From a virus (taxonomy: Duplodnaviria > Heunggongvirae > Uroviricota > Caudoviricetes): a stretch of 42,369 nucleotides of DNA. How positions within the stretch are numbered: position 1 is the first letter of the stretch; each line of letters opens with the position of its first letter. The notes under the pieces were generated by a model. The model was not told the DNA's origin. It ran no database searches and saw only the letters and a program-made list of their open reading frames with translations. Positions 1 to 42,369 of this stretch are shown here, one piece after another. The stretch lies in the IMG/VR virus record IMGVR_UViG_3300036828_000686, positions 66,333 to 108,701 of that record. One strand, 5' to 3'. Position numbers and translations under genes: made by a program.

Positions 1-243
1 GGGACCACGGAGCCAGGTGACGTCCGCGCTGGCCCGCGAGGGTGGAACGTGGACCATGACCACGCCTGCTGCAGCACCCGGAAGCGTTCCTGCGGAGAGT
101 GCATCCGCGGCATCATCTGCTCGCCATGCAACAGGGCGCTGGGATTCCTGCGTGAGGACCCTGTGATCGTCCGGGCAGCGCTGGACTACCTCCTGGCGTA
201 CCAGGCAAGCCGCACCGCCACCGAGGACCACGAGGTCTCCTAG
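1..243 (+). CDS. Recombination endonuclease VII-like protein, C-terminal part (open from window start)
   Basis: Frame is open from base 1: ...WNVDHDHACC...CGECIRGIICSPCNRALG matches the EndoVII VDHDH...RGLLC..CN..LG pattern. Confidence 0.75.
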   Translation, partial: GTTEPGDVRAGPRGWNVDHDHACCSTRKRSCGECIRGIICSPCNRALGFLREDPVIVRAALDYLLAYQASRTATEDHEVS

Positions 244-319
244 AGAGACAGTTCGCGGCCGTCACTGGCCAGTATGCCCTGATCGCCTGACGGGACCCAG
301 GGCCGGATGCTACTGCGTG

Positions 320-565
320 CTACTGGCCTGATGGGCAGCCGCGATTGGCCCACGCGCGGCCGTCTTCCCCCCGGACCACCCAGTGGCCGCGCTCACGGGA
401 CTGCCGTGCGTCCAGGGTGCCGTTCCGGCAGGCCCGGCGGACGTGCTCGGTGCTGCACCGGGCGATGATGCCGACTTCGGCGGTGCTGTAGTAGGCGTCG
501 TCGAGGAACCTTCCCGCTACCGGGAGGGGGTAGGTGTCCCCGTAGCCGGCCCACGCCGCGTCCAT
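320..565 (-). CDS. Excisionase-like / MerR-type winged HTH DNA-binding protein
   Basis: YYSTAEVGIIARCSTEHVRRACRNGTLDA...GHWVV resembles the HTH_17 pattern. Confidence 0.6.
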   Translation of the reverse strand: MDAAWAGYGDTYPLPVAGRFLDDAYYSTAEVGIIARCSTEHVRRACRNGTLDARQSRERGHWVVRGEDGRAWANRGCPSGQ

Positions 566-566
566 G

Positions 567-1631
567 TCACAGCTCGTCCAGCATGCCGAGGAGGGCCTTG
601 ACGTTGGCCTGGAAGGTGCGGTGCCGGACCGCGGCCCGTGCCTTCAGGGCCGCTTCCTCGCGCTCGGTCTCATGGGCCAGCCACCACTTGAGTTGTTCCG
701 CGGCGTCTTCGGCGCTGGCGAAGGTGGGGAGCATGGGGAACAGCTCGTCGGATTCGGGCCGGGGGTCGCGGAGGAAGAACAGGCCGCAGGCGGCCATCTC
801 GATTTCCCGGGGGCCGATCGCGATGCCGTCGAACTCCGCGTCGGCTTCCCGGCGGTAGAGGTTGAGGCCCATTTTGGCGCTGCGGTAGACCCTGGTGGTG
901 AGGGCGTTGTCTACGCATTCGTCCAGTTCGTGGGAGAGCAGGTTGCGGACGGGGGAGTCTCCGATGCTCTGCCAGTTGCCGCCGAGGGTGACGTCGATGC
1001 CCTCGAATGCGCCGTGCTCCAGCATCTGCTCAAAGAACTTGATCCGCGACGGGAAGCCGGTGCCGAGGAAGGCGAAGTCGGTCTGGATGTCGTCTTCGCC
1101 TGGGCCCGGGTAGTGCAGCCGGGGCCGGTAGGCGTGCGGCATGTAGAACGCGGGGATGCCCGCCTCGTCGTACATGGCCAGGTTCGACGGATCGTTGAGC
1201 AGCACCAGGTCGCAGTGCTTCGCGACGTTGAGCTGCCTGCCTTCCTCGTACGGGGATTCGGTGAACAGGACGACGACCTTGATGCCCCGCGAGCGGAGGA
1301 TCTCGATCATGTCGCCGGGCACGAAGAACGCGGACACGATGATGACCAGGTCGGGCAGGAACTGGAAGCAGGTGGAGAAGATCCCGTTTGCTGACAGCCG
1401 GATCACCGAGTCCTTGTCGGCAATCGCCTTCTTGAACTGCACATGCCCGGTGTCGTCATAGACCCCGGTGAACAGGTAGGCGGAGTCGTGGAACGCGATG
1501 CGGTCCTGGAGGTTGTAGTCGATGGTGCGGATACCCATGTCGCACAGGGCCTCATGCCAGCCCATGAACACGTCGTGCACGCTGAACTGGGGTCCGGGGT
1601 GCACGATCAGCACCCGCTCGGGGCGCTTCAC
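567..1631 (-). CDS. GT-B glycosyltransferase, CgeB/Glyco_trans_1_2-like
   Basis: C-terminal VYRSAKMGLNL...GPREIEMAACGLFFLRD motif; FAFLGTGFPSR. Confidence 0.75.
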   Translation of the reverse strand: MKRPERVLIVHPGPQFSVHDVFMGWHEALCDMGIRTIDYNLQDRIAFHDSAYLFTGVYDDTGHVQFKKAIADKDSVIRLSANGIFSTCFQFLPDLVIIVSAFFVPGDMIEILRSRGIKVVVLFTESPYEEGRQLNVAKHCDLVLLNDPSNLAMYDEAGIPAFYMPHAYRPRLHYPGPGEDDIQTDFAFLGTGFPSRIKFFEQMLEHGAFEGIDVTLGGNWQSIGDSPVRNLLSHELDECVDNALTTRVYRSAKMGLNLYRREADAEFDGIAIGPREIEMAACGLFFLRDPRPESDELFPMLPTFASAEDAAEQLKWWLAHETEREEAALKARAAVRHRTFQANVKALLGMLDEL

Positions 1632-1930
1632 GCGGTCTCCACCCCGAACTCGACAGTGTCGTCTACGACGGCTACCCGCACCGGCACGGCGAAGAGGTCG
1701 CGGACCCGGCTGGAGATCTCCTCCGCCAGCTGCGCGGTCAGCCTGCCGTGGACCGTGACGACAAGCCGGTCACCGGGCATGACGTCGAGCTTGCTGACTT
1801 CCATCCGCAGCCCGGCCAGGCCGGGGCACGGGCCGGGCGGGTGCAGGCCATCGCATTCCCGTGTGTGGGTGTGCTGGGCAGGCCAGAAGGCATTCGCGTC
1901 CAGCTGGGATTCGGGGAGCTTGTCGATCAT
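1628..1930 (-). CDS. Hypothetical protein
   Basis: ATG 1930 overlaps the upstream TGA; its stop overlaps the next start; coupled operon position. Confidence 0.6.
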   Translation of the reverse strand: MIDKLPESQLDANAFWPAQHTHTRECDGLHPPGPCPGLAGLRMEVSKLDVMPGDRLVVTVHGRLTAQLAEEISSRVRDLFAVPVRVAVVDDTVEFGVETA

Positions 1931-2343
1931 GGTGTCGCCGCCATCACTGTGATCATTACCTGTGCGCCAAGGTACTGCTGCCCGGCCCATTCCATAAGCC
2001 CGTAGCCGCGGATCATGTCGAGGTTGATGTAGTCATACACCCCGGCGAGCCGCGGGTTCGCCTTGATCAGCGCGGGCACCGAGCTGGCCCCGGTGGTGGC
2101 CAGCCAGCTGTTCATCAGCGTCACCGACGAGACGTCCTCGGTGTAGCTGGCCAGCAGCACGATCCGCAGCAGGTAGCTGAAGGCCCCGTCGAGGGTGTCG
2201 TATTTCAGGACCTGCTGCTGCTGCGGCAGCACGATCGCGGCGGGCGGGTTCACCTGGGCGGTGAACTGCGCGGAGACACGCAGGTTCGGGATCTGCGCAA
2301 CCACTGCGGCGAGCCCGTTGCAGCAGGCCGTCAGGTCAGCCAT
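1927..2343 (-). CDS. Putative tail terminator / head-tail completion protein
   Basis: ~138 aa; IPNLRV...VNPPAAIV...GYG...W.GQQYLGAQ pattern recalled from actinophage tail terminators; lies downstream of the adaptor. Confidence 0.55.
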   Translation of the reverse strand: MADLTACCNGLAAVVAQIPNLRVSAQFTAQVNPPAAIVLPQQQQVLKYDTLDGAFSYLLRIVLLASYTEDVSSVTLMNSWLATTGASSVPALIKANPRLAGVYDYINLDMIRGYGLMEWAGQQYLGAQVMITVMAATP

Positions 2344-2698
2344 CGTCACCTCCCAGCCGGTTCACGATCGACGTCTGGTGCTCCTCCAGCCGTTCTTCTA
2401 GATGCTCCTTGATGCGGCTCTCGGAACTCTTCACGTGGCCGCTGGTCAGCGCCGAGGTGAACAGGCTGAAGGTGGCCGCGAACAGGGGTACCACGGTGAG
2501 CATGACGATCACCGCGAGAGCTTTCCCGGCATGGGTGTGCGGGGCGATGTCGCCGTAGCCAACTGTGGTGGCCGTGGTGATCGCCCAGTACAGGCCGTCC
2601 ATTTCCGCGATGTGCTCGGTAGCGGCGAAGAGGGAGCCGGCTATCACGTCCAGGGCCGCGGCGCAGGCGACCGTGATCACGGCGATCTTGTGGCTCAC
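2336..2698 (-). CDS. Two-TM potassium channel (KcsA-like, Ion_trans_2)
   Basis: TM1, pore helix DGLYWAITTAT, selectivity filter TVGYGD, TM2, charged C-terminal helix; GTG 2698 overlaps the upstream TGA. Confidence 0.85.
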   Translation of the reverse strand: MSHKIAVITVACAAALDVIAGSLFAATEHIAEMDGLYWAITTATTVGYGDIAPHTHAGKALAVIVMLTVVPLFAATFSLFTSALTSGHVKSSESRIKEHLEERLEEHQTSIVNRLGGDDG

Positions 2699-3060
2699 CC
2701 CTGCCCGGTCCTTTCCTGGTGTGAGTGCCACGCAGCGTGCAGGTGGTGCGACTTCAGCCCGTCGCGGACCTTCTGGTCAGGGTGGTGGATGCGGCACACC
2801 TTGAAGCCGGTGTCCCCGATCGGGTACCGGGCGATCCGCGCACAGCCCTGCTGGTGGCAGCTGATGTGGTGCCACAGGCCCGCGAAGATGCTGCCGGACA
2901 GCAGCACGGTGGTGAGCATCGGGCCGACACCGGACACGAAGTCGTAGCTCATGGACGCCTGGGTGGTGATGCCCAGGGCGTACCGGACCGGGTACCAGAA
3001 GATGATGACCAGGGCCAGTGCGACCCCGAAGCCGAGGACGCCTGCCATCCAGAGCCTCAT
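2695..3060 (-). CDS. Two-TM membrane protein with C-terminal Cys/His motif
   Basis: Two hydrophobic segments then HHISCHQQGCARI...CRIHHP; ATG 3060 overlaps the adaptor stop. Confidence 0.65.
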   Translation of the reverse strand: MRLWMAGVLGFGVALALVIIFWYPVRYALGITTQASMSYDFVSGVGPMLTTVLLSGSIFAGLWHHISCHQQGCARIARYPIGDTGFKVCRIHHPDQKVRDGLKSHHLHAAWHSHQERTGQG

Positions 3061-3998
3061 ACCCCGACCTTCCGGGTTGGTGAGATGTACGGCGTGAGGA
3101 GCTTCTGGATGTAGGGGTTGACTTTCGGCACCCGCACCACACCGAACTCCGAGGTGCCCATCAGGCCGAACGGGCTGTCCTTCAGCTTGAAGAACTCCGA
3201 CGCGACCTGGACCGCGGCCTGCTTGATCCCGAACGGCACCGCGGGCCACCCCCAGGTGCCGATGATCTGAATCCTGTCCCACTTGCTGTACGGCCAGATG
3301 AACGGGAAGAACCTGCCGCCACCGGAGGCGTTGACCGACCGGATCAGCCTGAAGGGCCGCGCCTCGCCTGTGGCGTTGGCGTTGTACTCGTCGTAGCCGA
3401 TCTGCAGCTCGTAGTCGGTGTGAATCGTCCAGGGGGTCTCGAAGATGCCGTCGCCGTCGTAGTCCACGTTGAGTGCGGTGATGGACACCAGGTCGTCGAT
3501 CGGCAGCTCGTAAATGGAATACGGCTGGTAGGTCCGGGTCTCCGCGACCTTCCAGAAGAACCGGCCGGTGAAGCCCTCGATGGCCCGCGCCGCGGCCTGC
3601 ACGGCCAGGGCCAGCTGCAGGTCTGAGGCCGTGTCGGTGATCTGCAGCCGGTCCTTCAGCTCCTCCACCGAGGTGTAGAACTGGTTGATCGTGGACGTCG
3701 GGTTGACCGTCCAGGTGCCGGCCTGGATGTCGCTGGCGGTGCCGGTGCCGATCCAGACGAAGCTCCACAGGCCGACCTTGGTGGACGGCACGAGCAGCTG
3801 GTACAGGCCGGTGCTGATCTTGGTGATGTCAGCCGGGGCGGTGCCGCCGAAGGTGTGGGTGACCGCGATGCCGTCCGGGTCGGTGATCACGCACGAGATG
3901 GTGGTCGGGTCAGTGGGGACGGTGAGGACCTTGAAGGTCATCTGCAGGGTTGCGACGTCGTCGCCTGCGGTGTCCTGGTAGAACACGATAGCGCCCAC
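3057..3998 (-). CDS. Head-to-tail adaptor (gp6-like connector) with extra N-terminal beta domain
   Basis: FYTSVEELKDRLQI.D...D..L.LAVQAAARAIEGFTGRFF and GTWGWPAVP..IKQAAVQVA typical of actinophage adaptors. Confidence 0.7.
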   Translation of the reverse strand: MGAIVFYQDTAGDDVATLQMTFKVLTVPTDPTTISCVITDPDGIAVTHTFGGTAPADITKISTGLYQLLVPSTKVGLWSFVWIGTGTASDIQAGTWTVNPTSTINQFYTSVEELKDRLQITDTASDLQLALAVQAAARAIEGFTGRFFWKVAETRTYQPYSIYELPIDDLVSITALNVDYDGDGIFETPWTIHTDYELQIGYDEYNANATGEARPFRLIRSVNASGGGRFFPFIWPYSKWDRIQIIGTWGWPAVPFGIKQAAVQVASEFFKLKDSPFGLMGTSEFGVVRVPKVNPYIQKLLTPYISPTRKVGV

Positions 3999-4051
3999 GC
4001 GACAGCCCCAGGGGTCAGCGCGGCCACTTCATCCTGTGATCAGGATAGTCC

Positions 4052-4366
4052 TCAGTCGGGCCATTCCCCGATGAAGAAGTCCAGCTGGAAGTTCTCCTCT
4101 ACCAGGCGGTACAGAACGCTCCGGTTACGGCCCCTGATGCGCAGCACGCCGCCGATCTCCAGCCTGTCCAGCGACATGTCCAGCCCGGCCTGGCCGGTGC
4201 GCACCTGCTGGAGCAGCTCGCCGGAGAACATGGCCCGCGGCTCGGCCGCGATGATCTCCAGCCAGCTCTCGGTGCCCTCATAGTGGCGGGACACGATGAC
4301 GCCGTCGTCGTAGTCGCCCTTGGGGATAGCCATCAGTACAGGTCCAGGTGGTCCGGTGACTCTCAC
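4052..4366 (-). CDS. Hypothetical protein
   Basis: GTG 4366 overlaps the upstream TGA; fills the operon gap. Confidence 0.55.
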   Translation of the reverse strand: MRVTGPPGPVLMAIPKGDYDDGVIVSRHYEGTESWLEIIAAEPRAMFSGELLQQVRTGQAGLDMSLDRLEIGGVLRIRGRNRSVLYRLVEENFQLDFFIGEWPD

Positions 4367-5379
4367 AGCAGCCACTCAGGGTGTTCGAGGCTCCAGCGGA
4401 CCGTCTTGTTCAGGCTCTCCCTGAACGCCACGGGTGGCGTCCAGCCCGCCTTGGTCAGCAGTTCCGGGTCCAGCCCGTAGTGCGGGTCGTGGCCCGGCCG
4501 CGCGGAGTGGAAGTCCAGCAGCCGGTACATCAGCGGCCGGCCGACCTGCTCCGCGATCATGTTCGCCAGGGCCAGGTTATCAATCCGGTCCGGCCCGACG
4601 ATGTTAAACCGGTCAGGCCGGTCGCGATAGGGGAACGAGGCGGGCGGCAGTTCCTTCAGGATGTAGACCAGGGCGTCGGCCAGGTTCCGGGCGTGCAGGT
4701 AATGCCGGGTGCCGATGTCGTCAGGGCGGCCGTGGATGGTCACCTGCTTGCCCTGGGCGATGTGGCCGATGAGCAGTGGCACGAACTTCTCCCGGTCCTG
4801 GCGTTCCCCGATGAGGTTCATGCAGTTGACGATGGTCAGCGGCAGCCCGTAGGTCCGCCAGTAGGCGGTGGAGATGGCCTCCTGGCACGCCTTGCTGGCG
4901 CTGTAGGGGTTGCTGGGGATGATCGGGGACCACTCTGCGTGCGGGACCGGGACGCCGTCTATGACCGGCTCAGGGCCGTAGACCTCGTCGGTGGAGATGA
5001 GGATCACGTGCAGCGGGTTCAGCTTCCTGCACAGCTCCAGGGTGGACAAGATCACGCTCACGTTGTTCAGCACGAACGGCACCGGGTCGTCGATCGAGCG
5101 GTCCACGTGGCTTTCGCTGGCCATGGCCAGGACGTGGTCGATAGGCCCGATGTGGTGCAGGGTCTGGTCGGTGAACGGGGCCACCAGGTCGTGGGTGATG
5201 ACCTGCAGCCGCGGGCGCCAGTTCGGGTGACCCTCCAGGACCTGGGTGATCCGGTCCGTTTTGCCGCGGTGCCGGAAACTGTCGGTCGCCACCACATCCC
5301 AGGCGGTGTTGGTGAAAATGTGCTCCAGGACATGGGAGCCGATGAAACCACCAGCGCCAGTCAGGAAGACCCGGGTCAT
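4363..5379 (-). CDS. NAD-dependent sugar epimerase/dehydratase, dTDP-glucose 4,6-dehydratase-like
   Basis: TGAGGFIG Rossmann motif, ISTDEVYG, PSNPYSASKA (YxxxK). Confidence 0.85.
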   Translation of the reverse strand: MTRVFLTGAGGFIGSHVLEHIFTNTAWDVVATDSFRHRGKTDRITQVLEGHPNWRPRLQVITHDLVAPFTDQTLHHIGPIDHVLAMASESHVDRSIDDPVPFVLNNVSVILSTLELCRKLNPLHVILISTDEVYGPEPVIDGVPVPHAEWSPIIPSNPYSASKACQEAISTAYWRTYGLPLTIVNCMNLIGERQDREKFVPLLIGHIAQGKQVTIHGRPDDIGTRHYLHARNLADALVYILKELPPASFPYRDRPDRFNIVGPDRIDNLALANMIAEQVGRPLMYRLLDFHSARPGHDPHYGLDPELLTKAGWTPPVAFRESLNKTVRWSLEHPEWLL

Positions 5380-5388
5380 GGGGCGCCC

Positions 5389-7746
5389 CTAGTGAATACT
5401 GGCGGCGCCCTCATTCAGGTCAGATACCCCGCTACTGCCCTGTTGCGGATCGGTCATGAGGGAGCGGCCCTCGCTGGGGTCGGCGGCAGGGCTCATCGTA
5501 CCTTCGCTCGTATCAGACGCGGTAGCGCTGCCCTCGTGAGGATCAGCCACCGTGGCGGACCCGGTGCCGGGAATGATGGCCCCCACCGAGGCGCCGCTCC
5601 CGGTCAGCACGGACAGCGCCGCAAGGTTCGCCGCCGTCCCGAAGCGGCCCGAGTCGCTGATGACCGCCAGGGCGGCCAGCGCAGTACCGGCTCCCTGCTG
5701 GCCAGGTGCCGTCAGGACCGCCGCCGCGCTCAGGGCAGCCGCGCCGAAGGCACCTCCCGCAGCCGACCCTGTGAGGACCGAGAGGGCGGCGGGAGTAGCC
5801 GCCGCACCCTGGGTGGCCGCGTTGCCGAGGACTGCCGCAGCGGCCAGGGTGGCCGCTGCGCCCTGGATGGCGCCTGGCGTGTTCAGGGCCGACGCTGCGG
5901 CCAGGGTGGCTGCCGAACGCTGGACTGCGGTCGCGGTCAGCACGGATGCCGCCGCCAGGCTCGCGGTCGCCCCCTGGGTGGCTGCCGCGGTCAGGGCGGA
6001 TGCGGCGGCCAGGGTCGCGGTCGCGCCCTGCACGTCCGCGGCTGCGAGGACCGCGGCGGCGGTCATGGTGGCGACGGCACCCTGGACATCCGCGGCGGAC
6101 AGCACCCCTGCTGCCACCAGGGTTGCGACGGCGCCCTGGATTTCCGCCGTGGCCAGGGCTGAGGCAGCGGTCAGGGTGGCTGAGCCACCACCGGGACTGC
6201 CGCCAGCCCCGGTGAGTACCGACGCCGCCACCAGGGACGCCACCGCGCCCTGGATCGCTGCATTGCTCAGCGCCGAGGCCGCGGTCAGGGTCGCGGCAGC
6301 ACCCTGGATGGCCGCCGCAGACAGCGCACTCGCGGCAGCGAGAGACGCCGAGGTGCCCTGGATTTCCGCAGTAGTCAGGACGGAGGCCGCAGTCAGGGTC
6401 GCCGCTGCGCCCTGGATGACGTCCGGGGCGGTCAGGACCGACGCCGCGGCCAGGGTCGCCGGGGCCCCCTGCCTGGCTGCGGCAGTCAGGGCGGACGCGG
6501 CGGCGAGGCTGGCCGTCGCGCCCTGGATTTCCGCGGCGGTCAGGACGGAGACGGCGGCCAGGGAGGCGACGGCACCCTGGATGACGTCCGGGGCGGTCAG
6601 GGTGCTCGCTGCCGTCAGGGTCGCGGCGCCGGGCACGAACTGGGTGCCCGCTGCGGTGAGCGCGGACGCAGCCGCCAGGGCAGCCGTGGCCCCCTGGGTG
6701 CCCGCGGCGGTCAGCGCGGACGCTGCGGCGAGGGCAGCCGTGGCTGCCTGGATCTCCGCGGCAGTCAGCACGGAGACGGCCGTCACTGTGGCCACGGCGC
6801 CCTGGATGACGTGCGGGGCGGTCAGGACCGAGGCCGCCGCCAGGGTTGCTGCCGTGCCCTGCACTTCTGCGGCGGTGAGGACTGAGGCGGCAGCCAGGGT
6901 GGCCGGGGCCCCCTGGGTGGCTGCCGCGGTCAGTGATGAGGCAGCGGCCAGGGTGGCTGCCCCGGCGAAGATGGCCGCAGTGGAGAGAGGGACGATAATC
7001 TGGCTGCGCGGCGGGGCGGCGGGTGAGCGGTACGGCTGGAGGGGCGGGGCGAGAATAAAACTGGAAGGCAGCGCCGCGGCGAACACCGCGATACCGCCAG
7101 CACCGAACAGGCTGGCGGACGACGTGAACGTGGCCGCGTCCGACAGGATCGCGCCCGATACCGGGCTGGCCAGCAGGTCGATCGCATAGTGGTCACGGGT
7201 GGACGTGGCCCAGTTATTGGACTGGTTGGTGAACGGGGAGCCCTGGGTGTAGGTGCCCGTCGAGACCACGGACTTCTCGACGGCCAGCGCTGCGACCGCG
7301 TACTCGCCGTCGATCGCCACGTTCCCGGCCGTGCTCATCGTCGCGCCGGCCAGGGTGATGGCCGTGGCACCCGACGCGAAGGTGCCCGCCGTGTCCAGCG
7401 GGGACACCGCGTTGCCGCCCGTGAGTTCAATCAGGAGGCACTGGAACAGGGCGCTGCCGACGATGGTGGATGATGTTGAAGGGGCGGCGTCCCCACCTGT
7501 GGCGACGGTGTAGAAACACGCGGAGAGGCTGTGCGGCGCCGTGGGGGTGTTTCCCACGTTCCACGCGGTAAACCAGCCTGCCGGCACGGCCGCCAGGGTC
7601 AGCGACGTGGCCGCCCCGCCGGTCACCAGCATGACCAGGATGTCGCCGGCGGTGCGCGGCTGGGACGCCGCCCACGTGTTGGTTATCCCCGTGCCAGTGG
7701 AGTTGCTGGATGCCGCTGTAGGGGTCCCGACAGGGCTAACAGCCAC
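5389..7746 (-). CDS. 785-aa Ala-rich repeat protein, probable virion fibre/spike
   Basis: ~225-aa S/T/G-rich beta-type N-domain, Pro-rich linker, tandem 18-19-aa repeats, C-terminal ~10-aa repeats; located among virion genes. Confidence 0.75.
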   Translation of the reverse strand: MAVSPVGTPTAASSNSTGTGITNTWAASQPRTAGDILVMLVTGGAATSLTLAAVPAGWFTAWNVGNTPTAPHSLSACFYTVATGGDAAPSTSSTIVGSALFQCLLIELTGGNAVSPLDTAGTFASGATAITLAGATMSTAGNVAIDGEYAVAALAVEKSVVSTGTYTQGSPFTNQSNNWATSTRDHYAIDLLASPVSGAILSDAATFTSSASLFGAGGIAVFAAALPSSFILAPPLQPYRSPAAPPRSQIIVPLSTAAIFAGAATLAAASSLTAAATQGAPATLAAASVLTAAEVQGTAATLAAASVLTAPHVIQGAVATVTAVSVLTAAEIQAATAALAAASALTAAGTQGATAALAAASALTAAGTQFVPGAATLTAASTLTAPDVIQGAVASLAAVSVLTAAEIQGATASLAAASALTAAARQGAPATLAAASVLTAPDVIQGAAATLTAASVLTTAEIQGTSASLAAASALSAAAIQGAAATLTAASALSNAAIQGAVASLVAASVLTGAGGSPGGGSATLTAASALATAEIQGAVATLVAAGVLSAADVQGAVATMTAAAVLAAADVQGATATLAAASALTAAATQGATASLAAASVLTATAVQRSAATLAAASALNTPGAIQGAAATLAAAAVLGNAATQGAAATPAALSVLTGSAAGGAFGAAALSAAAVLTAPGQQGAGTALAALAVISDSGRFGTAANLAALSVLTGSGASVGAIIPGTGSATVADPHEGSATASDTSEGTMSPAADPSEGRSLMTDPQQGSSGVSDLNEGAASIH
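5600..6960 (-). repeat. Coding tandem repeat, unit about 54-57 nt (QGAxATLAAASVLTAAEI-like), roughly two dozen copies
   Basis: Repeats directly visible in translation; boundaries approximate. Confidence 0.85.
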
Positions 7747-7758
7747 AGCGGATCACCC

Positions 7759-7845
7759 TTACCCTGGCGTCTGCCCGCCCGCGGCGCGGATCAGGTTCGG
7801 CCCGTCGATGCACGCCTGGAATGCGGCCCGGCGGAAATCAATCAC
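7759..7845 (-). CDS. 28-aa small ORF (MIDFRRAAFQACIDGPNLIRAAGGQTPG), not in ORF track
   Basis: GTG overlaps the TGA of the upstream gene and fills the intergenic gap; same frame as the 785-aa gene. Confidence 0.4.
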   Translation of the reverse strand: MIDFRRAAFQACIDGPNLIRAAGGQTPG

Positions 7846-8309
7846 TCTGCGACCTTGACGTACACGTCATAGCTGATGACGGACGCCGTGAACTGCCAGA
7901 GGCACAGGTTGCCGCTGAGGTTGAAGTTCTGCAGGATGAACTCGCCGGGCTGCCACACCCAGATAATCCCGGCGCCGATCACCCCGGGCAGCTGGGAGCG
8001 GCGGAAGAAGTTGGTCGGCGCAGTGGGCTGCAAGGTGGTGAATGCCGATACCAGCAGGGTGTGCCCGGCCGGGTCGGCCGCGTTGACGGCCTGCGCGGTG
8101 GACACCGTGGTGTTGCCGCCCGTGCCGGCGGCGGCAGGGAATCCCAGGCCGACTTCGGCCGCCACCGCCGAGGTCAGCGTGATCCCGATCTCGCGGATTT
8201 CCGGCGCCCGGGTGGACGCGGCCGGGGCGGCCCCGAGAATCGTGGCGATGTGGATGGCGGCCGCCGTGGTGGTCTTGGCGACGGCGATCTCGTAAATGTG
8301 ATCAGCCAT
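7842..8309 (-). CDS. Putative virion structural protein
   Basis: 155 aa, A/T/G-rich, beta-type; RBS GGTGAG; within structural cluster. Confidence 0.55.
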   Translation of the reverse strand: MADHIYEIAVAKTTTAAAIHIATILGAAPAASTRAPEIREIGITLTSAVAAEVGLGFPAAAGTGGNTTVSTAQAVNAADPAGHTLLVSAFTTLQPTAPTNFFRRSQLPGVIGAGIIWVWQPGEFILQNFNLSGNLCLWQFTASVISYDVYVKVAE

Positions 8310-8317
8310 CGCTCACC

Positions 8318-8761
8318 TCACGTCATCGACGCGGAGATGGCCAGCGCCGCTACCTGGAAACTGTTGCCGGATGCAACGGCGATCGGCGCCCCGTTCCAGT
8401 TGCCGAAGAACCCGCGCCGCTGGACGTGGTCGGTGATCTCCAGGGACTGGATCGCGGCGAAGTTCGTCCCGCTCACCGACCACAGGAACGCGGTGGTCTT
8501 CGGCAGGGTAACCGCCGAGCCAGCCGAGGATGCCTGGGAGGACGCGATGTCGCTGAACGCGATCCCGTTGGTGGTGTACCCGGTGCCGTTGGTGATCTCG
8601 GTGCCCGAGGCGGCGCCCGTGCTGGCAGTGGAGGTGAGCTTCAGGAACATGGCGGCAGCATTGAACGCCACCACGGCGGTACCGGGGTTCCCTGCGGTAC
8701 CGCCTACCGGCAGGATGGCGTTCAGGAGAACGCTGACCAGTGCGGAGTCGAGAGCAGCCAT
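8318..8761 (-). CDS. Putative minor tail/fibre-associated structural protein
   Basis: L.L.STASTGAASGTEIT..GY...F...W...I.S.EI.D...V.SGNSF pattern recalled from small phage minor tail proteins. Confidence 0.55.
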   Translation of the reverse strand: MAALDSALVSVLLNAILPVGGTAGNPGTAVVAFNAAAMFLKLTSTASTGAASGTEITNGTGYTTNGIAFSDIASSQASSAGSAVTLPKTTAFLWSVSGTNFAAIQSLEITDHVQRRGFFGNWNGAPIAVASGNSFQVAALAISASMT

Positions 8762-8764
8762 GGT

Positions 8765-9199
8765 TTAGGCCCCCAGTCCGGCGACGATGACGTTGGCGGA
8801 GCCCGGCATCGCCGTGATGGTGATGGGGCGGCATACCGTGCAGCCGCGGACACCCTTGGCGCAGTGGCCGCCGGGGCAGTCCTCGCCGGCGTCGGTGACC
8901 ACCACGCAGGACGGGCCTGTGGGGCACGGGGCACCCGGATGGTTGTTCCCGAGCCCCGGGCAGGCCATCGCCGCGGCGTCGTGGCCGTGGAACACGACGG
9001 TCCCGACCTGCACGTCCGGCGTCTGTGAGTGGTCGTCGGCGCAGCAGGCGGAGCCTGGCGGGCACACCACCCGGCCCTGGATGTCTTCCATCGGGCATTC
9101 CTGCTGATGCCAGCCGGTTGTGTCAGTCACGCCGGGCGGGCACGTGCAGTCCACGAACGCGACCGCCATGCAATCCCCGCACTGAGCCATGTAAGGCAT
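8765..9199 (-). CDS. Cys/His-rich hypothetical protein
   Basis: 15 Cys and 6 His in 144 aa; RBS GGGAG upstream. Confidence 0.6.
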   Translation of the reverse strand: MPYMAQCGDCMAVAFVDCTCPPGVTDTTGWHQQECPMEDIQGRVVCPPGSACCADDHSQTPDVQVGTVVFHGHDAAAMACPGLGNNHPGAPCPTGPSCVVVTDAGEDCPGGHCAKGVRGCTVCRPITITAMPGSANVIVAGLGA

Positions 9200-9300
9200 C
9201 AGTTCTCCCTTGCCGCTCGGGCTGGCAGTAGCCAGTCCAGACGCGGCCAGGACGGGGGTCTCTGGAGGGACTCCCCGCAGGTAATGCTAGCGGATCACTG

Positions 9301-9609
9301 CTACTTCCGGACGATAGGCGCGGGGCGTCCCTTGCCCGCGCCGGGACGGCCGGACGTGACCCTGGTCTCCGGTACGACGGCCTCGCGGGTCTCGTCCCGG
9401 GTCTCCGCCCGGGACTCCGGCGCGTCCCCGGTCTCGGTCCGCTTCTCCGCGTAGACGGCGAGCGGGACGTTGGAGCTGCCCCCGGTGAGGGTGAGGAGAC
9501 GGGCTTCCGCTTCATCGACCTCAAACTCGACGCCTGCGGGCGGCCACGCCCGGCCGTCCCCGCGGGGACCACTGATGTCCTGCTTCATGATGACCCGGAC
9601 CATGCTCAC
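9301..9609 (-). CDS. Small phage protein of the type usually encoded just after the major capsid
   Basis: VRVIMKQDISGPRGDGRAWPPAGVEFEVDEAEARLL followed by low-complexity tail; GTG overlaps the upstream TGA. Confidence 0.6.
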   Translation of the reverse strand: MSMVRVIMKQDISGPRGDGRAWPPAGVEFEVDEAEARLLTLTGGSSNVPLAVYAEKRTETGDAPESRAETRDETREAVVPETRVTSGRPGAGKGRPAPIVRK

Positions 9610-10622
9610 GTCAGAACCTCCTGGTAGGCAGCGGCCCATTTGTGCCAGTTGCCCTCGATGGTGTGCTGCGCAGCCAGTTCGCGGGCTTTCTTGCCCATGC
9701 TCTCACGCAGGGCGTCGTCAGCCACTAGCTCGCGGATGTAATCCCGCCAGTCCTTGTCGCGTTTCGCCAGGAACCCGGTGACGCCGTGCTGGACAAACTC
9801 GGGGTAGGGCCCGAAGTTCGAGGCGATCACCGGGATGCCCATCGCCGCGTACTCCAGGGCCTTCAGGAACGACTTGGACTCGTTGAACACGCTGGACGTG
9901 ATGGGTGCCAGGCCGATGTCGAAATCCAGGTTCTTGTAGTAGTTCCGCGGGTCAGGTTCCCAGCGGGTGAGCCGGGCGTGGGTGTGGCCGAATGTGGGCC
10001 GGAAATCGGTGCCGACAATGTGCAGCCGCAGCGACGGGTCGGTGTTCATGCACCGCCGCACCGCGCGGGCGATCATGGCCGTGTCCAGGGTGTGGCTCGC
10101 ACCGCCGGTCCAGCCGATGGTGACGTGCTCGGGCCGGTGCCGCTCCAGCCCGAGCACGAACTCAGGGACGTAATTGCCGATGACTTTCACGTTCGGGTGC
10201 CCGGTCTGGCGGCGGATCACCTCAGCCAGCGGCTCCCTGGTTACTGTCACCAGGTCCGAGGCGTTGATGGCGGTTTCCACCGCGTCGAGGGTGTGGAAGC
10301 GGCTGTAGACCTGGTAGGCGGCGTTGTTGGTCTGGTCCACGCTCCACAGGTCATCGTCCAGCTCGTAGGCCAGCTTGTGGTACTGGCGCATCCGCCGCCA
10401 CGCACCCAGCACGGCCGGCCGGTCGAAACGCTGCCCCACCACCAGCCGGTAGTCGCCAAGGTCAGGCGGCGGGTCGAACGCCTTCCAGCCGGCCTTCCAG
10501 CCGTTGGCCTTCAGCTGCTCCAGGGGCAGGACCATCCGGTAAAACCCGCAGCCGGTGGGCTGGTGGTCCGTCTCGGACTGGGCGTCGTGGATGCCCCACA
10601 CGCTGCTGGTGAAGGCCATCAT
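9606..10622 (-). CDS. GT-B (GT4-like) glycosyltransferase
   Basis: GCGFYRM, YELDDDLW, IGWTGGASH, FDIGLAPI...FNESKS.LKALEYAAMGIPVIAS. Confidence 0.85.
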   Translation of the reverse strand: MMAFTSSVWGIHDAQSETDHQPTGCGFYRMVLPLEQLKANGWKAGWKAFDPPPDLGDYRLVVGQRFDRPAVLGAWRRMRQYHKLAYELDDDLWSVDQTNNAAYQVYSRFHTLDAVETAINASDLVTVTREPLAEVIRRQTGHPNVKVIGNYVPEFVLGLERHRPEHVTIGWTGGASHTLDTAMIARAVRRCMNTDPSLRLHIVGTDFRPTFGHTHARLTRWEPDPRNYYKNLDFDIGLAPITSSVFNESKSFLKALEYAAMGIPVIASNFGPYPEFVQHGVTGFLAKRDKDWRDYIRELVADDALRESMGKKARELAAQHTIEGNWHKWAAAYQEVLT

Positions 10623-11347
10623 GATCCTCCGCGGTAAGCGCTGGGCCAGACGTCCACGGTGGTCTGCGGCACGAACACGTACTCCACCCCGTGGGCCAGC
10701 CACTTCTCCACCAGTTTCCAGTCTTCCATCGAATCGGGGGGACCCCAGGTGGCCAGGTCCAGCAGGCCCCGGCGGTGGATCATCATGGGTGTCCCGATCC
10801 CGCATGGGGTCAGCGCCTCAGTGCCGATCACTGTCACGTTCCCGGTGGCCGCCCCGTAGCTGGCCATCCGGGAGTAGGCCAGCCCGGCCTTCGGGTTGGT
10901 CATCAGGGCACTCACGAGCACCTGCACGTGTTCGGGGCGCAGGGCGTCATCGTCGTCGATGTAGGCGATCAGCTCACCGCGGGCCAGCTCAATGCCATGC
11001 AGCCGGGCGCGCGATCCCCATTCCCCCGTGTGGTCGGGAAGCTGGGCGAACGTCACCGGATGGTTGTGCTCCTTCAGGACCGGGCCGGTCACAGGGAAGC
11101 TCTCAGGAGGCACGGCGCTCAGGTAGACCTGGTTCATGTAGTCGGTCATCAGCAGCTGCGCCAGGGCCGGGTCAGGCCCGTCGCAGACGATGATGTGCTC
11201 GATGTGGCGGTAGGTCTGGGCCTGCACTGAGGGCATGCAGCGGCTGATCAGCCAGTCGTGACGGTGCCAGGTGGGGGTGATGACGCTGACCAGCGGCAGC
11301 GGGTGCGGCGGCTTGGCGGCCTCGACGTGCTCCTGGATGTTCACCAT
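10619..11347 (-). CDS. GT2 glycosyltransferase
   Basis: VSVITPTW, IIVCDG, GELIAYIDDDD (DxD). Confidence 0.85.
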   Translation of the reverse strand: MVNIQEHVEAAKPPHPLPLVSVITPTWHRHDWLISRCMPSVQAQTYRHIEHIIVCDGPDPALAQLLMTDYMNQVYLSAVPPESFPVTGPVLKEHNHPVTFAQLPDHTGEWGSRARLHGIELARGELIAYIDDDDALRPEHVQVLVSALMTNPKAGLAYSRMASYGAATGNVTVIGTEALTPCGIGTPMMIHRRGLLDLATWGPPDSMEDWKLVEKWLAHGVEYVFVPQTTVDVWPSAYRGGS

Positions 11348-11988
11348 GGGCCCATCATCCAGGCTGGCTCGTTCTTGCTGATGGCTTCCTCTGACGCGGG
11401 GCTGGGGTAGACGTCCACGGTCACCTGGGGCACTTCACCGAACTTCACGCCCGCGTTCAGCCAGGCCCCGATCAGCGCCCAGTCTTCGCCGGGGCCGTCC
11501 TGCCAGCCGGCGATGTCCAGCAGCTCGCGGCGGTGCATGATCATGGGTGTCCCGATCATCACCCCGGGCGGCCCGGGGTAGCGCAGCTCGCGCCCGTCCG
11601 CCATGTGGCAGAGCATCCAGGAGTAGGCAGCGCCGAGGTGCGGGTTGCGGTCCAGCACCGCTGCCAGCTGCAGGACGTGATCGTCGCGGTAGGTGTCGTC
11701 GTCGTCGAGATAGGCCAGGTACTCACCTGTGGCCAGCTCCGTGGCGTGGCGGCGCGGCAGGCCGCCCCAGCAGCCGCGGTGCACGGCCGTACTGCCGTAT
11801 CTCAGTGGCACGGGGAGGCCGCCCAGGTGCTCCCCGATCAGTGACTGGAGATATGGGTCCGGGCCATCGCTGACGATCACGTGCTCCAGCGGGCGGTAAC
11901 CCTGCTGCTGCACCGAGGGGATGCAGCGCCCGAGCAGCAGATCGTGGCGCATATAGGTCGGGGTGATCACCGACACGAGCGGGTTCAC
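11341..11988 (-). CDS. GT2 glycosyltransferase, paralog of neighbour
   Basis: VSVITPTY, VIVSDG, GEYLAYLDDDD, IGTPMIMHRR shared with 10619..11347. Confidence 0.85.
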   Translation of the reverse strand: MNPLVSVITPTYMRHDLLLGRCIPSVQQQGYRPLEHVIVSDGPDPYLQSLIGEHLGGLPVPLRYGSTAVHRGCWGGLPRRHATELATGEYLAYLDDDDTYRDDHVLQLAAVLDRNPHLGAAYSWMLCHMADGRELRYPGPPGVMIGTPMIMHRRELLDIAGWQDGPGEDWALIGAWLNAGVKFGEVPQVTVDVYPSPASEEAISKNEPAWMMGPW

Positions 11989-12860
11989 GGGCCCGCTGCC
12001 AGTGCGCGGCGGATACCTTCATGCAGGCTGACCTGCGGCACGCAGATCTCCAGCATCCGGGCCGGGTCACAGACGCGCCAGGACACCCCGGACGGGGCGT
12101 CACGCTGAAGCCGGAACTGCGGGTGATAGCCGGCCTCGACGGCAAACCTGCCGGCCAGCTCGATCATGGACACAGGCTCACCATGGCCGATGTTCACGGG
12201 GCCGTCAATGCCGCCTTTCACCATGGCCATGACGACAGCCACGATGTCATCTGCGTGCACGAAGTCGCGTACCTGCTGGCCGTTACCCCAGATGGCGAAC
12301 GGGTCCTCCCGGTTGCGGGCGCGTTCCGCGAACGCCCGGAAGGGGTAGTCGGCATCCTGGTCCTCGCCGTACCCGGAGAACGGGCGGACCACCGACACCT
12401 TCACGCCCTCACTGCGGGCCAGGGCGGCGAGGCGCTCGCCGGTCAGCTTCATCCAGCCGTAGAGGGCGTCCGGCTGGGCCGGTGCGCCCAGGTCTATGTG
12501 GCTTTCCTTCAGGCGGCGGTGCCTGGAGACCCCCTGCATGGCCACCGGGTAGGCCGCCGAGGAGGAGAAGTAGATCACCCTGCCTGGCCGGGCATGCCGC
12601 GCCCAGCCGAACAGGGCCGCGTCCAGTTCCAGGTTGACGGCCTGGCTGAGGGGGGACCACTCGATCCTGCTGCGCCCGCCCACCACGGCCGCGGCGTGGA
12701 TCACCAGGTCGTAGTGCGGGCCACCGCGGGCGCGGAAAACGTCGCGCGCATCGGCCTGGTCCGCGATGTCCGCGCCGTAGACTTCCCAGCCCCCCTCCAG
12801 GAGATGCCGTTCGAAGTGGCGGCCGATGAAACCCTCGTTGCCTGTGATCAGTGCCTTCAC
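11985..12860 (-). CDS. NAD-dependent epimerase/dehydratase
   Basis: ITGNEGFIG, YFSSSAAYP, YGWMK (YxxxK), RPFSGYG, RDFVH; GTG 12860 overlaps the upstream TGA. Confidence 0.85.
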   Translation of the reverse strand: MKALITGNEGFIGRHFERHLLEGGWEVYGADIADQADARDVFRARGGPHYDLVIHAAAVVGGRSRIEWSPLSQAVNLELDAALFGWARHARPGRVIYFSSSAAYPVAMQGVSRHRRLKESHIDLGAPAQPDALYGWMKLTGERLAALARSEGVKVSVVRPFSGYGEDQDADYPFRAFAERARNREDPFAIWGNGQQVRDFVHADDIVAVVMAMVKGGIDGPVNIGHGEPVSMIELAGRFAVEAGYHPQFRLQRDAPSGVSWRVCDPARMLEICVPQVSLHEGIRRALAAGP

Positions 12861-13393
12861 CGGCACCCCCAGAGCTGGTATTTCGCCCACGGGGTCAGCA
12901 CGTCGCGCTGCAGCTCCGGCACCCACCCGGCACCTTCCAGCATTTCCCGGACCCCATCGGTGTCCCAGCCCCAGTAGTGCTCCGGGTTGACGGGCGTGAA
13001 CTCGGCCAGCGGGGTGGACAGCACCAGCGAGTCCGCCTTCTCCCGGATCTGGGCCAGGACAGCGTCGGGGTCATCCAGGTGCTCGACAGTCTCCGAGCAG
13101 ATGAACATGCCGACATGGCTGAGCGCCGGGGCGGTCACCTCAATCGGGCCGGTGATCGGGTAGCCCGGCGCGAAGTCACCAAGGATCAGCGAGGCGGGTG
13201 CCAGGGCGCGGCCGATCGCGGCATCCCCGCAGGACAGGTCAGCCACCACGTCCGGCACCCCCATGTCGCGGGCCAGCGCGATGGTCGCATCCACCCTGAT
13301 GATGTGATCCGGCCAGCGGGTGTGGTCGTGCGGTTTCGGGTACAGCTCCGCCAGGTATTCCGGTGAGTAGGCGGGGCGCAGCCGGACCCTCAT
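12857..13393 (-). CDS. Class I SAM-dependent methyltransferase-like protein
   Basis: VADLSCGDAAIG, CSETVEHLDDP; ATG 13393 overlaps the upstream TGA. Confidence 0.65.
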   Translation of the reverse strand: MRVRLRPAYSPEYLAELYPKPHDHTRWPDHIIRVDATIALARDMGVPDVVADLSCGDAAIGRALAPASLILGDFAPGYPITGPIEVTAPALSHVGMFICSETVEHLDDPDAVLAQIREKADSLVLSTPLAEFTPVNPEHYWGWDTDGVREMLEGAGWVPELQRDVLTPWAKYQLWGCR

Positions 13394-13974
13394 CGCGACA
13401 GCACCAGCTGGTACCCCAGCACGGTCTCGCGGGTGACTATCTCCCAGCCGGCCCCGGTGATCATCGCGCCGTACCCGGCCTCGTCCCAGGCCCACGCATG
13501 CTCCTCGACGTGCACGGCGTCGGTCTCGGTGAACGGGCTGGACATCATCAGCCAGGTGCAGCGGCCCCGCAGCCAGCGGAGCACCCCGTGAGGATCGGAG
13601 AGGTGTTCTGTCACCTCGGTCATGACCACCACATCGCCGCACCGGACCTGGTCCCGGTCCGCGCCGAAAACGTCCAGGCTGGTGATCTTCACCCCGCGGT
13701 CCTCCGCGCCGGCCAGGTTGGCGGGGCAGAAGTCATACCCCCAGACGCTGGCGAAAGACCCCTGGACCAGTGACAGCAGGCCGCCGTCGCCGCAGCCCAG
13801 GTCCGACAGGGTGAGGGTGGCGGCGCCCGGGAGGCCGGTGAGGATCTTCGCGGTGGCCCGCAGCCGCGGCTCGTGATCTTCCTGTTCCAGGTGGGGGGCG
13901 CGCTCGCGGGGGGCATGGAACTCTGCCGTGGAAACGTACGCCACGTCGCCCTCGAATAGCCGGTACTCAGTCAT
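13390..13974 (-). CDS. Class I SAM-dependent methyltransferase
   Basis: LSDLGCGDGGLL, GYD, TEVTEHLSDP. Confidence 0.8.
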   Translation of the reverse strand: MTEYRLFEGDVAYVSTAEFHAPRERAPHLEQEDHEPRLRATAKILTGLPGAATLTLSDLGCGDGGLLSLVQGSFASVWGYDFCPANLAGAEDRGVKITSLDVFGADRDQVRCGDVVVMTEVTEHLSDPHGVLRWLRGRCTWLMMSSPFTETDAVHVEEHAWAWDEAGYGAMITGAGWEIVTRETVLGYQLVLSR

Positions 13975-13976
13975 GG

Positions 13977-14747
13977 TTACCGCCTGCCCAGTTCTGCCAG
14001 CCGCCGGGTGAACGACGGGTACCAGTCAATTTCATCCCAGCCGGGCCGGCGCTGCACGTTGTACTGCTGGCCGGAAAACAGCTGGTTGACGTGCAGGCCC
14101 CACTTCTGCTCCCAGCGCTCGAAGCACTCCGCGTCAGCGTAGGGCACATTGAAGGCGTTGCGCGTGTCGATAACCTCACCTTCTTTCGCGGCGCCCCGCC
14201 AGTGCGCAGCCAGGCCAACGTCGTTGTGCCGCATCTGCCAGACATGCTCATCGTGGACCGACAGCCTGTCCGGGTATGCCTGCATGGCGCGCAGGAGATA
14301 GTCGGACTCGGGGCCGCCGATCGCCCGGAACCGCTCATCAAACCAGCCTGCCGCATTGAACCCGGCGAGGGACTGCAGCTGGATCGTGTCGCCCACGGGC
14401 GCGATGTAGGTGTCGTAGCGATCGGTGATCAGCTCATCCCAGCCGGGGGTGATCAGCACGTCGTCCTGGGACATGAGGCACCAGTCGCGGGTCTCGAAGG
14501 TGTGCCGCATGCACTGGTTCCAGCACCAGGCAATACTCCCGGTTTCCCACGAGGACCGGAACATGTTCGGCCAGAACTTCACCTGCGGGTAGTCGCGCCC
14601 GATCGGCCAGTAATCGTAGGCGGGGTCGTTGGTGATGACGTTCACCTCGGTGAACGGGAAGGAGGCGAGCCAGTCAGTGACCGTCCGGTGCAGGGTCTCG
14701 CCGCGGCGGAAAGCCACGATCCACAGGGAGACCTCTTCTGGTTTCAC
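13977..14747 (-). CDS. GT-A (GT2-like) glycosyltransferase
   Basis: IVAFRR, WNQ, MSQDDV (xDD), WFDERF..GG.E.DY; GTG 14747 overlaps the upstream TGA. Confidence 0.6.
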   Translation of the reverse strand: MKPEEVSLWIVAFRRGETLHRTVTDWLASFPFTEVNVITNDPAYDYWPIGRDYPQVKFWPNMFRSSWETGSIAWCWNQCMRHTFETRDWCLMSQDDVLITPGWDELITDRYDTYIAPVGDTIQLQSLAGFNAAGWFDERFRAIGGPESDYLLRAMQAYPDRLSVHDEHVWQMRHNDVGLAAHWRGAAKEGEVIDTRNAFNVPYADAECFERWEQKWGLHVNQLFSGQQYNVQRRPGWDEIDWYPSFTRRLAELGRR

Positions 14748-16243
14748 GGCTGCTCCAGCATGGCGGTGCCGCGTGCCACCAGCACCTCGTCGAGAGGCGG
14801 TGCGTGCAGCGGGGCGCAGTTCAGCAGGGACAGGGCCGCGAGCACCATGATGTCGTGCCGTATTTCCCCGCCGAGCCACCTGGCCAGCGCCTCAAGGTGA
14901 CCCTGGCCGGCGGGCCAGGGCCGGAAGTCACCACGCCGCGCCTTGCCCCAGTGGACGATCATCCCCGCGGCCAGTTTCGCGATGTCGTACCGCCAGTCAC
15001 CCCACGCGGTCTGGCCGGCGAAGTCCTCCCGCCAGTCAATGCCGGTGAACCCGTCCGGGCTGACGATGATGTTCCCGAGATTGAAGTCACCGTGGAAGGT
15101 GACCGGCTGGCAGCCGCTGGCCAGCTCAGCCCAGTCCACCCTGGCCACCGCCTGCTGGGCTGTCTCCTGCAGCCCGGGACCCAGCATCTCCACCCGGGCC
15201 AGCGTCTTCACCCGGTAAAACTGGTCGCAGGCTTCCGTGGCGCCGGCCGCTTCCACCGGGCGCCACAGCTTCGCGGATGCCCAGTCCATGAGCCGCGGCA
15301 CAAGCCCCGGGTCATCTTCTGCGGCGTCGTAGGCGGAGGTGCCGGGAACGTAGTCGTAGGCGAGCATGTTCGGGCGCGACCCGGCCAGTGCCGGCACTGC
15401 CGCCGCGATGGTTTCCTGCCGCTGCACCCGGCGCTGCAGTGACTGCTGGTCGGCACGGAACTTGACCACGCGCCCATGCTCGGGCAGCACGTAGGTGACT
15501 TCCCCGGGCTTTGTCCAGTCGTACCCGGACCGGGCAGCGACGGCCCGCTGGTAGGCGGCCTCGTCGCCCAGGTCGGTCCAGCTGATCCGCCGGACCGCGA
15601 GCCGCCCTTCCCGGGCCAGCGCGTCCAGGCCGCCGGTAACCTGCCTTTCCTGGCCGAGGAGCACGCCATCCGCGATGCCCTTCCAGAAGGCTGGCAGGTC
15701 CGCGGCGGTCACCATGGCCAGCCCCACGTAGGCGTCTCCCGGCGCGTAGGCGTCTCCCTGGGCGGCGTGCGGCAGCTTGTCGCAGATGACCAGCGCCTGG
15801 CCCTTCCCGGAGATGATCCGGCACCAGCGTTCCGGGGGGGTCCCCGCCGGGACCGGGGCCACGCCGGCCCACGATTCCCCGGCTTCCCACAGCCGGGGAT
15901 CGGCCGCCCACAGCGTGTCGCAGGACGTGAAGATCAGGTCGTCGTCGCCTACTGCCTCCCGTGCAGCGAGCAGCGACGCGCCAGGGCCGCCCCCCACGAG
16001 ATCCCAGGCGGGCACGTAGACGACGGTGATGCCGCGCCCCGGGTGCGCCAGCTCCGTGTAGTCACTCACCTGATCGGCGCGCCACCCGGTGCAGATGATC
16101 ACCCGGGCACCGGGAGGAGCGAGGCCGATCTGGTGGGAGATAACCGCCCGGCCGTCCAGCGGCACCAGGGCCTTGTGCAGCGACCTGCCTGTCCGGCCCA
16201 TCCTGGTACCGGGCCCGGCGGCGAGGATCACGAACGCGGTCAT
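14744..16243 (-). CDS. Nucleotidyltransferase fused to choline/aminoglycoside-kinase-like phosphotransferase
   Basis: N-term ILAAGPGTRM...HKALVP; C-term HGDFNLGNII...GIDWR...YDIAKL. Confidence 0.8.
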   Translation of the reverse strand: MTAFVILAAGPGTRMGRTGRSLHKALVPLDGRAVISHQIGLAPPGARVIICTGWRADQVSDYTELAHPGRGITVVYVPAWDLVGGGPGASLLAAREAVGDDDLIFTSCDTLWAADPRLWEAGESWAGVAPVPAGTPPERWCRIISGKGQALVICDKLPHAAQGDAYAPGDAYVGLAMVTAADLPAFWKGIADGVLLGQERQVTGGLDALAREGRLAVRRISWTDLGDEAAYQRAVAARSGYDWTKPGEVTYVLPEHGRVVKFRADQQSLQRRVQRQETIAAAVPALAGSRPNMLAYDYVPGTSAYDAAEDDPGLVPRLMDWASAKLWRPVEAAGATEACDQFYRVKTLARVEMLGPGLQETAQQAVARVDWAELASGCQPVTFHGDFNLGNIIVSPDGFTGIDWREDFAGQTAWGDWRYDIAKLAAGMIVHWGKARRGDFRPWPAGQGHLEALARWLGGEIRHDIMVLAALSLLNCAPLHAPPLDEVLVARGTAMLEQP

Positions 16244-16611
16244 GGCTCGCGATCGTAGTCGTCAGCTATCCGTATCGTGTCGGTGCCGTCGTCGTAGGTG
16301 GACACTTCCAGGTAGGACAGCGGGCCGGTGACCCGGTGGATGACGCCGGGCGTGATCCGCACCACGCACCCATCGCCGCTGTGGATGCGGTGGCCGGCCT
16401 CGATGCAGCCGGTGCCGCCCAGCACGACTATCAGCTCATCCTTGTGGTCGTGGCGCTGCAGCGACGTCCGGTGCCCCCGCTCCACTACCAGGTACTTCAC
16501 CGTGAGGCCGTGAGCACGCGATCCGAGGGAGCGCATGGTTCCCCACGGGCGGCGCTCATCCTGGCAGGAGTCCGCGAGGATGCCCAGCAGGTCATCCGCA
16601 GGTGATGGCAT
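16240..16611 (-). CDS. Cupin, mannose-6-phosphate isomerase type II C-terminal-like
   Basis: RPWG...KYLVVERGHRTSLQRHDHKDE...G....I..G..HR...LEVST...RI.DDY.R. Confidence 0.75.
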   Translation of the reverse strand: MPSPADDLLGILADSCQDERRPWGTMRSLGSRAHGLTVKYLVVERGHRTSLQRHDHKDELIVVLGGTGCIEAGHRIHSGDGCVVRITPGVIHRVTGPLSYLEVSTYDDGTDTIRIADDYDREP

Positions 16612-17473
16612 CCGCAATGGTCCTCCTGACGTGCCCGTCGTCGTACAGGGCCAGGACGCGGGCGACCGGGGGAGTTTCAAGGTGATACCGCAGCGCGGCG
16701 CGGGCCCGCTCGAAGAAAGTGCCCTCGCCGTACGCGAACCACCGGCGCCACGCCCCGGTCCTGTAAGCAAACCCCAGCATTTCCTGGCCAGCGTCATACG
16801 GCAGGACCTGCAGCCAGGCGTCGATCTCGACATTACCGAACTCGGGGGCAACGTTATACAGGCCATTCAGGCGGTAAGAATGACGCCTGCCGAGCCAGTC
16901 CAGGTTGTGCGCTTTCACCACGACCTGCTCGCAGGCGTAAACTCTGTCGATCGCGGCAGCAGCGGCCTCGCTGATCAGGGCACCGCATTGCCGGTCTGCG
17001 TGAATGTTGCCGCCGAGGGCGGCAACGGCGGCGTAAGGCTGGCATTCCTTCAGTGCAATCTCCAGCAGGCTGTAGAGCCATCCCTGGGTGTCCCGCTCGC
17101 CGCCGACCTCAATGGCGGCCTTGCCCGCATAACGCTGGCAGAGCCGGGCCAGCTCCGCCGGCTGCTTATCCTGCGGGAGGCCGCTCACGTCCAGGTGCAG
17201 GCCGCCGAACCCGGCAGCCACGTCAGCGTCGAGGGCCGCCGTCCAGTCGTCGCCGCTGTCCCCGTTCTGGTAGGGGCCGCCGTGGTCGCGTACCACCGTG
17301 GTCGCGCCGCCACTGAGTTCGCGCACTGCCCTGGCCAGCGACTCACTGGTGTAGCCGGTGTAGCCGGGCCTGACCTCACCGACCTGCCGGCGGGACGCGA
17401 CGATCTGGTGCACGCGCAGCTTCGCTGCTTCTTCCACGACGCGCCGTGATGCTGCGCCGGCGCACAGCCTCAC
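16592..17473 (-). CDS. GatZ/KbaZ-like (tagatose-phosphate epimerase-type) TIM-barrel protein
   Basis: ASRRQV, RDHGGPYQ, GF..LHLD, IEVGGE, KAHN.D, NVAPEFG; GTG 17473 overlaps the HAD stop. Confidence 0.6.
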   Translation of the reverse strand: MRLCAGAASRRVVEEAAKLRVHQIVASRRQVGEVRPGYTGYTSESLARAVRELSGGATTVVRDHGGPYQNGDSGDDWTAALDADVAAGFGGLHLDVSGLPQDKQPAELARLCQRYAGKAAIEVGGERDTQGWLYSLLEIALKECQPYAAVAALGGNIHADRQCGALISEAAAAAIDRVYACEQVVVKAHNLDWLGRRHSYRLNGLYNVAPEFGNVEIDAWLQVLPYDAGQEMLGFAYRTGAWRRWFAYGEGTFFERARAALRYHLETPPVARVLALYDDGHVRRTIADAITCG

Positions 17474-17964
17474 CGGGTGACCTGCCTGTGCAGCACGCCG
17501 GCGTCCTGGCCGGTGTAATGCACGAACCGCCACTTCGCCGGGATCGCCACGTAGTCCTGGTCATCCACATACACCCCGGCGCCGTGGCTGGCCAGCCATT
17601 CGCTCTTTGCCTGGGGGGTGACACCCGCGCAGCTGACCGTGAACGGCCACGAATGGCCGTGCTCAGACAGGTACCGGACTGCCTCCTCTGGTGCGCCGGT
17701 CAGCAACGCCAGCGTGTTCCCCTGGCAGGAGAGGTACTGCGCGGCGGTGTAGGCCGGCAGCCACCTGACCGGGCCGGCGGCGAGCAGCCGCAGGTACGCC
17801 GCGTTCTTGCGGGCATGCACCCGCTCGCGGTCCCCGGGGGCGATCCAGTCATGATGGCCGAGGCTCAGGAAATCCGCCGGCGCCCTGACGCCGGCTTCAC
17901 GGTAAGCACGCCTGATCATGTTCTCCGAGTCGATCAGGCAGCCGTCCAGGTCGAACACGATCAC
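17470..17964 (-). CDS. HAD-superfamily phosphatase
   Basis: Motif I FDLDGCLIDS, motif II LLTG, K, motif IV VYVDD. Confidence 0.8.
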   Translation of the reverse strand: MIVFDLDGCLIDSENMIRRAYREAGVRAPADFLSLGHHDWIAPGDRERVHARKNAAYLRLLAAGPVRWLPAYTAAQYLSCQGNTLALLTGAPEEAVRYLSEHGHSWPFTVSCAGVTPQAKSEWLASHGAGVYVDDQDYVAIPAKWRFVHYTGQDAGVLHRQVTR

Positions 17965-18635
17965 GGGGCCAGCTCCGCCTTCAGCCGCGCCGAGTCCCCT
18001 GGCCAGCGCTGGGTCAGGAAGGTGGTGTAAGCCATCCCGTCCGCCTGGTACATGGCGACGTTGTTCACCCGGGCGTATCCCTCATCCCAGGTGCCCTTGC
18101 CTGCATGCGGGTGCATGTGCTCGATGATCACGTCGTCGCGGTAGCGGAGCCTGCCCAGATCCGCCCCGAGCTGGGTCCAGAAGTTGTCCAGGTACAGGTG
18201 GGTGCAGCCCGGCGGGACCATGTACCGGAGAACGCTGATCACGTCCCCGCTGATCACGCAGGCGGTCGGCAGCTTCCCGCCCTGGAAAAGGTCGTTCCCG
18301 TAGGCGACACCGGGGCCGCCGGCCAGCTCCCCGGCCAGCTCCTTATCCCAGCCTTGCGTCCGCGGCCGGTGGTCGTCCCCGAGGAACCCGATGAAGTCCT
18401 CGCCATGGGCGGCGTAAAACGGCGCGAGGGTGTTCAGCAGCGGGCCCAGGCGCTGCGGCGGCCCGGTGCGTAGCACGGCACCGGCATCCCAGTCCAGCGC
18501 CTGATAGCCGGCCAGCTCCGGGTCGTCGTCGTCTACGGCCACCACGAGGGAGGCTTCCCTGGTGGTGGCCCGCCAGGCCGTGAGCAGCTCAGCGACCGCG
18601 GCGGGACGCCCCCGCGAAGGGCACAGCATCAGCAT
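17961..18635 (-). CDS. GT-A (GT2-like) glycosyltransferase
   Basis: CPSRGRP, VAVDDDDP, GFLGDDH (xDD), IEHMHP. Confidence 0.7.
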   Translation of the reverse strand: MLMLCPSRGRPAAVAELLTAWRATTREASLVVAVDDDDPELAGYQALDWDAGAVLRTGPPQRLGPLLNTLAPFYAAHGEDFIGFLGDDHRPRTQGWDKELAGELAGGPGVAYGNDLFQGGKLPTACVISGDVISVLRYMVPPGCTHLYLDNFWTQLGADLGRLRYRDDVIIEHMHPHAGKGTWDEGYARVNNVAMYQADGMAYTTFLTQRWPGDSARLKAELAP

Positions 18636-18675
18636 TACGGCCTCCCTGGATCAGGTACGACCGCAAGCTAACAGG

Positions 18676-18864
18676 TCAGACCTGCTCCCACACACCTGAA
18701 TCAGGAAACTCACCGGACACACGGCCGGAGTGGATGTCCGCCGGGCCGGCGTTCTGCTCCAGCTTGACCCACGGCGTGGTGGTGTCGTCGTCGTCCACCG
18801 GGTTATACGGCTGGCCCGGGAAGGCCGGCGTCGAGATGACATGTGCACTTACGGGCTGAGCCAT
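18676..18864 (-). CDS. Small Pro/Asp-rich protein (post-capsid cluster)
   Basis: RBS AGGAAG; C-terminus AGP...GR...FPDSGVWEQV matches neighbour. Confidence 0.65.
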   Translation of the reverse strand: MAQPVSAHVISTPAFPGQPYNPVDDDDTTTPWVKLEQNAGPADIHSGRVSGEFPDSGVWEQV

Positions 18865-18876
18865 AACCGCTTCCTT

Positions 18877-19161
18877 TCAGACTTGCTTCCACGGGCCGGC
18901 GTCGGCCCAGTCGCTGTCCGTCAGCCTGCCGGTGACGAGACTGCAGGGGCCGGCTGGCCGCTGCCTGAACGCCCCCATGGGGGCGTCGCTGCTGGCGTCG
19001 TAGAAGGAGGTCTGCCACTTCTCGTTGCTGACATGGTCAGGTGCCGGGATAACGTCGAACGGTGGCGCCTCAGGCTGCACAGGGTCCGGGAACGGCGGGA
19101 CCATGGCCGCCGCCGCGGCCTTGGTCCGGCTGCCCGTGAGATGCCAGGGGGCCTGCGTCAT
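18877..19161 (-). CDS. Small Pro-rich protein (post-capsid cluster)
   Basis: ATG overlaps the upstream TGA; C-terminus AGP...GR...WADAGPWKQV. Confidence 0.65.
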   Translation of the reverse strand: MTQAPWHLTGSRTKAAAAAMVPPFPDPVQPEAPPFDVIPAPDHVSNEKWQTSFYDASSDAPMGAFRQRPAGPCSLVTGRLTDSDWADAGPWKQV

Positions 19162-19469
19162 CCGCTGGTCTCCTTCCACAGGCTTTCCGCCGGGACGTCG
19201 TGCATGCTGTCCCACTTCGCGGACCCGTCCCCGCCCTTGTCTGCCGTCACCCGCTGCCGGTTCCCGGGATAGGACACCGGGATCTGGCCATCGTTCGTCC
19301 ACTTGGGCATCGGCAGGACGTCCATCCTGTCCGGGACAGGCAGGACGGACGTGCTCCCCGGGGCCGTCATGGCCAGCTGCTGGTCATCGGCGGTCGTATT
19401 ACCCGCGTTCATCGACGAGGGCGCCAGGTACGCTTTCCTGCCCGCCGCGGTCTTGCTCAGGTCCTGCAC
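19158..19469 (-). CDS. Small low-complexity protein (post-capsid cluster)
   Basis: 103 aa, GTG start with GGAGG RBS; operon position. Confidence 0.6.
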   Translation of the reverse strand: MQDLSKTAAGRKAYLAPSSMNAGNTTADDQQLAMTAPGSTSVLPVPDRMDVLPMPKWTNDGQIPVSYPGNRQRVTADKGGDGSAKWDSMHDVPAESLWKETSG

Positions 19470-19482
19470 CGCGTGCCTCCGA

Positions 19483-20067
19483 TCAGGTACCGGGGCCCGA
19501 CCCCGCCACGTGGGTGGAGGTGGACGGCCGGTGGCCCTTCAGCCAGCCGCCGTACATCACGTGACTGGTGCCGTCCTGGCCATCGGTCTGGTACCGGCCC
19601 GAGCCCGGCTGCGGCGTGTTGCCCGCAGTGCCCGGCATCTCGTAGCCGTCGCCGTAGGAGTGGTTGTTGGCCTGGGTCCAGTCCGCGGTGCCGGAGATCG
19701 CGGCCTTCACGGTCTCCTGGGCGTACCCGGTGCCGTCAGGCTGGCTGTAGGTGGTGTCCGGGTCACGCTGGCCCTTGTAGAACGTGGGCTTGGAATAGGT
19801 CACGGAGTCCGGGCCGCTGCTGCCCCCGCCGTAGGGGACGCCTGCGGTGCCGGGCGCACCGGAGCCGTCCAGGGCCACGCCCGTGAACGTCTCCTTGGCC
19901 GGGTACTGGCCCGGCTCGTTGGTGTTGCCCTGGTCCTGCTTACTGGACTGCGGGGACCCGCCTGCGGCTCCTGACCCGAAGTTCTGCTCGGGCAGCTCGA
20001 ACAGGTGGAAGGCCGTGGTGGGGTACTGGCCCGGCAGCTCCGAATGATTGCCTGGGTAACTTGCCAT
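19483..20067 (-). CDS. Gly/Pro/Ser/Thr-rich protein directly after capsid
   Basis: ATG 20067 with purine-rich upstream sequence; repeated PGQYP. Confidence 0.65.
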   Translation of the reverse strand: MASYPGNHSELPGQYPTTAFHLFELPEQNFGSGAAGGSPQSSKQDQGNTNEPGQYPAKETFTGVALDGSGAPGTAGVPYGGGSSGPDSVTYSKPTFYKGQRDPDTTYSQPDGTGYAQETVKAAISGTADWTQANNHSYGDGYEMPGTAGNTPQPGSGRYQTDGQDGTSHVMYGGWLKGHRPSTSTHVAGSGPGT

Positions 20068-20103
20068 CGTCCTGCCTTTCGGGCCGGGAGGTAAACAGTC
20101 CTG

Positions 20104-20137
20104 CCGGGGAGCCACCGGCCGCGGGGTGGCTCCCCGG
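20104..20137 (-). terminator. 13-bp hairpin after capsid gene (terminator or transcript stabiliser)
   Basis: ccggggagccacc / ggtggctccccgg perfect inverted repeat just downstream of capsid stop. Confidence 0.65.
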
Positions 20138-20142
20138 AAGGC

Positions 20143-21453
20143 TCAGGTGGCAGCGCCGGTGTACAGCTTGATGGCGCCGGTCTGGTCAACCAGGGCCCCG
20201 TCGCCACGGATCAGCGCACGGAAGGCCACCAGGTCGGACCCGAACAGGAAGTCGTCGGACCGCTCGAACCGGACCGGGCCGACGATACGCACGAAGAACT
20301 GGCTGAAGTCACCGAACGCGACCGACTTGCCGGAGGTGCCCACCGCTGGCATGTACGGGTCTGCCACCAGCGGCTTGCCGAGCAGCAGGTCAGGCGACCC
20401 GAGAACCATCGAAGGCTCCCAGATCGGGCGGGACTGCGCGTCCACGATCAGCCGGAACCCGCCGATCGTCGCGTCCTTGGCGAGCCAGTAGCAGCTCTTG
20501 GACTGACGGTAGGGGGCGATGACCGAGTACTCCAGGTTCACCAGGTCCTGGTAGCGCGGGATGCCGGTGACGCCGGTCGCCCCGGTGACACCGATCGAGG
20601 AGCTGGCGATCAGGCCGGTCGGCTGGCCCGACCCGACGCCGGTCACCAGGTCGGACCCGAACTTGTTGCCCAGCGCCCGGCCGGACTGCATGGCCAGGTA
20701 GCCGATCAGGTCCACCCCGGAGTCGTCCAGCAGCTCGCGGGCCACCTGGAGCAGGATGCCGTACTTGTAGGCCGACAGGGTGACCAGGCCGAACGCCGGG
20801 TCGGCGGACGGGATGGTGCCCGACTGGGCCGCGGACGCCGCGACGGAGTGCGACGTGGTCTTCGGGATCTGCAGGTTCTCGCCGCCGGCCGTGTTGAGCA
20901 CGGTCGGGCCGCACTGCAGCAGGCCGCTGACCTCGATGAGGTGCGCGATCAGCTGGTCGTAGAAGTCGGTCGGGACCAGGTTGCCACCAACGGCCGCGGA
21001 CGAGGTGGACAGGGTCCGGTACTCAGCCTCGGCCCGGCGCATCTCCGCCAGGTTGATGGGGCCGTAGTTCCAGTTGATCCGGCTGTTCTCCGGGCGCTTG
21101 ACCTCGTAGGCGTTGCCGCCGGAGACGTTGCCGCGGGACTCACCGAGCAGGAAGGAACGCAGCTCGCTGTTCAGCTGCTGGACAGCCGGGTTCTTCGCCC
21201 GGTCCTTGCCTTCCTTGTCGGCGTGCAGCCGGTTGAACGCCTCGTCGGCCTGCGCGGAACGCTGCTCAGCGTCGAGAGCGGCCTTGATCCTCTTGTCGAG
21301 GTTGTCCATCTCCTCGTTGAGGACTTCCCAGCTGCCCTGCTCCTCCGCGGAGAACGCGCGGTTCTCGGTCGCGGCGGTGTCGGCAAGAGCCTTGCACTGC
21401 TCCCAGACGTTAAGACGCCGGTCGCGGAGCCTCTTGGTGACCTCACTGGCCAT
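20143..21453 (-). CDS. HK97-fold major capsid protein with N-terminal coiled-coil delta domain
   Basis: GGNLVPTDF, LSAYKYG.L.QV.RELLDDS..DL..YL, G.G..QPTG, YW....D.Q.RPIW.P...G.P..LLGKP, FGDFS.F. Confidence 0.95.
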   Translation of the reverse strand: MASEVTKRLRDRRLNVWEQCKALADTAATENRAFSAEEQGSWEVLNEEMDNLDKRIKAALDAEQRSAQADEAFNRLHADKEGKDRAKNPAVQQLNSELRSFLLGESRGNVSGGNAYEVKRPENSRINWNYGPINLAEMRRAEAEYRTLSTSSAAVGGNLVPTDFYDQLIAHLIEVSGLLQCGPTVLNTAGGENLQIPKTTSHSVAASAAQSGTIPSADPAFGLVTLSAYKYGILLQVARELLDDSGVDLIGYLAMQSGRALGNKFGSDLVTGVGSGQPTGLIASSSIGVTGATGVTGIPRYQDLVNLEYSVIAPYRQSKSCYWLAKDATIGGFRLIVDAQSRPIWEPSMVLGSPDLLLGKPLVADPYMPAVGTSGKSVAFGDFSQFFVRIVGPVRFERSDDFLFGSDLVAFRALIRGDGALVDQTGAIKLYTGAAT

Positions 21454-21587
21454 GCCATCCTCCTGGTGGCCCGGTACGGGAATTGACTCCCGGCGGGCTC
21501 CAGCCAGGCGGCGGAGGGGCTGCCTCGCGCCTACGGCCTCACAGGACGGATGGCCTACTCGTCCTGGTCCTGATGCTACACGTGATA

Positions 21588-21611
21588 CTGGCGGGGGCTA
21601 CCCCCCGCCAG
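21588..21611 (-). terminator. 10-bp GC hairpin just after protease stop, in capsid leader
   Basis: ctggcggggg-ctac-cccccgccag; no U tract, so role uncertain. Confidence 0.45.
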
Positions 21612-21618
21612 CAGCAGA

Positions 21619-22635
21619 TTATTCCGGCGAGTCGTCCCACTGGTCGCGCTTGCGGCGCAGCAGCATGGCGGCGGCCTGCGGCCCGAACAGTCCCTTGCGG
21701 GGACCGGCCGGCGCGGAGATGGACGGGCGGTCGGTGCGGATGAACAGCTTCCGCATCTCACCGTCGTTGGCCAGCGCCCTGACCTCATCCACGGTGGCCT
21801 GCGCCCACGACGCCGCGGACTCGATCGCGGCCTGGGTGGCGCGGACCGCGGCGGTGGAGTCGGGGTAGCCGGGCGACAGCACGGGCGCCACGTCGATCAG
21901 CTCAACGCAGTGCAGGGTCCGGATCGGGAAGTTCCGCTCATCCACACCCCACTCGTCGCCACCCGGGGTGACCCGGAACGCGAACGAGCTGTAGCGGATG
22001 TCGCGGCGCTGGACCAGCTCGCGGATGTCGGCACGGGCCTCGGGCGGCTTGACCATGTAGTCCAGGCCGATCCGGTCAGGCTGGAGCCGCAGCGTGTCCG
22101 CCTCGGAGGTGCCGAGCACCATGTTGGAGTCGTGGTTGTAGCGGCACACGATCCCGGTGTTGTCGCTCATGTTCCGCCAGCCGCCCGCACGGACCTCGTC
22201 GAAGCAGTGCGGGGAGACGCGCTCCACGAAACCGCCGAGGTTCTTGGACTCGCGGGGGATGAACACGGTGGCGTAGCCGCCGATCCACTTCCCGTCGCTG
22301 CCCATGTCGCGGAACTCCAGCGGCTTGTCCAGGTCCCGGTACAGCGAGGTGACCCGCAGCTCGCGCAGCTCCGCGTCCATGGTGATGGAGTTCTCGCCCA
22401 CGTGGACGCCGAACTTCTTCGCCGCGGTCTTGATCTTGCTCATCGCCTTCTCACCGAAAGGCGACTGGCTGGCCCGTGCCAGCGCGTTGCGCACATGAGC
22501 GGCGTCATGCACAGGGAAATGACGCAGGCTCCGCGGGACCGTCTTCCCGTTGGAGTCCTTGCTGCCGCCGTCCTCGATGTAGGCGAATGCGCTGTCCGGC
22601 AGGTCATTCTGATCTGCCTGGGTGATAGCCGCCAT
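21619..22635 (-). CDS. HK97-family prohead protease with N-terminal helical extension
   Basis: GGYATVF, YNHD..MVLG, SSFAFRV, LIDVAPV..PGYPDS; N-terminal LPDSAFA...RHFPVHDAAHVRNALAR segment. Confidence 0.9.
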   Translation of the reverse strand: MAAITQADQNDLPDSAFAYIEDGGSKDSNGKTVPRSLRHFPVHDAAHVRNALARASQSPFGEKAMSKIKTAAKKFGVHVGENSITMDAELRELRVTSLYRDLDKPLEFRDMGSDGKWIGGYATVFIPRESKNLGGFVERVSPHCFDEVRAGGWRNMSDNTGIVCRYNHDSNMVLGTSEADTLRLQPDRIGLDYMVKPPEARADIRELVQRRDIRYSSFAFRVTPGGDEWGVDERNFPIRTLHCVELIDVAPVLSPGYPDSTAAVRATQAAIESAASWAQATVDEVRALANDGEMRKLFIRTDRPSISAPAGPRKGLFGPQAAAMLLRRKRDQWDDSPE

Positions 22636-24749
22636 CAGTGAGCCTTCCCGTTTACGGCGGCCAGCTGGCCGGCCATATCGAACTGCGTTGCCCTCTTCTG
22701 AAGGAGGACCATCGCGGCCGGGCCGAACAGAGGCTGCGCCTCCACTTGGCCCTCTTCTGGCGGGGAGGCGGCTCTCTCGCTCGCTGGAAGGTCTGCGAGT
22801 AGGGTATCAAGATCGCCGCAGGTTACTGCCTCTCCTGCCTTGCGATTTCGCTCATCAATTTCCGCCTGCCGCAGCCGGCCTGCCGCACCGGCCTCCGTAA
22901 TGCGCTTCCGGGCCCGCGCCCGGTCCTCATCAGAGGCCCGCATCCCGGCCGGCCCGAAGGTTTCACGTGAAACAGACGGGGCGACCCCATCGGTCATAAT
23001 CGGCAGGCCCTTGAACAGTTCCGCCAGCTGTCCCGTGGTCTCGGCGTTGAAGGCCCGGCTGATCCGCGCCGACGCTTCCTGGTCGCTGAGATGCCCCAGC
23101 CTGGCGTGCTCGCCCAGCATTGTGACCGCGGACTTGCGGTCCGAGGCCGTGGCCTTCGCGCCTGGCGGCCCGAACAGCAGGGCACGCTCGGACGTCAGCA
23201 GCCGGCCCAGGTACTGCTCGGGGGTCACGCCGACCGCGGGCTGGTCGTTGCCGGTATCCGCGGGCTCGCCCGGGTTGCCCACGTCGCCTGGCTCGTGCAT
23301 GGCAGGCGGGTTACTGCCGCTGCCGTTGCTGCTGCTGGCACCCTGGCCCTGCTCGGCTTCCGCCGCGGCACCCAGCGGCGTGCCCTTGAAAGCGGGCGCA
23401 TTGCTCGGCGGCGGCGCGGTCAGGCCCTTGCGCTGCATCTCCTCCAGCAGGGCGGCGATGTGGTCCACTTCCAGCATGACCTGCGGGACCAGTGCCTTCG
23501 GGATGGCCCGGGTCGTGGTCACCATGCGCTGCAGCACCGACAGCGGGATCGCGTCGTCGCCGCCGACGACCTTCGGCAGGTCGTCGTCGGCCCGGATCTC
23601 GTTCTGGGTCCGGGTGCCCATGGTGCGCTGCAGCTCATAGATCTGGTTGCGGGTATGCGGGTCGGTCTTCAGCAGCGCGTCGGTGTCGAACTTCGCGTAC
23701 TGGGTCGCGGGCAGCAGCATGGTGAACAGGTGCTCCCAGCGCGTCAGCCACGGCCGCAGCGTGTTCTGCAGCTCGTCCAGCTGGTCCATGGTCTGGTTGG
23801 TGTAGGTCAGCCCGTCGTTGCGGGTACCGCCGACCCGCTGCGGGCGCACCCCGAAGATCGCCGCGACCTGGGTCGCGTTCAGCTGCATGGCCTGGATGAA
23901 CGTCGCCTCGTTCGGCGGCACGGTCAGCGGCTTGTACTCCCAGTCCCGGCCGTAGACCAGCGGCTGGCGCAGCCGGATCGTGTCGGTGAGCCGCCTGCGG
24001 ATCTCATCGGCCTGGCTCTTGTCCACCTCTTCGGAGATGTTCTGGAACGTGCCCGGGGGGAAACCGCCGTTGGTGAACCAGTCAGCCGAGTACTTGAGGG
24101 TCTCCAGGCCCTGCGACCACAGCATGGAGAACGCGTGGATCGGGCTGATGCCCTCCACCCGGCCAGCCACGCTGAACGCCTTCATGTGGACCAGCTCGCT
24201 CTGCTCCACCAGCCGGCCGTTGTAGTAGATCTTCGCCCGGAACGGGTTCTCCGGCTGCTGCTCATCGTCGGTGACCGACATGCGGTCCGGCGGCAGCCAC
24301 GCGATTCCCGTGGGCAGGCCCTGGCCGTCCGGGCCGGGAATACCGGAACGGTTGGTGATCAGGCCCCAGGCGTTGCCCCACAGCAGCGCCGAGGTGCAGC
24401 CGGTGAACAGCCAGTCATACAGGGTGCCGGAAACCTGCGGGCCGCCGCCCGCGATGGGGCTGCCCAGCAGCATCGAAGAGTAGATGCGCTCTGAGCTACC
24501 ATCCGGTCGCTGTCTGTAAACTTTAATGGGCAAGCTCGCGATGGCGTCGGCTATAAATCTGACCGCCGAGTACACCGCGGCCAGGCCGAGCACGGTCTCC
24601 TGGCCCTGCACCTCACGAGAAGGGTGAACAGGTCAAGGGCCCCCGATGTTGAACTTCCAATACGGGTTAAATTACGCCACGGTTGCCAGGGGACATAAAA
24701 CTCCCCCGATAGTGCGCGTTTCAATATTGATGCGATCAACCAGGGACAT
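22635..24749 (-). CDS. HK97-family portal protein; predicted start ATG 24749 requiring three translational hops (698 aa), with C-terminal extension
   Basis: AVYSAVRFIADAIASLP, LLWGNAW, HMKAFS...GISPI, Q..QL.ATQVAAIFGV.P, L.PWL.RWE; RBS GAGGGGGGTGAGG before ATG 24749; ORF-track start GTG 24611 lacks a spaced RBS. Confidence 0.88.
24630..24701 (-). other. Three candidate translational bypass sites: GTT-TTA-T-GTC (24701-24692), AAT-TT-AAC (24673-24666), CCT-TGA-CCT (24638-24630)
   Basis: Each has synonymous take-off and landing codons flanking TTA or a stop in the A site; 7+5+6=18 nt restores the portal frame. Confidence 0.75.
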
Positions 24750-24773
24750 TGGGCCTCACCCCCCCTCGCGCAG

Positions 24774-24782
24774 TGCTACTTT
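24774..24782 (+). promoter_or_regulatory. Extended -10 promoter for a leaderless HNH transcript
   Basis: TGc-TACTTT, 7 nt before ATG 24790, no RBS. Confidence 0.5.
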
Positions 24783-24789
24783 TGAGCAC

Positions 24790-25323
24790 ATGCGTACTGG
24801 TAATGGCGGAGTGCGCCGCGGTCCTGACCTGACGCCGCGCACGCGGCATTCGGATGCTGGCCGCAGGCGCGACTGGGTGAGGACTCCGGCGTACAACTCC
24901 TGGGTACAGATGCGCTCCCGCTGCAACAACCCGAACTATCCGCGCTGGGCAGACTGGGGTGGTCGGGGCATCAAGGTTTGTGACCGCTGGGCCAGCTTCG
25001 AGAACTTCCTGGCCGACATGGGTGATCGGCCAGCTGGCACCACGCTTGAAAGGAAAGACAACGAGCGGGGATACGGTCCGGATAACTGCGTGTGGGCAAC
25101 TCCTGCGCAGCAAGCGAGGAATAAGCGGAGTACGCGCCTCACGCAGCGGAAGTGCCTGGAAGTCATCAGGCTGCTGGGCGAGGGGCTGGGCATCAAGGCC
25201 GCGGCCAGCAGGGCCGGGATCGAGCGTCACACGGTCGGCGTGATCGCGACAACGATCGAGACCCTGCACGCTGACCACGAACAGCCTCCTGAGAGGGATC
25301 GGCTAGGTTCGCGGCCAGGATGA
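24790..25323 (+). CDS. Free-standing HNH homing endonuclease, antisense to the structural operon
   Basis: YNSWVQMRSRCNNPNY..W..WGGRGIKVCDRW.SFENFLADMG.RP.GTTLERKDN..GY.PDNC.WAT..QQARNKR, typical phage HNH family. Confidence 0.88.
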   Translation: MRTGNGGVRRGPDLTPRTRHSDAGRRRDWVRTPAYNSWVQMRSRCNNPNYPRWADWGGRGIKVCDRWASFENFLADMGDRPAGTTLERKDNERGYGPDNCVWATPAQQARNKRSTRLTQRKCLEVIRLLGEGLGIKAAASRAGIERHTVGVIATTIETLHADHEQPPERDRLGSRPG

Positions 25324-25330
25324 TCCGGTA

Positions 25331-25888
25331 TCAGCGTAGCCCAGTATCAGGCCAGCACACGGACCACACTTCGTCAGGTTCGCACCAGGGTTCCCATCGC
25401 CGCCCCCAGGATTGCCAGCCGGTGCCGTCATCAAGGACCGCGTGCGGGGCGGGGAGGTCCACGCCGAGGATGAGGTGCCCCGGGCCTGGGCCCTCATCGA
25501 AGACGGGCCGGCGGCCGGCCAGCCCGTAGTGCGCCGCGGCCTCCAGCCCGTCCCCGATGAGCACGTACCCGTCCGGTCCCGCGATCCGCAGGTGCAGGGC
25601 CAGCATGTCCTCGCCGGTGACGGGGAAGGGTGCTGACGCTGCGATGGCCTGGGCCACGCAGCAGGAGACATCGCCGGGCGACAGGCCCTTGGCGGCCCGT
25701 TTCACCTTCGGCTTGAAGCTGGCCCTCAGTGCTCTCAGGGACTGCCGCTTGGCCCTGGCTGCGTCGCGCCTGGCGGTCGGTGATCCCGGCTGGACAGGCG
25801 GGATGTAGACGTTGGGTCCCTGGAAGCTCTTGGTGTTAGCCACCCGCCGCGCCTGCCCCTTGCGGGTGACAGCCGGTGCCTTAGCCAT
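25331..25888 (-). CDS. Basic N-terminal segment plus reduced papain-like peptidase domain
   Basis: SCCVAQAIA (Cys), LILGVDL, PHAVL (His), WQSWG occur in the same order as in the neighbouring C1 peptidase. Confidence 0.55.
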   Translation of the reverse strand: MAKAPAVTRKGQARRVANTKSFQGPNVYIPPVQPGSPTARRDAARAKRQSLRALRASFKPKVKRAAKGLSPGDVSCCVAQAIAASAPFPVTGEDMLALHLRIAGPDGYVLIGDGLEAAAHYGLAGRRPVFDEGPGPGHLILGVDLPAPHAVLDDGTGWQSWGRRWEPWCEPDEVWSVCWPDTGLR

Positions 25889-26762
25889 AGAACTGCTTCG
25901 CGTGGCCCCAGCTCACCAGTGCGTCCTTCAGGACAACCAGGTCGGGGCGGGTGCGCGGCATGGCTGACCACGGTCCTGCGACCTGCCACAGTGTGACATC
26001 CGGGTTCGCCGGGACCGGGATGGGCACGGGGGCGGGCTGGGACAGCGGGGTGGAGACGGTGCAGTCTCCCTGCTCAGCGAGGAGGCGCTCCATCGTGGCC
26101 CAGCTCAGTTCCATGGAGCCGCCGTTGCCCCACGAGGTGCCCCACGAGTTATCGGCGTAGAACAGCTGGCCGGTGACCTGGCAGCCGCGGATCACGAACT
26201 CGTGGCCGCCCCGGATCGAGGCGTTGGGGCTGATCGAGATCAGGCCACCGGAACCGGGAGCATCGAAACTGTCATACCAGTTGACCCCCACGATCACGGG
26301 GCCTGACTGCAGGGCGTCGGCCATGGCGGTCACCGTGGTGGCGTGGGTGTACCCGGAGATGAGGCCCAGGTTCTTCGCAGCCTGGCAGGCCGAGGAGCCC
26401 GAGGAGCCGTTGTCGTTAGGCGGGTACGGGCCGTCGCCGTCCACGTCCTCGGCGCCGGAGTAAATCTTTACTGCCATCGACTCGTCCAGCACCGTGCCCG
26501 CAGGCATCGTGGCGAAGAACGGGACGGTGCCGCACACCCCGTCTTCCGCGTTCCCGGTACAGGAGCCCACTGAGCCCTGGTCCAGGATCGCGATCATCCG
26601 CTTCCACAGCTGGTCGGCCAGGGCGGCGGACTCCCTGGTGAACTGGTACGGGTATCCCGCGCTGCGGGAGTCCCACTTGTAGTTGCGCCCCAGCGGCAGC
26701 GGGCGCTCTGGTGATGCCGGGTACCAGGGGATGAGCTTGTGGGTCACGCTCCAGGCGGTCAT
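25881..26762 (-). CDS. Papain-like (C1A-type) cysteine peptidase
   Basis: LDQGSVGSCTG (Gln, Cys), GGHEF (His), NSWGTSWG.GG (Asn). Confidence 0.85.
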   Translation of the reverse strand: MTAWSVTHKLIPWYPASPERPLPLGRNYKWDSRSAGYPYQFTRESAALADQLWKRMIAILDQGSVGSCTGNAEDGVCGTVPFFATMPAGTVLDESMAVKIYSGAEDVDGDGPYPPNDNGSSGSSACQAAKNLGLISGYTHATTVTAMADALQSGPVIVGVNWYDSFDAPGSGGLISISPNASIRGGHEFVIRGCQVTGQLFYADNSWGTSWGNGGSMELSWATMERLLAEQGDCTVSTPLSQPAPVPIPVPANPDVTLWQVAGPWSAMPRTRPDLVVLKDALVSWGHAKQFYG

Positions 26763-27106
26763 CACTGCATCCGGGACAGCTCGGCGCGCAGCCGCGCGTT
26801 CTCTTCCAGCACCGCTTCCACGCTCGGGGTGGACAGCGGCCTGCCCTGCGCCTCACGCCAGCCCATCTTGGCTGCCGACGCGCACCACGCACCGGACAGG
26901 AACAGGACGCCGAAGGTCTTGCCCAGGACCCAGAACAGGCCGAAGATGATGCCGCCGATGAGGCCGAGCACGGCCCGGCCGGGCCGGGCCTGCCGGGCGT
27001 CGGCGGTGATCGTGTCGAGCGGCACGCGGTCCTGCAGCCGCTTGCGGTGCTCATTAACCGCCGGGAAATCCAGGGTCGCCGTGTTCGTGCCTACACGCTG
27101 TGCCAT
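26762..27106 (-). CDS. Membrane protein
   Basis: Hydrophobic AVLGLIGGIIFGLFWVLGKTFGVLFL; RBS GGAGG. Confidence 0.7.
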   Translation of the reverse strand: MAQRVGTNTATLDFPAVNEHRKRLQDRVPLDTITADARQARPGRAVLGLIGGIIFGLFWVLGKTFGVLFLSGAWCASAAKMGWREAQGRPLSTPSVEAVLEENARLRAELSRMQ

Positions 27107-27300
27107 GTGCCGCCTCCAGGGGAGTAGTCAGGGTCGGCCTCGGTTGACTCGGGCAGCCCCTTGATCTTCGGCACCTTGCGGCGCCCCTTACCCCACGGCA
27201 TGTCCATGGTGAACACGCCCCGCGGCGCAGGCGCATGCTCCTCCGCTGGCCGCAGCGGGTAGTCCTCAGGTCCTGGCTTGTTCTGCTTCGCCCATCCCAT
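27091..27300 (-). CDS. Small hypothetical protein
   Basis: ATG 27300 with GAGGAGG RBS immediately after TerL. Confidence 0.55.
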   Translation of the reverse strand: MGWAKQNKPGPEDYPLRPAEEHAPAPRGVFTMDMPWGKGRRKVPKIKGLPESTEADPDYSPGGGTWHSV

Positions 27301-27310
27301 GATGCCCTCC

Positions 27311-28945
27311 TCAGAAGACGGAGTTGAGGACGTCGTACCCGCGGCCGAACTTGCGTGCCGCCCACACGGCCATTGTGCCCGCGCAGAGTGGCGAGATGTC
27401 CTCGGAGGTGTCACGCCGCGCCCACGCATGCTGGCCGTCACCCACGTCACGCTGCACCGCGGAGGCCACCGCCTTGGTCAGGTCCCCGTGGTTGGAATGC
27501 AGGATCGTCCGTGTGGGCTTGTCGGATTCCCGGGATTCGGGGACACCCAGGCCGCGCAGGAACTGGGCGTGGCCCTGCGCCACCTCGCGCAGCTTGCAGG
27601 TCTGCAGCACGTTCGACAGGGACGTGTCGTTCTCGATCGCGGGGATCAGCTCCGAGCCGGGCCCGACCGGGTCGATGCCGATCACGGCGACCCGCTGCCG
27701 GGACTTCAGCTCGCGGAGCCGCGGCAGAATCCAGTCCACGCCCGCCCGGTGGTCGTCCCAGGTGCCGTCGCTGCCGATCTCCAGCCAGCAGGTCCGTTCC
27801 GGCAGGACACCGTCGTCGCCAGCGGGGCCCTGGTCGAGCAGGCCGGCGATGGCGATGCACGCGGCGCTCTGGTCCGGGGTGATGTCCACCCAGATCGCGA
27901 TCCGCTTCGGCCGCGGCATCTCACCGGGGCCCTTCCAGGCGCACGCATCCCAGTCGTGCCGCGGGATCACCGCGAACGACTGGTCTTCCACCGGCCAGTC
28001 ACCGATGCCGAGGCGCTCGCGGTCGAACCCGGCGGCAGCCATCTTCAGGTGCTCGCGGCTGATGTGCTCCTGGCTGATCCGGATGTTCATCCCGGGGTTC
28101 GCGCGGGCCCACGACTCGGGGCTGCCGCGGCGGTCATGGCCGTGGGTGCAGTACGGCAGCCTGCGGTCCGGGCACAGGTCGGGGCAGAACTCGCATGACC
28201 ATTCGGCAAACATGAGGGTCGGGTCGTCACCCGCGATACCGCGGTTGCGCACCGACGACAGCTGGGTCGAGTCGGGGAAGCCCGCGGAGCCGGTGAACCA
28301 CATCTGCGGGTTGGCCACCGCGGACATGGTCGGCATGGAGGCGTCCACGTCCTCCTGGGCCAGGATCATCGCCTCGTCGTAGTAGACGGCGTCGGCGGTG
28401 AACGACCGGCCGGAGCCGCGGGAGCGGGCCAGGAACCGCAGCCGGGGTGACACGGACTTGCGGACCTGCACGCCGCGGGCACCGAAGATCAGCGTGGGGG
28501 AGGCCCGCAGCTCGATGGCTTCCTCACCGTGGGAGGTGCGGATACCGCGGGGCTTGACCTTGCGCATGAGTTCGTCGTTGGACTCGATGGTGGCCTGCAT
28601 CCGGCGGAAGTGCTCGGAGGCGGCCTTGAACTCGTGCGCGGTGTGGATCTGCAGGGACTCGCGGATGGTGAACAGCCCGGCGAGCTGCCTGGCTTCCAGG
28701 CCCGCATTTTTACCGTTCTGGCGGGGGCAGATCCAGCAGACCTCAAAGGCGGCCCAGTGGCCGTCCTCGCGGGTGCCCATCGAGTTGGCCAGCGCCCACT
28801 GCTGCCACTCGTCGAGGATCAGCCGGTTGTCCCTGGCCAGCTCGACGGCGTCCTCGCCAGCCGCATACGAGCAGGCGTAGGGGACCGACGCCAGGCGGGG
28901 GCGCTGATTGCCGAAAAGCTCCGGCTCGATGGGCTCTGCGGTCAC
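27311..28945 (-). CDS. terL: Terminase large subunit
   Basis: Walker A PRQNGKN, TAHEFK, Walker B VYYDEA, coupling motif TGSAG, W.RANPG, nuclease WVD...DISPL.A. Confidence 0.93.
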   Translation of the reverse strand: MTAEPIEPELFGNQRPRLASVPYACSYAAGEDAVELARDNRLILDEWQQWALANSMGTREDGHWAAFEVCWICPRQNGKNAGLEARQLAGLFTIRESLQIHTAHEFKAASEHFRRMQATIESNDELMRKVKPRGIRTSHGEEAIELRASPTLIFGARGVQVRKSVSPRLRFLARSRGSGRSFTADAVYYDEAMILAQEDVDASMPTMSAVANPQMWFTGSAGFPDSTQLSSVRNRGIAGDDPTLMFAEWSCEFCPDLCPDRRLPYCTHGHDRRGSPESWARANPGMNIRISQEHISREHLKMAAAGFDRERLGIGDWPVEDQSFAVIPRHDWDACAWKGPGEMPRPKRIAIWVDITPDQSAACIAIAGLLDQGPAGDDGVLPERTCWLEIGSDGTWDDHRAGVDWILPRLRELKSRQRVAVIGIDPVGPGSELIPAIENDTSLSNVLQTCKLREVAQGHAQFLRGLGVPESRESDKPTRTILHSNHGDLTKAVASAVQRDVGDGQHAWARRDTSEDISPLCAGTMAVWAARKFGRGYDVLNSVF

Positions 28946-29044
28946 GTCCGCTCCCGGGCAGGACCGCTGCCAGGGGCCCGGGACGGAACACGCGGCGGGT
29001 GGAGTGGCCTGCGCCGTGTGCTGTCAGGGTAACGCCTGCGGGGG

Positions 29045-29084
29045 AAAAGGCGGGCCCCCCCGGACTAGCCTGCCGGGGGGGCCC
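29045..29084 (-). terminator. Rho-independent terminator
   Basis: 12-bp perfect stem gggcccccccgg/ccgggggggccc followed by TTTT on the minus strand. Confidence 0.8.
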
Positions 29085-29132
29085 TGTGACTTTGACAGTC
29101 CCAAAGACTGTTGGCCCGATGGGCCATGTCAA

Positions 29133-29289
29133 GTATTCCGTCTGTGCTGGCGTGAACTGCCCGTCAGCTGCGATGTCTCACTACCGATGCTCTGCCACTG
29201 AGCTACGGGCCGATGTGGCCGGCCCGGCAGGGATCGAACCCGCGACCTCCGGATAGCGGACGCAACTGCGCGTCACGGTGTACGGAAAC
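29133..29289 (-). ncRNA. Circularly permuted tRNA-like RNA (YrlA/Y-RNA-like topology); core 29165..29268
   Basis: Minus-strand order: T arm gcggg-TTCGATC-cctgc, acceptor strand cgggccg, loop G-CCA-cat, complementary cggcccg, TA, D arm gctc-AGTGGCA-gagc; anticodon stem replaced by a long helix. Confidence 0.8.
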
Positions 29290-29382
29290 AACGAAGAGGC
29301 TGGAGCGATAAGACGATGACGACAATGAGCCCGGGACGAAGACGAAGAAGCTGTGCTCACCGCCCACTCTACTACACGCTAC

Positions 29383-30165
29383 TCAGCGCTCCGCAACTTT
29401 CCTCACGGTCCCGTCCAGCAGGTAGGCGAAGACTGCCGCGCCGGCCTTCCGGTCCGTCACGTCGATGGAGTTGGCCTGCTCCCGGGCGTACTTGACCGCC
29501 TCGGACAGGACAGTGATCCGGTCGAGGATCTTCTCTACCTCCTCAGCCGGCATGGCGCCGGACATCTTGACCGTGGTCCAGTCACCGACCGGCTTGGCGG
29601 TCTCGAACGGCCGGTACTGCCCGTCGAACTTCTCGCCGTCGATCACCTGCGGGGCCTGCAGAACCTGGACCTGCGGCACCCGGACCTCGCGGGCTTTCTT
29701 GGTCGCCTCGGTGCGGTAGATGTTCTTGGTCTTGTCCCACTGCCAGTCCTCGGCCGGGTCGAGCACCGGAAGCCGCTGCACCAGGCCGCGCAGCGCGAGG
29801 AGCTGGTTCTCCAGGAACAGGAGATACCCGGCTGGCACGTCAGGCAGCAGGACAGTGCCGCCGATCTTCACGTCCGCGGACGCATTGGTGTTGGCGGACT
29901 CGCGGGTGAACTTCACATCGAACAGCCGGGCCAGCGCGTCGGTGATAGCAGGGAGGACTTCCTTCTGGACCCGGATCTGGACGCGCTGGGACTCCGGCGG
30001 GAAGGTGTCGCCGTTCTCCTCCCGCGGCTCGTACACGCGGGTCTTGCCGAACAGCGGGGACGCTTCGCCTTCCACGGTGGTCCCGCGGAGGGCGAGCGCT
30101 ACCTTGCGGTCAGCGTCGGCCTGGACGCCCCGCTCGACGGCGAGGATCTGGTGCAGCTTAGTCAT
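29383..30165 (-). CDS. 260-aa protein of unknown function, partly coiled-coil
   Basis: KLHQILAVE.G, RLFDV..T...AN..A.ADV, VP..YLLFLE.QL, LP.LDP, WTTVK.SGA, AVK.ARE.AN resemble an uncharacterised actinobacterial family from memory (not searched). Confidence 0.8.
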   Translation of the reverse strand: MTKLHQILAVERGVQADADRKVALALRGTTVEGEASPLFGKTRVYEPREENGDTFPPESQRVQIRVQKEVLPAITDALARLFDVKFTRESANTNASADVKIGGTVLLPDVPAGYLLFLENQLLALRGLVQRLPVLDPAEDWQWDKTKNIYRTEATKKAREVRVPQVQVLQAPQVIDGEKFDGQYRPFETAKPVGDWTTVKMSGAMPAEEVEKILDRITVLSEAVKYAREQANSIDVTDRKAGAAVFAYLLDGTVRKVAER

Positions 30166-30172
30166 GCCGCTC

Positions 30173-30201
30173 AGGCTACCGGACGATACTCAGTGCGTCA
30201 T
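30173..30201 (-). promoter_or_regulatory. Sigma70-type promoter, leaderless
   Basis: ATGACG-17 nt-TAGCCT-7 nt-ATG(30165). Confidence 0.55.
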
Positions 30202-30206
30202 CCGGT

Positions 30207-30854
30207 TTACCGGACAGACCGCGCAACCTCGTGCCCGGGGTCGGCGTGGGCCCGGTACCAGGCCAGCTCCGGGGACAGCGGGCCGCGCTCATACCAGGCC
30301 AGGTGGTCCGCCACATACGGCGGCCCGAGGCGCACCGCCGGCCCGAGGGCGAACAGCGGATACTCCGTGAACGGTTTGTAGAGCGCAAGCGTCGTGTCCA
30401 CGTTGGCCCGGTAAACCCCCGGCTCCTGCTCGTCCTCCCAGAAAATGGACTCATAGCCGGCTACCGCCTTGGCGGCCGCATCGTCGGGGAGCCGGTCGAG
30501 CCGCAGCCCGAGACCCGCTTTCACGCGGTCCGCCCCGGCCAGCGCGGCTCTCAGCCTGCTAAGCCAGTCCGGCGGGCAGTCATCGGAGGGCACCACGTCA
30601 GGGTCGGTCACCACGTACGGCTCAGGATCGTGTTCCATCAGGTCCCGGAACGGGCCCCAGGTCCACAGCTGCCACGGGTAGGCATTCTCACCGCGGCGCA
30701 GCACGGGGGTTTCCAGGGCCGCCAGCCAGGACAGCGCCGCCGGCCACGTGCTCGCATGATCCACCACGTGCACGTCCAGCCCGGCCGCGGACAGCGCTGC
30801 ATAGCACCGCCTCGCATACGTGACCCTGTCCCGCAGGATGATGAACGCTTTCAC
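30207..30854 (-). CDS. GT-A (GT2-like) glycosyltransferase
   Basis: IILRDR, VVDHAST, YVVTDPDV (DxD), ANVDTTLALY; GTG 30854. Confidence 0.6.
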   Translation of the reverse strand: MKAFIILRDRVTYARRCYAALSAAGLDVHVVDHASTWPAALSWLAALETPVLRRGENAYPWQLWTWGPFRDLMEHDPEPYVVTDPDVVPSDDCPPDWLSRLRAALAGADRVKAGLGLRLDRLPDDAAAKAVAGYESIFWEDEQEPGVYRANVDTTLALYKPFTEYPLFALGPAVRLGPPYVADHLAWYERGPLSPELAWYRAHADPGHEVARSVR

Positions 30855-30953
30855 TGTCCGGCCTTCATGTCGGGGCATCATTGTGTTTGAGTTCGCGTAA
30901 TCCCAGATGCCGTGTAGGGTGTGCGGCTATACAGCCCAGGATAGGAGATTGCG

Positions 30954-31676
30954 TTGCCACTCTCAGTGGATGTCGTCACCACCGACCACAACCTGGAGGA
31001 GGTTGCCAGCCAGGCTAGCGGGCAGCTGGCCAAGCACCGCTGGCACTGGACCCTGGACGAATCCAATCCGGGGCGAGTGAACTTCAGTGAGTACGCGCGA
31101 CAGGTCGGACGCAGTGAGCGCACGATTCGAGCCCACGCCAACGGCTACGCAGAGTATCTGGATGACACCCCCTCAGAGGGGGCGCCCTCGAAGCCACTCG
31201 CTCAGCATGTGGAGCGAGCCGGCATGAGCGCTGACACGCATGCCGCCGCCGAAGCTGTCGCGCAAGTCCGCGGCATGTCGGCCAGTGGTGCCCGGACGCA
31301 CCGCCGCGAGGAAGTCAAGCGAGTGCGCAACATCGCCCAGGACCGCGCCGAGAAGCACGGCACCACCGTGGAGGATGAGGCCAGCAAGGTGGCCCAGCAG
31401 ATCAAGGTCCAGGAGGATGCGGACGCCCGCCTGGCCAGGGAGCGCCAGGCCCGCCTGGGCCTGCGGTACGTCAAGGTCGAGAACATGCTCGCCGGCATCT
31501 ACCGCAAGGGCCAGGAAGCCCTGAACGAGATGCGCGACGTGCCCTGGGAGGACGAGCAGCGCGAGCTGCTGATCGCCAGCCTGGCCAACATCAAGGCCAT
31601 CCTCGGCCTGATCGACGTGGCCCTGTCCGGCGCGGCAGACGTGGACTGGGACGCTGAAATGGAGAAGCTGTCATGA
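30954..31676 (+). CDS. HTH-containing protein with C-terminal coiled coil
   Basis: VNFSEYARQVGRSERTIRAH is HTH-like; RBS AGGAG; antisense insert. Confidence 0.7.
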   Translation: MPLSVDVVTTDHNLEEVASQASGQLAKHRWHWTLDESNPGRVNFSEYARQVGRSERTIRAHANGYAEYLDDTPSEGAPSKPLAQHVERAGMSADTHAAAEAVAQVRGMSASGARTHRREEVKRVRNIAQDRAEKHGTTVEDEASKVAQQIKVQEDADARLARERQARLGLRYVKVENMLAGIYRKGQEALNEMRDVPWEDEQRELLIASLANIKAILGLIDVALSGAADVDWDAEMEKLS

Positions 31677-32092
31677 GGCGCGCCGAGAAAGCCAGCGAGC
31701 TGTGGGACTTCGCGGTCTCGCACCCCGAGGGCTTTACCTGGGCCGATGCCCGGAAAGCCTTCCCCTGGGCCGCCGAGCGCTCCCGGTTCTTCGCTACCGT
31801 CCGGGTACTGCGCACCACCCTCGGCGCCGAGGACACCATCAACCTGATCTGTGACCCCCAGGGTCCCGGTGAACTGTGGCGCTACAGGCTGGTCGGCACT
31901 TACAACGAGGCCCGGCCCTGGAACGCTGGCCGGCTCGGTGACATGGAGGCCCGGCTAGAGACCATCGCGGGAGTATCCAGAAGCCTGGTGGCCGCCACGG
32001 ATGGCCGCAGCACCGAAGGACGGAAGGCCCGGCTTATCTCCAAGATCGTCGGGCGCCTGGTGGAGGATCTCCGGGAGCTGACGCCTGCCTGA
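31673..32092 (+). CDS. Hypothetical protein, possible winged helix
   Basis: ATGA overlap with the upstream gene. Confidence 0.65.
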   Translation: MRRAEKASELWDFAVSHPEGFTWADARKAFPWAAERSRFFATVRVLRTTLGAEDTINLICDPQGPGELWRYRLVGTYNEARPWNAGRLGDMEARLETIAGVSRSLVAATDGRSTEGRKARLISKIVGRLVEDLRELTPA

Positions 32093-32093
32093 G

Positions 32094-32684
32094 TCACGCC
32101 ACACCCGTCACGGGAACTCCCGCGGCTGCGGCTGGCCCGATGCCTTCCGCGGCAAGGGCCTTGGTCAGCATCGAATGGTGGATCATGTCGATCCGGGTGC
32201 GGGCCTCGAACGCCACCGCGCCCGACATGTCCCGCTGCACGGTCAGCTGGTTGTCCTGCAGCTTCTCGCCGCCGTCCGACCAGTTCGTGGACCCGGTGAA
32301 GATGTCCAGGCCGTCAATCACGCCCATCTTCAGGTGCATGATCGCACCCTTCTCCGACCGGCCGATCGCGACCGAGTTCGACGGGTAGGCGTTGGCCGCC
32401 AGGATGGCCTTCTCGTGCACCCCGCCGGCCTGGGAGGAGTCCAGGGTCAGCTGCACGAACACGCCGCCGTCGTTCATCTTGCCCAGCAGCGCCGTGGCCA
32501 GCTCCTCGTCATCGAACCCGTACATGGCCAGCACCACGGACTTGGTCGCGGAGGCGATCAGGTCCACCAGCACGCCGTGCACGTCATCGACAGGGGAGAA
32601 GAAGGTCAGCACGTCACCGGGGTAGCCGGGCGTGAACGCGGTCTGCTTGTACTTGCCGAGCACCGTCAGGTCAGCCAGGGCCAT
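32094..32684 (-). CDS. Phospholipase D-family protein (single HKD, Nuc-like)
   Basis: HLKMGVID (HxKxxxxD), GSTNWS, DNQL. Confidence 0.85.
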   Translation of the reverse strand: MALADLTVLGKYKQTAFTPGYPGDVLTFFSPVDDVHGVLVDLIASATKSVVLAMYGFDDEELATALLGKMNDGGVFVQLTLDSSQAGGVHEKAILAANAYPSNSVAIGRSEKGAIMHLKMGVIDGLDIFTGSTNWSDGGEKLQDNQLTVQRDMSGAVAFEARTRIDMIHHSMLTKALAAEGIGPAAAAGVPVTGVA

Positions 32685-32988
32685 CGTTTACTCCCGGGGT
32701 CCAGCGGGCCGCATCCGCGGGCAGGTCACCCATCCGCGCCTCACGCCGGGCGGCGAGCTGGTCCACGGTCGAGTCCACGGACTCCGCCGGGGACATCTCG
32801 TGCAGGGCCAGCAGGGTCTGCCGCATCTCCCGCTGCAGCATCGCGACGTGCTGGGCCGAGACGCCCGCGTCCAGGCGCCGGGCCATCATCAGGTAGCCCT
32901 TCGCCAGCGCGCTGTTGCGGTAGGCGTCAGGGAACTGCTTCAGGTCGGCGCGGGCAGCGCGCTCGACCGCCAGGACGGGCCGCCTCAT
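32671..32988 (-). CDS. Putative terminase small subunit
   Basis: LA...ARRLD...A.L.RE.RQTL..L...D.VDQLAARR..R pattern typical of actinophage TerS. Confidence 0.6.
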   Translation of the reverse strand: MRRPVLAVERAARADLKQFPDAYRNSALAKGYLMMARRLDAGVSAQHVAMLQREMRQTLLALHEMSPAESVDSTVDQLAARREARMGDLPADAARWTPGVNDGPG

Positions 32989-32990
32989 GG

Positions 32991-33212
32991 TCAGTCGCTG
33001 TCTGCAGCGGTCTCGCCGGCGGGCGGCGGGAGCTGGGGCTTGCCGGCCCGCGCGGCACCCGCGGCGATTTCCCTGGCCATCTTGTGCAGCGGGTTCTCCA
33101 GCGGCTCGGGCTCAGGCTGCCCGGCCTTCTTGGCCTGCCACTTCGCTACGGGGCTGGCCTGCGCGATGGCGTTGGCGAGGATGTTCGGGGGCGACTCGTG
33201 CCTTTCAACCAT
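32991..33212 (-). CDS. Hypothetical protein
   Basis: 73 aa, RBS GAGAGG, adjacent to TerS. Confidence 0.55.
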   Translation of the reverse strand: MVERHESPPNILANAIAQASPVAKWQAKKAGQPEPEPLENPLHKMAREIAAGAARAGKPQLPPPAGETAADSD

Positions 33213-33221
33213 GACGGCCTC

Positions 33222-33398
33222 TCAGTGGACCAGGAAGGCGAGTGAGAACAGGCACAGGCCGAACGCGACGAACGATGGCCAGTAGGCGCGTGGTGCGATG
33301 AACCAGGCGATGACCGTGGCGATGGCGAACAGGATCGCTGCGAGGAGGATGAGGACGCCGTGGATGCCGTTGACTGAAATGCTGGCCGCGAGCAGCAT
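33222..33398 (-). CDS. 58-aa two-TM membrane protein (holin-like candidate), not in ORF track
   Basis: Hand translation MLLAASISVNGIHGVLILLAAILFAIATVIAWFIAPRAYWPSFVAFGLCLFSLAFLVH; RBS GGAG. Confidence 0.65.
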   Translation of the reverse strand: MLLAASISVNGIHGVLILLAAILFAIATVIAWFIAPRAYWPSFVAFGLCLFSLAFLVH

Positions 33399-33445
33399 GG
33401 ACTGATCTCCTGTCTGCGGCCGTTCTCAGTGTAGCGGAGTCAGAT

Positions 33446-33487
33446 TTGACCTTTGGCGATACTGAACGCTACCTTGTGGTACGTTCA
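33446..33487 (+). promoter_or_regulatory. Promoter for plus-strand block with overlapping inverted repeat
   Basis: TTGACC-18 nt-TACCTT; tgaacg-c-tacc..ggta-cgttca inverted repeat across the -10. Confidence 0.55.
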
Positions 33488-33520
33488 AGTTCTAGTTACC
33501 CAGATCCGGGAGGACTGAAC

Positions 33521-33631
33521 ATGTGGGGCAGAACCATCAGTGATCTAGGCGGCGCCGCCAACGACACCGGCAGTAAGCCGTGCGGGCCACCTATGTGGCC
33601 TGTCGCCTGGGACAACGAGAGAATGCGCTAG
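33521..33631 (+). CDS. Possible 36-aa ORF
   Basis: GGGAGG RBS before ATG 33521; no homology cue. Confidence 0.3.
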   Translation: MWGRTISDLGGAANDTGSKPCGPPMWPVAWDNERMR

Positions 33632-33698
33632 AAAGCCGGCCGTGCGGGCCAGGCCGCGGCCCGTACGGCCTCTCCCCTGCGGCCCGGGAGAAGTAGTC

Positions 33699-34094
33699 AT
33701 GGCACAGCCCACGAAGATGAAGAAGGCCGAGCTGCTGGACATCCTGCGGGCCAACCGGGACAAGCACCAGCGGGTGTTCACCGCGGCCCTGGAGGGTTAC
33801 CGCAAGCAGTCCCTGGCCGAGCTGGAGCAGCGCATCACTGCCCTGCGGAACGGCCGCGTCCCCAAGCTCCACTGGCCCTACACCGAGCCCGAGGATCACA
33901 CCCGCGACTACGACCGCGTGATCCGGATGATCGAGCTGGACACCGGGGTCACCTGGACCCTGGACGAGAACGAGTTCGGGAACCTTGTCATGGACGACTG
34001 GCGGTGGAAGCGTGAGTTCCTGCGTACCAGCAACAGGTACGCCGCCGCGGCCGTGCACACCGACTACTCAGAGTTCGTGGACGACGACGACTGA
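33699..34094 (+). CDS. Phage hypothetical protein
   Basis: PEDHT.DYDRVIRM.E...EF..LVMDDW.W motif recalled from phage hypotheticals; RBS GGGAG. Confidence 0.7.
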   Translation: MAQPTKMKKAELLDILRANRDKHQRVFTAALEGYRKQSLAELEQRITALRNGRVPKLHWPYTEPEDHTRDYDRVIRMIELDTGVTWTLDENEFGNLVMDDWRWKREFLRTSNRYAAAAVHTDYSEFVDDDD

Positions 34095-34102
34095 GGCAGG
34101 CC

Positions 34103-34246
34103 ATGCACCAGTGCTGCAAGCATTGCGACCCGGAGAACGAGCGCCACACAAGCAGGAGCTTCCACGGCCACATGTGGCCGTGCTACCTGTGCGAGACCGA
34201 GCAGGCGCTCGCCGCGTTCCGTGGCAAGTACCTGGGGGCCGCCTGA
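34103..34246 (+). CDS. 47-aa Cys/His-rich ORF, not in ORF track
   Basis: MHQCCKHC...HGHMWPCYLCE; stop overlaps next ATG (TGATG). Confidence 0.55.
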   Translation: MHQCCKHCDPENERHTSRSFHGHMWPCYLCETEQALAAFRGKYLGAA

Positions 34247-34638
34247 TGGCCCTGCCGCCCATGGACAACGACGCATTGCTTGCCGCAGTGGAACTGGTCG
34301 GCCGGACCGGGGCGAAAGGGTTCCAGATCGGCTTCCTGCACGACGACGTCCCCGTAGCCGAAGCCGGGTGGTACGCCTACGCCCAGTACAAGGGCGCCCG
34401 GGTCACCGCCGAGGACAAGACCGGCCCTGTCGAGGCCGCGGAAGCCCTGGCCCGCCAGCTCCTGACCGGCGCCCAGTGCCAGCACTGCTTCAAGCTGGTC
34501 GCCCTGGAGGACTGGGGCACGATGGCGGTCACCGTGACCCTGATGAACGGCACGGAATGGACGAAAGAACAGCAGGCCGCCGCCGGCCTATGCCAGTGGC
34601 GGCGCACCGGCAGGACATGGAAACGAGGATGCGAATGA
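34246..34638 (+). CDS. Hypothetical protein with CxxC motif
   Basis: Coupled start and stop overlaps; CQHC...C...C. Confidence 0.65.
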   Translation: MALPPMDNDALLAAVELVGRTGAKGFQIGFLHDDVPVAEAGWYAYAQYKGARVTAEDKTGPVEAAEALARQLLTGAQCQHCFKLVALEDWGTMAVTVTLMNGTEWTKEQQAAAGLCQWRRTGRTWKRGCE

Positions 34639-34853
34639 TCTTCAAGGCTCAGGAACGGATTTACCTGCCCTGGCAGGACCCGTTCGGCAACCCGATCCAG
34701 GGCACCATCAGCGACGTCGAGCCCGCCCGGTTCAGGGTCAGCTGGGACCCCCCGGCGGACCGCAAGTCCGGCGTTCCCCGCTTCCGCTGCTGGTACCCCG
34801 CCTACCAGGCGTCCCGGTTCCGCCGCGGCAACGCCACCGGAAAGTCGGGCTGA
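34635..34853 (+). CDS. Small SH3-like hypothetical protein
   Basis: ATGA overlap; QGTISDV...FRVSWD pattern. Confidence 0.55.
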   Translation: MIFKAQERIYLPWQDPFGNPIQGTISDVEPARFRVSWDPPADRKSGVPRFRCWYPAYQASRFRRGNATGKSG

Positions 34854-35608
34854 TGAGACTAAGGACCTTGCTGGCCAGCGCCGGGCTCGCGAGCCTGGCC
34901 CTGGCCGCTGCTCCTGCGGCGCTCACGCTGACGGCCTCCCCGGCCGCGGCAAACACCTGCTCGCAGTCGATCAGTGACCCGTCACATCAGCCCGATTTCT
35001 TCTTCGGGTCCTACAACATCACCGTCAAGACCGACTCCTGCGGCAGGTGGATGCGTGCCTACGTGTACTGCGTCGCGCCGCTGTCCAGATACGAGGCCGG
35101 CAACTCGGTCCGCGCCCTCGGGGCTGTCAGCCGCACCGGCAGCGCCGCCTGCGACATCAGCCGGTGGGGCTTTGAGTACTACTACAAGAGCCTGACCAAC
35201 AGCCACTGGGTGCGGAAGCGGGAAGGGATGCGGGCTGCCGCGCACACCACGGCCTACATGACTCACCGCATCGCCCGCAACTCTGTCAGCTACACCGACG
35301 CACGCCGCTGCAGGTACAAGTGGTACACCCCCTCTGTCGGGCAGAACGGGTTCACCGCACACGGGAGCATTGACTCCTGCCATCACGCCTGGTGGGCCGT
35401 GGCCCGGTGTAACAACGGGCGGCTCATCTACGGTCCCGTGCGGTACTCCGGCTGGCCAGCCGTATCCCAGACCAGGGTCGGCTGCGGGTTCACGCCTCCC
35501 GTCTCGGGGCTGCAGTGGTGGGCGGTACGGGCCGTCGTATTCAAGAACCTGCATACACAAGAGCACAAATTGTTCTGCCTGAATATCAATTCAGGCTGCA
35601 ACAACTGA
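34853..35608 (+). CDS. Secreted protein with two Cys-containing repeats
   Basis: Signal peptide ending SPAAA; two DSC...A...C...G.VR...AVS.T...C units. Confidence 0.7.
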   Translation: MRLRTLLASAGLASLALAAAPAALTLTASPAAANTCSQSISDPSHQPDFFFGSYNITVKTDSCGRWMRAYVYCVAPLSRYEAGNSVRALGAVSRTGSAACDISRWGFEYYYKSLTNSHWVRKREGMRAAAHTTAYMTHRIARNSVSYTDARRCRYKWYTPSVGQNGFTAHGSIDSCHHAWWAVARCNNGRLIYGPVRYSGWPAVSQTRVGCGFTPPVSGLQWWAVRAVVFKNLHTQEHKLFCLNINSGCNN

Positions 35609-35618
35609 GAGGAACGAG

Positions 35619-35885
35619 ATGAGTGATCCAGGCTGGCGCAAGGCAACGGCCAGCAACTACAACGGCAGCTGCGTGGAGGTATCCCTCCCGCAGTGGCGCA
35701 AGGCGACCGCAAGCGGCGCGGCGGATTGCGTCGAGTTCGCGATGCTGCCGGATTCCATGATCGGCCTGCGTGACTCCAAGGACCCGGACGGCCCCGTCCT
35801 GGCCTTCACCCGCAATGAGTGGCTGGCGTTCCTGGACGGCGCCACGAAGGGCGAGTTCAACCCCCCGGAGGTAATCACCGCATGA
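35619..35885 (+). CDS. DUF397 family protein with duplicated N-terminal motif
   Basis: WRKATAS..NGSCVEV twice; GLRDSKDPDGPVLAFT..EW.AFL.G..KGEF. Confidence 0.85.
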   Translation: MSDPGWRKATASNYNGSCVEVSLPQWRKATASGAADCVEFAMLPDSMIGLRDSKDPDGPVLAFTRNEWLAFLDGATKGEFNPPEVITA

Positions 35886-36514
35886 GACGACTCGCCCTGC
35901 TGGCCGCTACCGCGGCCGTGGCCGTACTCGGTGCGACCGCAGCCGCCCAGCAGCCCCCTGCACCCAGGAGCACGCAGTCAAGCAGCAGCACCATGCGCCC
36001 GCTGTTCCCCGATGGCTCCGTCTCGATCTGCCGCCAGTTCTCCCGGCACACCTACTGCCTGACCCGCGAGGACAACGGCAACACCGGGGACCACAATGAG
36101 CTGTGGTTCGCGGAGGGCGTCCACGCCTACGGTGGCTACTGGTTCGCCCAGTTCAAGGGCACGGTCGGTGAAAGGTGGCCGTTCTCGATCGCATGGTTCA
36201 ACCACAAGTGGCTCGGCCACCAGGTCTATGAGGCCCAGACGTTCACCTGGAACCACCAGTTCGCCATGGGCACGTGCCCGAAGCTGGCCGTCAAGGCGTG
36301 CCTCATGAACACGGGCGGCCAGGACTACTTCGTGGTGATGAAGGGCAACGGCGGGACGTGGAGGATGCTGGCGGTGAACGCGACCGACCGCATCTGGAAA
36401 CTGACGGGCGGCAGGAACATCAGCTACTTCCTGACCTACAACGGCTCGGGCCGCAAGGCGATCTTCGCGCCCAACGGCGACAACAACCAGAGCCTGAAGG
36501 TGAACAGGGCTTGA
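35882..36514 (+). CDS. Secreted protein
   Basis: MRRLALLAATAAVAVLGATAAA signal peptide; ATGA overlap. Confidence 0.7.
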   Translation: MRRLALLAATAAVAVLGATAAAQQPPAPRSTQSSSSTMRPLFPDGSVSICRQFSRHTYCLTREDNGNTGDHNELWFAEGVHAYGGYWFAQFKGTVGERWPFSIAWFNHKWLGHQVYEAQTFTWNHQFAMGTCPKLAVKACLMNTGGQDYFVVMKGNGGTWRMLAVNATDRIWKLTGGRNISYFLTYNGSGRKAIFAPNGDNNQSLKVNRA

Positions 36515-36750
36515 CCGGATGGGTCCCCGGGGACGGGAGCAGCTGGCGGTATGAGCGTTCACGGCATCGCTGGGCCGGCACCATCCCCGGGGACCCGGGG
36601 ATCACCCTGGAGCGGTCGGTGGCCGAGTTCCGCTACGCCTACCCCCACGCCCCGCACTGGGACGGCTGGACGGCCAGGACCCTGGCGCTCTACGGTCCGC
36701 CGCGCTGGATCAGGTGGCTGGAGTTCGAGCCGCACTGGTGGACACGGTGA
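36511..36750 (+). CDS. Small Trp-rich protein (paralog A)
   Basis: TTG overlaps the upstream TGA; DG.SW.Y...W.G..PG...V.EFR..YP.AP.WD shared with next gene. Confidence 0.65.
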   Translation: MTGWVPGDGSSWRYERSRHRWAGTIPGDPGITLERSVAEFRYAYPHAPHWDGWTARTLALYGPPRWIRWLEFEPHWWTR

Positions 36751-36920
36751 CCGCCTGGGAATCCCCCGATGGGATCTCCTGGGTCTACGCCCCCGAGACC
36801 CGGACATGGCGGGGGATCTATCCCGGCCTTGACGAGCTGTACCAGCACACCGTCCCCGAGTTCCGCGAGATTTACCCGGACGCCCCACCGTGGGACAACC
36901 TGCCCGCCTCCGACGATTGA
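36747..36920 (+). CDS. Small Trp-rich protein (paralog B)
   Basis: GTGA overlap; same motif as previous gene. Confidence 0.65.
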   Translation: MTAWESPDGISWVYAPETRTWRGIYPGLDELYQHTVPEFREIYPDAPPWDNLPASDD

Positions 36921-36993
36921 CCAGCAGTACTTTCGGTATCGCAGAATTACCGCTAGGGTCTGAGCCCTACACCCAAGAACTGGAAGAGGAACC

Positions 36994-37746
36994 ATGCGAT
37001 TCACGACCATCAGGCGGGCCGCGGTAGCGGCTGCCGCCGCCGCGTCGCTGGCCACGGGCATCGCCCTGGCAGCCGCGCCGGCCGGCGCGGCCACCGGCCC
37101 CCCTATCGCCACCAGCAACCAGGCTGGCTACCAGGTGTCCGGGGCGCAGTTCCGCTTCGTTAGCACCACGTTCACCCTGCCGCACCTGGCGGCCTACCCG
37201 AACGCTGTCGAGGGGTTCTCGGTCAAGCTGCGCAACGGCAGCGAGACCCTGGTGCTGGGAATCAGCGACGAAGGGCCATGGAATGCGGCCTTTGCCCAGG
37301 AGTACCCGGACGGCACGATCGGCTACTCCGACGCTACCGGCCCGAACATGGCGTCGGGCGACAACGTGACCGCGAGCATCTACTACGCGCGACCCTCCGG
37401 TGAGGTGTTCTACACGACCACCGACAACACGACCGGGACGCAGTTCACCGGCAGCTTCACCGACAAGCCGAACGGCGCCCTGGAGTCGTTCACCTCAGCC
37501 CGGGTCACTAGCGACTTCGCTACCGATGAGTACATGCCGGCCGCGTCGTTCACGCCGCCGCTCAGCAGGGAGAAGCTGGTGGCCTTCAAGGACAGCCGGG
37601 TGACGACCTACAGCGGTCACCACGGCTCCCTGACGGACTGGTACACCACCAGTGAGCTGGACATGTTCTCGGGCCCGCACACCGACGCCATCCCCGGCAA
37701 CCTGTGGGGCGGCGGGGAGAACTTCTCCGTCTTCGCGCTGCCGTAA
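36994..37746 (+). CDS. Secreted protein, G1 glutamic-peptidase-like beta-sandwich
   Basis: Signal peptide; TSNQAGY...VSTTFTLP and GDNVTASI...TDNTTG resemble G1 (SSNWAG...W.VP; GD.I.ASV...N.TTG). Confidence 0.6.
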   Translation: MRFTTIRRAAVAAAAAASLATGIALAAAPAGAATGPPIATSNQAGYQVSGAQFRFVSTTFTLPHLAAYPNAVEGFSVKLRNGSETLVLGISDEGPWNAAFAQEYPDGTIGYSDATGPNMASGDNVTASIYYARPSGEVFYTTTDNTTGTQFTGSFTDKPNGALESFTSARVTSDFATDEYMPAASFTPPLSREKLVAFKDSRVTTYSGHHGSLTDWYTTSELDMFSGPHTDAIPGNLWGGGENFSVFALP

Positions 37747-37781
37747 CCTGACCCCCGGTCACGTGCACCGGGTGTGTGGAG

Positions 37782-37819
37782 GCGAAGGCCCTCGTCGCGG
37801 TGACGGCGGGGGCCTTCGC
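37782..37819 (+). terminator. Hairpin terminator
   Basis: gcgaaggccc...gggccttcgc inverted repeat after 37746. Confidence 0.6.
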
Positions 37820-37850
37820 TTGCCACTTCAGAGATACTGTGCGATACACT
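37820..37850 (+). promoter_or_regulatory. Possible leaderless promoter
   Basis: TTGCCA-19 nt-TACACT-6 nt-ATG(37857); spacer is long. Confidence 0.4.
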
Positions 37851-37856
37851 AAGTGC

Positions 37857-38039
37857 ATGTGGCATATCCTCGGTGACATCGCCGCGGTCCCCATCGTTGC
37901 CTGGCTCACCTGGTGGTGGACCTTCGGGGGCAGTAAGCCCCAGCCCCGCAACACCACCTACTGGCCGTGCAGCGCAAATCACCTTCACCAGACCGCCGGG
38001 CAGGCCCGTGCCTGCTCCGCCCGGCAACGATGGGAGTGA
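37857..38039 (+). CDS. Small membrane protein
   Basis: N-terminal hydrophobic helix, C..H...A..C. Confidence 0.5.
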   Translation: MWHILGDIAAVPIVAWLTWWWTFGGSKPQPRNTTYWPCSANHLHQTAGQARACSARQRWE

Positions 38040-38042
38040 GCA

Positions 38043-38297
38043 ATGACCAGGGTCACCGTGAACCTGAGCAAGCAGCGCGAGGCCGCGGTCGTCGCGTCCG
38101 GTAAGACCCTCATCGAGCTGATCGACATCGGCCTGGAATACACGGAACGGGCCGCGGAGGCGGCACGGCTGATGCCGGACCTGTTCGCACCGGACCGCCG
38201 CGCACCGCTCACCAAGGACAACTGCAAGCACCCGAAGGCCCGCCGCTCTAAGGGCGGCCTCTGCATGGCCTGCGGCACCAACGTAGGAGACGCATGA
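38043..38297 (+). CDS. Hypothetical protein, ribbon-like N-terminus and C-terminal Cys motif
   Basis: TRVTVNLSK (RHH-like beta strand); CKH...LCMACG. Confidence 0.6.
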   Translation: MTRVTVNLSKQREAAVVASGKTLIELIDIGLEYTERAAEAARLMPDLFAPDRRAPLTKDNCKHPKARRSKGGLCMACGTNVGDA

Positions 38298-38584
38298 GCG
38301 CCGACAGCTGGGAGGTCTGCCCGCGGTGCATCCGCCGGGCCCGCACCGACCTGGAAGCCCTGAAAGCCAGCGTCGAGCAAAGCTATGGCACGATCACCCG
38401 CGAGGCGTACGAGCAGGCCCGGTCCGCCATCAAGGAGATCGACGACGAGGACTTCCGCACCTGGCGCGAGGAGTACGAGTTCTACGGCGCGGAAACCGGC
38501 ACGGTCACCGTCTGCTACGGGGGAACCTGCACCACGTGCGGCCTGGAACTGAACATCGACGAGAAATATGAGATCCCGCTATGA
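38294..38584 (+). CDS. Zn-ribbon hypothetical protein
   Basis: CPRC...CTTC; ATGA overlaps. Confidence 0.65.
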   Translation: MSADSWEVCPRCIRRARTDLEALKASVEQSYGTITREAYEQARSAIKEIDDEDFRTWREEYEFYGAETGTVTVCYGGTCTTCGLELNIDEKYEIPL

Positions 38585-39075
38585 GCTTCCAGGAGAAACT
38601 GGGTGACCTGTTCGGCCTCGGCCTGCCCGCCCTCGCCCACGGCTGCAACTGCCAGGGCCTGATGGGTGCCGGGGTCGCCAACCAGTTCCGGGTCCGCTGG
38701 CCCGGCATGTTCGAGGAGTACGCCCGGCTCTGCAAGGAAGGCGAGTTCGTCCTCGGCGCGGCCATGGACTGGCCCACGAACATGTGGGCACCCGAGGTGA
38801 TCTACAACCTCGCCACCCAGACCTACCCCGGCCCCGACGCCTCGATCATCGCCATCGAGAACTCCGTCAAGGTCGCCTTGCGCAACTGCGAGTTCCGCGG
38901 CGTCACCGCCCTCGGCGTGCCGCACATCGGCTGCGGCATCGGCGGCCTGGAGTGGGAAGACGTCAGGCCCGTCCTGCGGGGCTGCGCCAGGTCGAACCCC
39001 GCCGTGGACCTGATCGCGGTCACCCCGCCGTGGGAGGTCCAGGACCGCGTCAGCTGGATGAAGGAGAACACATGA
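38581..39075 (+). CDS. Macrodomain protein (TARG1/Poa1/DarG-like class)
   Basis: GDLF, AHGCNC.G.MGAGVA..F, YNLATQ, P.IGCGIGGLEW..V. Confidence 0.85.
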   Translation: MSFQEKLGDLFGLGLPALAHGCNCQGLMGAGVANQFRVRWPGMFEEYARLCKEGEFVLGAAMDWPTNMWAPEVIYNLATQTYPGPDASIIAIENSVKVALRNCEFRGVTALGVPHIGCGIGGLEWEDVRPVLRGCARSNPAVDLIAVTPPWEVQDRVSWMKENT

Positions 39076-39197
39076 GACTGCTGTGGAGACTGTTCGCCCC
39101 CCGCCCCCTGAAGCGGGCCCGGCGGATGCTGCACCCCTCCTGGATCATCGAGGACGCGATCGTCCGCTCAGCCCGGCGGAAGCGGCGGCGGCGGTGA
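39072..39197 (+). CDS. 41-aa basic ORF
   Basis: ATGA overlap, AGGAG RBS. Confidence 0.45.
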   Translation: MRLLWRLFAPRPLKRARRMLHPSWIIEDAIVRSARRKRRRR

Positions 39198-39409
39198 CAC
39201 AGCTGATAGTGCTCATCGCCGGGATCGCGGCCGGCTACTACGTGATGCGGTCCATCATCAACGCGATCGACAGGCACAACCGTGCCCGCCACCTCGACTA
39301 CTTCGAGTGGATTCCCCCTGAGCCCTGCGGCTCGCCAGAGATGGAGGACCCCGGTGAGCAACCCCCGCCGCCCGAGGGACAGCAGGCACCGCCTGCTCCG
39401 GATGCGTGA
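39194..39409 (+). CDS. Small membrane-anchored Pro-rich protein
   Basis: GTGA overlap; N-terminal TM helix. Confidence 0.5.
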   Translation: MTQLIVLIAGIAAGYYVMRSIINAIDRHNRARHLDYFEWIPPEPCGSPEMEDPGEQPPPPEGQQAPPAPDA

Positions 39410-39468
39410 GCCCGACAAGATGCTCCGGGCTGTCCGGCGTCTTGCCCGCCAGACGCGCAGGGCGCAGC

Positions 39469-39603
39469 ATGAGCAGATACCACCTAAGGGGATGCGATGA
39501 GATGACGTCCTACTCGGCGGGCAACGGCGCCTCGGTCTGCGAGCGCGAGATCTACGAGCCAAGGCTCTGGCCGCACGCCTGGCCACGGTCCGGGCGTCTT
39601 TGA
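39469..39603 (+). CDS. Possible 44-aa ORF
   Basis: Stop overlaps next ATG. Confidence 0.35.
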   Translation: MSRYHLRGCDEMTSYSAGNGASVCEREIYEPRLWPHAWPRSGRL

Positions 39604-39890
39604 TGGGTGAGCTATATACAGCTCACCCGCACTGCGACGTCCACGGGCTCATGCACTACCGCACGGCCAAGGACCGCAACGGCAAGATCCTCGACGGTAT
39701 GTGGTGGTGCTTCGGCTTCGACGGCGAGGGCTGCACGGCCAAGATCCCGCCCGAAGCCTGCCTGCGGGTGTGGGTCGGGGAAACGCGCTGGCCCGGGATC
39801 ACCATGAAGGACCAGCGGATCGGCTCGTTCGAGGAAGCGGACTTCCAGTGGCGCTGGGACACGGCTGTCGATACCGCACTGGGGAAGTAA
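39603..39890 (+). CDS. Hypothetical protein
   Basis: TGATG overlap; C..H...W.C.G..GEGC. Confidence 0.55.
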   Translation: MGELYTAHPHCDVHGLMHYRTAKDRNGKILDGMWWCFGFDGEGCTAKIPPEACLRVWVGETRWPGITMKDQRIGSFEEADFQWRWDTAVDTALGK

Positions 39891-39926
39891 AGGAATGTTT
39901 GCGCTACAGGTCGGGTTGAGGTAGTC

Positions 39927-40181
39927 ATGATAGTCATCCCCATCGCCGCGGTCGCCGTCATCATCATCGCGATCCTCGGCCTCATCGTCCACGCGAACCA
40001 GCCCCCGGAGCGCAAGGCCGCCCGCAAGGCCGAGGCGGCTAAGTACTGCACCAAGCACGTCACCGTCAGCTCGCCACTCCCCGGCGGCCCCGACCACACG
40101 AGCTGGGTCTACGGCGGCCACCGCACCAAGGGCAACGCCTGCGACGGGCCCGAGCACCGTCGCGTCAGCAGCTGGCAGTAA
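39927..40181 (+). CDS. Small membrane-anchored protein
   Basis: N-terminal hydrophobic helix; RBS GAGGT. Confidence 0.6.
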   Translation: MIVIPIAAVAVIIIAILGLIVHANQPPERKAARKAEAAKYCTKHVTVSSPLPGGPDHTSWVYGGHRTKGNACDGPEHRRVSSWQ

Positions 40182-40200
40182 AGGACTTCAGCAGCTCCAT

Positions 40201-40623
40201 CTAGCTGGTGCCCGCGGGCGAAACCACCACGATGCGGTAGTAATGCGCCCAGCGGACCAGTGTGCCCGACGCCGGCGGCAGGCCGCCCATGCAGCCCTCC
40301 TGCACGAACGCGGCCCGCGAGTCCGCGACGATCTTCACCGACAGCTGGCTGGCCTTGTGCGTGATCCCGTTCACCGCGATCGGGGCCCCCGACAAGTCCT
40401 GGTAAAACTGGCACGAGCCGACCAGCTGCTGGCTCTGGTGGAACACCACGAACCCCAGCGCGGCCAGGCCCAGCAGCACGACCACCACCAGCGTCCAGAC
40501 CCCTGCCCACCGCAGCTGGTGGAACCCCTGCAGCTGGCTGGCCAGGCCCTGGTCGATCTCCTGCACACCCCGCGGCCGCTGGCCCATGGGCCGCTCCGGC
40601 AGGTCCGGCATCTCAGGCTTCAT
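40201..40623 (-). CDS. Single-TM membrane protein
   Basis: WAGVWTLVVVVLLGLAALGFVVF; ATG 40623 overlaps the upstream gene end. Confidence 0.65.
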   Translation of the reverse strand: MKPEMPDLPERPMGQRPRGVQEIDQGLASQLQGFHQLRWAGVWTLVVVVLLGLAALGFVVFHQSQQLVGSCQFYQDLSGAPIAVNGITHKASQLSVKIVADSRAAFVQEGCMGGLPPASGTLVRWAHYYRIVVVSPAGTS

Positions 40624-41053
40624 GATGGTTACCGCCACTAAGAGTCTCGCGGATCGCCGCGACGTCCCCCTTCACCGCATCCAGGCCCGTGCGCACCGAC
40701 CGCATCTCCGTCGTGAGCGCCTCCACCGCGGCCTTCCCGGTGACCACATCCTGCAAAGTGGTCAGGCGCCCCTCAAGCTCATGGATACGCGCATCCTTCT
40801 CCGCCAGCTGCGCCTCGAACTGGGACTCCACCGTCCGGGCGTGCGCGTCCCGTTCAGCGAGCTGCTCCTCGAACAGCCTGACCTGGGCTTCCAGCGCCTT
40901 CGACTGGGACTCCCAGGACAGCGCAGCTTCCCGGTAGTTGGAGACAGTCTGCGTATTGCGGCTCACACGGAAACTCCCGCCAATCACCGTCGCTGCCGTG
41001 ATCAGCAGCCCGACCAGGGCCACGATCGCCAGGATGTTGCCCGCGTTGAGCAT
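40613..41053 (-). CDS. Membrane-anchored coiled-coil protein (lysis-cassette-type candidate); start 41053 or 41074
   Basis: N-terminal TM then long heptad-rich segment. Confidence 0.65.
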   Translation of the reverse strand: MLNAGNILAIVALVGLLITAATVIGGSFRVSRNTQTVSNYREAALSWESQSKALEAQVRLFEEQLAERDAHARTVESQFEAQLAEKDARIHELEGRLTTLQDVVTGKAAVEALTTEMRSVRTGLDAVKGDVAAIRETLSGGNHHEA

Positions 41054-41100
41054 GAGGCTAACGGTAGCCCGCATATCCGCCAGCACCGGGAAGCGCTCCC

Positions 41101-41370
41101 GTGTTCGATTTCGACGGGTATCCTGGACAGAACAATCACCTCTGCGGCCAGGGCCTCCGCCAACTGGCCCGGAGAATGCCACGAAACGATGGGCACAACC
41201 CCGAGCACCCACGCCGCCACCACAAGGCCATGCACTCCGGCCGCCGCGGCCACGGACACGACGCCAGAATCCGCGAGCGCAAGAGCGCCGGGGGCAGCCG
41301 CCAGCCGCTGTGCCCCGAGTGCGGGCAGCCGGCCGTAGATATGAGCCGCCACCAGCGGAAGAATCACTGA
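41101..41370 (+). CDS. Possible small protein with C-terminal C2H2-like finger
   Basis: LCPECGQPAVDMSRHQRKNH; start uncertain. Confidence 0.35.
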   Translation: MFDFDGYPGQNNHLCGQGLRQLARRMPRNDGHNPEHPRRHHKAMHSGRRGHGHDARIRERKSAGGSRQPLCPECGQPAVDMSRHQRKNH

Positions 41371-41481
41371 AACGCCGCGGATCTCCCTGAAGTACCGCCA
41401 GGAAGTGACATAAGTCCTGGTCAGAGGCTTTTTTCTCACGATCAGCAACACTTTGCCGGTACCCGCTCATAAGGTGCCGTC

Positions 41482-42309
41482 ATGCTCTTGATGCAGGCGT
41501 GCAAGGACTGTGGAGTGCCAGTCACGAGGACCGGGAGCCGCGGTCGGCTACCCGAGCGTTGTGACGACTGCCGGACCTCCCGTAGGCGCGAGCAGCAGCG
41601 ACAGCGCGACCGAGGCTCCTATGGTCGCGAACCGTACGGAGTCAAGAAAGGCGCATGCGCAGAGTGCGGGAAGCCGGTCTGGCTAACCTCGACCTCTTCA
41701 CCCAGCCCGGTATGCAACCCTTGCCGACGACAGGGCCGCGGACCCGGAACGCACTGGTCAGGCTCAGGTACCTGCAGTACGTGCGGCAGGGATATGGCCG
41801 TGACGGTGCGCGCAGAGGACCGTAAGCGGCCATCCATATGCCAGGTGTGCCGCGCGGCGATCCGTCAGCAGGCGATCAAGACCGGCAAGCTGACCTGCAG
41901 CAGGTGCGGTCGGGAGATGCCGGCTCAATTCGACAAGCATGGCTGGCTGAAGGGTTCCACCTGCACCACCTGCGAGTACAAGGCCAACCCGAAGAAGCGC
42001 AGGCGCGACAACATCGAGAGCCGGAAGCGCAGGGACGCCCGCTACGCGACCTGGGACGGGGTTACCGATCGCGAGATCCTGGACGGCGACTGGTGGGAAT
42101 GCCAGATGCCGCGATGCCTGAACCCGGAGGGCCGGGTAATCACCGGGGTCAGCTGGCCCGATCCGTGGTCGGCCAGCATCGACCACATCCTCCCCTTGAG
42201 CCTGGGTGGCACAGACACCGCCAGCAACAAGAGGGCCGCGCACCTCCGCTGCAACATCAGTGCCGGTAATCGCGCAGGTCAGAGCCCTGTAGCCGTGTTA
42301 CTCGTGTGA
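41482..42309 (+). CDS. HNH endonuclease with four N-terminal C4 zinc ribbons
   Basis: Four CxxC...CxxC pairs; SIDHILPLSLGG.D..SN..AAHL.CN. Confidence 0.85.
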   Translation: MLLMQACKDCGVPVTRTGSRGRLPERCDDCRTSRRREQQRQRDRGSYGREPYGVKKGACAECGKPVWLTSTSSPSPVCNPCRRQGRGPGTHWSGSGTCSTCGRDMAVTVRAEDRKRPSICQVCRAAIRQQAIKTGKLTCSRCGREMPAQFDKHGWLKGSTCTTCEYKANPKKRRRDNIESRKRRDARYATWDGVTDREILDGDWWECQMPRCLNPEGRVITGVSWPDPWSASIDHILPLSLGGTDTASNKRAAHLRCNISAGNRAGQSPVAVLLV

Positions 42310-42369
42310 CTCATGGGGCGGTTCGTGCGCGCGAGGCTGGCGTGCGCGAAGTAGGGAGAGAAACGGCCG

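Follow-up and report, generated by a model that had tools for sequence, protein, structure and literature searches.

A phage portal gene with three short gaps at its 5' end that is probably decoded by translational bypassing in series

Comparison with related genes indicates that the portal gene of an uncultured phage of the class Caudoviricetes probably starts at ATG 24749 (minus strand) and is decoded via three short translational bypasses in series. The gene lies within a window of 42,369 nt (positions 66,333 to 108,701 of IMG/VR record IMGVR_UViG_3300036828_000686), to which all coordinates given below refer. The initial annotation had proposed that synthesis of the full-length portal needs three serial re-pairings, two with TTA and one with TGA in the A site. 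This proposal is supported by the comparison, since homologues encode the joined peptide, 31 of 76 relatives carry analogous, matched TTA-led gaps, and the leader is under purifying selection. The phages of this family are soil phages of roughly 100 kb.

The anatomy of the 5' end is as follows. The purine-rich ribosome binding site (RBS) GAGGGGGGGTGAGG (24754-24767, minus strand), which includes GGTGAGG (24760-24754), is located 4 nt upstream of ATG 24749, and comparable G-rich sites precede the ATG in the relatives L001 and L002. The first coding segment (24699-24749; codons 1-17, M...IGGV) encodes the same protein as gapless homologues and ends with the take-off codon GTT (24701-24699). It is followed by gap 1 (24692-24698), a 7-nt block, TTATGTC, missing from L065, L002 and L001, in which TTA (24698-24696) would occupy the A site and GTC (24694-24692) would be the landing codon. 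The second segment (24671-24691; codons 18-24, PWQPWRN), in the +1 frame relative to the ATG, runs from CCC to the take-off codon AAT and is followed by gap 2 (24666-24670), the 5-nt block TTAAC, with TTA in the would-be A site and AAC (24668-24666) as the landing codon; the same arrangement, AAT[TTAAC], was found in the distant relative L118. The third segment (24636-24665; codons 25-34, PYWKFNIGGP) extends from CCG to the take-off codon CCT, which is preceded by GGGGG. Behind it lies gap 3 (24630-24635), the 6-nt block TGACCT, with TGA in the would-be A site and CCT (24632-24630) as the landing codon. The fourth segment (22635-24629) consists of VHPSRE (GTT CAC CCT TCT CGT GAG) and the 658-aa ORF that starts at GTG 24611. 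All features are on the minus strand, and the three gaps fall within 72 nt.

The RBS, the ATG and the three matched take-off/landing pairs are exactly as the initial annotation had described them, and a recount agrees with its joined length of 698 aa (17+7+10+6+658, with 18 nt removed). ATG 24749 and GTG 24611, which are 138 nt apart, share a frame, in which a plain reading meets TAA and TGA. Pfam assigns to the fourth segment a portal domain of the HK97 type (PF04860, E = 9.5e-54) and two DUF1707 units at the C-terminus (PF08044). The neighbouring genes fit the HK97-family order of terminase, portal, S78 protease and capsid: the gene next downstream of the portal encodes Peptidase_S78, the capsid protein matches PF05065 and the large terminase matches phrog_9.

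Positions 24400-24900, with all three gaps, were recovered without any difference in Logan contigs of two soil runs (depths 21 and 5); as the two runs may be the source samples, this agreement is independent of the assembler, not of the sample. We regard it as very improbable that the inserts are assembly errors, are lacking in a fraction of the DNA population, or are removed before translation by RNA excision or editing: besides the two identical contigs, analogous TTA-led gaps occur in dozens of independent assemblies, and we know of no mechanism that excises varied blocks of 2-15 nt from bacterial mRNA. The observation that speaks for such an explanation comes from run X1, where a short low-depth contig on 24561-24659 has 6 fewer letters and 9 mismatches; this contig probably derives from a related strain without gap 3. 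The contig bearing the window has no terminal repeat, so the genome may be incomplete or non-viable, which counts against bypassing. A search of a phage collection with the DNA of 24400-24900 gave no match, two scans of a genome collection detected neither a relative nor a prophage copy, and the best cultured relatives of the portal among phage proteins (cluster-J-like mycobacteriophages) are less than 30% identical. With no close cultured relative and no prophage copy, a host could not be assigned.

L065, L002, L001 and P0005 lack the 7-, 5- and 6-nt inserts and encode the joined peptide, which equals the N-terminus of uninterrupted homologues (P0005, P0012, P0014) residue for residue. Judged by sequence, this match greatly exceeds what chance would give. 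The first 46 residues rank with the most conserved positions of the portal family, P18, W19, P21, W22, N24, P25, Y26, F29, G32, G33, P34, H36 and P37 being invariant. The spliced leader of the window differs from that of L002 by 26 synonymous codons and a single non-synonymous one, and L001 and L064, which have the gap at site 23 in common, differ by 19 synonymous and no non-synonymous codons. These counts argue strongly that the spliced leader of gap-bearing genes is under purifying selection in the frames defined by bypassing. The 5' tract of the gene (24460-24749, minus strand) is divergent and contains A/T-shifted codons: it is 63-90% identical to the sister locus L065, compared with 97-100% over most of the remaining gene. 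Similarly shifted codons are seen in gap-bearing leaders generally (GC3 comparison). No donor of the tract was identified among other HNH-bearing leaders, to which the window leader is no closer than to L065.

The wider survey covered the 5' ends of 76 distinct related portal genes, drawn from soil metagenomes and viral contigs. Gap-bearing loci make up about 40% of these (the exact figure of 41% is approximate, since one of the two search patterns needed an intact GGVPWQPW and gaps at codons 17-22 are therefore under-sampled) and carry 1-4 gaps each, of 2-15 nt, located after codons 17-35. The locus with four gaps, L007, has a leader whose sequence is identical in six loci, with records from several metagenomes. 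The relative nearest to the window (98% identical protein) contains no gaps, and the comparison indicates that gaps turn over fast within the family. TTA is placed directly 3' of the last sense codon in 39 of the 40 well-formed gaps, the exception being gap 3 of the window, the sole stop-led gap in this set. The landing triplet is identical or synonymous to the take-off codon in 28 of the 40 (shuffles: mean 5.5, maximum 14), and triplets shifted by 1-2 nt give only 0-4 matches. The other 12 landing triplets are near-cognate or unmatched, which counts against bypassing.

These data bear on two other explanations of the leader. It is unlikely that the portal starts at GTG 24611 or later, with the upstream part being a decaying remnant or an unrelated short ORF, or that the allele is defective. 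The gene caller did place the start at 24611 (P0001), the portals of several relatives are likewise called from the equivalent VQGQ position, and the 24611 ORF is covered by the Pfam portal model from residue 12 onwards only. Moreover, when a gapless homologue was modelled as a monomer with AlphaFold (alignment of 19 sequences), residues 1-46 received low confidence (pLDDT < 50); the model thus shows no structural need for them and is silent on the structural role of the leader. However, GTG 24611 has no spaced RBS, a claim of the initial annotation that holds, whereas ATG 24749 has one; the leader is the family's most conserved stretch, with near-only synonymous change in gap-bearing genes when read in the bypass frames; and decay would neither set TTA at the 5' edge of all well-formed gaps except one nor match the landing codons. 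In addition, no gap was found over the following 250-330 codons in 69 loci.

The second explanation, which we consider quite unlikely, invokes frameshifts of +1 and -1 (or +2) at the TTA sites combined with readthrough of TGA, adding 1-2 residues per site. Gap lengths of 7 (1 mod 3), 5 (2 mod 3) and 6 (0 mod 3) would also allow single shifts and readthrough to restore the frame, and the two in-frame, TTA-led 6-nt gaps of L010 are readable as two extra residues each (called protein P0032). Such residues would, however, be placed inside invariant motifs. Neither tRNA-Val on GUU-U nor tRNA-Asn on AAU-U offers slippery re-pairing at +1 or -1, while exact or synonymous codons are present at the gap ends, and the in-frame 12-15-nt gaps of relatives hold in-frame stop codons. 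In the comparable case of phage Hau3, mass spectrometry and a test in which the +1 frame carried a stop codon favoured bypassing (PMC10732093).

The codon that leads nearly all of the gaps is very rare in these phages. TTA was found once among 35,177 codons of portal bodies and not at all among 5,698 codons of spliced leaders, and the phage of the window has at most 6 TTA codons in about 24,000 (crude gene set). On the same gene set, the statement of the initial annotation that no other in-frame TTA occurs in the minus-strand genes holds; two candidates (window positions 10637 and 20094) sit upstream of true start codons. A scan for TTA based on GC3 only was confounded by antisense frames and was replaced by the crude gene set. 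A contig-wide scan gave one other candidate for a TTA-led gap (contig position 9593), which on inspection resolved into a pair of distinct genes and a normal in-frame TTA codon. Of the 31 tRNAs that the phage encodes, none is for UUA.

RNA folding predicted an 8-bp hairpin between a G-run and a CCCC-run (24686-24709, minus strand; -13 kcal/mol, z = -2.25), with a loop that contains the take-off GTT and the TTA of gap 1 together with the first part of its landing codon. The 5' arm of this putative hairpin is also Shine-Dalgarno-like (GGGGGAG), and the same stem is predicted in L007 and L010, which are gapped at the same site. Codons 15-16 read GGGGGR in all four genes gapped at site 17/18, compared with none of the 30 that are ungapped there. 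Folding predicted no structure at gaps 2 and 3, which counts against bypassing, and the leader as a whole folds in no unusual way (z = -1.24). For gap 3, a prfB-type +1 frameshift was considered and rejected: the resemblance to SD-CUU-UGA-C is confined to the GGGGG run and the UGA-C context, and the gap of 6 nt is in frame, so that the frame would be lost by a +1 shift.

What the ribosome does, how efficiently and to what end we infer as follows. After codon 17 the ribosome, its P site occupied by GUU and its A site by the very rare UUA, would wait, tRNA-Leu(UAA) being scarce or absent. Peptidyl-tRNA-Val would leave GUU and re-pair with GUC 7 nt downstream, and decoding would restart at CCC. 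At AAU-UUA the same hop would land on AAC, 5 nt downstream, and at CCU-UGA, where a stop replaces the hungry codon, landing would occur on CCU, 6 nt downstream. The product would be a portal of 698 aa with the conserved N-terminus of the family. Normal decoding of UUA, or the action of a release factor at UGA, would yield only a peptide of about 25-35 aa, and portal output would therefore depend on slow decoding of the gap codons. Serial hops multiply losses and the TGA hop competes with the release factor, which counts against bypassing; in E. coli, the known spontaneous hops across hungry or stop codons have a low efficiency. As to purpose, the gaps may serve as a sensor of tRNA-Leu(UAA) supply, by analogy with the proposal made for Hau3; the tie to Streptomyces bldA and to the developmental state of the host that the initial annotation put forward is speculative.

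By analogy with known systems, the best reading is UUA- or stop-triggered short bypassing of the Hau3 kind, in a new gene and in series. UUA bypassing has been described for large terminase genes, with two 10-nt gaps in Hau3 and 7-nt gaps in the StrepC.1 and S. catenulae prophages (PMC10732093). It was proposed by Smith et al. 2013 (J Bacteriol; as cited in PMC10732093 and PMC5009743) and tested by Antonov et al. 2023 (PMC10732093), who detected a junction peptide by mass spectrometry in E. coli, using a UAA variant. As in the portal gene, a short frame-disrupting, UUA-led block directly follows the last sense codon in an essential virion-assembly gene of a high-GC phage, the flanks join to a conserved protein, and the landing codon closes the gap on its 3' side. 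For both systems, stimulation by an internal SD-like sequence and by a local stem-loop is proposed, and both gap sizes of the Hau3 type, 7 and 10 nt, recur in the portal family. The portal case differs in concerning another gene, in a different, uncultured phage family. It is also distinguished by the presence of three gaps within so short a stretch (up to four in relatives), by the range of gap lengths, by one natural stop-led gap, by rapid gap turnover and by the linkage of an HNH gene in five lineages. The prevalence is likewise different: about 40% of the portal family as against 3 of 100 terminase genes.

In T4 gene 60, a 50-nt bypass is associated with a mobA homing-endonuclease cassette (Huang 1988; Bonocora 2011; Manning and Atkins, bioRxiv 10.1101/2022.08.31.505936). 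It shares with the portal gene matched take-off and landing codons and a non-decodable A-site codon; of the portal gaps, gap 1 alone has a predicted hairpin that may correspond to the take-off hairpin of gene 60. The genetic setting may be comparable as well: an HNH endonuclease gene is found beside the interrupted 5' region, endonuclease and gap are present in some and missing from other near-identical genomes, and many lineages keep the gap after loss of the endonuclease. In contrast to the single 50-nt gap of gene 60 with its UAG trigger, the portal gaps are of 5-7 nt, several per gene, and mostly led by a rare sense codon; the portal gene itself is unsplit, most gap-bearing relatives have no nearby endonuclease, and the comparison with mobA and the gene 60 cassette concerns layout. 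Byp elements in the mitochondria of Magnusiomyces capitatus (Lang 2014; Nosek 2015; as cited in PMC10732093 and PMC5009743) resemble the portal gaps in being numerous per gene, mobile or fast-turning, and partly equipped with near-matched landing codons. As presented in those two articles, they differ in their length (27-55 nt) and mitochondrial location, and have neither a TTA lead nor a sequence relationship to the portal gaps.

Spontaneous or synthetic short hops and stop-hops in E. coli have reportedly been observed by Weiss et al. in 1987 and, as hungry-codon bypassing, by Gallant and Lindsley. There too, with a stop or starved codon in the A site, peptidyl-tRNA re-pairs with a cognate codon a few nucleotides downstream (+2, +5 and +6 included). 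Those hops are low-level reporter events, whereas the portal hops would be a requirement, would follow one another and would be kept by evolution in a natural gene that is essential.

A free-standing HNH endonuclease gene (24790-25323, plus strand; probable start ATG 24790) was recognised by PHROG HNH families (E = 1e-35 to 1e-38); a Pfam scan of the ORFs upstream of the portal on both strands gave no match. It diverges from the portal start at a distance of 40 nt. Homologues occupy the same place in L073, L062, L064 and L118, and the gene is a clean insertion relative to near-identical sisters. HNH gene and gaps occur together in five lineages, including the window, whose sisters have neither. 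However, 26 of the 31 gap-bearing loci show no HNH gene, and an independent-pairs sign test gives p = 0.125-0.25. When the upstream ORFs of ten further portals with gaps were scanned against PHROGs, no endonuclease was detected. A second, non-exclusive rationale, drawn by analogy with T4 gene 60 and mobA, is that the gaps may be marks of a mobile cassette, composed of leader and homing HNH endonuclease, and may protect the allele from being cut, as the 50-nt gap does in the T4 case. Such protection is compatible, in a non-specific manner, with the divergence and the A/T-shifted codons of the 5' tract. More tentatively, and we consider this doubtful, the first 35 portal codons could be a battleground for a homing HNH endonuclease, with TTA-led micro-gaps and A/T recoding acting as cleavage-blocking immunity marks, which would be tolerated only because ribosomes hop a codon that the host barely decodes.

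Natural bypassing is known from very few systems, and for its UUA form the evidence so far consists of three terminase genes and incomplete experiments. The portal extends this UUA logic to another essential gene, where it is repeated up to four times over 20 codons and is met in dozens of phages that were sampled independently. The gaps constitute a natural mutational series, with lengths of 2-15 nt, several take-off tRNAs, and presence or absence of a hairpin or SD-like run, which could reveal rules of take-off, landing and stimulation that would then be testable. Gene callers routinely truncate such genes, which is why several database portals start at VQGQ. The tie between rare-codon hopping and a mobile endonuclease cassette bears on the question of why bypassing evolves, i.e. 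as regulation or as tolerance of selfish DNA; the battleground reading, if true, would merge the logic of T4 gene 60 and mobA with the UUA logic of Hau3. It would also mean that efficient serial hopping over 2-15 nt is routine for the ribosomes of high-GC bacteria and is used by about 40% of this phage family.

The 5' end of the portal gene, on the minus strand of the window, has the layout of three gaps between ATG 24749 and GTG 24611 described in the initial annotation. A purine-rich ribosome-binding site (GGTGAGG, 24760-24754) lies 5' of the ATG, which opens a run of 17 codons ending in GTT. This is followed by gap 1 (TTATGTC, 24698-24692), a seven-codon segment ending in AAT, gap 2 (TTAAC, 24670-24666), a ten-codon segment ending in CCT, gap 3 (TGACCT, 24635-24630) and six further codons before GTG 24611, the called start of a 658-aa ORF. 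The ATG and the GTG share one frame, which is interrupted by TAA and TGA when read plainly. The product of the 658-aa ORF is a portal of the HK97 type (PF04860, E = 9.5e-54), whose C-terminus carries two DUF1707 units; genes for an S78 prohead protease and the capsid protein come after the ORF, and the large terminase gene is placed 2.6 kb upstream. Between terminase and portal there is a 294-aa ORF (25881-26765, minus strand) with a weak match to papain-family cysteine proteases (PF00112, E = 2.3e-6), and a peptidase (phrog_16701) is encoded at a similar place in the relative L076. Directly 3' of the capsid gene stop, a strong inverted repeat (20100-20145, minus strand; GGGGAGCCACC ... GGTGGCTCCCC) is likely to be a terminator or attenuator ahead of the next late gene (ATG near 20065).

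A protein search yielded 344 portal relatives. Many of them (P0005, P0012, P0014, P0009, P0023 and others) start with exactly the joined N-terminus proposed initially, the peptide left by deleting the 18 nt of the three gaps. Alignment of 19 full-length relatives showed the 46 leader residues to be among the most conserved of the portal, with 13 invariant positions from P18 to P37. Several other database portals are called, like that of the window, from the VQGQ position. The DNA of two such loci, L001 and L002, carries a 10-nt block after codon 23 (CGA followed by TTAGGCCCGT); therefore, the gene caller truncated their proteins for the same reason.

Comparison of spliced leaders (gaps removed) indicates that the leader is translated in the frames defined by bypassing. 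The window and L002 differ by 26 synonymous codons and 1 non-synonymous codon out of 46, the window and L001 by 26 and 2, respectively, and L001 and L064, both with a gap at site 23, by 19 and 0 within codons 10-40. Moreover, all four codons are in use at the invariant Gly and Pro positions. Such almost purely synonymous differences, together with the full Gly and Pro codon use, speak strongly against the leader being a decaying remnant. An assembly artefact is very unlikely. Logan contigs from two soil runs (depths 21 and 5) matched positions 24400-24900 without a single difference, a check that is independent of the assembler only, because both runs may be source samples. The stronger argument is that gaps recur in dozens of independent assemblies; the four-gap allele of L007, for example, has an identical leader in six loci, in records from several metagenomes. 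A low-depth contig of soil run X1 (record 5) aligned to 24561-24659, being 6 letters shorter and mismatched at 9 positions; it may come from a relative in the same sample that lacks TGACCT.

For the survey of relatives, 130 related loci were retrieved and 76 distinct, well-aligned 5' ends were counted. Gaps were detected by comparing a profile built from residues 1-75 with the locus DNA, using a frame-aware dynamic programme that allowed skipped nucleotides. Recoding-type gaps were present in 31 of the 76 5' ends (one gap in 22, two in 6, three in 2 and four in 1), a prevalence (41%) which is approximate, because one of the two search patterns demanded an intact GGVPWQPW. Among the 44 gaps, 39 were TTA-led, the TTA abutting the last sense codon, one (gap 3 of the window) was TGA-led and four were doubtful alignments. 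The TTA- or stop-led gaps were 2-15 nt long and followed codons 17-35; no interruptions were detected in the following 250-330 portal codons (69 loci). In the locus L010 (about 360-395; protein P0032) there are two in-frame 6-nt TTA-led gaps, TTAGTC after GTT and TTACGC after CGA. A full-length portal would result from either normal decoding or hopping, with two insertions of 2 residues as the only difference, and this allele is possibly an intermediate or dual-product state.

Of 40 gaps, 28 close at their 3' edge with a landing triplet that repeats the take-off codon exactly (11) or is synonymous with it (17), as compared with a mean of 5.5 and a maximum of 14 matches when landing triplets were shuffled among gaps (10,000 trials), and 0-4 matches when the triplets were slid by 1-2 nt. 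Typical pairs are CGA and CGT or CGC, GTT and GTC, AAT and AAC, CAG and CAG, and TAC and TAC; one typical form is a +2 slip on TTT-TT. This anatomy fits hungry-codon or stop-codon bypassing, in which the ribosome would stall with UUA or a stop codon and the peptidyl-tRNA would re-pair at the landing codon past the gap. The hop mechanism put forward in the initial annotation is supported. Frameshifting combined with readthrough is unlikely, because extra residues would fall inside invariant motifs and re-pairing sites are lacking; the 12-15-nt in-frame gaps of relatives contain in-frame stops. Excision of the gaps from the RNA before translation would rely on no known mechanism. Production of the full-length portal via three hops is, in our estimation, quite probable.

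Gap 1 is placed in the loop of a predicted 8-bp hairpin (-13 kcal/mol, z = -2.25), in which a G-run pairs with the CCCC of Pro18. The same stem is predicted at that site in L007 (15-nt gap), where it is extended, and in L010 (6-nt gap). At codons 15-16, GGGGGR is present in each of the four genes that have a gap at site 17/18 and in 0 of 30 that lack one; this run, abutting the take-off codon, also resembles a Shine-Dalgarno sequence. No structure was predicted at gaps 2 and 3; gap 3 has GGGGG before it and C after the UGA. Take-off sites mostly lie 1-2 residues past Trp or Gly-Gly, and that of the Streptomyces phage Hau3 comes after KGWG (PMC5009743). A contribution of the nascent peptide to hopping is possible.

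TTA occurs once in 35,177 codons of portal bodies, never in 5,698 codons of spliced leaders, and no more than 6 times among some 24,000 codons of the window's phage, in which TGA is the commonest stop codon. The initial view that minus-strand genes contain no other in-frame TTA was borne out on a crude gene set, both candidates within the window being upstream of true start codons. A contig region resembling a 10-nt gap (9533-9720; about 1035-1220 in L132) proved to contain an ordinary in-frame TTA in a small gene, probably for a membrane peptide (MSLLDLIVPVLIVAV...), among the very few plausible sense TTAs of the phage. A cluster of 31 tRNA genes (contig 19655-26075, complementary strand, outside the window) includes Val-GAC, Asn-GUU and Pro-UGG and serves many rare codons that end in A (AGA, AAA, CAA, GAA, GGA, CCA); tRNA-Leu(UAA), which would read UUA, tRNA-Ser and tRNA-His are absent from it. 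The virus contig, recovered from a soil metagenome, is 108.7 kb long with 67% G+C and has no terminal repeat. It has no close cultured relative; the best portal identity, with mycobacteriophages of ~110 kb, is <30%. These nearest cultured relatives, codon usage and the Pfam distribution of DUF1707 point to an actinobacterial host; the Streptomyces/bldA scenario is an extrapolation.

Gaps are scattered over the portal-body tree, on which nine changes are needed to account for the nine site-23 gaps. L065, the closest relative of the window at 98% protein identity, is gapless, and L052 and L058 have identical bodies and differ by two gaps. The first 290 nt of the portal gene (window 24460-24749, minus strand) share 63-90% identity with L065, as against 97-100% for the greater part of the gene past about nt 300, and have a GC3 of 0.67-0.72 versus 0.93-0.97 in L065; a donor of this tract was sought and none was found. 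A shift towards A/T-ending codons characterizes gap-bearing leaders, including those of the window, L064 (GC3 0.47 in the leader, 0.91 in the body), L010, L093, L062 and L073, the mean leader-minus-body GC3 being -0.17 in gap-bearing and -0.04 in gapless genes (Mann-Whitney p = 3e-8, without correction for phylogeny).

Divergent from the portal gene and 40 nt off its ATG is a free-standing gene for an HNH endonuclease (24790-25323, plus strand; E = 1e-35 to 1e-38 against HNH families of PHROG; Pfam gave no match at E < 0.01). The corresponding position is taken by a homologue in L073, L062, L064 and L118, all gap-bearing, and in no gapless locus; in most of the gap-bearing loci no endonuclease was recognised. 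Comparison of near-identical relatives (L118 with L100, L064 with L072) revealed in each case a clean ~650-nt insertion immediately 5' of the portal gene, together with the gap(s). The association is suggestive (Fisher 3/24 vs 0/37, p = 0.056; 3-4 of five independent pairs concordant and 0 opposite, sign test p = 0.125-0.25). For the mobA/gene 60 element of T4, sister genomes with and without the element, and loss of the endonuclease with bypassing kept, have been described (bioRxiv 10.1101/2022.08.31.505936). The portal family likewise has sisters with and without HNH genes and gaps, as well as gap-bearers without an endonuclease.

UUA-led bypassing as a kind is already known, if barely documented: it has been proposed for the terminase genes of Hau3, StrepC.1 and S. 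catenulae, with UUA-led gaps of 10 and 7 nt found in 3 of 100 terminase genes surveyed and a junction peptide detected in E. coli with a UAA variant (PMC10732093). No portal case in phages came up in a full-text literature search. In contrast to the terminase cases, the gaps described here affect a portal gene in another phage family, are serial within 72 nt and span lengths of 2-15 nt, and include a natural stop-led gap, a single T-to-G change from TTA. They are also highly prevalent, turn over fast and, in some lineages, are linked to an HNH cassette; it is in these features that the case is new.

Follow-up and report, generated by a model that had tools for sequence, protein, structure and literature searches.

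A free-standing, homing-endonuclease-like gene lies antisense to, and directly upstream of, a portal gene whose first ~90 codons form a recombinant, synonymously recoded tract broken by three micro-inserts, and among related phages the presence of this gene goes together with inserts of the same kind. The arrangement was found in a 42,369-nt stretch of phage DNA (hereafter the window) and in its relatives, where the gene is variably present, recombination patches surround the inserts, the inserts obey common codon rules and the interrupted protein motif is under purifying selection. We propose, with a probability of about 0.45, that the gene and the inserts are related as a homing nuclease and the immunity of its target, as in the mobA/gene 60 system of T4, via UUA hops of the phiHau3 type. 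The nuclease activity, its target, the immunity and the hopping are those parts of the proposal that we infer from the pattern in the DNA.

The portal gene, its inserts and the gene upstream

The portal gene (22635-24749, minus strand) encodes an HK97-family portal protein with a C-terminal DUF1707 extension (PF04860, E 1e-53; TIGR01537; DUF1707). It forms a single frame of 698 aa only when 18 nt are skipped, and the terminal stop is then the sole stop; residues 1-46 match the uninterrupted N-terminus of the nearest relative, L002, and of other relatives. An earlier note on this DNA had claimed three micro-inserts in the portal 5' end, and these are real differences from L002, as the alignment of the two over 24421-24749 has exactly 18 gap columns, the extra bases of the window, with the three inserts as the only indels. 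Written as take-off codon, intervening bases and landing codon they are GTT-TTAT-GTC, AAT-TT-AAC and CCT-TGA-CCT. In the first candidate hop (24692-24701, minus strand) the take-off codon is GTT (24701-24699), TTA would stand in the A site and the 7-nt gap (24698-24692) ends in the landing codon GTC. The second (24666-24673, minus strand) would take off from AAT (24673-24671), again with TTA in the A site, over a 5-nt gap (24670-24666) ending in the landing codon AAC, and in the third (24630-24638, minus strand) the take-off codon CCT (24638-24636) is followed by a TGA stop in the A site and by a 6-nt gap (24635-24630) that ends in the landing codon CCT. Because each insert breaks the frame or reads a stop, a full-length portal protein would need three short ribosome hops (+7, +5 and +6); the codon layout suggests such hops, as all three landing codons pair with the take-off tRNA (GTT to GTC, AAT to AAC and CCT to CCT). 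A small local hairpin can be drawn around the first gap (GGGGGA paired with UCCCCU), and the 161-nt mRNA segment as a whole was not more structured than shuffled sequence (z -0.72).

The tract that holds the inserts (24477-24749, minus strand) is rich in synonymous codons with A or T at the third position and has low identity to L002, with a nearly unchanged amino-acid sequence. With the 18 inserted bases removed, GC3 was 0.685 in codons 1-92 as compared to 0.883 in the remainder (Fisher p 4e-6), ranging from 0.55 to 0.85 along the 5' tract and from 0.9 to 1.0 downstream. The shift falls near codon 85-90, at about 24470-24480, and a second low-GC3 stretch of the portal covers codons ~571-660. 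Identity to L002 was 81% over the first ~90 codons (82.5% at 24612-24749 and 75.6% at 24477-24611), 91% at 24421-24476 and 96.5% at 23400-24420. These measurements bear out the A/T-rich portal 5' end described in the earlier note, and breakpoints in GC3 and in relatedness, both of which it had predicted, were found. Among the lineages in our set there was no better donor allele for the 5' tract of the window than L002, and a scan of viral contigs with the neighbouring 185-aa protein returned no relative showing the far boundary of the recombinant tract.

The two start codons, the portal ATG at 24747-24749 on the minus strand and the ATG at 24790 of the nuclease-like gene on the plus strand, are separated by a divergent spacer of 40 nt (24750-24789), which holds a Shine-Dalgarno-like run for the portal on the minus strand and a -10-like box for the nuclease-like gene on the plus strand. 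The former, a GGAGG-like run 6-10 nt upstream of the portal start, is conserved among the relatives. The latter, an extended -10-like box TGCTACTTT (24774-24782, plus strand), has a hexamer TACTTT that ends 7 nt before ATG 24790 and is a candidate for the leaderless promoter which had been proposed for the gene. A TAnnnT hexamer stands 6-7 nt upstream of the start codon in 8/8 endonuclease-bearing lineages examined (TACTTT, TACCAT twice, TACTAT, TAGAAT, TATGAT, TATAAT and TATCAT). The recurrence of such a box, far beyond one chance match, fits a leaderless transcript.

The nuclease-like gene itself (24790-25323, plus strand, with the stop codon at 25321-25323) encodes 177 aa and is the antisense HNH gene that had been placed 40 nt from the portal ATG. 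ATG 24790 was taken as the start because a homologue of the same length is 69% identical and because the N-terminal MRTG is conserved in L010 and L015. The predicted protein has an HNH-annotated core (residues ~27-115) followed by a C-terminal helix-turn-helix (HTH), and it matched PHROG families annotated as HNH or restriction endonucleases (E 1e-38 to 1e-17), with 8790, 3377 and 374 at the top (E 1e-38 to 1e-35). A search of Pfam and NCBIfam gave no family at E <= 0.01 and no curated HNH model matched, a profile search of PDB sequences gave weak HTH matches only, and Foldseek with the protein model against the PDB gave nothing at E <= 0.001. In the AlphaFold model (pLDDT 85) strands at 85-88 and 100-103 are followed by a helix at 105-110, the C-terminal part matches HTH domains in structure, and the sole solved chain spanning the core is that of the HNH enzyme PacI, with a weak fold match (Z 6.4, rmsd 3.4, 80 residues). 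In BFVD the matches are to phage proteins that bear the names HNH, HTH homing endonuclease or AP2. An alignment of 48 sequences had no invariant or near-invariant His; its conserved motif residues are R88, N99, C100, Q108 and N111, and the invariant R88 appears to occupy the presumed position of the catalytic His, as placed by eye. Given the missing Pfam match, the missing His and the low Z score we call the protein a presumed nuclease.

The family to which it belongs is widespread, with 927 phage records and 594 viral contig stretches, mostly away from portals. AP2, NUMOD3 and HTH domains are found in its members, which in APSE phages interrupt the genes for DNA polymerase. A nucleotide search of the phage GenBank records with the locus returned short matches only, all within the nuclease gene, and of the 49 loci to which a scan with the L087-type nuclease led, none adjoins this portal family.

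Gene presence, inserts and recombination among related portals

Our survey covers 76 related portal lineage clusters, drawn from the best 80 of 237 viral and the best 80 of 125 metagenome matches. A scan of genome contigs found no relative with a single portal sequence, and with a portal alignment it found one distant relative, a prophage in Fodinicola. The nuclease-like gene is present in 11/76 of the lineages listed, always immediately upstream of the portal and antisense to it, with a conserved small gene on the far side. At least 11 gains or losses of the gene map to the portal tree, L010 and L017 differ by a clean indel of ~550 nt at its site, and a bearing and a naive allele (L013 and L005) came from one sample, 3300046517. 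Such variable presence at a fixed site and in a fixed orientation is in line with the mobile element that the earlier note had seen in the gene. It also bears on a different role for the protein. HK97 gp74 is a packaging HNH that cooperates with the terminase and portal proteins when cos is cleaved, and a similar, non-mobile function in packaging could be read from the HNH annotation and from the position of the gene between terminase and portal. This we consider highly improbable and reject, as the gene is not a constant part of the terminase-portal module, being absent from 65/76 clusters that share both of these genes, and as it lies on the opposite strand with a promoter-like box of its own, has an HTH tail of the homing type and belongs to a family with the domains and the APSE polymerase insertions described above.

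At least one insert was present in 11/11 gene-bearing lineages, as compared to 32/66 lineages without the gene, where 34 were intact (Fisher p 0.00086). Uninterrupted portals, in which the flanks of the inserts are adjacent, are those of L002, L004-9, L016, L017 and others; the contig of L002 ends 20 nt before the portal start, short of the nuclease-gene site. In a phylogeny-aware sign test 6.9 independent sister pairs pointed the same way, 0 the opposite way and 4.1 were ties (median p 0.016). This significance was reached solely with the enlarged set, the same test on the first 95 loci having given a median p of 0.125. L115, which was located via the nuclease gene and not via the portal, likewise has an insert. 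From these sequences we take the association between the gene and the inserts to be real. The earlier note had gone further and joined the two in a single cassette, and here the data disagree: the gene and the inserts do not form one unitary cassette, since the inserts of gene-bearing lineages vary in site, length and sequence, and the expected co-occurrence held in one direction, the gene never being found without an insert, and not in the other. By the criterion which that note had set, relatives that have inserts and lack the gene weigh against its idea. Where a locus has inserts and lacks the nuclease gene, no antisense ORF upstream of the portal matched a nuclease; that of L080 and L084 is phrog_4652, whose function is not annotated, and the others had no match or a non-nuclease one.

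The lineages listed hold 58 distinct inserts of 1-16 nt, which occur in 43/76 lineage clusters from many independent samples, with up to four in one portal gene (L036). They lie within ~75 nt, clustered in one 27-codon motif with 14 different take-off positions, and the insert state has changed independently at least 23 times across the 76 lineages. TTA comes first in 51/58 distinct inserts and is absent from 24,651 portal-body codons of 72 lineages; among the 31 phage-encoded tRNA genes there is none for Leu(UAA). The landing codon matches the take-off codon at two or more of the three positions in 50/58 (p 2e-19 against a null of 0.29), and weakly pairing triplets are favoured as take-off codons (CGA 16 times; NNT 13 as compared to NNC 2). 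The first hop of the window recurs in site and type in L036, L040, L055, L288 and L316, the second in L297 (AAT-TT-AAT), and CCT-TGA-CCT is the only stop-type insert among the 58 family events. Across the inserts we counted 334 synonymous to 204 non-synonymous changes in the motif, and 232 to 195 among intact alleles; the protein motif is under purifying selection across the inserts. A GC3-frame scan of the 108.7-kb genome for in-frame TTA was dominated by antisense frames and by reverse-complemented TAA stops. L016, a relative with neither nuclease gene nor portal inserts, also has a candidate hop, in its terminase gene, and this suggests that hops do not need this nuclease nearby.

The same rules speak to the view that the portal is simply broken, in a decaying provirus or by an assembly or sequencing error, and that the upstream gene is irrelevant to it. 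After ATG 24749 the frame is indeed shifted twice and meets TAA and TGA as in-frame stops, and the source record is a metagenome-derived soil phage contig. However, this contig (108.7 kb, estimated to be 93% complete) has an otherwise intact head-gene module, and like inserts under strict codon rules recur in all of the 43 clusters mentioned. Moreover, the segments between the inserts retain the conserved peptide with mostly synonymous changes, and both the start codon and the Shine-Dalgarno run are conserved. The pseudogene reading is therefore hardly credible and was rejected.

Recombination around the inserts is not confined to the window. L003 and L004 are 100% identical but for a patch of ~270 nt around the inserts, and no lineage in the set was a better donor than L004 for this patch of L003. 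The sequences of L087 and L084 do not differ from the take-off site on but are unrelated upstream of that site, and L010 and L017 show a dip in identity at +67 to +167. A drop of GC3 in the 45 codons past the motif was seen only in gene-bearing lineages (-0.11 as compared to -0.02, p 0.05), and the flanks of the inserts are A/T-enriched. In a variant of the immunity reading the inserts could be scars, that is, error-prone end-joining fill-ins at repeated nuclease cuts, of which only the hoppable ones, with TTA first and a landing codon that matches, survive in this essential gene, with immunity as a by-product. Ku/LigD end joining is present in actinobacteria, and the great diversity of the inserts in length, sequence and position, the L087/L084 junction of unrelated upstream sequence right at the take-off site and the A/T-enriched flanks would all suit such an origin. 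The many synonymous substitutions around the inserts, both between the window and L002 and between L003 and L004, argue instead for homologous exchange with a diverged allele and not for local fill-in, and we consider the scar origin improbable.

Target immunity as a possible link between gene and inserts

According to the immunity reading, a selfish, free-standing gene, apparently transcribed from a leaderless promoter of its own, would have inserted antisense between the conserved small gene and the portal, and its enzyme would recognise the highly conserved DNA encoding GGVPWQPWRNPYWKFNIGGP in naive portal alleles. The recombinant, recoded tract of ~90 codons with its three frame-breaking micro-inserts would resist the enzyme, as the inserts, and perhaps also the adjacent synonymous changes, would break the target site. 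The protein would be left unaltered owing to the design of the inserts, in which a weakly paired take-off codon is followed by a hungry UUA or a UGA stop and then by a landing codon that the same tRNA can read. When a cut allele is repaired, the resistant tract would be copied, either together with the nuclease gene or alone, and copying of the tract alone would explain why inserts are found in many nuclease-free relatives. Elements of this kind are expected, at a later stage, to lose the homing gene and keep the immune target. Nevertheless, several observations stand against immunity: 32 lineages have inserts and lack the gene, the sites and sequences of the inserts differ among the bearers, the gene-free L016 has its candidate hop in the terminase, and further mosaic patches between the window and L002 lie elsewhere.

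Part of this would be accounted for if the gene and the hops were independent of each other, the hops being regulatory or tolerated recoding under scarce UUA tRNA, as in the phiHau3 model, and the nuclease gene having merely landed in a permissive spacer, with a co-occurrence that is indirect and due to, for example, shared ecology or lineage. Inserts without the gene and the terminase hop of L016 fit independence, as does the insertion of the nuclease family in many unrelated contexts (the 927 phage records and 594 contig stretches given above), and 31 phage tRNA genes with none for UUA fit a deliberate use of the hungry codon. Furthermore, UUA bypass of the phiHau3 type has been described without a link to homing endonucleases (PMC10732093). 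On the other hand, all 11 gene-bearing lineages have inserts and no sister pair was opposite, the recombination patches are centred on the inserts, and up to four inserts in one gene would multiply the cost of hopping. The independent changes of insert state, at least 23 and at 14 codons, all fall in one 27-codon motif, in a portal gene with TTA nowhere else, and such packing has the look of a single DNA stretch under selection or damage, not of a regulatory switch. Weighing both sides, we regard independence as rather unlikely.

The immunity reading can be widened. The UUA hops that recur in soil actinophage portals may be a general means of vaccinating DNA that encodes an invariant protein motif against a homing nuclease, where the insert would destroy the site in the DNA, the ribosome would erase the insert from the protein, and gene conversion would spread resistant tracts, whether or not the nuclease gene travels with them. 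We put this forward as a tentative extension; if it is true, bypassing would have served repeatedly as an adaptation in the arms race among phages and would not be an oddity of T4.

T4 gene 60 has long been the one well-studied case of programmed bypassing, and to our knowledge the link to MobA is the only functional rationale that has been offered for that bypass. The terminase bypass of phiHau3 is a second case, barely noticed and read as regulation. In the searchable literature we found no report of hops in portal genes, nor of a link between UUA hops and an endonuclease. The locus described here joins the two ideas and offers dozens of natural, independently derived candidate short hops in one 27-codon motif. 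If the immunity reading is true, it would explain why bypass elements exist at all, it would give work on the mechanism a wealth of natural variants of the take-off codon, the gap and the landing codon, and it would predict that in uncultured actinophages the portal gene and other head genes are routinely taken by annotators for truncated or broken ones. Should the reading prove wrong, no larger comparative set for UUA-dependent hopping than this family is known to us.

Comparison with known systems

The T4 mobA/gene 60 cassette combines an HNH homing endonuclease with a 50-nt translational bypass, and in the account of Manning & Atkins (bioRxiv 10.1101/2022.08.31.505936), citing Bonocora et al. 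2011 PNAS, it is the bypass insert and not point polymorphisms that blocks nicking by MobA. The present locus resembles this cassette in that a free-standing, HNH-annotated selfish gene adjoins an essential, conserved coding stretch holding untranslated (here predicted) bases, in that close relatives differ in whether they have the gene, with diverged flanks beside the element, and in that bypass (here predicted) allows an otherwise invariant motif of the protein to be interrupted by foreign DNA. The differences are equally clear. The gaps are 5-7 nt long (1-16 nt in the relatives), with up to four per gene, as compared to 50 nt in gene 60, and whereas gene 60 uses a stop, a take-off stem-loop and a nascent-peptide signal, the trigger here would mostly be the rare UUA, with 2/3 of the gaps in the window starting with TTA. 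Unlike mobA, the nuclease-like gene does not split its presumed target but lies antisense and upstream of the portal, and its predicted product is of a different family and lacks a Pfam HNH match. Finally, the inserts are no conserved part of the element, as they are in the T4 cassette, and are common without it.

A UUA-triggered bypass of 7-10 nt has been proposed, and partly shown, for the terminase of phiHau3 (PMC10732093). According to Antonov et al. 2023 (PMC10732093), citing Smith et al. 2013, a short bypass of this kind concerns the large terminase gene of this Streptomyces phage and of two prophages. As in phiHau3, where the blocks are 7-10 nt, we see frame-disrupting, UUA-first blocks in a high-G+C actinophage, within a gene for head packaging, relatives without the block have adjacent flanks, the landing codon suits the take-off tRNA and UUA seems to be avoided otherwise. 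The gene, however, is the portal and not the terminase, and about half of the 76 portal lineages have inserts, as compared to 3 of 100 terminase genes. Unlike in phiHau3, there are 14 take-off positions in one 27-codon motif and one candidate hop over a stop codon. The statistical link to a neighbouring nuclease-like gene is a further difference, as such a link was not considered for phiHau3; in that phage the annotated HNH (gp1) is encoded on the strand of the terminase, 1.4 kb upstream of it.

In E. coli reporters, short hops are known in which matched take-off and landing codons flank a stop or a hungry codon (Weiss et al. 1987, as cited in PMC10732093). CCT-TGA-CCT has the same layout, with identical codons flanking a stop and a +6 hop, but in the window it is natural, stands in an essential gene and would have to act in series with two other hops.

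The seg and mob genes of T4 encode free-standing homing endonucleases and show co-conversion of flanking markers. The locus shares with them an intergenic selfish gene, an assumed target in the neighbouring conserved gene and diverged flanking tracts in the bearers, and it would differ in that immunity comes from insertions tolerated by hopping and not from point polymorphisms alone.

The interrupted 5' end of the portal gene

A 108.7-kb IMG/VR phage record (67% G+C, completeness estimated at 93%) ends in the 42 kb that make up the window. Its minus strand encodes a head module in which the terminase large subunit (27311-28945) is accompanied by a small membrane protein, a papain-like peptidase and a 185-aa protein, by a portal of the HK97 family that carries a DUF1707 tail (22635-24749) and by a prohead protease; a 177-aa nuclease-like ORF on the plus strand (24790-25323) separates the 185-aa gene from the portal. 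Many relatives repeat the membrane-protein, peptidase and 185-aa genes between terminase and portal. Broken tblastn matches also revealed 0.3-1 kb insertions within portal, terminase or protease coding regions of related loci (L028:4825-5852, L030:3194-4092, L018:1140-1447 and L030:5088-6013), and inteins or other mobile elements in this same module are possible explanations.

A conserved Shine-Dalgarno run precedes the portal ATG at 24749, and the first residues (M-S-L-V-D-R-I) are conserved as well; TAA and TGA stops then interrupt the frame. Alignment to the nearest portal relative, L002, showed exactly three extra blocks, written here as take-off codon, gap and landing codon on the minus strand: GTT-TTAT-GTC (+7), AAT-TT-AAC (+5) and CCT-TGA-CCT (+6). 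When these 18 nt were deleted a single 698-aa frame was obtained, with the same N-terminus as the uninterrupted N-termini of relatives; the stops could be taken as the mark of a pseudogene, but such a reading is very improbable.

The atypical codon usage that the earlier note described for the portal 5' end was confirmed as a breakpoint in GC3, with 0.685 in codons 1-92 and 0.883 in the rest (p 4e-6, shift near 24470-24480). Identity to L002 breaks in the same region, being 82.5% at 24612-24749, 75.6% at 24477-24611, 91% at 24421-24476 and then 96.5% over the next kb. The protein is nearly the same despite this DNA divergence, and the codons that differ mostly end in A/T in the window and in G/C in L002 and outgroups. 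A second low-GC3 stretch (0.45-0.65) lies at 22770-23040 (portal codons ~571-660), in the C-terminal extension with DUF1707 units, where identity to L002 also dips (22864-22923).

Evidence for probable hopping over the inserts

Scanning viral and metagenome contigs with the portal, keeping the best 80 matches per scan, gave about 190 loci, and frameshift-aware alignment of a conserved 27-codon motif (IGGVPWQPWRNPYWKFNIGGPVHPSRE) left 149 usable loci in 76 lineage clusters. TTA directly follows the take-off codon in 51 of 58 distinct inserts and a stop does so in one, the third of the window, and TTA was not seen in the portal bodies of 72 lineages (24,651 codons). In 50/58 inserts the final codon agrees with the take-off codon in at least two of its three bases (p 2e-19, generous null). 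Codons that pair weakly at the third position are the ones found at take-off sites (CGA, n=16; NNT 13 vs NNC 2); in this phage genome NNC codons are about seven to ten times as frequent as NNT codons, or more. The 31 tRNA genes of the phage, arrayed outside the window (G000:C1:19655-26075) and including Lys(UUU) and Arg(UCU), hold three Leu tRNAs (CAG, GAG and CAA) and none for Leu(UAA). Motif changes across inserts remained mainly synonymous, with 334 synonymous and 204 non-synonymous, as compared to 232 and 195 among intact alleles, and by our own reading of the codon alignment all 14 changes that separate the motif of L036, which has four inserts, from that of L018 are synonymous. These data are evidence that the inserts are probably bypassed by hopping, rather than being signs of gene decay. 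The frame could also be restored by a +1 or +2 shift in which the landing codon is decoded afresh, and the same sequence would be expected; the matching rule between take-off and landing codons, however, favours a true hop, in which the peptidyl-tRNA would re-pair.

The take-off tRNAs for the three putative hops of the window (Val-GAC, Asn-GUU and Pro-UGG/CGG) are all phage-encoded. Some gaps have small hairpins around or directly next to them: GGGGGA/UCCCCU encloses GUUUUAUG at gap 1 of the window (24689-24707, minus strand), L003 has UAGGGAUU-AUGU-AAUCCCUA, L010 has AUUAC-UAAC-GUAAU, and in L036 GGGGAG...CUCCCC surrounds a 15-nt gap whose landing codon is mismatched. Of the six lineages with a putative hop at the Val codon, three encode Gly-Gly as GGG GGA. 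In L016, a relative with an intact portal and no nuclease gene, the frame of the terminase large-subunit gene changes at GAG-T-GAG, where TGA occupies the A site (L016:360-395); on either side stand '...AWDRRDE' and 'MPRPDRV...', two segments that directly adjoin in the terminase of the window. The change is a candidate for a +4 stop-hop or a +1 shift.

The nuclease-like gene and its association with inserts

The 177-aa protein matches PHROG families annotated as HNH or restriction endonuclease (E 1e-38), and its AlphaFold model is confident (pLDDT 85), with a helix-turn-helix in the C-terminal third. The HNH enzyme PacI is the only solved chain spanning its core (modest Z 6.4), and structural neighbours among viruses are named HNH endonuclease, HTH homing endonuclease or AP2 protein. 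Since searches of Pfam and NCBIfam models gave no match and a 48-sequence family alignment has no conserved histidine, 'HNH' is here an annotation with a plausible fold. The family is represented in 927 phage records, with some of its members lying within APSE DNA polymerase genes; the window's protein lacks the N-terminal Cys-rich domain (CxCDCG...SCGC) found in most members. The public gene call (window 24790-24910 region) starts at internal Met41, giving 137 aa and losing a conserved YNSWxxM motif. Both the -10 box and the homologues speak for the 177-aa form.

The 40-nt spacing between the nuclease-like and portal start codons and the -10 box, both reported earlier, are present, the latter as TGCTACTTT at 24774-24782 with the hexamer ending 7 nt upstream of the ATG. 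All eight gene-bearing relatives examined have a TAnnnT hexamer 6-7 nt ahead of the start codon, which gives the candidate leaderless promoter good comparative support. A role as a packaging HNH, which the head-module location might suggest, is hardly probable; compared with the membrane-protein, peptidase and 185-aa genes, only this gene shows discrete presence or absence between close relatives.

The gene was found in 11 clusters (76 sampled), always antisense and immediately upstream of the portal. At least one micro-insert was present in 11/11 gene-bearing clusters vs 32 of the 66 without the gene, the other 34 being intact (Fisher one-sided p 0.00086); L115, one of the 11, was recovered through its nuclease gene rather than its portal and also carries an insert. 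On the portal tree the gene changed state at least 11 times and inserts at least 23 times. Phylogenetically independent pairs differing in the gene differed in inserts the same way in 6.9 cases and the opposite way in 0, with 4.1 ties (median p 0.016, range 0.004-0.125). As a smaller first data set gave a median p of 0.125 in this test, the support for co-occurrence is real but not overwhelming. The co-occurrence expected by the earlier note was thus seen, but its single conserved cassette of gene and inserts was not, since the inserts do not accompany the mobile gene as a conserved component and 32/66 gene-free lineages have them. Where L087 has the nuclease-like gene, L084 (237-854, minus strand) and L080 (611-1240, minus strand) have an antisense PHROG 4652 gene (function unassigned in PHROG), and both have portal micro-inserts.

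Local recombination and known systems

Close relatives point to exchange around the start of the portal gene. Between L003, which has two inserts, and the intact L004, identity is 100% over 1.3 kb downstream and again upstream, from about -250 to -150; in a ~270-nt patch that begins in the pre-portal spacer they differ by the inserts and about 26 mostly synonymous substitutions. L087 and L084 share 94-100% per 50-nt window from the take-off site on and are unrelated upstream, and L010 and L017 differ by a clean ~550-nt indel, the nuclease-like gene, and their identity is also lower over the portal's first ~170 nt. GC3 drops over the 45 codons after the motif in gene-bearing lineages only (-0.11 vs -0.02, p 0.05). 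Among sampled lineages no donor better than L002 was found for the window's 5' tract.

Taken together, our results suggest, with a probability we put at about 0.45, a nuclease/target-immunity relation in which resistant, hop-tolerated tracts would spread whether or not the gene accompanies them; we infer nuclease activity, target, immunity and hopping alike. The main rival, in which hops and gene are independent and the hops regulatory or merely tolerated, would accommodate inserts in gene-free lineages, and we consider it possible but somewhat less likely.

In T4, according to bioRxiv 10.1101/2022.08.31.505936, citing Bonocora 2011, the mobA homing endonuclease and the gene 60 bypass insert move as one element, in which it is the insert rather than point changes that prevents nicking. 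For the phiHau3 terminase, whose annotation was confirmed, PMC10732093 gives a proposal of short UUA-triggered bypass of UUA-first 7-10-nt blocks, partly supported by experiment and with no endonuclease link. The portal locus would work like a blend of the two, but it is a strict member of neither: the inserts here are not conserved in the element, the gaps are tiny, the nuclease belongs to another family and the target is the portal gene.

What the first reader, a model, noticed from the sequence alone, without database searches (positions are those of the whole stretch)
29133..29289. Circularly permuted tRNA-like RNA with no Ro60 gene nearby
Seen (minus strand): variable loop aggtc, T arm gcggg-TTCGATC-cctgc (29243-29227), acceptor 3' strand cgggccg, G+CCA, 3-nt linker cat, perfectly complementary cggcccg, U8-A9, D arm gctc-AGTGGCA-gagc. 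The 3' half precedes the 5' half and the acceptor stem is closed by a loop. There is no anticodon loop: tcgg-tagtg-a-gac-atc-gcagctg pairs with cagttgc-gtc-cgcta-t-ccgg, with further flanking pairings (cgtga/tcacg, gtttccgt/acggaatac). Established: bacterial YrlA Y RNAs have this permuted tRNA-mimic topology and lie beside Ro60/TROVE genes; two-piece tmRNAs are also permuted. No TROVE gene is present here. Inference: a Y-like RNA serving a different protein partner, or an RNase P-processed two-piece RNA exposing a CCA end as a decoy for anticodon nucleases or tRNA-sensing defences.
Basis: partly seen in the sequence, partly recalled or inferred. Interest (0 to 1): 0.85.

Follow-up and report, generated by a model that had tools for sequence, protein, structure and literature searches.

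The report
Phage tRNA-mimic RNA beside DUF7873
The flagged stretch is a real, conserved RNA shaped like a transfer RNA turned inside out; it is a one-headed version of a widespread, undescribed RNA that always follows one unknown protein gene (DUF7873) instead of Ro60, the partner of the only known RNAs of this shape.

Summary
Observation confirmed. On the minus strand, 29161-29277 fold as a circularly permuted tRNA mimic: variable loop, T arm, 7-bp acceptor stem closed by the loop G-CCA-CAU, U8-A9, D arm, and a 19-bp irregular stem where the anticodon arm would be. In eight homologues 96% of pair cells are paired and 16 pairs carry changes on both sides (0 of 500 shuffles reach this).

It resembles YrlA only in topology. 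It scores 38.7 bits against Rfam YrlA (gathering score 69); a tandem-tRNA junction in the same phage scores 33. It lacks the Ro60-site motif GNCGAAN0-1G. The 108.7-kb phage record holds no TROVE gene.

The RNA sits about 25 nt (putative start) to 100 nt (structured core) downstream of a DUF7873 gene. Permuted tRNA-like modules follow DUF7873 in every locus tested where the downstream DNA was held: 80 of 80 actinobacterial chromosomes, and phages of Actinobacteria, Vibrio and cyanobacteria. Three of five complete DUF7873 genomes have no Ro60 at all.

Relatives usually carry two modules. This clade keeps only the second, with NCCA encoded in all nine members. RNase P cleavage and a DUF7873 partnership are inferred, not shown.

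The scan has already found this DUF7873-RNA pair on other DNA (157 notes, at least 121 genomes).

The parts
29383..30165 (-). DUF7873 gene (260 aa), the conserved neighbour and candidate protein partner of the RNA
   Evidence: Pfam PF25283, E 1.4e-75. AF2 model has pLDDT 92.7 and no known fold. A homodimer is predicted.
29366..29381 (-). Conserved promoter-like block AGUAGCGUGUAGUAGAGU ending in a -10-like TAGAGT (29371-29366). It starts right after the DUF7873 stop codon.
   Evidence: The block is conserved in front of the RNA even in relatives where another ORF separates DUF7873 from the RNA. The sigma-70 consensus scan found no promoter, so promoter function is inferred.
29045..29358 (-). 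Whole inferred RNA, about 310 nt, from just after the -10-like box to the U tract
   Evidence: Conservation in nine loci begins and ends at these points. The ends are inferred; no transcript data exist.
29291..29358 (-). Pyrimidine-rich 5' leader with the CGCUCCAG block (29307-29300). It occupies the place of tRNA-like module 1 of two-module relatives.
   Evidence: Alignment A4. The same block lies between modules 1 and 2 in L037 and L033, and in degenerate form (CGCUCUAA) in L018.
29283..29287 (-). 5' strand of the outer helix (UUCCG), pairing with 29136-29140 (CGGAA)
   Evidence: Changes to GCCGC/GCGGC in L029 and L009.
29249..29268 (-). 5' strand of the long irregular stem that replaces the anticodon arm
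   Evidence: Helices 2 and 3: 94-96% paired, 8 pairs with changes on both sides.
29227..29248 (-). Variable loop AGGUC and T arm GCGGG-UUCGAUC-CCUGC
   Evidence: The first T-stem pair occurs as G-C, C-G and A-U.
29206..29226 (-). 7-bp acceptor stem closed by the loop G73-CCA-CAU. Predicted RNase P cut between 29213 and 29212; CCA end at 29216.
   Evidence: 4 of 7 pairs covary. NCCA is kept in 9 of 9 clade members while the linker is 3, 5 or 20 nt. Cleavage is inferred from M. smegmatis YrlA (PMC4201824).
29189..29205 (-). U8-A9 and D arm GCUC-AGUGGCA-GAGC
   Evidence: L024 has GCGC/GCGC, a change on both sides.
29165..29187 (-). 3' strand of the long stem, ending in the family-wide CUGAC
29113..29125 (-). 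Hairpin A (GGCCC-AUC-GGGCC)
   Evidence: The stem sequence differs in almost every relative (GCCU/AGGC, GCGU/ACGC, AUGCA/UGCAU) but still pairs.
29095..29111 (-). Hairpin B (ACAGUC-UUUGG-GACUGU). It lies where L031 has an anticodon-like arm of a complete second permuted tRNA-like module.
   Evidence: L029 has UCGUC/GACGA.
29045..29084 (-). GC-rich terminal hairpin with the conserved loop CAGGCUAGU, followed by GCC and a U tract. Probable terminator, about 100 nt before the large terminase gene.
   Evidence: The loop core GGCUA is kept while the stem covaries. The terminator scan did not call it.

Best explanation
The locus encodes a stable structured non-coding RNA of about 310 nt (about 29358 to 29045, minus strand). 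Its core is a circularly permuted tRNA mimic. It has an intact tRNA elbow (D and T arms with all canonical tertiary partners), a 7-bp acceptor stem closed by a loop, and a long irregular helix in place of the anticodon arm.

It is a one-module variant of a widespread RNA family that is always encoded just downstream of a DUF7873 gene, in phages and in actinobacterial chromosomes. Most relatives carry two tandem modules. This clade has lost module 1 and keeps module 2.

Shown: the structure, its conservation, the gene-RNA linkage, and independence from any Ro60 gene.

Inferred:
1. It is transcribed from its own -10-like box just after the DUF7873 stop codon and ends at the GC hairpin plus U tract.
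2. Host RNase P recognises the elbow and the 7-bp acceptor stem and cuts between 29213 and 29212. The 3-nt linker is then trimmed back to the encoded GCCA. This leaves a two-piece RNA held together by the acceptor stem and the long stem, as published for M. smegmatis YrlA.
3. The RNA acts together with the DUF7873 protein, itself predicted to be a homodimer, as a Ro60-independent ribonucleoprotein that engages tRNA-recognising machinery.

My odds: real RNA of this family 0.9; tRNA-like processing 0.5; DUF7873 physically binds it 0.35.
For: Structure:
- Covariation is strong: 96.4% of cells paired and 16 pairs changed on both sides, reached by 0 of 500 shuffles.
- Hairpins A and B and the terminal hairpin recur with different sequences in relatives.

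Linkage to DUF7873:
- The same RNA follows DUF7873 in L009, L021-L024, L026-L029 and L031.
- A strict scanner finds permuted tRNA-like modules after the gene in 80 of 80 actinobacterial loci, against 3 hits elsewhere in 1.6 Mb on both strands.
- It also finds them within 1 kb downstream of DUF7873 in phages L010, L011, L012, L014, Phendrix, Mimi, Keelan, NiceHouse, cyanophage Pam2 and Vibrio phage K479, and about 1.8 kb downstream in L013.

The window's module is module 2:
- The covariance model R1 lands on the second module in bacterial loci.
- The 7-nt D loop and the G discriminator match module 2 statistics.
- A shared CGCUCCAG lies upstream and a shared CUGAC downstream.

Independence from Ro60:
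- No TROVE in the phage record.
- 3 of 5 complete DUF7873 genomes have no TROVE. The other 2 have it 0.6 and 2.3 Mb away.
- No GNCGAAN0-1G motif, and no CGAA at all in 356 nt.

Processing:
- The acceptor stem is 7 bp, which Chen et al. name as the determinant for RNase P cleavage of M. smegmatis YrlA (PMC4201824).
- NCCA is kept in 9 of 9 clade members while the linker varies between 3, 5 and 20 nt.
- C74 is kept in 76 of 78 bacterial second modules (first four loop letters GCUC, UCUC, UCUU and similar). This matches the 'additional CA' added in M. smegmatis.
- Only 9 of the phage's 31 tRNA genes encode CCA, so the mimic's CCA is not a by-product of the phage's tRNA gene style.

DUF7873 dimer:
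- ipSAE is 0.64 against a best control of 0.00. That mark was reached by 20 of 30 proteins solved as pairs of one chain and by 1 of 23 solved as single chains.
- The three runs share at least 90% of their contacts, and the partner's pLDDT is at least 86.
Against: - No transcript, end-mapping, cleavage or binding datum exists for this RNA.
- The folding energy is not better than shuffles (z -0.86).
- DUF7873 is mildly acidic (median pI 5.96) and has no recognisable RNA-binding fold. Gene-RNA adjacency does not prove physical binding.
- A later check recorded in the scan's notes priced the binding claim at only 22/100 (e1-2703945).
- In two relatives (L011, L014) a Ro60 gene lies next to the DUF7873 module, so some link to Ro60 biology is not excluded.
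- The promoter and terminator consensus scans found nothing.
Confidence: 0.6

Rival explanations
1. It is a true Y RNA (YrlA class) that works with the host's Ro60/Rsr. The phage supplies only the RNA, to redirect the host Rsr-PNPase machine.
For: - It has the YrlA topology and gives the only Rfam match.
- Two related phages have a TROVE gene beside the DUF7873 module.
- 2 of 5 tested actinobacterial genomes carry TROVE, so a host Rsr is possible.
Against: - The motif that Chen et al. tie to Ro60 binding (GNCGAAN0-1G) is absent.
- The score is far below the gathering score and close to that of a tandem-tRNA junction.
- The RNA tracks DUF7873, not TROVE, in every locus. It also occurs in genomes with no TROVE at all.
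- In L011 the Ro60-side elements carry CGAAG-type motifs that the DUF7873-side elements lack in that position.
Confidence: 0.12
2. It is a cis-acting processing or stability element, a form of 'tRNA punctuation'. RNase P would cut a DUF7873-terminase read-through transcript here, or the structure would protect the 3' end of the DUF7873 mRNA. The RNA itself would have no trans function.
For: - It lies on the same strand between DUF7873 and the large terminase gene.
- The structured core starts only about 100 nt after the stop codon.
- tRNA-like structures do serve as RNase P processing signals elsewhere (established knowledge, for example MALAT1/mascRNA).
Against: - About 200 nt of conserved, covarying non-tRNA structure (long stem, hairpins A and B, outer helix) is more than a cleavage signal needs.
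- In bacteria the RNA is followed by unrelated genes in either orientation.
- In relatives, other ORFs are inserted between the gene and the RNA, yet the promoter-like block stays with the RNA.
Confidence: 0.12
3. It is a decoy or sponge for host factors that attack or sense the tRNA acceptor end or elbow, such as CCA-modifying or acceptor-cleaving toxins. It would serve the phage as a counter-defence. DUF7873 would be a helper, or unrelated.
For: - Phage relatives keep the pair inside tRNA gene arrays.
- NCCA is encoded far more often in phage copies than in bacterial copies: 9 of 9 in this clade against 2 of 78 bacterial second modules.
- The elbow and acceptor end are intact while the anticodon loop is missing.
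Against: - The same pair is a conserved single-copy chromosomal locus in at least 560 actinobacterial species genomes, which argues for a cellular function.
- There is no PADLOC match for DUF7873.
- No experiment bears on this.
Confidence: 0.12
4. It is debris: the junction of two decayed tandem tRNA genes, or a phage attP core copied from the 3' half of a host tRNA gene.
For: - Tandem tRNA junctions in this very phage match the YrlA model at 33.1 bits and model R1 at 33.2 bits.
- Chen et al. warn of this artefact.
Against: - The two acceptor strands are perfectly complementary to each other and covary.
- The flanks form a 19-bp covarying stem in place of two anticodon arms.
- The element is conserved with DUF7873 across phyla.
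- An attP core would be held identical to a host gene, not free to covary.
Confidence: 0.02

Closest known systems
YrlA (Y RNA-like A, Rfam RF02553), partner of bacterial and phage Ro60/Rsr (Chen et al. 2014, PMC4201824)
   Same: - Same permuted order: V loop, T arm, loop-closed acceptor stem, D arm.
- The 5' and 3' ends pair in a long stem.
- Conserved tRNA tertiary nucleotides.
- Found in Actinobacteria and their phages.
   Different: - 38.7 bits against a gathering score of 69.
- No GNCGAAN0-1G Ro60-site motif.
- No Ro60 gene in the genome.
- The fixed neighbour is DUF7873.
- About 200 nt of extra conserved structure: leader, outer helix, two hairpins and a terminal hairpin.
M. smegmatis YrlA/YrlB (Chen et al. 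2014, PMC4201824)
   Same: - 7-bp acceptor stem.
- Published RNase P cleavage in the acceptor loop and a CCA 3' end in vivo, which gives a two-piece RNA.
- Two tRNA-like RNAs are made from one precursor, like the two-module relatives of this RNA.
   Different: - There the RNAs are bound by Rsr and encoded upstream of it.
- CA is added after cleavage, whereas here the full CCA is encoded.
- Processing of the window's RNA is only inferred.
Two-piece (circularly permuted) tmRNA genes of alpha-proteobacteria and cyanobacteria
   Same: - The gene order puts the T arm and the CCA-bearing 3' acceptor strand before the 5' acceptor strand.
- An intervening linker is removed.
- A long helix joins the two pieces.
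   Different: - ARAGORN and Rfam find no tmRNA.
- G3-C70 instead of the G3-U70 alanine identity pair.
- A full D arm is present.
- I found no tag reading frame or resume codon.
DUF7873-linked double tRNA-mimic RNA noted earlier by this scan on other genomes. I found it neither in Rfam 15 nor in the searchable papers.
   Same: - Same gene neighbour and same strand.
- Same module-2 features: 7-nt D loop, G or U discriminator, CUGAC after the module, CGCUCCAG before it.
- A terminal hairpin.
   Different: - This clade has one module, not two. Module 1 is replaced by a pyrimidine-rich leader.
- Full GCCA is encoded.
- The locus lies before the terminase gene, 70 kb from the phage's tRNA array.
'Novel tRNA-like molecule' linked to SPFH/Band-7 scaffolds (Burroughs and Aravind 2016, Nucleic Acids Res). 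I recall this from the abstract only. The paper is not held here, so it is unverified.
   Same: The idea of a tRNA-like non-coding RNA that serves a scaffold protein other than Ro60 in RNA-repair contexts.
   Different: - Band_7 is not a consistent neighbour. In this phage it lies 61 kb away.
- Only 1 of 5 other DUF7873 phages has it.
- I could not check whether the two RNAs are the same.

Membership tests
YrlA (Rfam RF02553; Chen et al. 2014) | Permuted tRNA-like domain: V, T, loop-closed acceptor stem and D arms, with tRNA tertiary nucleotides | tested here: met
YrlA (Rfam RF02553; Chen et al. 2014) | Score at or above Rfam's gathering score (69 bits) | tested here: not met
   38.7 bits. A tandem tRNA-Arg junction in the same genome scores 33.1. 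The Ro60-adjacent elements in L011 and L014 also stay below 41 bits, so the threshold is harsh for phage copies.
YrlA (Rfam RF02553; Chen et al. 2014) | GNCGAAN0-1G motif near the 5' end (proposed Ro60 contact) | tested here: not met
   No match, and no CGAA at all in 356 nt. The motif is absent from 7 of 9 clade members and sits at non-homologous places in the other two.
YrlA (Rfam RF02553; Chen et al. 2014) | Encoded within 4 kb of a Ro60/TROVE gene on the same strand | tested here: not met
   No TROVE match in the whole 108.7-kb record, which is 93% complete.
YrlA (Rfam RF02553; Chen et al. 2014) | Bound by Ro60/Rsr | not testable with these tools
   Needs immunoprecipitation. The host is unknown.
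DUF7873-linked tRNA-mimic RNA (the scan's own family, not published as far as I could search) | Lies downstream of a DUF7873 gene on the same strand | tested here: met
   The gene is at 29383-30165 (PF25283, E 1.4e-75) and the RNA starts within 100 nt of it. The linkage holds in 80 of 80 bacterial loci and in all phage loci where the downstream DNA was held.
DUF7873-linked tRNA-mimic RNA (the scan's own family, not published as far as I could search) | Module-2 signature: 7-nt D loop, G or U discriminator followed by C, CUGAC after the module, CGCUCCAG-type block before it | tested here: met
DUF7873-linked tRNA-mimic RNA (the scan's own family, not published as far as I could search) | Two tandem permuted tRNA-like modules in one RNA | tested here: not met
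   One module only. No second T loop lies between the gene and the terminal hairpin. The relative L031 keeps a second, complete module downstream.
Two-piece tmRNA | Detected by ARAGORN or Rfam tmRNA; G3-U70 pair; tag reading frame | tested here: not met
   The acceptor pair 3-70 is G-C.
Functional (permuted) tRNA gene | Anticodon stem-loop with a 7-nt loop | tested here: not met
   The position is taken by a 19-bp stem that continues into the rest of the RNA.

The most novel reading that the evidence does not exclude
DUF7873, as a homodimer, and this tRNA-mimic RNA form a Ro60-independent ribonucleoprotein. It would be found from Streptomyces chromosomes to Vibrio phages and cyanophages. Its RNA would be matured by RNase P into a CCA-ended two-piece molecule that plugs into tRNA-handling machinery. 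The phage clade in this window would carry a minimal one-module form with CCA hard-wired, showing that module 2 alone is sufficient.
Probability: 0.3. Interest if true: 0.85.

Novelty: new variant of a known kind. Interest (0 to 1): 0.7.

Why it matters
Y RNAs of the YrlA type are the only described RNAs with this inside-out tRNA shape, and they are defined by their partnership with Ro60. Here the same architecture is tied to a different, completely uncharacterised protein family. That family is present in hundreds of actinobacterial species and in phages of at least three bacterial phyla, often with no Ro60 in the genome.

If the pair is a ribonucleoprotein, it is a second, independent use of tRNA mimicry by a non-coding RNA. 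It would also give DUF7873 a first functional handle.

The one-module, CCA-encoding phage variant is a natural minimal construct. It shows which parts are dispensable, and it makes the RNase P and CCA questions testable with a roughly 310-nt transcript. Cultured carriers exist for experiments, for example Gordonia phages Phendrix and Keelan, Arthrobacter phage Mimi and Streptomyces strains.

Tried and rejected
- Rfam at gathering thresholds gave no hit in the window. It also gave none on the RNA in three bacterial and two phage loci.
- ARAGORN found no tRNA or tmRNA in the window.
- blastn of the region against GenBank phages gave no match.
- The promoter and terminator consensus scans found nothing.
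- Fold searches for DUF7873 gave no informative match. Foldseek against the PDB was empty. VIA wide gave a best Z of 8.2 on helical hairpins only. AFDB clusters returned only uncharacterised proteins. The ESM Atlas gave nothing above chance.
- NCBIfam and PADLOC have no family for DUF7873.
- Sequencing runs: no RNA holder is listed, only soil DNA runs, one of them probably the source sample.
- phmmer with one phage TROVE protein against ORFs within 10 kb of 80 bacterial DUF7873 loci found nothing. This is a weak test. My second query in that call was the wrong ORF and should be ignored.
- No RtcB and no CCA-adding enzyme family was found in the phage.
- Band_7 as a partner is rejected as a general link.
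- I tested whether the mimic's CCA simply mirrors the way the phage encodes its tRNA genes. It does not: 9 of 31 tRNA genes here encode CCA, and none of 15 in the Mimi locus or of 9 in the L014 locus do.
- Burroughs and Aravind 2016 and the 2020 Annual Review on Ro60 are not held in the library, so they could not be read.
- 'DUF7873' occurs in no searchable paper.
- The protein alignment A2 was too diverse for a genome scan. A narrower one (A6) was used, so the 80 bacterial loci are close relatives of each other and are not an unbiased sample.

Full report
**Where the window comes from.** The window is bases 66333-108701 of a 108.7-kb IMG/VR virus record (68% GC, 93% complete). The phage carries 31 tRNA genes at 19.6-26 kb of the record, far from the finding. 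Around the finding, all on the minus strand, lie a portal gene (22635-24611), the large terminase gene (27311-28945), the flagged interval, and a 260-aa gene (29383-30165) that matches Pfam DUF7873 at E 1.4e-75.

**Observation.**
- Variable loop: 29248-29244.
- T arm: 29243-29227.
- 7-bp acceptor stem: 29226-29220 paired with 29212-29206, closed by G73-CCA-CAU.
- U8-A9, then the D arm: 29203-29189.
- A 4+5+3+7-bp stem where an anticodon arm would be.

The D-loop G18-G19, G15 with C48, the T-loop UUCGA and the G53-C61 pair are all in place, so a tRNA elbow can form. ViennaRNA's minimum-free-energy fold reproduces the architecture. Its energy is not better than shuffles (z -0.86), which is expected in GC-rich DNA.

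**Is it more than chance?** The Rfam YrlA model matches at 38.7 bits. This is well under its gathering score of 69. An important control weakens the match further. The junction of two adjacent tRNA-Arg genes in the same phage matches the whole YrlA model at 33.1 bits. Chen et al. describe exactly this artefact (PMC4201824). The Rfam score therefore proves little.

The proof comes from homologues. Proteins 55-84% identical to the DUF7873 gene were found in metagenomes, and their contigs were fetched. The same RNA lies downstream in all of them. On eight sequences:
- 96.4% of pair cells are paired.
- 16 of 42 pairs carry changes on both sides, against 5.6 +/- 1.5 in shuffles (0 of 500 reach the observed value).
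- Slid controls are 33-45% paired.

Examples of compensatory change include the acceptor stem (CGGGCCG/CGGCCCG against UGGGCCA/UGGCCCA and CGGGGUG/CACCCCG), the D stem (GCUC/GAGC against GCGC/GCGC), the first T-stem pair (G-C, C-G, A-U), and a G-C to C-G flip in the long stem. The linker length changes by non-multiples of three (3, 5, 20 nt), which excludes a coding explanation.

**Full extent.** Conservation across nine loci starts at a block ending in TAGAGT (29371-29366), immediately after the DUF7873 stop codon. It ends at a GC-rich hairpin plus U tract (29084-29045). Between these points lie:
- a pyrimidine-rich leader with a CGCUCCAG block;
- an outer helix (UUCCG/CGGAA, which covaries to GCCGC/GCGGC);
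- the tRNA-like core;
- two small hairpins whose stems differ between relatives but still pair;
- the terminal hairpin, whose loop core GGCUA is conserved while its stem covaries.

The promoter-like block stays with the RNA in relatives where an extra ORF separates it from DUF7873. I therefore infer an RNA of about 310 nt with its own start. The consensus scans did not call a promoter or a terminator, and no RNA run holds the sequence.

**What family is it?** A strict scanner requires a 5-bp T stem, a UUCRANN loop, a 7/7 acceptor hairpin and a D arm. It finds one or two permuted tRNA-like modules right after the DUF7873 gene in every locus where the downstream DNA was held.
- IMG/VR phages L010, L011, L012 and L014, and about 1.8 kb downstream in L013; Gordonia phages Phendrix and Keelan; Arthrobacter phage Mimi.
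- Rhodococcus phage NiceHouse, cyanophage Pam2 and Vibrio phage K479.
- Nocardia and Actinomadura chromosomes.
- 80 of 80 further actinobacterial chromosomal loci, 47 of them with two modules. Only three hits occur elsewhere in 1.6 Mb on both strands.

The 80 loci are close relatives of each other, so this is a strong association but not an unbiased census. No Rfam family covers the RNA at gathering thresholds. 'DUF7873' occurs in no searchable paper. The scan's own notebook shows that the same gene-RNA pair was noted 157 times on at least 121 other genomes. I treated those notes as leads and re-tested the linkage myself.

**This window is a one-module variant.** Three observations say that the window's module corresponds to the second module of the usual two-module RNA.
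1. A covariance model built from the window clade (R1) lands on the second module in bacterial and phage loci. In the phage's own genome it finds only the one true copy at 174 bits; tandem tRNA junctions reach at most 33 bits.
2. The 7-nt D loop (AGUGGCA) and the G discriminator match module-2 statistics. Module 2 has AAAGGAA, AAAGGCA or AAUGGCA and a U or G discriminator. Module 1 has 9-10-nt D loops and an A discriminator.
3. The CGCUCCAG block upstream of the window's module lies between the two modules in L037 and L033, and in degenerate form in L018. CUGAC follows module 2 in these loci.

Module 1 is absent here, and a pyrimidine-rich leader takes its place. In the relative L031 a complete second permuted tRNA-like module lies where the window has only hairpins A and B. 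That module has a T arm, a closed acceptor stem, a D arm and an anticodon-like arm.

**Relation to Ro60.**
- No TROVE domain is found in the phage record.
- Of five complete actinobacterial genomes with the DUF7873-RNA pair, three have no TROVE. The other two have it 0.6 and 2.3 Mb away.
- The motif that Chen et al. link to Ro60 binding, GNCGAAN0-1G, is absent. There is no CGAA in 356 nt.

Two related phages do have a TROVE gene next to the DUF7873 module. In L011 the order is DUF7873, two modules, three small genes, three further permuted tRNA-like elements that each follow a CGAAG-type motif, then Ro60. In L014 the order is Ro60, one element, DUF7873, one module, then tRNAs. So the two systems are separable but sometimes neighbours. 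This hints at related biology.

**Processing.** Chen et al. showed that M. smegmatis YrlA, which has a 7-bp acceptor stem, is cut by RNase P in the acceptor loop. It ends in CCA after addition of CA in vivo, which gives two Rsr-bound pieces (PMC4201824). The window's RNA has the same 7-bp stem.
- All nine members of its clade keep NCCA directly after the stem, while the following linker is CAU, CGA, UCCGA or 20 nt.
- In bacterial second modules the first C after the discriminator is almost invariant, but full CCA is rare (2 of 78). This fits trimming followed by CA addition.
- The phage encodes CCA in only 9 of its own 31 tRNA genes. It has no CCA-adding enzyme or RtcB of its own.

I infer cleavage between 29213 and 29212 and a mature 3' end at 29216. 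This is not shown. Known identity rules (G3-C70, G73, no anticodon) give no reason to expect aminoacylation.

**The protein.** The AF2 model of DUF7873 is confident (pLDDT 92.7). It matches no solved fold and, in AFDB, only uncharacterised proteins. The protein is mildly acidic (median pI 5.96) and has 11 conserved basic positions. Two copies are predicted to form an extensive symmetric dimer:
- The score is 0.64, against a best control of 0.00.
- That mark was reached by 20 of 30 proteins solved as pairs of one chain and by 1 of 23 solved as single chains.
- The runs share at least 90% of their contacts, and the partner's pLDDT is at least 86.

A dimer facing a two-module RNA is an attractive picture, but it is speculation. 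No tool here can test protein-RNA binding.

**Verdict.** The RNA works like a YrlA-type tRNA mimic but fails that family's defining tests. It belongs to an undescribed DUF7873-linked RNA family, as a one-module, CCA-encoding phage variant.

The rivals are less likely, and only the last can be excluded. They are host-Ro60 dependence, a purely cis-acting processing signal, a counter-defence decoy, and tRNA debris or an attP core.

Noticed in passing
window 29052-29084 (minus strand): The terminal GC hairpin keeps its loop (CAGGCUAGU, core GGCUA) across relatives whose stems differ (L029, L009, L031). That is unusual for a plain terminator. It lies about 100 nt upstream of the large terminase gene. 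In L022, L027 and L028 no U tract follows it.
   Followed up: partly
L031:5150-5240: Downstream of the first module, this relative has a complete permuted tRNA-like unit. It has a T arm, a loop-closed acceptor stem, a D arm and an anticodon-like arm (5-bp stem, 7-nt loop UUUAGGA). The unit lies where the window has only two small hairpins.
   Followed up: partly
L011:3800-7400 and L014:700-4000: Two IMG/VR phages place a TROVE (Ro60) gene next to the DUF7873 module. L011 carries five permuted tRNA-like elements in 1.8 kb. The three on the Ro60 side are each preceded by a CGAAG-type motif.
   Followed up: partly
L018:3072-3600 (Gordonia phage Phendrix, MN096369.1): Rfam tmRNA matches at 89 bits inside the phage's tRNA array, in a gap where the record's feature table shows nothing.
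   Followed up: no
L020:6268-6513 (Gordonia phage Keelan gene 126): This annotated 'hypothetical protein' CDS overlaps the two permuted tRNA-like modules that follow DUF7873. It is probably not a real gene.
   Followed up: no
window 32094-32684 (minus strand): A PLD-like nuclease gene (PLDc_2) that weakly resembles the DISARM protein DrmC. In relatives L022, L024, L027 and L028 it sits directly upstream of DUF7873. In the window, three other genes lie in between.
   Followed up: no
G000:C1:34125-34541 (outside the window): The phage encodes a Band_7/SPFH protein (387-aa frame), 61 kb from the RNA. Rhodococcus phage NiceHouse has one about 0.3 kb downstream of its DUF7873-RNA pair. Four other DUF7873 phages have none.
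   Followed up: partly
G000:C1:19655-26075 (outside the window): An array of 31 tRNA genes, all on the minus strand. Only 9 have an encoded CCA. Adjacent genes are sometimes only 1 nt apart, and these junctions mimic YrlA in covariance-model searches.
   Followed up: yes
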